Shown: positions 1-64,000 of the stretch, piece after piece | Layout of the letters: each line of letters begins with the position of its first letter | How positions within the stretch are numbered: position 1 is the stretch's first letter | NCBI GenBank assembly: GCA_951406725.2 | Contig: OX597837.1 | Span: 9,362,001 to 9,426,000, forward strand | DNA: 64,000 nucleotides | Direction of reading: 5' to 3' | Source: Octopus vulgaris | Taxonomy: Eukaryota | Position numbers and translations under genes: made by a program | The notes under the pieces: generated by a model | Database searches by the model: none | Seen by the model: only the letters and a program-made list of their open reading frames with translations | Told to the model about the DNA's origin: nothing

Positions 1-352
1 TTTCTCACTCCAATGTTTCGTCTCTCGTAAGTTTTACAACTTCTCTTTCGGTGGTTCTGCTCTTACAACAGTCCCAGACGTCAATGATCAGGTACGATTT
101 CCTTCTTTGCCTCCCAGCGCATTATCATGTTTCCACTGTTCGATTATATGATCACACTGTATCTTAAATTCCCGAAGTATCTCTGATCTCTCACTTCCTA
201 CAACGCCTTTGGCTTTTGGACGATGCACGCATATTAAATATGCCATATAAATATCTTTTTGTAGGGTTAATTCTATGGCACAGTTCGAAATTTATGCAGC
301 ATAAGCGACGCCATTTCAGTGCAGAATATCCATAAATTATCTTTACAATTTT

Positions 353-650
353 TGTGTGGTAAGAATCTTGCTTACCAACCACATGGTTCCGGGTTCTGTC
401 CCTCTGCGTTATACCTTGGGTAAGTGTCTTCAACTATAGCCTCGGGCCGACCAAAGCCTTGTAAGTGGATTTGGTAGATGTATGTGTGTGTGTGTTTATG
501 TGTGTGTCTGTGTTTGTCCCCCCGACATCGCTTGACAATGTAAATTAGCGGTTCGGCAAATAAGAACAATAAAATAAGTACTAGGCTCGACTAAAGGTGG
601 GGTACCAGCATGGCCGCAGTCAAATGACTGAAACAAGTAAAAGAATAAAA
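353..650 (+). mobile_element. tRNA-headed SINE, family A
   Basis: A/B-box-like head (tgtggtaag...ggttccgggttc), ccttgggtaagtgtctt core, internal (TG)n, tail ccagcatggccgcagtcaaatgactgaaacaagtaaaag; more than 12 related copies in the window. Confidence 0.85.
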
Positions 651-667
651 TAGTAAATGGATATATG

Positions 668-754
<87 letters not shown>

Positions 755-756
<2 letters not shown>

Positions 757-1170
757 AGCAGTATAGCCCGGCGTTGCTCGGGTTTGTTTTTTGCGCTTAA
801 AACAGCTGAATTTGATGTCGCGTTCACAAAGTTAAGAATTGGAATTTTTGAAAAGTAAAAATGTTGTATTTTGTAGCTTGTTATTCTCTTTAAGTGAACA
901 TTTTTCTGGTTGAAATACATCGAAAAATGGCGACAGAGCAGTAAAAAAATCGTAAAAGAATAGGGATTTTCATAGAAAAAAAGCACCATTTTGATGTAAA
1001 TAATTGTTGGTGTTAACATGGTCCGATTTGAATTTTTTCATCTACAGAAGGAAGAGCAAGCCTGCTTCTATCATACTCTCAATTTTGATCAACTTGCGCC
1101 GCAGGGTCTCGGAGGAGATAGTGTTAGTTGAAGGCTAACACACACACACACAACTTCAGCTTTATATATA
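755..1170 (-). mobile_element. Non-autonomous Helitron-like element 1
   Basis: Minus strand ends with GC hairpin cccgagcaacgccggg, then CTAG|T; the same terminus is repeated at 1173. Confidence 0.65.
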
Positions 1171-1172
1171 TA

Positions 1173-1556
1173 CTAGCAGTATCGCCCGGCGTTGCTCGGG
1201 TTTGTAAGGGAAATAACTATAAAGCATTTTTAGAGAGTTATAGCCAAAAAATAGCAAATAAATGGAAAAAAAATTATGGTAAATTTTTTTTGAGAGTTAA
1301 AAAGGTCAAGTTGCGTCCCCTAGACAGTCTGTAGTTTGTGTTTCTGATTCTCGACCCCATGTCGAATTTATCGATTTTTTTCAGAACTGGGGGAACTTTT
1401 CAAAATTTTCGCTGCGTTAGTTTTGAATTATGACATTGGGCTATGTGTGTGTCAAGTTTCATCAGAATCGGTTGAAAGCCGTGGTCAGGGTGAGGGTACA
1501 ACCTAACAGACACACAGACACGCACACAGACAAACTGCCGTTTATATAGAGAGAGA
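1173..1556 (-). mobile_element. Non-autonomous Helitron-like element 2
   Basis: Minus strand: A|TC 5' end at 1556, subterminal (ctgt/gt) microsatellite, 3' hairpin cccgagcaacgccggg and CTAG|T end. Confidence 0.7.
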
Positions 1557-1820
1557 TAATAAGAAAAAGAAAGTTCTTGGCACAGTATTAAATATTTGGA
1601 AAGATGAGTAGATATGGCTCTTTTTGAATATTTTTTATTTTGATAATAATGTTTGGAAAGAGTACCCCTGGGTGACTCTCCTATGAGTTACGAGCTTTAA
1701 ATAGTCGTTTACAAACTGAAAATGTATATTTTATTGGTTGCTCAAATAGCAATAAATTTTTCTTACAGGTAATACACATACAAAAATAAACACAAAGGGA
1801 AAATATATGAAAATACAAAA

Positions 1821-1868
1821 ACAAGAAGAGGAAGAAGAAGAAAGAAGGAGGAAGAAGAAGAAGAAGAA

Positions 1869-1900
<32 letters not shown>

Positions 1901-2198
1901 AGAGGAAAGAAGACGACGACGAAGAAGAAGAAGAAGAAGAAAAAGAAGAAGGAGGAGAAGAAGAAGAAGAAGAAGAAGAAGAAGAGGAAAGAAGACGACG
2001 ACGATGACGACGACGAAGAAGAAGAAGGAGAAGAAGAAGAAGAAGAAGAAGAAGAAGAAAAGAAGAAGAAGAAGAAGAAGAAGAAGAGAAGAACAAGAAC
2101 AAGAACAAGAAGAACAAGAAGAAGAAGGAGAAGAAGAAGAAGAAGAAGAAGAAGAAGAAGAAGAAGAAGAAGAAGAAGAAGAAGAAGAAGAAGAAGAA
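1821..2198. repeat. (GAA)n microsatellite
   Basis: Direct inspection. Confidence 0.97.
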
Positions 2199-2789
2199 TA
2201 TAATAATTGAGTAAATGAAAAAAGCTGTAAATAGAGATCAGATTAATAGTAATTAGTAACTGAGAATGTAGGAGGAGGAGGAGGAGGAGATGTACATCTT
2301 CAAAGATAAAGAAATGGGATAGTTTGGAGTGGACTATATTGTTGCGAATTATCAAAAGATAATTGTTGCAATGTCTACTGATTTGAGTTCATGTATTTAG
2401 TTCTCACACATGGTATGTTGTGTGTGTGTATGGTGTGTTTGTCTATACATACCTATATTCTAATATACGTACATGCCTCTTGACCCTTATAACTATTTAT
2501 GTACACAAATATACACAAATATACGCACAAACACATAGACATTCAGAACTACATCCGGAAAGATGCACTGACAAATACGGATACCAATCCACCCACACAA
2601 ACATACACACACAAGCGCGAATACATATCTTTACATACTTATATATACACATGCACACACAAATACATATCCATATTCAGGGAAGCAACGCTCTTCCTAG
2701 CATAGTCACCCCTTTCTGTCTTCTTCTGATATTCAAATCCAACGAACTTGCTCACCCGTATATATATTTATATACACACACATTCGCAT

Positions 2790-2869
<80 letters not shown>

Positions 2870-2873
<4 letters not shown>

Positions 2874-3100
2874 CTATATTGTCAATAATAAAAGGGTAAA
2901 GTTCTCAAGTAATCGATGTACGTGTGATCTTTCGTTATTTTTCCCTCTATACCTGCGTGAATTATTTTTGAGTATACATTTTCTGGGAGACTTTTCTTAT
3001 AGTAGAGGAAATAGCTAAAATTTTAGGGCTGCTATTTCTAAAAGTTCGGTGTGTGGTAAAGTAAATTATTTTACTGAACCCTAATTATATAACGTAATAT
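2870..3100 (+). mobile_element. Diverged partial copy of the 565-bp hammerhead element (see 53535-54472), between (TA)n tracts
   Basis: 2901-3100 aligns by eye to 54267-54472 (gttctcaa.taatc ... gggctgctatttcta ... aaagtaa.ttattttact ... gtaatat); 2870-2900 resembles the inverted arm end tcaacaattcagggtaaa. Confidence 0.7.
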
Positions 3101-3176
3101 ATATATATATACATAGACACACATGTATGCATACACACGTACATACACACATACGCACAAACACACACACACGCAT

Positions 3177-3263
<87 letters not shown>

Positions 3264-3399
3264 AGTATGTATGAATGCATTATGCATTTATGTATGTATA
3301 AGTTGTAAAGATGATATATGGACACACTATCATGTTTATACTTTAAGAATTACACACTATTCGATTCCTTCGCATTTCGGAAGCTGCAGAAATACATAA

Positions 3400-5280
3400 C
3401 ATTGATAAGCTGCAAACATAGCGAAATGTGCATGTATCATTCGCGCACTTAATTCCGAGCTAGCTTCGTTTCGCCCATTTCTAAACTATATTCTTATAAC
3501 AATATGCTTTAGATGTGTTGAAACACATCACGTCTATAAAGCAATTTTTTCCCGGAAGAAAATTGTAGCTTCTGTATTTTAAACAGTATACATACAATAA
3601 TTCTGTTATGCATACAATGATTCTGTTATGCAGATAAAAAATAATTTGTTGTTTTCTTTGCAGATATTTTTATAAATTTTCTGTTTTTACGCGATATATT
3701 TGCATTCATACCGTACACATTTTATAATACATTCCCACTTGCATAAGCCTCTTGAGTAAATATAAAAATATAATCATCTTTCTATGAAAGATTCTGTTTG
3801 ATATACTCCATATCGAATGGCGTTTGAGAATAGTATTTCTTAATATCCATATCTAATTGAATGTGTCCAATAATATCTTATAATATCTTATAATAATTTC
3901 CCAGTTGCACAATGCCTCTATACGCCTGTATTGCTGTATTTGTGGTAAATATAAAATTTCTATGTCATACCTTAGCAAGTGTGTTCTAAAAGCAGCCATT
4001 AATTTTCTGATATTTCTCCATAGATCTGCACGTTTATTTGCGCCCCGTTGGGAATACTATAATTTGAAATGATTTCAGTGACCTCAACCTTAATGATAAT
4101 TAGTACCGTATTATTAGCTTTTAGCTCTGTCTTAATTATTCACCTACCGTATTTTATGTCATATAAGATACAATTTGTCAAAAACAAATGCCTGAAGAAA
4201 ATCTCTCTAAGTCCTTATTTACACGCAGCTACTTTAATACAATTTATGGATCTTTTCGGTTTGAACGGCAGTTTTTAACATCATTTCTAGGTAACTAAAA
4301 AAATTTAAACTTCGTATACTGGTAGAATGGCTTTACTGAGAAAATTCTATAGTTTGTAAGAAATTTGTTTTTTTCCTTCAATTTCTGCAATTTCAGCCAA
4401 TCAGTGACGTCTATTGAGTTAAAAAGCATTCTGTGCCGTATGAATATGTCCCTCGTTTAAGAAACAGATTGGGTTTATTTGCATTTGTGAAGAAAAAATA
4501 TGCCCTTCCCCCACCTTCCCCCACCCCTAACCCTAACCTTAACACTAACTAACCCTAACCCTAAAAGAGATTGAAATGCAATAGATCGATTCTAGGGTCA
4601 TAATTATGGGTGACAATTTCGTATGACACCGCTAGAAAAAAACTGCCGTTCAAACCGAAAAGATCCCAATTTATTTCAAGCTTCAATGCACTAACATGTG
4701 TTTTTCTCAGTATGTGCCGCTGAAATGTGGGGTACGTCTAATGGAGCCATCCGTCTTGTTTGCCATCACATACGTTTATTCGCTTCCACTATTCCCTCCT
4801 AAAGTTGTCATTCCTTTGTGTATTCTATTCCATTGATTCCCAAATAATTCCCAGGCTTTGTTTGGCTTAATTCTTTTATCTCAGTTTCTGTATCTATCAC
4901 GATATCAGTATTCTATTTGCTGTTGGTGCCGTATTGATTTCTATTATATTTTTACTATGTTCTTGAAATCGATTAGGGGTTCAAATTGAACTGCGTGTTT
5001 TGTTCAAAGAATCGTTGGCGTTTTTAATACTAACGGATTCTTTGTAATTTTAGCGAGGACCCCTTGTTTCAAGCCTTCTTTGATTTCGGATACATTTTAT
5101 TATGTAATATTTTTACAATATAATATAAAATGCCCCGTTTTTAAGTTATGTCATTCTGCTATTGATTTTATTAACGATTAAACCATTTCCCCTTTATTTT
5201 CTAAAATATATTCTGTATATGTCTTTATTTTTCCGTTGTGGCTTTGCATTTTTGATATTCGTACTACAATGGATCGCGGG
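3400..5280 (-). pseudogene. Decayed non-LTR retrotransposon RT region (R4/NeSL-like), split by a MITE
   Basis: Minus-strand peptides in the expected order: SEIKEGLKQG (~5090), EIKELSQTKPGNYLGIN (~4880), IIKTELKANN (~4140), IRKLMAAFRTHLLRYDIEILYLP and RGIVQLGNYYK (~4010-3890); many stops and frameshifts. Confidence 0.6.
4248..4666. mobile_element. MITE with ~29-bp TIRs, 8-bp TSD and internal (CCCTAA)-like repeats
   Basis: TIR ggatcttttcggtttgaacggcagttttt / aaaaactgccgttcaaaccgaaaagatcc; TSD caatttat at 4240-4247 and 4667-4674. Confidence 0.92.
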
Positions 5281-5413
5281 TGGTGATGGTGGCGATGGTT
5301 GTGGTACTGGGGGAAGCTAGGTACCCGCTTTCCTTTCTAACTACAGTGTTTGTTTCATTCATATATTACTGCATTTAGAATGACAGTATCGATAATTTTT
5401 TTCTAATAAATAT

Positions 5414-6440
<1,027 letters not shown>

Positions 6441-6904
6441 TGATAACAGTTTATTTCCTTGGCATCGGAATGATGGAAGACACAAAACAATTAAAACCTT
6501 CACTCGGTTTGAGATCAGAATAGGCATAAACGCGTGACTTTATTCGGCATTTTCTTTTGATCGACGCACTACCTAGTCGGCCTACGTGCAGCCCTTATTT
6601 TCGCTAAACCTATTAATGATAAAACAACCAATTTGTGGTTTAAGTAAAAGCACTTGCAGTAATGTTTAACTGTTCAGGTAAAAGCATCGGAAAAATATAA
6701 AACCTTCTGAAAAACTACACTTCCATAATTTCAGAAAGGAAAATTGCATTAATCTTGAAAAAACCGAAGAAAGAGAAGAAAAGAATTTTTATAAACCTTC
6801 AGATCTATAGAACAATAGGGTTACCTCACTAAAATACTTCTCTGAAGACATTTATATCAATGTAATCGTTGCAGAAATAGATAAATGCTTTCCTGACAGA
6901 GAGT

Positions 6905-6907
6905 AAC

Positions 6908-6995
<88 letters not shown>

Positions 6996-6998
6996 GTG

Positions 6999-7068
<70 letters not shown>

Positions 7069-7081
7069 TAGTAATAATGAC

Positions 7082-7143
<62 letters not shown>
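6905..7143. repeat. (AAT)n microsatellite
   Basis: Direct inspection. Confidence 0.97.
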
Positions 7144-7149
7144 TAAAAG

Positions 7150-7420
7150 CCTCCTTTACCGCAAGAACATACAAAATGTTAGGAAGCTTACTAGGTCTGC
7201 TAAAATCAGAATAAAACCATGAATGAAAATAATGGAAAAAGAAAGTCGCAACTGAAGACTGTAAGTTTAGTGGATACAGAAAAAAAAGGAATTTAAGGAA
7301 CGCAAGGATTGATTACCGGAAACCTTTGACAGAATTCCTAACTAATGGATTCCTAGATACAGTATTGGTAAGTGAGGTCGCATCCAATAATCAGCAGGTA
7401 CATTAAATCTTGCTGCAATA
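7150..7420 (+). pseudogene. Short decayed non-LTR RT fragment
   Basis: ggattgattaccggaaacctttgacagaattcctaactaatggatt reads IDYRK-(frameshift)-FDRIPN*WI, matching the RT motif WIDYxKAFDSVPHxWI. Confidence 0.45.
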
Positions 7421-7939
7421 AATGTATAATAAAAAAAATATATGGCACTTCAGAAAACCGAATGAAAAAGGAGCTACCATAAATAATCAATATTCTTCCA
7501 AATTGCCGTGAGAGGGAGCCACTATGTTGTTGGAAAATATATTAGAAATAATAGTCAATTCTCCTTCAAATTCCGATTTGCTTTTTTTTAACGAAAGTGG
7601 AACGGACGAAATTATGCATTAAATAATGTAGTCTTGGTATCGCAGAAAAGAAAAATAATCGATCGGAGATCGAGAGCCATTGATCATATATATATTGAGA
7701 TCAAATATATTCTGGGGCCAAACATGAACGCCCAACAACAGCAATCTCTTAGCTAGAGCACACAACAGTCACACAAAAGTTCCTCAAATGCTATCCTATT
7801 ATTTAAATAGGAAAGAAACACATATTTATGTATTGTAATCATAGTATTTCTAAAAATACAAGCTACTAGCCTCTGATGTGCTGTTTATTCTATTTTCACG
7901 TCGATCAGACATGATCGTGAACCAATCAACAACTTCACT

Positions 7940-8145
7940 ATTGGTTTCAAATGTTGCCATAAGGACAGCAATTTCAGTGGAGAAAGGGAATCGATTTTAT
8001 CGAACCCAGTGCTCAACTGCTACTTATTTTACTGACCCCGAAAGGATGAAAGGCAAAGTCGACCTAGGCAGAATTTTAACTCAAAACAGTAGGGACAGAT
8101 GAAATGCATTTTACCCGACATGCTAACGATTCTGCCGGCTGCATT
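7940..8145 (-). mobile_element. SINE family B
   Basis: gaccccgaaaggatgaaaggcaaagtcgacct core, reverse complement of the copies at 28917-29660. Confidence 0.8.
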
Positions 8146-8192
8146 CAACTATGTAATATCAATATCAATATATATAGATATATATATATATA

Positions 8193-8436
8193 TAGTGGTT
8201 AGGGCAGCGGACTTGTGGTCGTAGGATCGCGGTTTCGATTCCCAGACCGGGCGTTGTGAGTGTTTATTGAGCGAAAGCACCCAAAGCTCCACGGCTCTGA
8301 AAGGGGGTGGTGGTGATCCCTGCTGTACTCTTTCGCCACAACTTTCTCTCACTCTTTCTTCTGTTGGCTTGCTCGCTTAGCCAGCGGGGTGGCGTCATTT
8401 GAAGGCTAAAACAATGCGAAGCGCATTGTGACCAGT
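8193..8436 (+). mobile_element. tRNA-headed SINE, family C (tail type 1)
   Basis: agtggttagggcagcggac...ggtttcgattccc head; tail matches 34860-35025 (minus). Confidence 0.85.
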
Positions 8437-9109
8437 ACCGGATCGATCCCAAAATCTAATCAGTTCGTACCAGTCACCGGGCGAGACATCTCTCATGTTT
8501 CATCCGAATCCATCCAGCGGACAAACAAGCAAATAAACACGACTGAAAACAATACCATGGAGGTAAAAATGAACGAATTTAACTAGTAACCCCATAAAAT
8601 TTGGAGCACATAGTTGAAATGTATTTGGAAAGCAATAAAACCTATTAGAAATGTATCAGAGTTTTCTAAATGTTATTCAGACGTAAACTTCAAAATATTT
8701 ATTTGGACAACTGATCGGTCGTTGACTTTCAAACATTAACATCTATTAATAATAAACTGATAACCAATCATAGTTTACCAGAAAGAAGTCTGATCGAAAA
8801 TATTAAATTTTAAACGTTAGGTAAATTACCAATATATATGGTTATTATAAAGTTCATTCATAATTCATACGGAAATTGTAATAAATTAGTTCTATATATG
8901 GTAAATTTAATCTGTGGGAAAAATAAGTGAGAAAATTTATTATTTCTATAACGAGATATATTCTTGAAAATGTTAATTTCCTCTGTGTCCACCGTCGGTA
9001 GATATATATGGAACGTGATACCATTCTCGACTACGAAACGTACACCGTGTAGTAGAAAGAAGAGTGTTTTAGCTTGCATGACGCATTGTGATAAAAAGGC
9101 AAAAAAATT

Positions 9110-9840
9110 AAATATTCCATCTACTAGAGGCACAAGGTCCGAAATATTTGAGGAGGGGCTAGTTGATTAGATCGACCGTCAGTACGCGAATGGTACTTAA
9201 CTTATCGACCCCAAAAAGATGAAAGGCAAAGTCGACCTCGGCGGAATTTGAAATCAGAACGTAAATACAGACGAAATACCGCTAAGCATTTCATCCGGGG
9301 TGCTAACGTTTCTTATTTCTTTATTGCCCACAAGGGCATAGAGGGGACAAACAAGGACAGGCAAAGGGATTAATTCGATAACATCGACGCCAGTGCGTAA
9401 CTGGTACTTAATTTATCGACCCCGAAAGGATGAAAGACAAAGTCGACTTCGGCGGAATTTGAACTCAGAACGTAACGACAGACGAAATATCGCTAAGTAT
9501 TTCACCCGGCGTGCTAACGTCGATAAATGAAGTACCAGTTCGGGATCGATAAATTAAGTACCAGTTGCAAACTGGAGTCGATCTAATCGACTACCCCACT
9601 CCTCTCACCAAAAATTTTGGACCTTGAGCCTAGAGTAGAAAAGAATCGTTAGCACGCCGGACGAAATGCTTAGCAGTATTTCGTCTGTCTTCACGTTCTG
9701 AATTCGAATGCCACCGGGGTCGACTTTACCTTTCATCCTTTAGGGGTCGATAAATTATGCACCAGTGAAACACTGGGGTCGAAATAATAACTTAATCCCA
9801 CCCCTATAATTTCAGGCCTTGTGCCTACAGTAGAAAGGAT
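9110..9840. mobile_element. SINE family B cluster (minus-strand dimer abutting plus-strand copies)
   Basis: Minus cores at ~9205 and ~9415; plus-strand pieces 9520-9840. Confidence 0.8.
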
Positions 9841-10045
9841 TTGATCTAAGATCAAAAGGCTAAAATAAACAAGATACACTTTTCCTAAGTCCTCCCCATT
9901 TCATTATCTTCCCTAGTAAAATATTTTCCTCGAGCATTGGGACTTACAAAGCCAGTTTCCCGGTTTTCTTGACGCTTAAGTAATTTAGTTACAACATTCC
10001 CTCTTAATGTAACACCGGTCCTTTGCATGGTTCAAGGAAATCAGT

Positions 10046-10427
10046 GGAAGCGCAATGGCCCACTGGTTAGGGCAGCGGACTCGCGGTCGTAGGATCGCGG
10101 TTTCGATTCCCAGACCGGGCATTGTGAGTGTTTATTGAGCGAAAACACCTAAAGCTTCACAAGGCTCCTGCAGGGGGAGGTGGTGAACCCTGCTGTACTC
10201 TTTCACCACAACTTACTCTCACTCTTACTTCCTGTTTCTGTTGTACCTGTATTTCAAAGGGCCAACCTTGTCACACTCTGTGTCACGCTGAATCTCCTCG
10301 AGAACTACGTTAAGGGTACGCGTGTCTGTGGAATGCTCAGCCACTTGCACGTTAATTCCACGAGCAAGCTGTTCCGTTGATCGTTTCAGCTGGGACCCTC
10401 ATCCTTGTAACCGACGGAGTGTTTCTA
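10046..10427 (+). mobile_element. SINE family C (tail type 2), full length with TSD
   Basis: Head ggaagcgcaatggcccactggttagggcagcggactcgcgg; TSD tcaaggaaatca at 10032-10043 and 10428-10439. Confidence 0.9.
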
Positions 10428-10885
10428 TCAAGGAAATCAATTCTGAGGAGACGAGAGAAATCGATGACATCAATTCCAGTACTTGACTGGTACATAATTT
10501 TATCGACCCTGGAGTAATGAAAAGCTAAGTGGGACTTGGTGGGATTTGAACCCAAAGAACCAGAAGACTTGCTGCTAAATATTTTGCCCGACGTGCTAAC
10601 GGTTCTGGCAACTTGTTGCTTCCTTTCTTCTCATCAATCATACAATGATGGTTTTATAGATATTTTGTCCACGTGTTTTTTTGTTGTTGTTGTTGTCGTT
10701 GTTTTTTTCTGTAAACCGCAAATTTTATTTTTATTCTCTTCTGGAAATATGTCATATGTTTATGCCAAGCCAAAAAAAAAAACTGAAGTTCGATGGTTTG
10801 CATCAATCCATATTCCATATTCCACGGAGGAAAAGAAGGATATTTACTGTCTAGAATTGACACTTTGTTTGTCAGAGAAATACAG

Positions 10886-11087
10886 TTCTTCTTCTCCATC
10901 ATTATCGTCTTCTTCTTCATCATTCTTCTTCTTCTTCTTCTTCTTCTTCTTCTACATCTTCTACATCTTCTTCATATTCTTCTTCTTCTTCTTCTTCTTC
11001 TTCTTCTTCTTCATCATCATCATCTTCTTCTTCTTCTTCTTCTTCTTCTTCTTCTTCTTCTTCTTCTACTTCTTCTTCTTCTTCTTC
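10886..11087. repeat. (TTC)n microsatellite
   Basis: Direct inspection. Confidence 0.95.
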
Positions 11088-11502
11088 ACTCCTTTCACAA
11101 AAAAACCCAACAGAACAGAAGCGTCAATATCCCACATCTCCCCAAAGACATGTCTCCACATAACTTTCCGACGTCGTTCTATAGGAAAACCTTCTACCTA
11201 AACATTAGCTTCAAAACAAAAACCTAATTTTAAAATACAAATTTATGTATAGCAGCAATTGAGTGAGCAACATATAGTATACAAAAAGAAGAATTTTACC
11301 AAAATACACAACTTATTCAACCCCAGAAGCATCACTGAATATAATTATTCTTACTCAAATTATCATCTGTCTAATATGAAATTGGTTTTCTTTGGCGCGA
11401 AGAAACTGACAACGAGAAAGTAAAAGTGAAAGTAAAAACAAAATCCAGGAATCTACTAGAAATAAATCTCAGGTATGGAATATCTACGACTATGTACTTC
11501 TA

Positions 11503-11790
11503 TAGGTGTAGGTGTGGTTCCATGGCTAAGAGGCTCGCTTAGAAACGACGTAGCTTCAGGTTCAGTTCCACTGCACAGCACTTTGAGCAAATGCCTTCTA
11601 CTTGCCCTTTGAGTAAATTTCTTAGACGGGAACTGTATGGAAGCCTGCCGTAAAAGAATACGCGACAATAATTACCAGAATTTGAAAAGAATTACTAAGA
11701 ACAAAGGCAGATTAGTTCTACTAAAACACGTTAAGGCGGCGCTGTCGTATGGCTGTAGTTCAATGAGTGAGACAAGTAAACGATATAAAA
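11503..11790 (+). mobile_element. Old SINE family A copy
   Basis: Degenerate head (ggttcagttccactgcacagcactttgagcaa) and tail. Confidence 0.6.
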
Positions 11791-12400
11791 GATACTATTT
11801 CACCTAAATATGTCTCAGGTTTTTTCTTTCCATCTCTTTCTTTTGTGTGCTGTCCATGATCAATCATTTTAGATACATTGATTGTACAATGAGATCTTCT
11901 ATATCACATTTCCTTTTCTCTTGATATATTTCCACTCTGATATATATTGCTTTCTGTCTGGTTTTTAATCAAAATATAATTTCCCAGGTTATAAACAATG
12001 TTATAACGACAGAATGGCTGTAAGATTCATATTCTTTAGATTTTCTTTTGTTTCGATGTTGCAACCTAAGGTTGGTTGGGGTTGTTAGTCTACATTATTC
12101 TATAAAGTGTATACGGCCGGTCACTTCCTCAAAGTACAACTCTTAACCTCATCATTGTGGGATGGTGAAACAAGTTACTGTCAGAGCAATGCCGTCGGGG
12201 ACTTCGAGTACCTGGTAGCAGAAGTCTGACACCAAGGTGGAAAGGTCTGACACAGGAGGTGCTAGGTCCGTAACCCGGCTAACTGGATGGCAATGGTGAA
12301 TTTCAGACGGCGTCTGTTCCAGAACCCGACGACTTCCTGGTGGCGTTGGCTCGCATCTGTGGGGTCAAACTGCGGCGAGAAGGTATAACCTGAGGAAAAC

Positions 12401-12443
12401 TTCATAAGGCACCATACACCGGCCGTGTATGGTGCCTTATGAA
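12401..12443. repeat. Hairpin with perfect 19-bp arms
   Basis: ttcataaggcaccatacac-cggcc-gtgtatggtgccttatgaa. Confidence 0.9.
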
Positions 12444-12952
12444 TTCAGAGGGAAACTGTTTTCGGTAACTTTGTTCTTCCCTTGGGACACCTGTGGACAC
12501 AATGACGGGGTGAGCTCAGTAGGAACCGGCTAAACCCCTGCTGTATGGATGCCGTTGAAAGACAAGTGAAGGCAAGATGGGGCCAGTTTCCCGATGTTCT
12601 CTGTTGTATATATTCCGCCCTGGACGTGACGTCGGTCCATCACAAGCTGTGTGGACGGGAGCAACATAAATATGAAGTGCTTTCTTCAAGAATACAACGC
12701 ATCGTCCGTTCCAGGAATCGAAACGACGATCTTACGATTGCAAAAATTCCAGCGAGTTTTATGAATCGCTGGAGAATCGTAAGAAAGAAGTAAAAGCTTC
12801 GAGGGAGAAGAGTTGAACTGTGAAGAAGAAATAAAGTTGATGAACAGGTGAAAATAAGTGGTGATGCAGGTGGTATAAACAGAAAAATGGCTGTGGGGCA
12901 GAACTTTTCGCTTTTCAGTGAACAGCAAGTACTAAGGAAAGAGAAGCAACAG

Positions 12953-13046
<94 letters not shown>

Positions 13047-13173
13047 CATATATATATATAATATATATATACATATATATGCATACTACATATATATATA
13101 TATATTAATTTATATTTATATATATGTATATACATCTATATTTTTATATACATATATTTATGCATATACATAT

Positions 13174-13237
<64 letters not shown>

Positions 13238-13311
13238 GAACATACACGCAAACACACACCTCATGCACATATATCTCATCTCATTTACATACAAGCCTCT
13301 CTATTTTTTTA

Positions 13312-13636
13312 CTCTTACTCTTTTACTTGTTTCAGTCATTTGACTGTGCTCATGCTGGAGCACCGCCTTTTTTAGTTGAGCAAATCGACCCCAGGACTTA
13401 TTCTTTGTAAGCCTAGTACTTATTCTATCGGTCTCTTTTGCCGAACCACTAAGTTACGGGGACGTAAACACACCAGCATCGGTTGTCAAGCGATGTTGGA
13501 GGGGGAAAAACACAGACACACAAATATATATATATATACATAACAAGTATATATACTTATATACGACGGGCTTCTTTCAGTTTCCGTCTACCAAATCCAT
13601 TCACAAGGCTTTGGTCGGCAAGAGGCTAAAGTAGAG
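13312..13636 (-). mobile_element. SINE family A, 5'-truncated
   Basis: Reverse complement of the family A core and tail. Confidence 0.85.
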
Positions 13637-13819
13637 ATGTAGTCTGAATCTTACCTGTTCCACTCCCCAAACATATATTTCTATATCTATATATGTGGTT
13701 GTACCTGCATCTTTTGTAAGAATACACAATAGCTTCCGTTATAACAGAATGGGTAAGGAGTATTACTCGGTAACGGTAATGCTCCAGCGTGGTCTTAGCT
13801 TTGCTGGCTGAAGCCGAAT

Positions 13820-14090
13820 CGTATGCACTAAAGAAATGAATAGTACGTGGATGGACAGATATGCCAAAAATAAAATAATTGGCATTAATAATGTAGTTGT
13901 TCCCATTATAAGTTTACAGATATAATAGGTTCTGTTGTTGGAGAGTAAGCTAAGTGAGTTAATGAGAAAAGGTAAGGACAATGATGGCGAGCATTAATGA
14001 CAGTAATTTGGAGAGCAGCACAAGAGAGTTGAGTCTGTGCAACTATATTTAACACTAACCAACTTAGCCGAGGAATCGTTAGCAATTTGA
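13820..14090 (+). pseudogene. Decayed R4/NeSL-like non-LTR fragment
   Basis: Peptides AKNKIIGINNVVVPII, LSELMRK, QLYL...RGIV; same post-RT region as 3890-4140. Confidence 0.5.
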
Positions 14091-30265: not shown

Positions 30266-30979
30266 TTCAAAGATCTTAGCTTTTATCTATGTACAAGCAC
30301 AGGCAGTTTTCCACGCCACATGATGGATAGACTTTTAGGTCGACATGATCAAGATGTTCAAACTTTAGCGAAGTGATGAGATTTACATTATGCCAATCTC
30401 ACAAGTCGAAACCACGGTTCACCGTTCTTGTCAATGATATTAATAGAGAATATTTGACGGAGGTACAAAGACGACCTGGTGTAAATATACATTTCCCTAC
30501 ATCACATCTTTTCACTTGCGTATGAATAGGGTCACTAAATGATGCCGAAGAGCAAGCAACACGTTATTTCATTTCCTCGAACGTAACATCAAACACAAGC
30601 ATCTCTTCAATTATCGGCTATTGTCTTCATCATTAACAATGGTGATTCCATAGGAACGGAGAGAGATGTGGAGAGAAAGAAAGACAGAGAGAGAGAGAGT
30701 GGAGTAGTGAGGTATATTGATCCAGAGATGATGAAATACATTAATAGTCCCTCAATGTGGTCGCTAATTTCCTTTTATTAATCCACTGAGTCAAATATCA
30801 AATTAGTAATTAATATTCGATATAGCTTAACGTCAATGGATTCTCAGAATTGTTAGGAACTGCAGAGAAAATTCTTTGGGGTATTTAGTTATGCCTCGTT
30901 GGTTCGAATCCTACAACGGTCTGATTTCCTTAATTTATCATTGTTTGACCTTATCTAAGAAACGCTGATTAACCTGCAT

Positions 30980-31215
30980 TTGTCTCAGTCATTAGACTGC
31001 GGCCATACTGGGGCACCGCCTTAAAGAATATTTAGTCGAGTGGATACAGCATAGTACTTTGTTTTGGGTTTGTAACCGTGGTACTTATTCTATCGGTCAA
31101 TTTACGAACCGCTAATTTACGGGGTTGTAAACACACCGGTTGTGAAGCGTTGGTGGGGGAAAACATAGAAACAATGACACACACACACATACACATCTAT
31201 ATATACATATGTATC

Positions 31216-31267
<52 letters not shown>

Positions 31268-31580
31268 CAGGTTTGACTGTGGTAAGAAGATGGCTTCTTA
31301 ACCACATGGTTCCAGGTTCACTCCCACTGCGTGGTACCTTGGGCGAGTGTGTTCTCCTATAGCCTCGAGCCGACCACAACCTTGTGCGTGGATTTGGTAG
31401 ACAGAAATTGAAAGTTGCCCGATGTTGGTGTTTTTACGTCCCCGTAACTTAGCGGATCGGCAAAAGAATCGATAGAATAAGTACTTGGCTTACAAAGAAT
31501 AAGTTTTGGGGTCGATTTATCAAACACTTTAAGCCGAAGCTCCAGCATGGACGCAATCAAATGACTGAAACACATTGAAA
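30980..31580. mobile_element. Two SINE family A copies in opposite orientation
   Basis: Minus-strand tail 30980-31200; plus-strand copy 31277-31580. Confidence 0.75.
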
Positions 31581-32039
31581 GATATATAAATATACATAGT
31601 ATAAGTACATACGTATAATTATATATATACACACACATGTATGTATCTATATATGTATGTATCTATGTATGTATGTATGCATGTATGTATGTATATAAAT
31701 ATATATACACTCCTCCACACTCCAACACCACCACAACACACCACACACCACCACACCACACACCACCAAACCATACACCACCACATTCCACTCCACCATA
31801 TCACACCACACCACATCACACCACCCGCACACACTAGCACTAACCACTTTCCAGTACCTACACCATCATCCACACACCTACACATGCACACACGCACGGG
31901 TCAATGTCACCAGCCCCCTTCCACACGCACATACAGGCTCTCACATACACACACAGGCGAACCTTCGTTTTGAGATCATCACTACTTTATGATCTCCCCT
32001 TCTTCCTAGCTCTCTTGTGTGACCCCTCTGTCTAGCATT

Positions 32040-32251
32040 CGCCATGATAGATCGCTAGCTACTAAACCTTTTCCTATTTTCTCTCCCTGTTTATTTATGT
32101 GTTCCTTATTATGTTTCCTTATTTATGTGTTCAGTCGAAGAGCGTAGGCTCGAAATGTAAAAGACATTCCCAGTTCCCGTGCGTTAAACTAATACATCTG
32201 TTTGTTGTTTACACACCCGTCTTCGTCTTTTGTTTCTTGTAAATTTTCACT
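32040..32251 (+). mobile_element. ~200-bp (TA)n-associated element, family D (degenerate hammerhead motif)
   Basis: gaagagcgtaggctcgaaatgtaaaagac ... actaatacatctgtttg; homologous to 41929, 51205 and 60963. Confidence 0.8.
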
Positions 32252-32478
32252 ATATACATATATATATATATATATATAGCAATAATAATTCTCTAAATGA
32301 GATATAGACAGTGACTGCTCCATAATATAAGGGACATTAGCCAACTGAATATGGCTAGGGACAGGGCAGGGTGGTGAGGGTGTCACTGTTGCATTTAGCC
32401 CCAGGCGAACATCAACGTCACCAGATAGGCCGACGCCATCACGGCGTCCTCTATCTTGCAAAGGGAGATCATTCCCCA

Positions 32479-32553
32479 AGAAGCGGATGCCACACACGGA
32501 CCTAGGTTTCAAGGTGTATTGCCTATTATCAACGTGTGGTAGGCACCGCTTTT
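32479..32553 (-). ncRNA. Type I hammerhead ribozyme (U3-A8 variant), inverted monomer
   Basis: Reverse complement of 32745-32819. Confidence 0.75.
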
Positions 32554-32744
32554 CGACGAACGACTCACCGTGCAAGATATATATAAAGATTTTCAAGTAA
32601 ATACATTTACTAATTTCGAAAATCTGTTCGACTGTCTATATCTCATTTAGAGAATTATTATTGCTGTCGAACAGATTTTCGAAATTAGTAAATGTATTTA
32701 CTTGAAAATCTTTATATATATCTTGCACGGTGAGTCGTTCGTCG

Positions 32745-32819
32745 AGAAGCGGTGCCTACCACACGTTGATAATAGGCAATACACCTTGAAACCTAGGTCC
32801 GTGTGTGGCATCCGCTTCT
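32745..32819 (+). ncRNA. Type I hammerhead ribozyme (U3-A8 variant)
   Basis: Stem I cacacg/cgtgtg extended by agaagcggtgcc/ggcatccgcttct; core UUGAUAA (32766-32772); stem II agg-caataca-cct; GAAA (32788-32791); palindromic stem III ACCUAGGU; GUC cleavage predicted after 32799. Confidence 0.78.
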
Positions 32820-33099
32820 TGGGGAATGATCTCCCTTTGCAAGATAGAGGACGCCGTGATGGCGTCGGCCTATCTGGTGACGTTGATGTTCGCCTGGGGC
32901 TAAATGCAACAGTGACACCCCCACCACCCTGCCCTGTCCCTAGCCATATTCAGTTGGCTAATGTCCCTTATATTATGGAGCAGTCACTGTCTATATCTCA
33001 TTTAGAGAATTATTATTGCTGTCGAACAGATTTTCGAAATCAGTAAATGTATTTACTTGAAAATCTTTATATATATCTTGCACGGTGAGTCGTTCGTCG

Positions 33100-33174
33100 A
33101 GAAGCGGTGCCTACCACACGTTGATAATAGGCAATACACCTTGAAACCTAGGTCCGTGTGTGGCATCCGCTTCT
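33100..33174 (+). ncRNA. Type I hammerhead ribozyme, monomer 2
   Basis: Identical to 32745-32819. Confidence 0.78.
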
Positions 33175-33454
33175 TGGGGAATGATCTCCCTTTGCAAGAT
33201 AGAGGACGCCGTGATGGCGTCGGCCTATCTGGTGACGTTGATGTTCGCCTGGGGCTAAATGCAACAGTGACACCCCCACCACCCTGCCCTGTCCCTAGCC
33301 ATATTCAGTTGGCTAATGTCCCTTATATTATGGAGCAGTCACTGTCTATATCTCATTTAGAGAATTATTATTGCTGTCGAACAGATTTTCGAAATCAGTA
33401 AATGTATTTACTTGAAAATCTTTATATATATCTTGCACGGTGAGTCGTTCGTCG

Positions 33455-33529
33455 AGAAGCGGTGCCTACCACACGTTGATAATAGGCAATACACCTTGAA
33501 ACCTAGGTCCGTGTGTGGCATCCGCTTCT
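33455..33529 (+). ncRNA. Type I hammerhead ribozyme, monomer 3
   Basis: Identical to 32745-32819. Confidence 0.78.
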
Positions 33530-33677
33530 TGGGAATGATCTCCCTTTGCAAGATAGAGGACGCCGCGATGGCGTCGGCCTATCTGGTGACGTTGATGTTC
33601 GCCTGGGGCTAAATGCAACAGTGACACCCCCACCACCCTGCCCTGTCCCTAGCCATATTCAGTTGGCTAATGTCCCT

Positions 33678-33747
<70 letters not shown>

Positions 33748-33791
33748 GTAATTATATGTAGATACTCATACACATCTCTCCCTTTCATTCA

Positions 33792-33841
<50 letters not shown>

Positions 33842-34297
33842 CTAGATAGATAGATATAGATATATACACATACACACACATACATGTTTTCAGTATCGGA
33901 GCATTGTTAAAATTTCAATTAAAACTGTTTGATTAATTCAAATTTTTGAAATATTATTTAGAAAATAATTCTACTGCATTGTCTCAATATATTTTTCCAA
34001 CAGAACGACATTGAAGCAATTAACTCATACATTTGCATACCTTCCAACATTTCCGTATATAACATTCTTTTGTCTCTGTTTATTGTTCTACAAATAAAGA
34101 TTTTTTCCAATTTTTCAACATATACTTAGAAATAATATGTACCTATTAAATGTATTATATTATACGTGTTATATTAATATATATGTCATATGTAATATAT
34201 ATACACTTACACAGATTATTCTATGTGTATATGTAAGATAATACAATATAATATAATATAATATAGTATTATATATATATATTTATATACATATATA

Positions 34298-34340
<43 letters not shown>

Positions 34341-34859
34341 GTAGGTTATTTTATATTCTTTCCTGTGTTGTATCTGTTGAGGACATTATCTCATCGCTTT
34401 GGACGAAGTGTTAATTTCTTTCATTAGTTCTTTAACTAATAAACACTACATTGATTTGAGACAGAATTATCTACTTGGTATATTCAAGTGGGTGTGTATA
34501 TTACTAAAAACAAAGAAAAAATCTTTATGAAGGTATGCGTGTATGTATGTATGTATATTATTTTACTCATTTCTCTTTTTGCACGATCGTCTTGCTGCGT
34601 CGCCACCGTTTTAAATGGTTTTAAAGACTCCAAAACTAATCGAGTCCAATACGTATTTCTTTTAAATCCCTGTGTTTACTCTGAAGGTCTTTTTGAGCGA
34701 GCTTGTAACTTTAGGGGTCGTATACAAACAGACACCGGTTGTGGAGCAGTGGTTGGATTAAAACATGAACACAGAGACACAGAAGCACCCATACATACAG
34801 GCACACTCACTCTGTTTTCCTCTCTCCACACACACACACATACACACACATACATATAT

Positions 34860-35025
34860 ATCACCGTGATCACCGTGACCGACCAGGCTATCAGATGTTG
34901 CTACACATCGCTGGTCACAATGCGCTTCGCATAGTTTTAGCCTTCAAATGACGCCACCCCGCTGGCTAATCGAGCAGGCCAACAGAAGAAAGAGTGAGAG
35001 AAAGTTGTGGCGAAAGAGTACAGCA
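34860..35025 (-). mobile_element. SINE family C 3' half (tail type 1)
   Basis: Reverse complement of 8320-8436 plus terminal (gtgatcacg) repeats. Confidence 0.8.
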
Positions 35026-35296
35026 AAGAGGCGTACTGGGGTCGATCTAATCGACTGGGTCCCTCCCCGAAATTTTCAGGCTGGAAGTACTGGAATTTTC
35101 TATTATGGAGCTTTAGGTTTAACATGAATGTTTTGAAAAAGAAAACGAATGTCTTTTCGACTTGAAAATCTAATGATATCATTCTATATGAATTTTCAAC
35201 ACTGTACACACACACACAAACCACGCATATATATATATATATAGATATATATATAGATATATAGATATATAGATAGATATATTTATATATACATAG

Positions 35297-35344
<48 letters not shown>

Positions 35345-35345
<1 letters not shown>

Positions 35346-36000
35346 CAATTTGTTTATTGGATACTAATTTAAATTTAAAACTAGTAGAAGAAAGAAAATT
35401 TCAATAATAAAGTTAGTGCATGGAGCTAAAGTAAAATATATTCCGATTAAGAACGTAGAAGGATTTATGTCCAGTAAAGATACAATGGGTATACTAAGGT
35501 AAATAAAATTTAAAAGTTAATTGAGTTTGTATTAAATAATGCATACATTTTGTTTCCGAGTAAACTTTTTAGACAAGTTAGCGGCATTCCCATGGGGGTA
35601 ATGGTAGTCCTTTCTTAGCTGACTTACAATTAGCATCTTTTAAATTTAGTTTTCTCAGTGATTTATGGAGAAGAAAGAAATTAGTTCTACTTAGACGACA
35701 GCTTAGTGGCTGTTGTATATATGTAGGCGATATCTTTTCGTTTAAATTATAGGCTCTTTCAAGGTTTATTATTTAAAATTTACTCTAGGGATTTGAAGAT
35801 TTGCAAGTGTGGTAAGGATGTTAAAAAGATGAATTACCTGGCCAGTTAGATTGAGATTTGTAACAAATCTATGTTACTACTGTGTACAATTGTACTATAA
35901 GTCAATAAGAGATGTGAGTTTAAGTTTCAAGTGCCAGCGATGCTTTCCGCTGATAGCTGCACTTTTAGTATATTAGGATATTATAAAGTTTGGTAAAATA
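35345..36000 (+). pseudogene. Penelope-like element RT fragment
   Basis: KLIEFVLNNAYILFPSKLFRQVSGIPMG-(fs)-NGSPFLADLQLA...-(fs)-YLDD...IYSRDLKI...NYL...NKRCEFKFQV; matches the PLE motifs GIPMGxxxSPxLAxL, YIDD, IYPxEL and YDKRDDFxF. Confidence 0.75.
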
Positions 36001-36040
36001 ATGAGTAGAAAAGAAATAGTTTTGTTGTTACAAATATCCT

Positions 36041-36198
36041 TCCTGAATGGTCCTAGGGGCATCGGTGCCTGAGGTGGCTCTTCAGGCAAACGGTGGCATA
36101 GAGAACCTCACCGCCGTGATAAATGCCCACGGCTTCTCTATACCATCGTTTGCCTGAACAGCCACCTCAGGCACCGATGCCCTTCGAAGCCTTCAGGA
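36041..36198. repeat. GC-rich foldback, ~50-65-bp arms
   Basis: ggggcatcggtgcctgaggtggctcttcaggcaaacggtggcatagagaa / ttctctataccatcgtttgcctgaacagccacctcaggcaccgatgccc. Confidence 0.9.
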
Positions 36199-37658
36199 GG
36201 AAGATGCCCAATTACTCTCTATTGATCTGCTACTCGATTACGAGTTAACACCGACGATTGTAAACGTTTAAACTTAAAGAGACCTGATGTAAATGACCTG
36301 AGATCTATCGCATTCCAAGCGTGACTATTCCACAGATTTTTATTTTTCGTCTGACATATGCCGCAGTCTAAATTGTTCGATATGCTTTTTGTGTTTAAGA
36401 CAACAGATTGTTTTTACGGAGAATGTGTCTTATTTCTAGCAAGGTGAGTGACAGTATTGGAACCCATCAACCACGTTGGCTAGGTTGTAGCCTCCCCTTG
36501 TGTGACTGTGAGATGTATTAACAGGGGGACTTGGTTGCTATTTCTTGCACATCATACAGAAACACGTCCATTGGTACATGCCATTGATAGTCAGCTCTCG
36601 TCAGATTCAGCAAAAGTAAATTAATTGATATTCATTCATTTAATCTGTTGAAGATAAGAAAAGAGACTGGCAAACAGACAAGCAGAGAGATTTGTAACTG
36701 TATCAAAGACACAGGCATATAAATCACTCATTAATTTAGTCAGTCAATCAGTAATTTAATCAACCAATCATTAATTTAATCAATCAATCATTCAATTTAT
36801 TAATTATACAATCATTCAATGAATCAATCAGTCAGTTAAGAACGGTGGACGGAACAAAACCTATTTAACTCTCGTGGAACAAATTAATTAGTGACAGCAG
36901 GGAGGTTTTCCATGGGATGACATCTGCAGAGATAACATATAGTTAAGTGCATGCTAACATAATGTAGTGAACTCCTATCTCGAGTTTCCAATCAATTCAA
37001 AATTGCATCGGTAATGAGAAGGAAGCTCATTAGTGATAAAACTATTCTTGTAAGACTGGAAAAGAGAGAACTACGGAATTGAAATTAATTAAAATTAAGC
37101 GATTTAATGTCTGAGTCATAGAAAGGAAACGTACAAGAAGATCATTCCCTCTGTTATAAAATTCAACGAGGGCTCTTCAAATAAAAAAAAAAAGAAATAA
37201 ACAGGTCCTGTAATAAAATAAAAGACCGTATTAGATGTTATAGTTCTAACTATGTAAATTGCAATTTATGCAAATGTGGGAAAAACATTTTATTTAACGG
37301 ACAAATATCGTTCCAATCGCTTATATTGGGAGACTGTCTTCCGCTGTACAAAGAGACTTCTCAACATAATCAACACCTGAAGCGATGTGTTTGCCTCATC
37401 CTTGAAACCAACTCTCAGAATCAACTTTAACAAAATTCATTTGTGTATTTCTTCACTTCATCTCTGTCATCGTATCGTAATCCCTGACGATTGCCCTTCA
37501 TTGAAACAAACAGGCGGTAGTTGAAGGGTAATACATTTAGGAGGGGAAACGTTGCCGACGCAATTCGCTAGTTGTATATTTTGCTGCCAAAGGATATGTA
37601 TTGTATGATCGAGCAAATCATGGGTGAATGTGTGAAAGCTCATGGCTTAGTGGTTAGA

Positions 37659-38420
37659 ATAAAAGGGTGCCATACCTCTTCTGCGAGGCCGAAGAATTTC
37701 AAGAGCCAGCGAACCGCAGAGAAAGTCACGATGATTCTTTTGCGGGATGACAAGGATGTAATTCTCTTCATTTGGATGGAATGTCGTTGCACACTGAACT
37801 GCAATTAGTACTCTGTAACTAAAAAATAATTAGTGGATCTATTAAGAAGAAGAAAATTAAGAAGAACCTAAAAATGATCCTCATTCAGCCTGAACTGGTT
37901 CTCCGTTTGCTAACGACGATTTCACTCACGATTGTGTGTTCGATATCCGGCGCCGAGCTGTGTCCTTGAGCAAGACTCTCTATTTCAGTTGCTCCAGTCC
38001 ACTCAGCTGGCAAAAACGAATCATACCTGTAATTCAAAACGGACAGCCTTGTCACATCCTCTGACCCACTGAAGAGCTAAGTCAAGTGTATTTCTCAACC
38101 ACTTGGACGATAATTTCACCAGCAATTTGTTCCGTTGATGAGACAAACTAGAATGCTCATCGTCGTTAGTAAACGGAGAACCAGTTCAGGCTGATGAGGA
38201 TCATTTTTAGGATCTTGTTCATTTTGTTCCTCTTAATAGATCCACTAATTATTTTTTAGTTACAGAGTACTAATTGCAGTTCAGAGTGCAACGAAATTCC
38301 ATCCAAATGAAGAAAATTACGTCCTTGTCATCAAGCAAAAAGAACCATCGTCAATTTCTTTGCGGCTCGCTGGCCCTTGAACCCCTTCGGCCTCGGAGAA
38401 GAGGTATGGCACCATTTTAT
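37659..38420. repeat. ~260-bp inverted duplication (37659-37920 / 38159-38420) around a SINE body
   Basis: tgcaattagtactctgtaactaaaaaataattagtggatctattaaga and its exact reverse complement; flanking arm sequence moderately diverged. Confidence 0.92.
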
Positions 38421-38510
38421 GGACTGAGTCTTCCTGTTCGTATAATATAGATACAACTACGTTTCCTATTCTGCCAAGAAATCGGAGGAAAACTGTCTTC
38501 TTCAAACATT
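38250..38510 (-). pseudogene. mariner transposase fragment
   Basis: QSIKWCHTSSPRPKGFKGQRAAKKLTMV (duplicate reads HTSSARPKNFKSQRTAEKVTMILLRDDKDVI), resembling mariner WxHxxSPRPKKFKxQxSAGKVMxxVFWDxKGV. Confidence 0.65.
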
Positions 38511-38512
38511 TT

Positions 38513-38780
38513 CAGCAGGAGTGGCTGTGTGGTAAGTAGCTTGCTTACCGGCCACATGGTTCCGGGTTCAGTCCCACTGCGTGGCACCTTGAGCAAGTGT
38601 CTGCTGCTATAGTCTCGAGCCGAACAAAGCCTTGAGAGTGGATTTGGTAGGCGGAAACTGAAAGAAGCTCGTCGTATATATGTATATATGTATATATATA
38701 TATATGTATGTGTCTGTGTCTGTGTGTTTGTGTGTCTGTGCTTGTCTCCTCAACATCGCTTGACAACCGATGCTGGTTGA
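38513..38780 (+). mobile_element. SINE family A, 3'-truncated
   Basis: gcaggagtggctgtgtggtaagtagcttgc head. Confidence 0.85.
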
Positions 38781-39365
38781 GTAAAGAGTAAGAGTATATG
38801 AACTTTCCCGACCAATCATAAGTCCAAACTAAAAATATAGATATTAACTATGGAATGTGAACCTAACTCGCTCTATCTTTAATGCATAGCTGACATTAGG
38901 AATTCAATTGTGCTAATTGGAAAGGAATGGAGAAGAGACATTAAATACCAGGTGTTATATTTAATAATACCATATTGCAAATGAGATTTCAATAACTCCG
39001 TGAACAATTGACATGCAAGCGAAGCAAAGTTCTACCGACAACACCTATAATTTGCTGTCCATTTGACTTTGCAGCCAACTGGCAACCAATCAAAACCGAT
39101 ACACATATTCATGTGATTACAATTTCATTTCCAATCTTATGGGATTTCCAATATCGAACGACGATACGCGCGTAAACACACACACAAAACACTTACATAC
39201 ATATACATGCATACACACACACACACACACACACATACGTACCCGTGCGGACACACATAGTAACGACACAGTCGCAGCACATTCCAAATAAACACATGCA
39301 CATATGCACTCATTCGCTCCTTCATTCTATTCTTTCTTTGTTATCCATTCAGAGAAACAGATCAG

Positions 39366-39413
<48 letters not shown>

Positions 39414-39452
39414 AAACATAAATATATACATACATATATATATATATGCGTG

Positions 39453-39492
<40 letters not shown>

Positions 39493-39587
39493 TACATATA
39501 TTACTTATATATGCATATATAATCTTATACAATACAGACACTAATTGGATGTCCATTTCTGTATGATTCTCTAATTATATACATTCA

Positions 39588-39631
<44 letters not shown>

Positions 39632-40206
39632 TGTATATCCATAATTTTGTGTCTATATACACACATATATATATGCATATATATCCATGTAGACATGTAT
39701 ATTTATATATATGTATGTAGAGTATATATATATATATATTTATATATACATAAATATATACATACATACTTATATGTATGTATATATATACATATATACA
39801 CTCACACATTTGTATATATATATATGTAAATAATGTGAGGCAAAATATCAAGATGCATATCATACATTGTACAAACGTTAAATATTACCTGATAGAGAAC
39901 TCCCTGAGAATTGACTGAGTAGATTGGACAAATATATTTATATCAACAACTGCCAGTCAACACAAGTTTAACCGTTCTTTAATCGCGATAGCCACAATTA
40001 GCCAAGGGTGAAACCATAAATGTAATTGTATACGTCTGTCTTACAGACTGAAGTAGGAAGTGAAAGGAATACGATTCTCTCAAATGTAGCAGTTCTCATC
40101 GAGAAGAGATTGAGAGCGAAAACACCAAAGATCCAGTTCTTGTGAACTTATTTCTAAGACTTGAACAACAATGCTGCGGAAATAGAAAATCAGAGAGGTC
40201 AACTCA

Positions 40207-40298
<92 letters not shown>

Positions 40299-40415
40299 TA
40301 AATAAAATAAAATATATGCATATATATAAACATATGTACGTACCTACCTCTACATGTACATATACACGCATATATGAGTATATATATATTAACCCCGACT
40401 CAACCCGGGACCTAC

Positions 40416-40449
<34 letters not shown>

Positions 40450-40460
40450 ATATGTATATA

Positions 40461-40499
<39 letters not shown>

Positions 40500-40501
<2 letters not shown>

Positions 40502-40710
40502 TTTTATTCTTTTATTTCTTTCATTTGACTGTAGCCATGCTGGAGCACCACCTTTAGTCGAACCAATAGACCCCAGCGCTCACTCTTTCAAACCCTTGTA
40601 CTTATTCTATCAGTCTCTTTTGCTGAACCGCTTTTGTACGGGGACGTGAACACACCATCATCGGTTATCAAGCGATGGCGGGGAGACAAACACAGACACA
40701 AATACACACG
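40500..40710 (-). mobile_element. SINE family A tail half
   Basis: Reverse complement of the tail. Confidence 0.8.
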
Positions 40711-40771
<61 letters not shown>

Positions 40772-40772
<1 letters not shown>

Positions 40773-41160
40773 ATACAAAATGGGACAAAAACGTAAAACA
40801 TCCAGATAGACGATACAAAGTAAACAAGTTCGAGTCATTTGGAGTTTTCTTTCCTCAGTCGAATTCCAGATAATCTTTGCAATTTCGGCTGGTTGTTCCA
40901 ATCTGGCCATCCCCAAGTAAAAACTAAGTAAGAGCATTAGATTCCTTGGAAGAAAGTAGGGAAAACAAGGACGGAAAAATACGGAGAATGTTACACAAAT
41001 CCAAATAAGAGGACATGACAACAGGTGTCTTTCGACTAAGGAAGAATTAAATTAAGCTGGCGTTTGTGGAAGTAAAGCCTTACGGCAGGAATTCACGTTT
41101 CCACAGGCACAGGGAGGAATATAGATGTTGCACGTACGAATCTCGAACCAACGACAGGTT
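40772..41160. repeat. (TA)n-adjacent interspersed repeat (family shared with 18245-18372)
   Basis: Internal homology; starts directly after (TA)n; right boundary uncertain. Confidence 0.65.
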
Positions 41161-41213
41161 CATCGCTTATCTGCATTAAGTTTATAAAAAATTATCATTG
41201 TTAATTACAGATT

Positions 41214-41281
<68 letters not shown>

Positions 41282-41543
41282 CACACATGTATATATATTT
41301 ATACATATACATATAATCTCGCAAAATATGTGTCAGTGAAACCATTGTAAATATTGGCTCTGTATTGATGGTATGAATATGTTTAAATACCTAATTTGTC
41401 CCGTATGCTTGAAGTCTATGCGGTCATCTAATGAGAACGGTCTTCTTTTATAATTATGTAATGCTTTCATTGATGGATTAAAGGAGTCGCTCGAAACGTA
41501 TGTATATGTATACGCACACACACACACACACACACACATACAT

Positions 41544-41599
<56 letters not shown>

Positions 41600-41602
<3 letters not shown>

Positions 41603-41873
41603 ATTATTATTTGACGGAATAAAATCCAAACTTACAAGGACAAAAATCCTATTTAGAAATACTAAATAAAATTTCACACAATATATATATAGAAAATTAG
41701 AAAAAAAACACCTTTTAATCAATTCAAAATGAACAATTAAATTACACCATCTAGAAAATTACATATAATAGAAATATTAAAATCAAAATAACAATAAAAC
41801 GTCAATGATTAAGTAAATTGCAAAAAAAAAAAATAATAATAACATATAATTTGTCGAATAACGACACGTGATA

Positions 41874-41875
<2 letters not shown>
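41600..41875. mobile_element. AT-rich (TA)n-flanked element, family E
   Basis: Homologous to 62220-62450 (atcaattcaaaatgaa.aattaaattacaccatctagaaaattacatataatagaaa). Confidence 0.75.
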
Positions 41876-41928
<53 letters not shown>

Positions 41929-41931
<3 letters not shown>

Positions 41932-42102
41932 GCAATTTTTTTCTCTCCTTGTTTCTTTTCTGTGTATCTTTCTGCCGAAGAGCGTAGGCTCGAAACGTAA
42001 AAGACTTGTTTTATTTCTATTCCTGAGCGCTATACTAATACATTTGTTTGTTTGTACTCCATCTGCCTTCGTCTTTTGTTTATTTTCGTAAACCTTCCCG
42101 TT
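41929..42102 (+). mobile_element. Family D element with minimal hammerhead-like motif at 41967-42004
   Basis: tcttt-CUGCCGA-a-gagc(gtag)gctc-GAAA-cg-UA-aaaga; flanked by (TA)n on both sides. Confidence 0.75.
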
Positions 42103-42931
42103 ATATATATATATATATATATATATACATGCTCTCCCGAAAATGTAGTAGGTGAGTTGAACAGTGTTTGCTGATCTTAATGCTGCATTTCCTGCTGATG
42201 TTGATGAGGTTGGTGAGGACGATGATGACCATGACAATGCCGATGATTATGATGACGATTATGATGATGGTGAGGACAATGATGCTGACGATGAAAATGA
42301 CTATGATGATGATGATGATTAGGATGATGATTAAGATGGTGTCAATCAAGATGATGACGGAGTAAGGCGATGAAATCAATGATAATGAAAAGGAAAAAAA
42401 ATTGGAAGGAAGAGTGAGAGAAAGAGAGAGAAAGAGAGAGACAGAGAGAGACAGAGAAAGGGAGAGACTGGGAAGTCGTTAATGATGAGGAAAAGATAAA
42501 GTGAAGAAGAAACACGTGTAGGAGGAAAGGAAAAGGAAGAGAGGAAATAGGGGAAAAAAGGAGGAAGTAGAAGGAAAAGGAAGAGACGGGACGAAGAGAA
42601 CAACAAGAACAGCAACAACAAAGATTATTAACAAGAAGAGCGGTAACACAACGGCAATTAACGACAACAACAACAAAATATCAATAAATATAGTAATATC
42701 AAAAAATATAATGACAAAATAATTCAGCAGCAGCGGTGGCACCGGTAGCAGCAGCAGCAGAACAAAGAGCAATGACAACAACATTAACAACAACAACAGC
42801 AAAGACAACAAATCCAATAAACTAACACAATGGAGAAAAAAAAACTATAATTCATCAAATGTTATCTCCATTTAAAGAAAGTATTTATTTCATTTTCGTC
42901 TTGTAGTTTTTCGGAATCCTTTATTGATGCG

Positions 42932-42977
<46 letters not shown>

Positions 42978-43051
42978 TGTGTTTGTGTGTGTGCGTGTGA
43001 GTGTGTGTGTATGTATGTGTGTATGTATGTGTGTATATATATATGTAAATA

Positions 43052-43100
<49 letters not shown>

Positions 43101-43234
43101 GTATTAGTATATGTGTGTATTTATATATGTATATATATATACATTTGTGTATACATATATATATATGTAAACAATAGATGTATATATATATATATATATA
43201 CATAATATATATAGAGATACATAGATAGATAGAA

Positions 43235-43275
<41 letters not shown>

Positions 43276-43347
43276 TATATATTGAATATTTGTTCATATG
43301 TGAATATATATATATATATATGTAGATATACATACATTCAAATGTGC

Positions 43348-43389
<42 letters not shown>

Positions 43390-43492
43390 ACGCACAGTTG
43401 CACAACACACATATATACATAACTATATAAATTCAAGCTTATTAATGAAAAACAATGAAAAGTAACTTTGTGTATGTGTGTATGTATGTATG

Positions 43493-43556
<64 letters not shown>

Positions 43557-43905
43557 CATTTATTTTTTATAGTTTTACTAGCGGTAATATATTTTTTTAT
43601 GAATTTCTCAAATTTTTGTCTCTTTCTCTTTACGGTTGTTGTTGTCTTCGTCTTCATCCCGCTGTCCTTCAGCTCTTCCTCCTACTACTTCTCCACAACT
43701 TCTACATCGTCATCTCCTTTCACATTGTCCTCTTTCAAATTTGAGAGAATTTTTATATATATTTATAATTGTTATTCTTTTTTCTTTTTTAAACTCCTTT
43801 TATATATATATATACATCTCATGTATACATATACATATGTTCATATATATTGAACATATAAAATATATATTGTATATAGATATAAATATATATATATGCA
43901 TATAT

Positions 43906-43936
<31 letters not shown>

Positions 43937-44065
43937 GGATATTAATATACATATATACAACTATATATTATGTATATATATGTATATATATATATATATG
44001 TATATATAAAGGATGTGTGTGGATGAGAGACTACTGCAAAACGTACAAGGATAAATATTTTTGTG

Positions 44066-44139
<74 letters not shown>

Positions 44140-44604
44140 TACATATGTATATATATATACATGTATATACATATATGTATATGTGTATGTATATATATGT
44201 ATGTATATATATATGTATGCATATACGTGTGTGTATATGTATTTATTCCATTTCTATTGTTCTTATTTCGCTCTCTATATTTATCTTTCATTTCATCTTT
44301 TTTATAATTATATATCTCCTATTTATTTTGCTATTATCATTTTTCTTCCCGATATTTCCATTTCTTTTCGTTTTTTCTTTATATTCATAAGAGATATTTT
44401 TCATGTTCTTTTCTTTATTTTTTTAATAAATTACAATTTTTTTTTTCAAATTTTTCAATTTTTTTTCTTCTACTTCATATATATATATATATTTTTTATA
44501 TTTTACCTGTCTTACTTTATAAATTCTTAAATTTTATTTTTATATCTTTTTCCACCTCTTTTCGCTCCTTCCTTTTTCTTCTAACTCATATTGTTCTCAT
44601 ATCT

Positions 44605-44636
<32 letters not shown>

Positions 44637-45133
44637 TGTAGTGTTGTTGTTGTAGTAGCAGTCTTTTTTTTTTATTTTTGCCACTGCTTATTTTCGATGT
44701 TTTTTTTTCTCGATATTTTCTTATCGGTTTTCTCATAGAATTTGGATATGTTTTTCCTTGTTTCATTCCGTTTATATTTTCTTTTTTTTTTTTTGTAAAT
44801 TTAGTCTTAAATTTTGATTTTTAAGATTGCTACCTTTTTTTTAAGCGAGCGCGCGTGTGTGCACATGAGATGGCTAAGTGTGTGTGTATATACGTAAATA
44901 TTTTTATATCTACATATATGTGAGTATATATATGTATGTATGTATATGTATGTATGTGTGTATGTGTGACGTTTGATGATCGTCACTATAAATGGATGTA
45001 TGTTTGTGTGTAAATATACAATCTATATATTATGTATATGCATGTATAAAAATACATAAATATACACATGCTCACAAACACATCAAACCCCCCCCCCATA
45101 TATATATATATATGTTTTTGTGTGTATGTATAT

Positions 45134-45189
<56 letters not shown>

Positions 45190-45601
45190 TTTTGTGTGTA
45201 TGTATATATGTTTATATATATATATATATAGATATATATATATATATATATATATATTTATTTATATGTACATGCGGAGTCGTGTAGTCTGATGTGTAGA
45301 TGTGTGTGTGTCTGTGCGTGTGTCTGTGCGTGTGTGTGTGTGTATGTGAGTATCTGATGGATTCGATGCCGTGATTTATTGTAGCTTCCATCTTATCACC
45401 AGAAACATTCAGGTGAATCTTGGAGGTTCCTTCCACACAGCGTATGTGATATATTAATCTCTAACACTTCTGATATCGCTATTACTGGAAATCCTACGGA
45501 ACACACACAATCATACACGTTCGTGTGCTACTATCCAAATCTCTGTCTCACTCTCTCTCTCTCTCTCTCTCAATCTCTCTCTCTCTGTATATATATATTT
45601 A

Positions 45602-45645
<44 letters not shown>

Positions 45646-45702
45646 CATATATATATATGTATGTATTCATTCATATATATATATATATATATATATATAA
45701 AC

Positions 45703-45777
<75 letters not shown>

Positions 45778-45786
45778 TATAGGTAC

Positions 45787-46080
45787 AAGAGTTACGGAAT
45801 GGAGTAGATAAGATCCGGACTGCATATATTTCAGAGATCGGAACCTCAGAAGTTGTAAATACCCAAACGACGAAGTGTATATCGCAAGCATCTCTTCTGG
45901 CCATTTATTAATATGTAATTTTTTTGCCACAGTGTAAACATTCATTTAATCTTGATATCCTTGGCTCGAAGAATAGCCTGCGGTCGTACATGCCCCGCTT
46001 GGGTATTTGCCACTTCTGAGGTTCCTCTTCCTAAGAATTATATGTAGTGCTGATCTTCTCTACTTCATTCGGTAATTCTT
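45787..46080. repeat. Diverged inverted repeat, ~115-bp arms, ~58-bp loop
   Basis: ggaacctcagaagttgtaaatacccaa / ttgggtatttgccacttctgaggttcc plus flanking imperfect pairing. Confidence 0.8.
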
Positions 46081-46308
46081 CTATTCTTCTTCGCACCCCC
46101 GGTAAGCCTGGTCGCCTAACGTGAAATACAAAGAGAACTTTTTTCACAATATTGTAATTCGATACGAAAAAGAACCCAACCTTCCCTCTCAATGAACCAA
46201 TATTGTCCCTAAAATCTGGGTTTTTTTTTATATTTACTACGGATTACGGATTGATGGATCGCTTGAAGCCAACTTTTTTCCTATACTTCGATCCGTTCGA
46301 TCCCTGGG

Positions 46309-46374
<66 letters not shown>

Positions 46375-46376
<2 letters not shown>

Positions 46377-46625
46377 TCAAAATAAGCAACAAGAATGACT
46401 CCGGTTGTTTGGTACAATCGTTTCGTACTACATCATTTTATTAAATGTTGTAAGTATTACAACAAATTTAAGATGCTGAGCACTCATCAGCCAATTATAG
46501 AGGTTTTCCATTAATACAAAAGTTTTCAAATCAAGTGGCAACATTATAGAGAAGGTAGATATACAGACAAAGATGTAGATTTAAATTTTAAGAACATATG
46601 AGGTAGTGAAGTCCTTCCACTGACT
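46375..46625 (-). mobile_element. ~250-bp (TA)n-flanked element carrying a hammerhead
   Basis: Unique block bounded by TA-rich microsatellite on both sides; contains the motif at 46409-46494. Confidence 0.6.
46409..46494 (-). ncRNA. Type I hammerhead ribozyme, canonical core, long stem II
   Basis: Minus strand: ttgg-CUGAUGA-gtgct...(ttaaat-ttgttgtaa-tac-ttacaacatttaa)...agtac-GAAA-cgattg-UA-ccaa. Confidence 0.8.
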
Positions 46626-46673
46626 ATATATATATGTAAGTATGTATATATACATATGTATATATATACGTAC

Positions 46674-46717
<44 letters not shown>

Positions 46718-46748
46718 AACCTTTACATAAATAAATAACGTGAAATAT

Positions 46749-47460
46749 AGGTAGGTAGGTAGGTAGGTAGGTAGGCAGGCAGGTATGTAGGTGTGTAGGT
46801 TTCTAGGTAGGTAAGTTGGTAGGTAGGTAGGTAGGTAGGTAGGTAAGTAGGCAGGCAGGCAGGTAGGTAGGCAGGTAGGTAGGTAGGCAGGCAGGCAGGT
46901 AGGTAGGTAGGTAGGTAGGTAGGTAGGTAGGTAGGTAGGTAGGTAGGTAGGTTGGTAGGTAGGGGTGCTGGAAAGTTGCTGGATTTAAGGGTATCGCAAA
47001 AGACCTTGTTGGCGGCCCAAACTTCCGAATTCTTTCACGGGATTTAGAAAAGCTGCGGTAAGTGTCTAAATCTGAGAAGGGAATATGTTAAATAAAATCA
47101 TAATTAATTGATCCTCCAGTATTTTCTTTTACCCAAAGCCATCAACTTTTCAGCATGCCAACCCTGTGAATAAGTCGGTGGGTTGGCAGGTAGGTGGGTA
47201 GGTAGGTAGGGTGAGATATAGGTAGTTAAGTGGGTAGGTAGGTGGATAGGTAGATATATATGTATGTAAGTAGGTAGGTAAGCAGATAGATAGGTAGGTA
47301 GGTAATTAGGTATGTAGGTAGGTAGTTAAGTGGGTAGGTAGGTGGGTAGGTAGGTAGGTAGGTAGGTGGATAGGTAATTATGTAGGTAGGTAGGTAGGTA
47401 GGTAGGTAGGTAGCTGGGTAGAAAGCTATATCAGTAAGCAGGTAGGCAATTAGATATGTA
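46749..47460. repeat. (GGTA)n microsatellite region
   Basis: Direct inspection; interrupted at 46961-47165. Confidence 0.9.
46961..47165 (+). mobile_element. mariner-derived MITE
   Basis: Imperfect TIRs ggggtgctggaaagtt / aacttttcagcatgcc; retains the transposase C-terminal remnant aagtgtctaaatctgagaagggaatatgttaaataa (KC..L.GEYV.*). Confidence 0.6.
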
Positions 47461-47859
47461 GGTAGAAAGCTAGTTAGAATACATGTAGGTCGATAAATTT
47501 GGAGTGTAGCTACACTGGATTGATAGACAAATAGCGATTTGAATAGAAAAAATTCACCATTGCACCTGTCTCACCTGTTGCTCAGGTACTCAAAACCACA
47601 CTCCAGTAACAAAGCAAAAATGGAATGAAGACCGGATATACAGAGGGAAAAAACTAACAGATGGTGCAGTGTAAAACAGTGCGCATGCCCCGGAGCCATA
47701 AGTTTGCGTCTCATTGGAAAATGCAGAAAAGCATCGACTTTTATCGAATTTTCAACGACTCTTCAAATTGATTTAAGTAAAGTAAGAGGTCAGGACGTAA
47801 CGTTCATTCACCGATGGTTTCGCAATACGGCATGTATAAATACATACATACACACACAC

Positions 47860-47913
<54 letters not shown>

Positions 47914-48080
47914 CGGTTTTTGTTTGAGTGTGTTTATATATAAGTCTGTGTTTGTATATGATGCATATACTAATACACACACATGTATAAATATATCACA
48001 TATGCGTTCATATATATATGAGTATATGCATATGCATGTATCGTGGTGTATATACACACACATATATATATACATATATA

Positions 48081-48122
<42 letters not shown>

Positions 48123-48301
48123 GCGTGTATGCACATATATATGTGCGTATGTATATATGTATATATGCATAAAGTTATACATTTGTGTATAAATATGTGT
48201 ATGTGTGCATATATATAAATATATATACAAGCAAACACAAACTTTCATACAGATATATGTAAATGTATATAATGTATATATATATGCATATATATGTATA
48301 G

Positions 48302-48332
<31 letters not shown>

Positions 48333-48788
48333 CATATACACACATATATATATATATGTATGTATGTATGTATATATATGAGAGAGAGAGAGAGGGGTGG
48401 GGGAGAATGGTATGTATGCTTCAATGTATGTTTATGAACAAGTAGATATACACGTCTTCATTCCTATACACATGGCGATTGTCTTAACCTTGACGCTGCC
48501 AATATATTGGAAAACATACACGTCACTTTCATTTGCATATTAGCGTATCAATAAAGTTTTATTCTTTATAACAAGCATGGAATTCTTGTGTATAAATGTG
48601 TATGTATATATGAATAGATCTTTATCAATATGTGTGAGTGTGCATAGGATTTCGATACGTTTATATTGGTAAACACCCTCTCATAATCACATATATGTAG
48701 ACACCGCCAGAGTTGAACTGTACCTTCTATTGATGTTGCCTCTTATTTCCATTCTATTCATTTGCTGTCCTGTTTTCTCTACGAGCAC

Positions 48789-48852
<64 letters not shown>

Positions 48853-49104
48853 CATATATATACATATATATACATATATATATGTATATATGTTTATATA
48901 TATATATATATAAATATATATATATCATCATCATCATCATCATCGTTTAACGTCTGCTTTCCATGCTAGCATGGGTGGGACGATTTTACTGAGGACTGTC
49001 GAACCAGATGACTGTACCAGGCTCCAATCTTGATCTGGCAGAGTTTCTACAGTTGGATGCCCTTCCTAAAGGGCATAGATATACATATAAACATGCATAC
49101 ATAC

Positions 49105-49144
<40 letters not shown>

Positions 49145-49146
<2 letters not shown>

Positions 49147-49848
49147 ACGAACAAGGACTGTCAAATGGATTATGTCGATTATATCGACTCCAGTGAGTAA
49201 CTGGTACTTAATTTATCGACCCCGAAAGGATGAAAGACAAAGTTGACCTCGGCGGAATTTGAACTCAGAACGTAACGGCAGACGAAATACGGCTACGCAT
49301 TCCGCCCGGCGTGCTAACGTTTCTGCAAGTTCGCCGCCTTATTATGTATTTACCATGTATCTTTCTTAGAAACCAACTTCCTTCTCACGGGAAAACTTCA
49401 AAACATATATAAACACATGTCAGTGTCCCAGATTAACCAACTTCACGGCAGGAGGTGCAGATGAGGGCAGCTGCATCGAACTCTCTCATGCACCAAATGG
49501 CAATTGCTAAAAAGCATTCGTGAAGTAAAATCATGTAGCAACACCAAATGTCAGTGCCCCAGCATGGCCACAGCTCGTGAGCTGAAACTAGATAAAATAA
49601 AAATAAGATATAAAAAAACTATACAAATGCCTATTTCTTTATTATCCACAAGGGGCTAAACATAGAAGGGACAAACAAAGACAGACATAGGTATTAAGTC
49701 GATTACATCATCCCCAGTGCGTAACTGGTACTTAATTTATCGACCCCGAAAGGATGAAAGGCAAAGTCGACCTCGGCGGAACTCAGAACGTAACGACAGA
49801 TGAAATACGCCTACGCATTTCGCCCGGCTTACTAACGTTTCTGCCATC
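49145..49848 (-). mobile_element. Two SINE family B copies (49145-49340, 49628-49848)
   Basis: Family B core and head. Confidence 0.85.
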
Positions 49849-50264
49849 GGCAGGTAGTATTAGCTTGACGGCCATAGCAAAGGTGTGCCGGAAGTAGAAT
49901 GTATTCCTGTCTTTACAATTAATAACACTGGTGGAACATTCTGATATAATAAGCACCCATTGGATGCATTTATACAGACATCGACCGCTCTGTGGATGTC
50001 AATGCTCTTGATAGAATTGGTGAAAAGGATAACATGAAAGAAAATTTAAGGAGAAAAGTGCTGCTCTTCGATCTAAGTTATAAATTTTCATTTGTCCTTA
50101 TTCTCATAAGTGGGCCGGGCTGCTTAAATTCATCTGCATATAAAACAAAAATGTATTTGTATTTCCTCCAAATATTTTCCTTGTATAAGGAAAATATGAA
50201 TAATATTCCAGGCATTTCCATTTTAGTGTTTCCAGGACAAACATATTCAGAGAATCAGAAACAT

Positions 50265-50509
50265 ATACTCTTTTTACTCTTTTACTTGTTTCAGTCATCT
50301 GACTGTGGCCATGCTGGAGCACCGCCTCTAGTCAAGCCAATCGACCCCAGGAATTATTCTTTGTAAGCCTAGCACTTATTCTATCGGTCTCTTTTGCCGA
50401 ACTGCTAAGTGACAGGGATGTAATCAAATGAGCATCGGTTGTCAAGCGATGTTGGGAAGACAAACACAGACATACTAACATACACACAGACATACATACA
50501 TATATATAT

Positions 50510-50558
<49 letters not shown>

Positions 50559-50712
50559 CATATACATATACATATATACGACGGGCTTCTTTCAGTTTCC
50601 GTCTACCAAAACCACTCACAAGGCTTTGGTCGGCCCGAGGCTATAGTAGAAGACGCTTGCTCAAGGCGCCACGCAGCGGGACTGAGACCGGAACCATGTG
50701 GTTGGTAAGCAA
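50265..50712 (-). mobile_element. SINE family A, near full length
   Basis: Tail, internal microsatellite, core, B-box. Confidence 0.88.
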
Positions 50713-50716
50713 ATAA

Positions 50717-51103
50717 GATAAAGTGATAGTATGTTGTCAATTTTATCTGACAGTCCCATGAAAGGGAAGAATGCTACTATTATTTGATGCCTCTCCTTCT
50801 CTGCCTGCACCTCAGGGATGGATTGACCCTATACATTCCGCATGCACACATCTTCCGTGAAAGTGGAATGCTCGATGCGTTCAGTGGAAACGAAAATCCA
50901 ACGTGTGCGCTACACGTCTGTACTCTAGGCACAACAGCAGGTGAAACACATTTCTGGTGTCCTTATGTTTTCAAAGTGGAAACAATAAGGACACAGCAAA
51001 CGTGCCAAGTTCAACAGGAAATGGTGCTTCCTAGGGCTAAATAACAGTAGCATTCTTCCCTTTCATGGGTCACATAAAGTTGACAACATACTCTCACTTT
51101 ATC
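50717..51103. repeat. Inverted repeat or possible MITE, ~65-bp arms (50717-50785 / 51039-51103)
   Basis: cccatgaaagggaagaatgctact / agtagcattcttccctttcatggg; no clear TSD. Confidence 0.8.
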
Positions 51104-51204
51104 GTGCTGCTACTATATAAATCTTTGTGAGAAAGAAATATATTATTTTATATATATGTAAATAAATATGTATTACTTTATAAATATGAATTATATATAT
51201 ATAT

Positions 51205-51390
51205 AGGGAGAGTTTACGAAAAAAATACAAAAGACGAAGACAGGTGGTGTACAAAAGAAACAGATGTATTAGTATAACGCTCAGGAAGAGAAAAGGTCTT
51301 TCACGTTTCGAGCTTACGCTCTTCTACAGAAAGGGACACAGAAAAAACAAGGAGAGAAAAATATGTGTGTAGTGGCTAACGATCTATCAG
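51205..51390 (-). mobile_element. Family D element
   Basis: Minus strand: cttt-CUGUAGA-a-gagc(gtaa)gctc-GAAA-cg-UG-aaag; TA-flanked. Confidence 0.78.
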
Positions 51391-52696
51391 TCTATATATA
51401 TATATATATTCACACATAAGAAGATTAAAACAAGCGCACCTCTTACACACACATACATATATACAATGCACACATTCGTCAGAAGTAAACGACGTACACA
51501 TCTAATACACTGAAACCAATGCAGATATATTCGCATGTACACGTATATGCAGACTCTTACAAATTCAGATAATTACATTACATATCAGCAAAGTTCTCTT
51601 GAGTTAGACTAAAGAACCTTGTCACTTTGTTAGTCACCGGCTTCGGTTCTACAAAGTAAAAATTAAAGAAAAATCATACTGTGCACAAAAAAATTTTCCT
51701 TTCTCTCAAATTCATTATCTGTGTGTATGTGAGTGTATACGTGTGTGTGTGTGTATGCATGTGTCTATCTCTATGTATGTATATATATATATATATATAT
51801 ATATGCGTGTGTGTGCGTGTGTCTGTGTGTGTCTGTGTGTATGCGTGAGTGTATACGAATACACGCACATATGAGTGAATATGCATATATATATATATAC
51901 ATATATATATAATATACATATATTGTAAGTATATATAAATATATATAAGTGTATATATATATATATATATGTATGTATATATACCCTCGCACATATATAT
52001 TCATGTACCTATAGCTATACATATATACACACATGCATACATACATACATACATACATACCTACATACATACATGCATACATACATATATACATATATAC
52101 ATAAAAACATAAAAAACATACATACAAATAAACCTACCTCAATAAAAACTTCAATAAGTAATTCTGTATAGATAAATCAGTAAAAGAAAAAAGTATGGAA
52201 GATTGGATACACAATAATAAAACAGATATAAAATTCAAAGTTTTTTCTTTTCTCTACAGTATACACAGGATATATACTTGAGACAGATGATGTCTGTCAA
52301 AGATTCCTGTCTACCATACTTCCTGTCTCTTGTTTATCTGATAAAATTTTTTATCCTTCCTTGTTTGTGTTCGTTTGTTTTTCGAAAGTTGTTCTCAATG
52401 TGTTTGTTGTGTGTGTTGTGGTTTTGCCACAGTCTCTATCTGTGAGTGTGTGTGTATTTGCGTATGTATGTTGGCATTCGTGTGTGTGTGCGTGTGTGTG
52501 TGTATTCTTGTCAGTAAGACAAAGGTTTTCTCCCGTGCGTCTGTCTCTGTAGGTGTGTTCTGATGTGTACTCTTAGGTTTGAGTACGTGAGAATATATAT
52601 GAAAGTTTAAACATGTATATGTGTGTGTGTATGTATGTATGTATACATATATATATAGGTATGTGTATATGTATATATATGTTCGTAAATGCCTAT

Positions 52697-52812
<116 letters not shown>

Positions 52813-53497
52813 TATGCATATATATATATATGTATACATATATATATGTATATATATATATATGGATACATACATAGATACATATACATACATATTTCTA
52901 TATGTATGTATAAATATATGTGTAACTATATCTATACATATTATATATGCATACACATATATGTGTATGTAAGTATTGATGCCTCGGTGTGTGTACATTT
53001 TATATACTTCAAAATGTGTGTGCTCGTGTGTGGCTGTATAAGTGCTTGTATAAACCGTTTCATACATGCCTCTGTTTCTCTTTATGTGTCTCTGCACACA
53101 TGCACGGTATACGAGTATGGCTGCCTTTCAATTACTTGAGCATACCGCTAAGTATGTACACATGCATGGGTCTCTACGTTTGCATCTTCAGTCTTTTTTT
53201 GCTATTTTTTACAAGTACTGATATCGTAGCATCGATATCTATGGGCTTGTTTTTGTCGTATACAAACGGTGTCTTATACACACGCGCGCACACACACACT
53301 CGTACACACACACACATACGTATGGTGTACAAATCTATGTGTCACTGTGTATTGCTGTGAGAGTGGAAGTTTGTTTTGTTTTGCTTCTTACATGTGGCAT
53401 GTCTGCATGCATGTGCGTGTATGTGTATGTATATATGTGTATGTATATATTTGTATGTATATATATATATATATGTATGTATGTATGCGTGTGTGTG

Positions 53498-53534
<37 letters not shown>

Positions 53535-53538
<4 letters not shown>

Positions 53539-54472
53539 CAACAATTCAGGGTAAAATTAAATAATTATTAATCAATTTCACCAAGTATTCAGTATGTAAA
53601 GGGACCATTTAAGGCGAATTCAAAATATTACATTTTATAAAGGGCTTAGTAAAATAAATTACTTTGCCACATACTGAACTCATTAGAAATAGCAGCCAAA
53701 AAAAATTTTTTTAGCCATTTCTAATACTTAAAGAAAATTCTCTCAGATAGTGTTTACTCAAAATAGCCCACGAAGGTATGGGGGTAAAAACATTAAAAAA
53801 ATCACAAGTGCAAAGATTATTTGAGAACGTACGTTTCTGCTATTTCTAATGAGTTCAGTATGTGGCAAAGTAATTTATTTTACTAAGCCCTTTATAAAAT
53901 GTAATATTTTGAATTCGCCTTAAATGGTCCCTTTACATACTGAATACTTGGTGAAATTGATTAATAATTAATTAATTTTACCCTCAATTGTTGAAATTAT
54001 AATTCATTTCTCTCTGTTTAATGCTTCGGTTTTCACCGATAAAACATGGTGTTTGCTAGTTTAGCCCACGTGGGTGGAAAGGGAGGGCAGAAATTCTTCG
54101 CTTGCATATTTTGAATTTGTTGGCACTGTTAGTCTGAACGGATCTTCGGAGGTGAAAAGTTGCCAAAAGGGTATGCTCCTACTTTCAGTGTTTACAAATC
54201 CGAATTAAGAAATTTTGAGCTGACGAAAGAAATGTCGAATTGTATTTGGCTAATCTAGAAACGTACGTTCTCAAATAATCTTTGCACTTGTGATTTTTTT
54301 AATGTTTTTACCCCCATACCTTCGTGGGTTATTTTGAGTAAACACTATCTGAGAGAAATTTTCTTTAAATATTAGAAATGGCCAAAAAAAATTTTTGGGG
54401 GCTGCTATTTCTAATGATTTCAGTATGTGGCAAAGTAATTTATTTTACTAAGCCCTTTATAAAATGTAATAT
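53535..54472. mobile_element. 565-bp hammerhead element: inverted arm 53535-53838 plus a 1.1-monomer forward arm 53837-54472, in (TA)n
   Basis: ctgctatttctaatga repeats at 53837 and 54402 (period 565); the left arm is the reverse complement of sequence spanning the monomer junction. Confidence 0.88.
54214..54275 (+). ncRNA. Type I hammerhead ribozyme
   Basis: tttgag-CUGACGA-(aga..gtcgaa/tttggc..tct)-GAAA-cgtacg-UU-ctcaaa; palindromic stem III ACGUACGU; cleavage predicted after 54269; stem II imperfect. Confidence 0.75.
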
Positions 54473-54604
54473 ATATATATGCGTGTGTATATATATATAT
54501 ATATATACACATATGTGTGGACGAAAGAGAAAGAGAGACAATGTGAGAAAAAGATAGATAGATAGATAGAGCACATCGACCTGTGTTAATTATTCTACTA
54601 GTTT

Positions 54605-54770
54605 CTTATACGACGGGCTTTCTCCAGTTTCCGTCAACCCATTCCACTCAAAAGGATTTGGTTGGTGTGAAACAATAGTAGAAGACAGATGCCCAAAGTG
54701 CCATGCAGTGGGACTGAACCGGGAACCATGTGGTTGGTAAGTGACTTACTTACCACACAGCCACTCCTGC
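54605..54770 (-). mobile_element. SINE family A head half
   Basis: Reverse complement gcaggagtggctgtgtggtaag head. Confidence 0.8.
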
Positions 54771-54887
54771 AAACAAGCCAGTAGTCAATTGTTTATTTAT
54801 AAATCTAGCTTCACACCGGAATATAGATGTTATTAGAAAATTACTATTTGTAAAACTCACAACGAGAGATATTCAGCAATAGTACTT

Positions 54888-55195
54888 TGGAGTAAAGATT
54901 ATTTGCCAAGATAACATGGCTGTCCTGATTTAGGACGAATGTTGCTGTACTTTAGCCGAAGAAGACGATCTACGCCCTTATATTTTCGAACAAGGAAATC
55001 TAGCACCCCCACTCAGCTCAAAACAATATTTGTGTATACACAGATATTGTTTTGAGCTGAGTGAGGGTGGTAGTTTCCCTTGTTCGAAAATGCAAGGACA
55101 CAGATCGTGTCGTATGACCAGCTGGGGCTAAATTACCGCAACATTTGTCCTAAACCAGGACAGCCATGTTATGTTGGCAAATAATCTTTACTCCA
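54888..55195. repeat. Spacerless ~308-bp diverged palindrome
   Basis: Centre tgtgta|tacaca at 55036/55037; tggagtaaagattatttgccaa / ttggcaaataatctttactcca at the ends. Confidence 0.9.
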
Positions 55196-55539
55196 TAGAT
55201 ATTATGATATATTAAGATATATAGTTACATATATTTTTATATACGTTTCTCGGATTCGGTTTACCGTATCCACTCATAATGCTTTGGTGGGCCCCAGGCT
55301 ATACTAGTAGATACCTGCCAAAGGTTTCATGCAGTGGAACTGAAATCGGAACCATGTGGTTGAGAAGCAAGATACATAACGACACCTATGGGATATATAT
55401 ACGAATACATGTAAGTATGTACGTATACGTATGTATATATGCATATATATATATATATGCGCACACATATTTATAAGCATATATATTTATATGCATATAT
55501 ATATAGATATATTTAGATGTATATATATATATATTTATA

Positions 55540-55579
<40 letters not shown>

Positions 55580-56180
55580 TAAATATATATATATATATGC
55601 ATATAAATATATGTAAAAAAAAAAATATATATATATATACATCTAAATATATATATATATATGCATATAAATATATATGCTTATAAATATGTGTGTGCGC
55701 ATATATATATATATATATATGCACATGAATTGATAACCATATATAAATATACGAATATAAAACTACATATACGCATGTACGTGTGTTTGTCTGCGCATGT
55801 GCTGCTTTGCGTGTGTTTGACAATGCACATATGTGTATGTCTTCCATTTTGTTTCGAAATGTTATTATCAGAAGCCAAAGAAAAAACCCAATTTTTTTTT
55901 TTTATCTTGTTAAAGGGCAAATAACAACAGCAACAATAGCAAGAACAAGAAAAAGATAAGAACAATGATGCCAGATTCTACAGAAAGAACTTTCGTTCAT
56001 GTAGCAGTATTCTACAGCCAGATAGAGCAGCAGCGGCAGCAGCAGCAGCGGCAGCAGCGGCAGCAGCAGCAGTAGCAGCAGCAGCAGTAGTAATACCAGT
56101 TACTGTTTCAGCGTGTTATTTCCTTGTGTGTATGTCTATATATGAATAGAATTGTGCATATATATATATATATATACATG

Positions 56181-56350
56181 TAGTGGCTGTGTAATAAGTA
56201 GCTTGCTTACCAATCACGTGGTTCCGGGTTCAGTCCCACTGCGTGGCACCTTGGGCAAGTGTCTTCTACTATAGCCTCTGGCCGACCAAAGCCTTGTGAG
56301 TGGATTTGATAGACGGAAACTGAAAGAAGCCCGTCGTATATATCTCTCTC

Positions 56351-56381
<31 letters not shown>

Positions 56382-56645
56382 ATGTGTATGTATGTGTGCG
56401 TGTGTGTGTGTGTCTGTGTGTGTGTGTACGTGTGTGTGTGTGTGTGTGTGTGTCTGTGTTCGTCCCTCCAACATCTCTTGACAACCGATGCTGGGGTGTT
56501 TTCATCCCGTAACTTAGCGCTTCGGCAAAAGAGACCGACAGAATAAGTACTAGGCCTACAAAGAATAAGTCCTGGGGTCGATTTGCTCGACTAAAGGTGA
56601 TGGTCTAGCATGGCCGCAGTCAAATGATTGAAACATGTAAAAGAG
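56181..56645 (+). mobile_element. SINE family A, near-consensus full copy
   Basis: Head, core, internal microsatellite, tail. Confidence 0.9.
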
Positions 56646-56657
56646 GAAAAAAAGGAG

Positions 56658-56713
<56 letters not shown>

Positions 56714-57460
56714 ATATAAATTGCTATTGATTCTACAGAAGCGATATGTCATGGGACTCAATATAAATAGAGGGTACTCTTTACTGCTTTGTAAATGAAA
56801 GGTTCCGATTATGAGTTATGAAAATGGCGGATAACAAAAGAAATGTCACATCTTAAACTTCATAGAAGTGTCGCATATTTTTACCGTTCCACTCACACAG
56901 ATTGTATTTGTAATATATGTATGAACGCATGTGTGTGTGTTATACGCCATAGTTGTACCTAGTGAGCTCTGTATTTTTTCATAGATACGAAGATTTTTAA
57001 GGAAAACGTCATAAGCAATATGACATTACGGAAATGTGATCTTCCGAGATCCAACATAAAGTGAAAGAAAGAAATATAATAAGAAAATAGATACGCCCAT
57101 GCACTGAAATAGAATATTAGAGAACAGTACCGACTTGAGAAGTAATTTTCTTAGAGAAATAATTAAGTAAATTAGCGAAGCGTTTTGATCAAAAGCATGT
57201 TTCCTCAGAAAATTAAAAATATGTAGAAGACTTCGTTTTTCATTTTTGCTAATATTTTTCCTAGAATAATTTGATTCATATTTTTGAATGCCAGTTTTTT
57301 TAAAACCAAATTCTCATTTTCTTCGATGTGATATTTCTGAACGAATCAAATTGGCGTAGTTTCTTAGAATCTCGAAATTTATCGGAAATGAGCATATGTG
57401 AATGTTTATTTCAGCTATTTCGGTTACCACTGGTATATCGACAACGTAGTTCAACAAGTG

Positions 57461-57912
<452 letters not shown>

Positions 57913-57936
57913 GCATAGTAACACAGGCACGCATAC

Positions 57937-57984
<48 letters not shown>

Positions 57985-58371
57985 ATATGTGTATATGTAT
58001 CTGTGTGTGTGTGTATATGAATGTGTGTATTTTTGTGAATGTGTGTGTATCGCAAAACTTGTTCAATTTCTATACGTGTGCGTCTACAGTTAACATACCA
58101 GATGTTCGTGTCACGCAATTTATGAAAATATTTGTTATATAACGTAATTTTCTCATATAATTAATAATGGTCAGATGTAATGATATCACTTGAAGATTGC
58201 AGACAGAATACTTGCTACTTTTAGTTGCTCTCGTTATTTTATAATTATTATTGTCGCTGTTGGCTATAATCGTGGCGACATTGATGCTGTTGTAGTCTTA
58301 TACTTACATTAGACTTCATCCTTAACTAACGATGTTTTTATGATTATATTTACATCCACACATATAAATAT

Positions 58372-58424
<53 letters not shown>

Positions 58425-58626
58425 CCTATTGCCTGTAAATGTCCTTACATTATGCACGTGTATATATACATGTATATATATATATATATATATAGATATG
58501 CATATATGCGTTTGTATGTGTTTGTGATGTATGTGTTTGTGATGTATGTGTGAGTAATGTGAATGATGCGCGTCTGTGTGAATGTGTTTGAGTGTGTTTG
58601 TATATATGCAAATAAAATCCGTATGC

Positions 58627-58688
<62 letters not shown>

Positions 58689-58721
58689 GTATGTATATAT
58701 ATATATATATATATGTATGTT

Positions 58722-58787
<66 letters not shown>

Positions 58788-59237
58788 AATGTTATGCACA
58801 CACACACTCATACACACAAAATTTTGTATCCGCCATATTCGTCATATAATTTTTTCGTATGATTTTGTTTTCTAACGGTTGCTTCTCTTCGTCCTTTTAT
58901 TTTCTTTTAGATATTTTCTGAAATAAAAACCCAAGTGTAATAGAACCACGGTTAAATTTGTTTGAGTTTTAAATTAATCTTTATATTTACAGAAGTGGAA
59001 ATTGATAGAGTTTACGTTGCGTGAACACGGGAGCTTCACTATAATTAATTGTTATAGCAAATATACTTTCAACTCTATTCTCGGATGTATTAGAGATACG
59101 CCATTTTCATTGGGCGATCTATGGTCATTAAAGAATGTCCTTGTCTCGAAAAAGAATGAAAGAATGGAAATTACTAGTCTGCTCGGTCGACTCGAACATG
59201 TGAGGTTGTGTGGACATATATATATATATATACACAC

Positions 59238-59378
<141 letters not shown>

Positions 59379-59527
59379 ATGTATGTATTACATGTATATA
59401 TATATTTATTGTAACAAAAATATATATCTAGCTAGCTGAAAAAGATGTTTTCCTGGGATTAAAACCTATTAACACCGTCCTATGCAGGACTGACACACAT
59501 ACACACACAGACACACCTATATACATA

Positions 59528-59930
59528 TAGGCGCAGGAGTGGCTGTGTGGTAAAAATTTTACTTCTCAACCAAATGGTTCCAGGATTAGTCCTACTGCCT
59601 GGCAACTTGGGTAGTTGTTCTCTACTGTAGCCTCGGGCCTACGAAAGCCCTCTAGGTGGATTTGGAAGCCGGAGACTGTAAGAAACCCGTTGTATATATG
59701 TGCATGTATGTATATATTTGTGTATCAGTATTGTCCAGCCACCATTGCTTGACAACCGATGCTGGTGTGCTTACCTCTCCGTAACTAGCGGTTCAGCTAG
59801 ACACCAATAGGATGAGAAGTATCATTGGGAGATCTCTGGTCATTAAAGAATACATCTTGGGGTCGATTTCTTCCACGAAAAACAGTCCAGGAGCATGGCG
59901 GCAGTCAAATTGCTAAAACAAGTAAAGAAA
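59528..59930 (+). mobile_element. SINE family A, diverged
   Basis: aggcgcaggagtggctgtgtggtaa head through tail. Confidence 0.8.
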
Positions 59931-59941
59931 TGTATATATAA

Positions 59942-60185
<244 letters not shown>

Positions 60186-60240
60186 TTCACACTACTTATA
60201 GGTAGATAGAATAGATTAGAGAGAACAGACAGATATTTAA

Positions 60241-60319
<79 letters not shown>

Positions 60320-60861
60320 TTACTCTCCTAATACATACAGATAATTACATACAAACACACTTACATTCATAAATACATACATACATGCATGCAAGCATGT
60401 AAGCAAGACTGTATGTATATGTAAGCGCATAAGTACAAGAAATAGTACACGTACACGAACGCCCATGCATATATATGTATATATATATATAGACACACAC
60501 AATTATATATAATCAAACACGCAGCTATTTTTATATATCCAATGCAGAGTTTAATGGCAACAAAAACCGGAGACAACGATATAAACTACATTAAAGTGAA
60601 AATTATTTTCATTTCATGAAGTCATTTACCTAAAATCGGTAAATGGTTTATGAAGAGCTTCTAATAAATACATTTGTCTATCTACTTGTCGTATAGCGGC
60701 ATCGCATTCATTTCGGTATCGATTTAAATGGCTGCCTGTGTACGAACACGCACCAGGCACACAAATACACATACATATATGTGTGCATGTATCTATGTCT
60801 GTATGTTTGTGTGTATGTATTTATATATATAAATATATGTAAACATATATATACATATATA

Positions 60862-60895
<34 letters not shown>

Positions 60896-60962
60896 TGTAT
60901 ATATATATACATATATATATATGAATGTATATATGTATATATATATATTGATATATATATAT

Positions 60963-61145
60963 AGGGAGAGTTACGAAAAAACACAAAAGCCGAAGACAGG
61001 TGGTGTACAAAACAAACAGATGTATTAATATAACGCTCAGGAATAGAAAAAGCCTTTTACGTTTCGACCCTACGCTCTTCTACAGAAAGGGACACAGAAA
61101 AAACAAGGAGTGAAAAAAAAGGAAAGAAAAAAACAAGGAGAGAAA
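60963..61145 (-). mobile_element. Family D element
   Basis: Minus strand 61090-61053: ccttt-CUGUAGA-a-gagc(gtag)ggtc-GAAA-cg-UA-aaagg. Confidence 0.78.
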
Positions 61146-61559
61146 TATATATATTTATATATCAAACTGGTAAGCGAATAAGGAGAGAAAAAAACACCAT
61201 AATTGCAACGATCGTTGGTAGTCTTCGTAATTTGAATACGAGAGAGTAAAAGTTATTACGTTTCGGGCATTGTTCTACTTCAGATACTAGGGAATTACCC
61301 CGGAGAATTTCGCAAGAGAAAGAATAGAAATGAATTAAAGTAATGGAGGACCCCGAAACAAATTATGGACGGATGTCTATATATGTATTTATATGTATGT
61401 ATGTATGTGTGCATATATGTATGTATATGTAGGTATGTATGTATGTGACACACCATGTCTTTCTTTTACTGGGCTTATATGTCATTTGCGAACCCATGGT
61501 AAGCGATCCTCCATAAATTATTCTGCCTATGTGTATGTGCACACCTTTGAATGTAATTT

Positions 61560-61730
61560 ATGCTAGAAAGCTTGCAAATTTAACGGAGTCCTCAAAATAC
61601 ATTTCAAGATCCACAAAGAACAGAAATTATCTGCAGATCTTGGTGGTCCAAATCGGATATGCAAACTATACGGGTGTCTTTTCAAAACGTTGCCTGGTTT
61701 AAAAAGCTACATCAGATGCCACGATGGTTC
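61560..61730 (+). pseudogene. Possible RTE-like LINE C-terminal zinc-finger remnant
   Basis: ICKLYGCLFKTLPGLKSYIRCH resembles CxxC...GLxSHxRxH. Confidence 0.35.
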
Positions 61731-61740
61731 TAATATATAC

Positions 61741-61816
<76 letters not shown>

Positions 61817-62181
61817 CTATGTATGCATATATAAACAAATATAATGTATATGTATAAAATATAGTGAGATACTATAATATATTAATATATTTAGATATAT
61901 TAAATGCATTATAATATAAGTGGCCGTAGCAATTAAAACGAAAAATGTAAAATTAATAACTGAAAGTGCAAAAATAGCACCTGCAGTTGCTAGAAATGAG
62001 AATGAAAGTTTAACTCGAACAGCAACACAAAAGCACTAACCGAAGTATTATATATATGTGTGTATATTTATATGTATATATATATACATACACATACATA
62101 TCTATATCTGGGTAGATATATATATATATATGTATCTATACATATGTAGATACATAAATAAATAGGTGGGTAGATAGGTTG

Positions 62182-62207
<26 letters not shown>

Positions 62208-62213
<6 letters not shown>

Positions 62214-62605
62214 TTATTTATTTATTATTTGAGGGAATAAAATGCAAACTTACAAGGAAAAAGAATTCAATTTAGAAATACTAAATCAAATTCCACACAA
62301 TATAATATATATAAAATATTAGAAAAAAACCCCACCTTTTATCAATTCAAAATGAATAATTAAATTACACCATCTAGAAAATTACATATAATAGAAAAGT
62401 TAAAATGAAATTAACAATTAAAAAGTAAAGATTAAGTCAATTACAAAAATTATATAATGTATATAATAGGTATTTTTTTGTAATTTATTTAATCTTTACT
62501 TTTTAATTGTTATTTTAATTTTAACTTTTCTATTATATGTAATTTTCTAGATGGTGTAATTTAATTATTCATTTTGAATTGATAAAAGGTGTTTTTTCTC
62601 AATAT

Positions 62606-62612
<7 letters not shown>
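62208..62612. mobile_element. Family E element in two inverted arms (62311-62449 / 62475-62610) within (TA)n
   Basis: atcaattcaaaatgaataattaaattacaccatctagaaaattacatataatagaaaagttaaaat and its exact reverse complement. Confidence 0.85.
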
Positions 62613-62663
<51 letters not shown>

Positions 62664-63349
62664 CATATATACACACATACACACACATATATGCACATAT
62701 ATATATGTATGGGGGCAGGGTCCCTTTCAGTTTCAGTGAACCGAATCCATTCATAAGGGTTTGGTCAGGTTGAGGCTACAAAAGAACAGATGTGACATCG
62801 AAATTGCCTTTCAGCAGAACGGAACGTGAAATCAAAATCTTGAGAAGCAAACTAATTATGACATAGCTATAGCAGCGCCTTTCACTTCATTTTTCGGTGG
62901 GGCGGGGAAACATCTTTACAAAAAAAAAAAGAAAATGAAAATGCATAAATTTAATTCTCAAAATATATTAATATTTTTTTTCAATATTTTCTTCAATTCT
63001 TTAAGCAACAAATTCAGTAACAATCTTTAGTCAGATGACATGATGTCAGAATGACATGATTCCTGCAAATACGGAAGATTACATTGCATTTGGGGCTGGG
63101 TAATATGCGCTCATATTTCCATGTGATTCTAGCTTATAATTACAGGAACCTTCTTATTATTTTCACAAGGAAATCTGGCTTGTTTCTTCTAACCAATGCT
63201 ATGTTTGCAGCATAAACATTAGATATTTTGAGGGGCTTCTAAATACCTTCTGATAACATTAATCATTTCCCTCTCTTTTATGCATTGCTCTAACGGAATT
63301 GTACCGTTTCTTTCGCTGTCATAATCCAGCATTTTATTAACGCTTTGCC

Positions 63350-63449
<100 letters not shown>

Positions 63450-63466
63450 ATACATACATGCATGTA

Positions 63467-63499
<33 letters not shown>

Positions 63500-64000
63500 G
63501 TATATATATGTATATATATATACATGTCTGTATGTATGCATATTTATATGTATATATATATATACATGCGTGTCTATGTGCGTGTGTGTATGTATTTGTA
63601 TAACACACACAGATATCTATATGTACATACATACTCGCACATATACATATGAATATAGATATTGTAATGTGTGTGTCCGCGTGTTTGTGTATGTGCGTGT
63701 GTATAACGTGTATATATATAAAATAGACAAATCTAGCTATAAATATGTATATGTAAATGTGTATGTAAACATATATATTTGAAAGGCATATGCATATTAT
63801 ACATACAATGTACATATGTTTATTTATATATATATATATATAATAGATAAATGTAAAATACTATATATATGTATATATATGTATATATATGTATATATAT
63901 GTATATATATATGAATATATATATGTGTATATATATACCTATATATATATATGTGTGTGTATATATATATATAAATGTATAGGTACACACACCCATATAT

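Follow-up and report, generated by a model that had tools for sequence, protein, structure and literature searches.

Two-armed insertions in the window

The window analysed here, 64,000 nt of the Octopus vulgaris contig OX597837.1 (assembly GCA_951406725.2, positions 9,362,001 to 9,426,000 of the forward strand), carries at 53535-54472 a two-armed insertion of a 565-nt repeat (family A), which was delimited by self-comparison and lies between two TA tracts, a (TA)n run on the left (53498..53534) and an interrupted one on the right (54473..54510). The left arm (53535..53838, minus strand) covers monomer positions 420->565->160 and terminates at a long end, so called because it bears a tail of ~90 nt (53535..53624, minus strand; monomer 71-160) that is terminal on this arm only. 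The right arm (53837..54472, plus strand; 565->1->565->70, or 1.12 monomers) terminates at a short end, at monomer position 70. The two arms meet head-to-head at 53837..53838, where they overlap by 2 bp (CT). The right arm includes one complete monomer of 565 nt (53838..54402, plus strand) and a type I hammerhead motif (54213..54276, plus strand), with its core at 54220 and a predicted cut after 54269 (monomer 432). Among public contigs from four runs, none spans the TA tracts of this insertion, so that no empty allele was seen; one contig joint, with 23-base sides, skips 1291 bases and ends in a high-copy repeat, and was left uncounted.

A second insertion of the same architecture, built from a 355-nt repeat (family B), occupies 32278-33685. 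Its left arm (32278..32632, minus strand; monomer 36->355->35) has the long end with a 44-nt tail, its right arm (32631..33685, plus strand) holds about 3 x 355 nt and has the short end (position 346), and the arms overlap by AC at 32631-32632. A type I hammerhead motif lies at 32759..32806 (plus strand, core at 32766), and further cores are found at 33121 and 33476 on the plus strand and at 32532 on the minus strand. Re-reading of both loci reproduced the coordinates, the letters and the four outer ends running into (TA)n that the original prediction had given. What the two loci have in common is the architecture: the A and B units gave no BLAST match to each other and are unrelated in sequence.

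Two further sites had been proposed to look similar. The one at 62208..62612 does share the architecture and represents a third family (family D): its left arm is sense on the minus strand with the long end at 62208, its right arm reaches a short end at ~62612, the tail is ~92 nt, and longer copies of the family bear a hammerhead motif. The other, at 2870-3100, is an old A-like copy (2875..3100) with ~76% likeness to A; its right arm (2901-3100) has a short end, while the short left arm (~2875-2913), with a long end, is weakly supported (shuffle fraction 0.02-0.04).

Retrozyme character of the repeats

Pattern searches found a type I hammerhead motif in each repeat unit of families A and B. 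The family A motif (CUGACGA...GAAA) combines a 6-bp stem I with a palindromic stem III; its triplet is GUU, and its stem II is mismatched at the base. The core words of this motif were matched in 19 young and 27 older copies. The family B motif (UUGAUAA...GAAA, GUC triplet) was missed by a canonical CUGANGA scan and was detected once the 3-8 pair had been freed; its U3-A8 core is a known hammerhead variant of Penelope-like elements (PMC4209133), and by pattern the intact core words occur in 83 copies against ~7 variants. A search against Rfam yielded no gathering-score match in the window, with merely chance hairpin matches at the A and B loci. Both monomers fold far better than their shuffles (z of -5.55 for A and -5.42 for B), tandem arrays reach ~6 units, and the 2.8-Gb genome contains 4781 exact matches to a 27-mer of A and 157 to a 25-mer of B. 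No coding motif, including a reverse transcriptase (RT) plus GIY-YIG frame, was detected inside the A or B units; these elements are cargo and not autonomous, enzyme-coding Penelope-like elements.

The A, B and D insertions can be classified, from their sequences, as non-coding hammerhead repeats (retrozymes), the predicted ribozymes of which may be active. They resemble the metazoan non-LTR retrozymes (PMC7229834, 10.64898/2026.07.22.740005) in their tandem non-coding monomers, type I hammerheads, palindromic stem III, strong folding and thousands of copies, and differ from them in that the A monomer is 565 nt long, as opposed to 230-390 nt in those papers. A link between retrozymes and Penelope-like elements has already been proposed in the same papers; word searches of their accessible text turned up no mention of two-armed inverted structures, of tails or of a model of priming. 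Within the accessible parts of the literature, we found no description of octopus retrozymes or cephalopod Penelope hammerheads corresponding to families A, B and D.

At loci A and B alike, the ribozyme strand reads outward from the junction, so that both outer ends are RNA-sense 3' ends. This is the arrangement expected under the earlier proposal that both target ends prime cDNA synthesis.

Orientation and ends of insertions across the genome

The genome census of family A comprised the 30 best-scoring loci and 65 loci covering the first 100 pattern matches (one contig), and that of family B the 30 best-scoring and 55 pattern loci, and of 27 additional clusters among the first 100 matches, 25 were retrieved; the best-scoring sets are biased toward long arms. 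Adjacent opposite-strand units were joined head-to-head in 93 of 93 junctions (55 in A, 38 in B) and tail-to-tail in none, a count in which a single event is represented by three rows and from which pairs more than 80 bases apart were left out. Arm orientation relative to the ribozyme strand, which would have spoken against the original prediction had it been random, follows the strand in every junction examined.

Once identical duplicates, clusters truncated by the edge of a locus and five copies of passenger or segmental origin had been removed, 135 insertions were left, 92 of them two-armed and 43 one-armed. Tabulation of their 3' ends revealed two fixed points per family, at ~70 and 160-164 in A and at 346 and 35 in B; the difference between the long and the short end, i.e. 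the tail, is ~90 nt in A and 44 nt in B. The two kinds of end are paired in a nearly strict manner: 87 of the 92 two-armed insertions combine one long with one short end (p ~6e-24 against 50:50), two have long ends on both sides, none has two short ends, and three possess a non-standard end. Both the orientation of the arms and this end rule, the latter absent from the original prediction, are far beyond chance. Among the 40 best long-end matches of family D, 17 have a clear second arm, which ends short in 16 cases and long in one. In some seemingly one-armed insertions (L097, L038 and L049) 8-16 bases of the opposite arm are still present, and these show the complementary end.

Coding Penelope-like elements leave the same footprint

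One B insertion adjoins a coding element with an open frame of 811 aa, in which a DKG motif, an RT (RVT_1, E 7e-8), a CxxxxCxxC linker and a GIY-YIG motif can be recognized; by the motifs given in PMC8557442 it is Neptune-like. This element terminates in TA either with or without a 32-nt tail, with which the next tandem unit begins. The two outer ends could be seen in 19 copies (13 from 20 extended regions and 6 from shorter loci), 18 of which combine a long end with a short one. Since an element encoding its own endonuclease leaves the same long and short ends, the two-armed footprint belongs to Penelope-like elements.

Two protein queries and one GIY-YIG search were used to look for a coding partner resembling A, B or D in sequence; in ~110 coding-element loci, drawn from tens of thousands of candidates, none was found, which speaks against the enzyme model set out below, and the only matches were nested or neighbouring insertions. 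In particular, a Hydra-type element (motifs DKT and CxCx5C) was considered as the partner of A and rejected, as the A-like matches near its frames are a passenger insertion. Two Neptune-like families contain minimal hammerhead motifs 3' of the GIY-YIG frame (L290:8809-8846; also L310, L312, L313, L316, L321 and L327), with a U3-A8 core as in B and, in one of them, the same seven core letters. This shared core may be taken as a hint, and only a hint, of partnership. Five short element words are absent from one text supplement of PMC8557442; its other supplements and those of the bioRxiv preprint may contain relatives.

A family A two-armed insertion together with its microsatellite flanks is located in the 3' region of the Hydra-type element in 22 of 30 copies (L211-L240; for example L218:3006-3218), and the same arrangement was noted for L077, L082, L090, L139 and L142; this A insertion spreads as a passenger. 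Several Hydra-type copies lacking it, as judged by eye, have a TA/TG tract at the matching place, which indicates that the tract preceded the insertion there.

Target sites

Of all 3' ends, 193/227 adjoin TA, and 30 of the 43 one-armed insertions have TA on both sides. In one locus (L175:2314-5680) a single TA run contains three independent-looking head-to-head insertions: one of family B, one of a coding Neptune-like element and one of another hammerhead family.

Long (TA)n tracts are fragile, and the original prediction read such insertions as RNA-templated patches; in this reading spontaneous breaks in (TA)n would be filled by reverse transcription from both ends, with TA:RNA pairing setting the starts and no need for an element endonuclease. 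The prevalence of TA at the ends and on both sides of one-armed insertions is in line with this reading, as are the TATA/ATAT words that coincide with or adjoin three of the four fixed ends, and the sliding of some A ends to nearby TA-like words. Pairing with TA nevertheless accounts poorly for family B, the long end of which shares a single base with TA and yet was used 33 times at exactly position 35, whereas the longest TA run of B (83-91) was never used as an end. Moreover, random breaks offer no cause for the strict pairing of long and short ends, and TA targeting has been described for the endonuclease-bearing Neptune, Naiad and Hydra elements (PMC8557442).

A family B insertion outside TA (L033) bears on the same question. 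It is flanked by a 12-bp target duplication without any loss, and here too a long end is paired with a short one. The flanking DNA is itself a repeat, and all 11 empty paralogues retrieved (of 31 matches listed) contain the target once. A duplication without loss points to a staggered cut after which both 3' ends were employed. In a scan for target duplications L033 was the sole credible case, the other candidates being simple repeats, and the fact that only one duplication could be resolved counts against a model in which an enzyme cuts the target. Taken with the element-fixed ends and the identical footprint of endonuclease-encoding elements, L033 makes passive patching the weaker reading, and we regard it as improbable; the targeting looks enzyme-made.

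Template and common source of the arms

Reading of arms through the monomer junction, as originally noted at the two loci, was seen in the census as well: 103 of 180 arms run past the ribozyme site (59/104 in A, 44/76 in B), and 65 of 180 are longer than one monomer (34 in A, 31 in B). For this reason a cleaved linear monomer is insufficient as a template, which must have been multimeric, circular or uncleaved. The proposed circular or multimeric RNA agrees with the read-through, as does uncleaved RNA; the read-through and the strong folding speak indirectly for putative RNA circles, and a circle and a homogeneous multimer would not be distinguishable.

The two arms of an insertion also share their sequence variants. 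Common minor alleles coincide between arms in 2572/2626 cases in A (819 expected if independent) and in 246/251 cases in B (91 expected), counts that represent non-independent events, and the units inside one arm share such alleles at the same rate as do units of opposite arms. Rare alleles are shared in 420/614 cases in A but in only 60/259 in B. Consequently, the two arms derive from one source lineage, though not demonstrably from one molecule; the sharing could alternatively stem from later conversion of one arm by the other or from only one source having been active at any given time.

Shared alleles would likewise be expected if one-armed or tandem insertions had been inverted or duplicated afterwards at the DNA level, by recombination or replication slippage, and inverted repeats may be unstable when TA surrounds them. 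Such rearrangement should nonetheless generate both orientations, whereas no tail-to-tail junction was seen; it provides no route by which one arm could stop at a fixed site lying 44-90 nt past the end of the other; and a single duplication encloses both arms of L033. We therefore consider it very improbable that the inversions post-date insertion.

Inner junctions and the containment of arms

The original prediction had the arms joined by microhomology. Under a strict walk, 16-19% of random blunt joins show an overlap of at least 2 bp, and under an alignment method 32-38% do so; the 2-bp overlap alone is accordingly near chance. With the alignment method, which took in 34/55 A and 31/38 B junctions, overlaps of at least 2 bp were present in 16/34 junctions of A (37.5% expected, p=0.17) and in 14/31 of B (32% expected, p=0.09), while overlaps of at least 3 bp were counted in 9/31 B junctions (p=0.04). 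The strict walk gave 12/36 for B (p=0.007) and 10/44 for A (p=0.32, with negative values counted), many of the A values being divergence artefacts. Untemplated extra bases were observed in 11/34 A and 3/31 B junctions. Obligatory microhomology joining can be discarded, as the enrichment is weak or absent under the matched null; the junctions reflect mixed end-joining in which microhomology is optional.

A different account of the head-to-head geometry is self-priming, as modelled for Penelope-like elements (PMC3846280, PMC8557442): one target-primed cDNA (or an antisense template) would fold back and copy itself, and the endonuclease would resolve the product at a second fixed site, leaving a one-sided tail. 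Such a process accounts for the shared alleles as well as for the geometry, and near-exact fold-back junctions are enriched in A (5/34, 1.0 expected, p=0.003), with 3/31 in B, which is not significant; these A junctions favour self-priming, or run-off at one RNA end, for that subset. Containment of the arms provides a further means of separating the models. Once 19 loci that were complex, duplicate or non-standard had been excluded, 74 simple two-armed insertions were compared; in 45 of them one arm could be a copy of the other, and these count against two separate primings. In the remaining 29, including the insertion at 53535-54472, neither arm lies inside the other, which excludes a copy-back origin unless the centre was later deleted unevenly, an asymmetric loss at a palindrome centre that could mask containment. 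Blunt and added-base junctions are common, yet fold-back priming requires pairing, and the lengths of the two arms are weakly correlated (rho 0.16, p 0.19). As an explanation of the insertions at large, self-priming therefore appears unlikely to us.

A proposed model of two-sided priming

We believe that the data are probably best accounted for by a Penelope-type enzyme that cuts both strands of the target, primes one cDNA from each of two start sites and copies through unit junctions, the cDNA ends being joined by the host. The enzyme would likely be a Penelope-like RT-endonuclease acting on TA or AT-rich DNA, and both 3' ends thus exposed would be extended on RNA of one source. In the likely order of events, the enzyme, probably a dimer, would start one cDNA at the proximal internal site and the other at the distal one, so that the difference between the two sites would give the tail (90 nt in A, 44 nt in B); the cDNAs would then run past monomer junctions on a circle or an uncleaved multimer and stop at a variable point. 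Host end-joining would finally fuse the cDNA ends, either bluntly, through a 1-6 bp overlap or with a few added bases. Where one side was barely extended, a one-armed insertion with TA on both sides would result.

Several of these steps have a counterpart in vitro. For a purified Poseidon protein, cleavage and extension of both DNA strands, a preference for AT-rich targets, a predicted dimeric state and initiation at two internal positions of the RNA, between which the tail lies, have been described (PMC11167929). The likeness between the Poseidon PAc assay and the octopus insertions thus extends to the two internal start sites bounding the tail, to the cutting and extension of both strands and to the AT-rich target. 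The genomic copies differ in pairing the two sites one per side, whereas in the assay the top and bottom strands were not seen to differ in start site and, in the accessible text of that study, no two-armed product was modelled (PMC11167929). In the absence of a strand difference, the assay does not yet explain the long/short pairing.

A bolder extension of the two-sided model is that such priming is the normal Penelope reaction, in which an asymmetric dimer would hold one RNA, a retrozyme circle or multimer, with one subunit per start site and write both strands at once while rolling round the template. We put this forward tentatively, as a conceivable but less probable generalization. If it is true, two-sided priming would account in a single step for the partial tandems, the tail and the inverted head-to-head arrangement, and retrozymes would be minimal circular substrates of the Penelope enzyme.

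Relation to known insertion structures

Endonuclease-positive Penelope-like elements have been described to leave a 5'-truncated copy in inverted orientation and a tail of 30-40 bp that is often confined to one end, and to show a bias toward (TA)n (PMC8557442); in another study of Penelope-like insertions the head-to-head arrangement was the most frequent one, target duplications were of 8-10 bp, and self-priming was proposed (PMC3846280). The octopus insertions resemble those of both reports (PMC3846280, PMC8557442) in their partial tandems, head-to-head inverted copy, one-end tail, occasional duplications, (TA)n bias and mobilisation in trans via terminal sequences. They differ in that the cargo is a non-coding multimer, in that the tails measure 44 and ~90 nt instead of 30-40, in that the tail rule is near-strict, where the published wording is 'often' or 'optional', and in that two primings fit the data better than does the self-priming proposed in the literature. 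The origin of the tandem and inverted Penelope structures and of the one-sided tail has been called open (PMC8557442, PMC11167929). Retrozymes and the Penelope layout were both known; what is added here is the near-strict long/short rule and the containment test.

Inverted arms also arise through twin or dual priming of L1 (PMC2837659), where, as here, both target ends prime cDNA, the inverted arms lie within one duplication and the junction is formed with or without microhomology. In L1 twin priming the poly(A) serves the first primer, the second primer pairs internally at a position that varies, and there is hardly any overlap between the arms (PMC2837659). The octopus insertions, by contrast, have no poly(A) end, both of their starts are fixed and internal, the arms overlap widely, and two-armed copies form the majority (92/135). 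Twin priming of the classical L1 type was rejected for want of a poly(A) end and in view of two fixed ends and overlapping arms. In the literature outside subscription journals, we found no paper on twin or dual priming by Penelope elements.

The thousands of short non-coding copies constitute a countable footprint that separates mechanistic models: one long and one short end per event, with arms of one source, often neither contained in the other. By this insertion signature, and not by ribozyme likeness, the spread of retrozymes is tied to Penelope enzymes.

Other repeats and minor observations

In family B, the 5' ends of many arms lie around monomer 195-213, where a long rod-like stem has its foot, perhaps owing to stalling of reverse transcription. 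Arms of family D often begin just 3' of the ribozyme, and a one-armed family D copy at 41600-41830, with TA at both sides, extends to the ribozyme stem III word. Another one-armed insertion, at 46374-46630, is found amid TA tracts; it contains a minus-strand hammerhead motif (core at 46490) and resembles the further hammerhead family of the TA run in L175. Inverted repeats at 37659-38420, 9366-9799 and 50717-51103 have no flanking TA and are probably unrelated elements. Finally, a 184-bp dispersed repeat forms two-copy arrays at 21739-22085 and 28966-29341.
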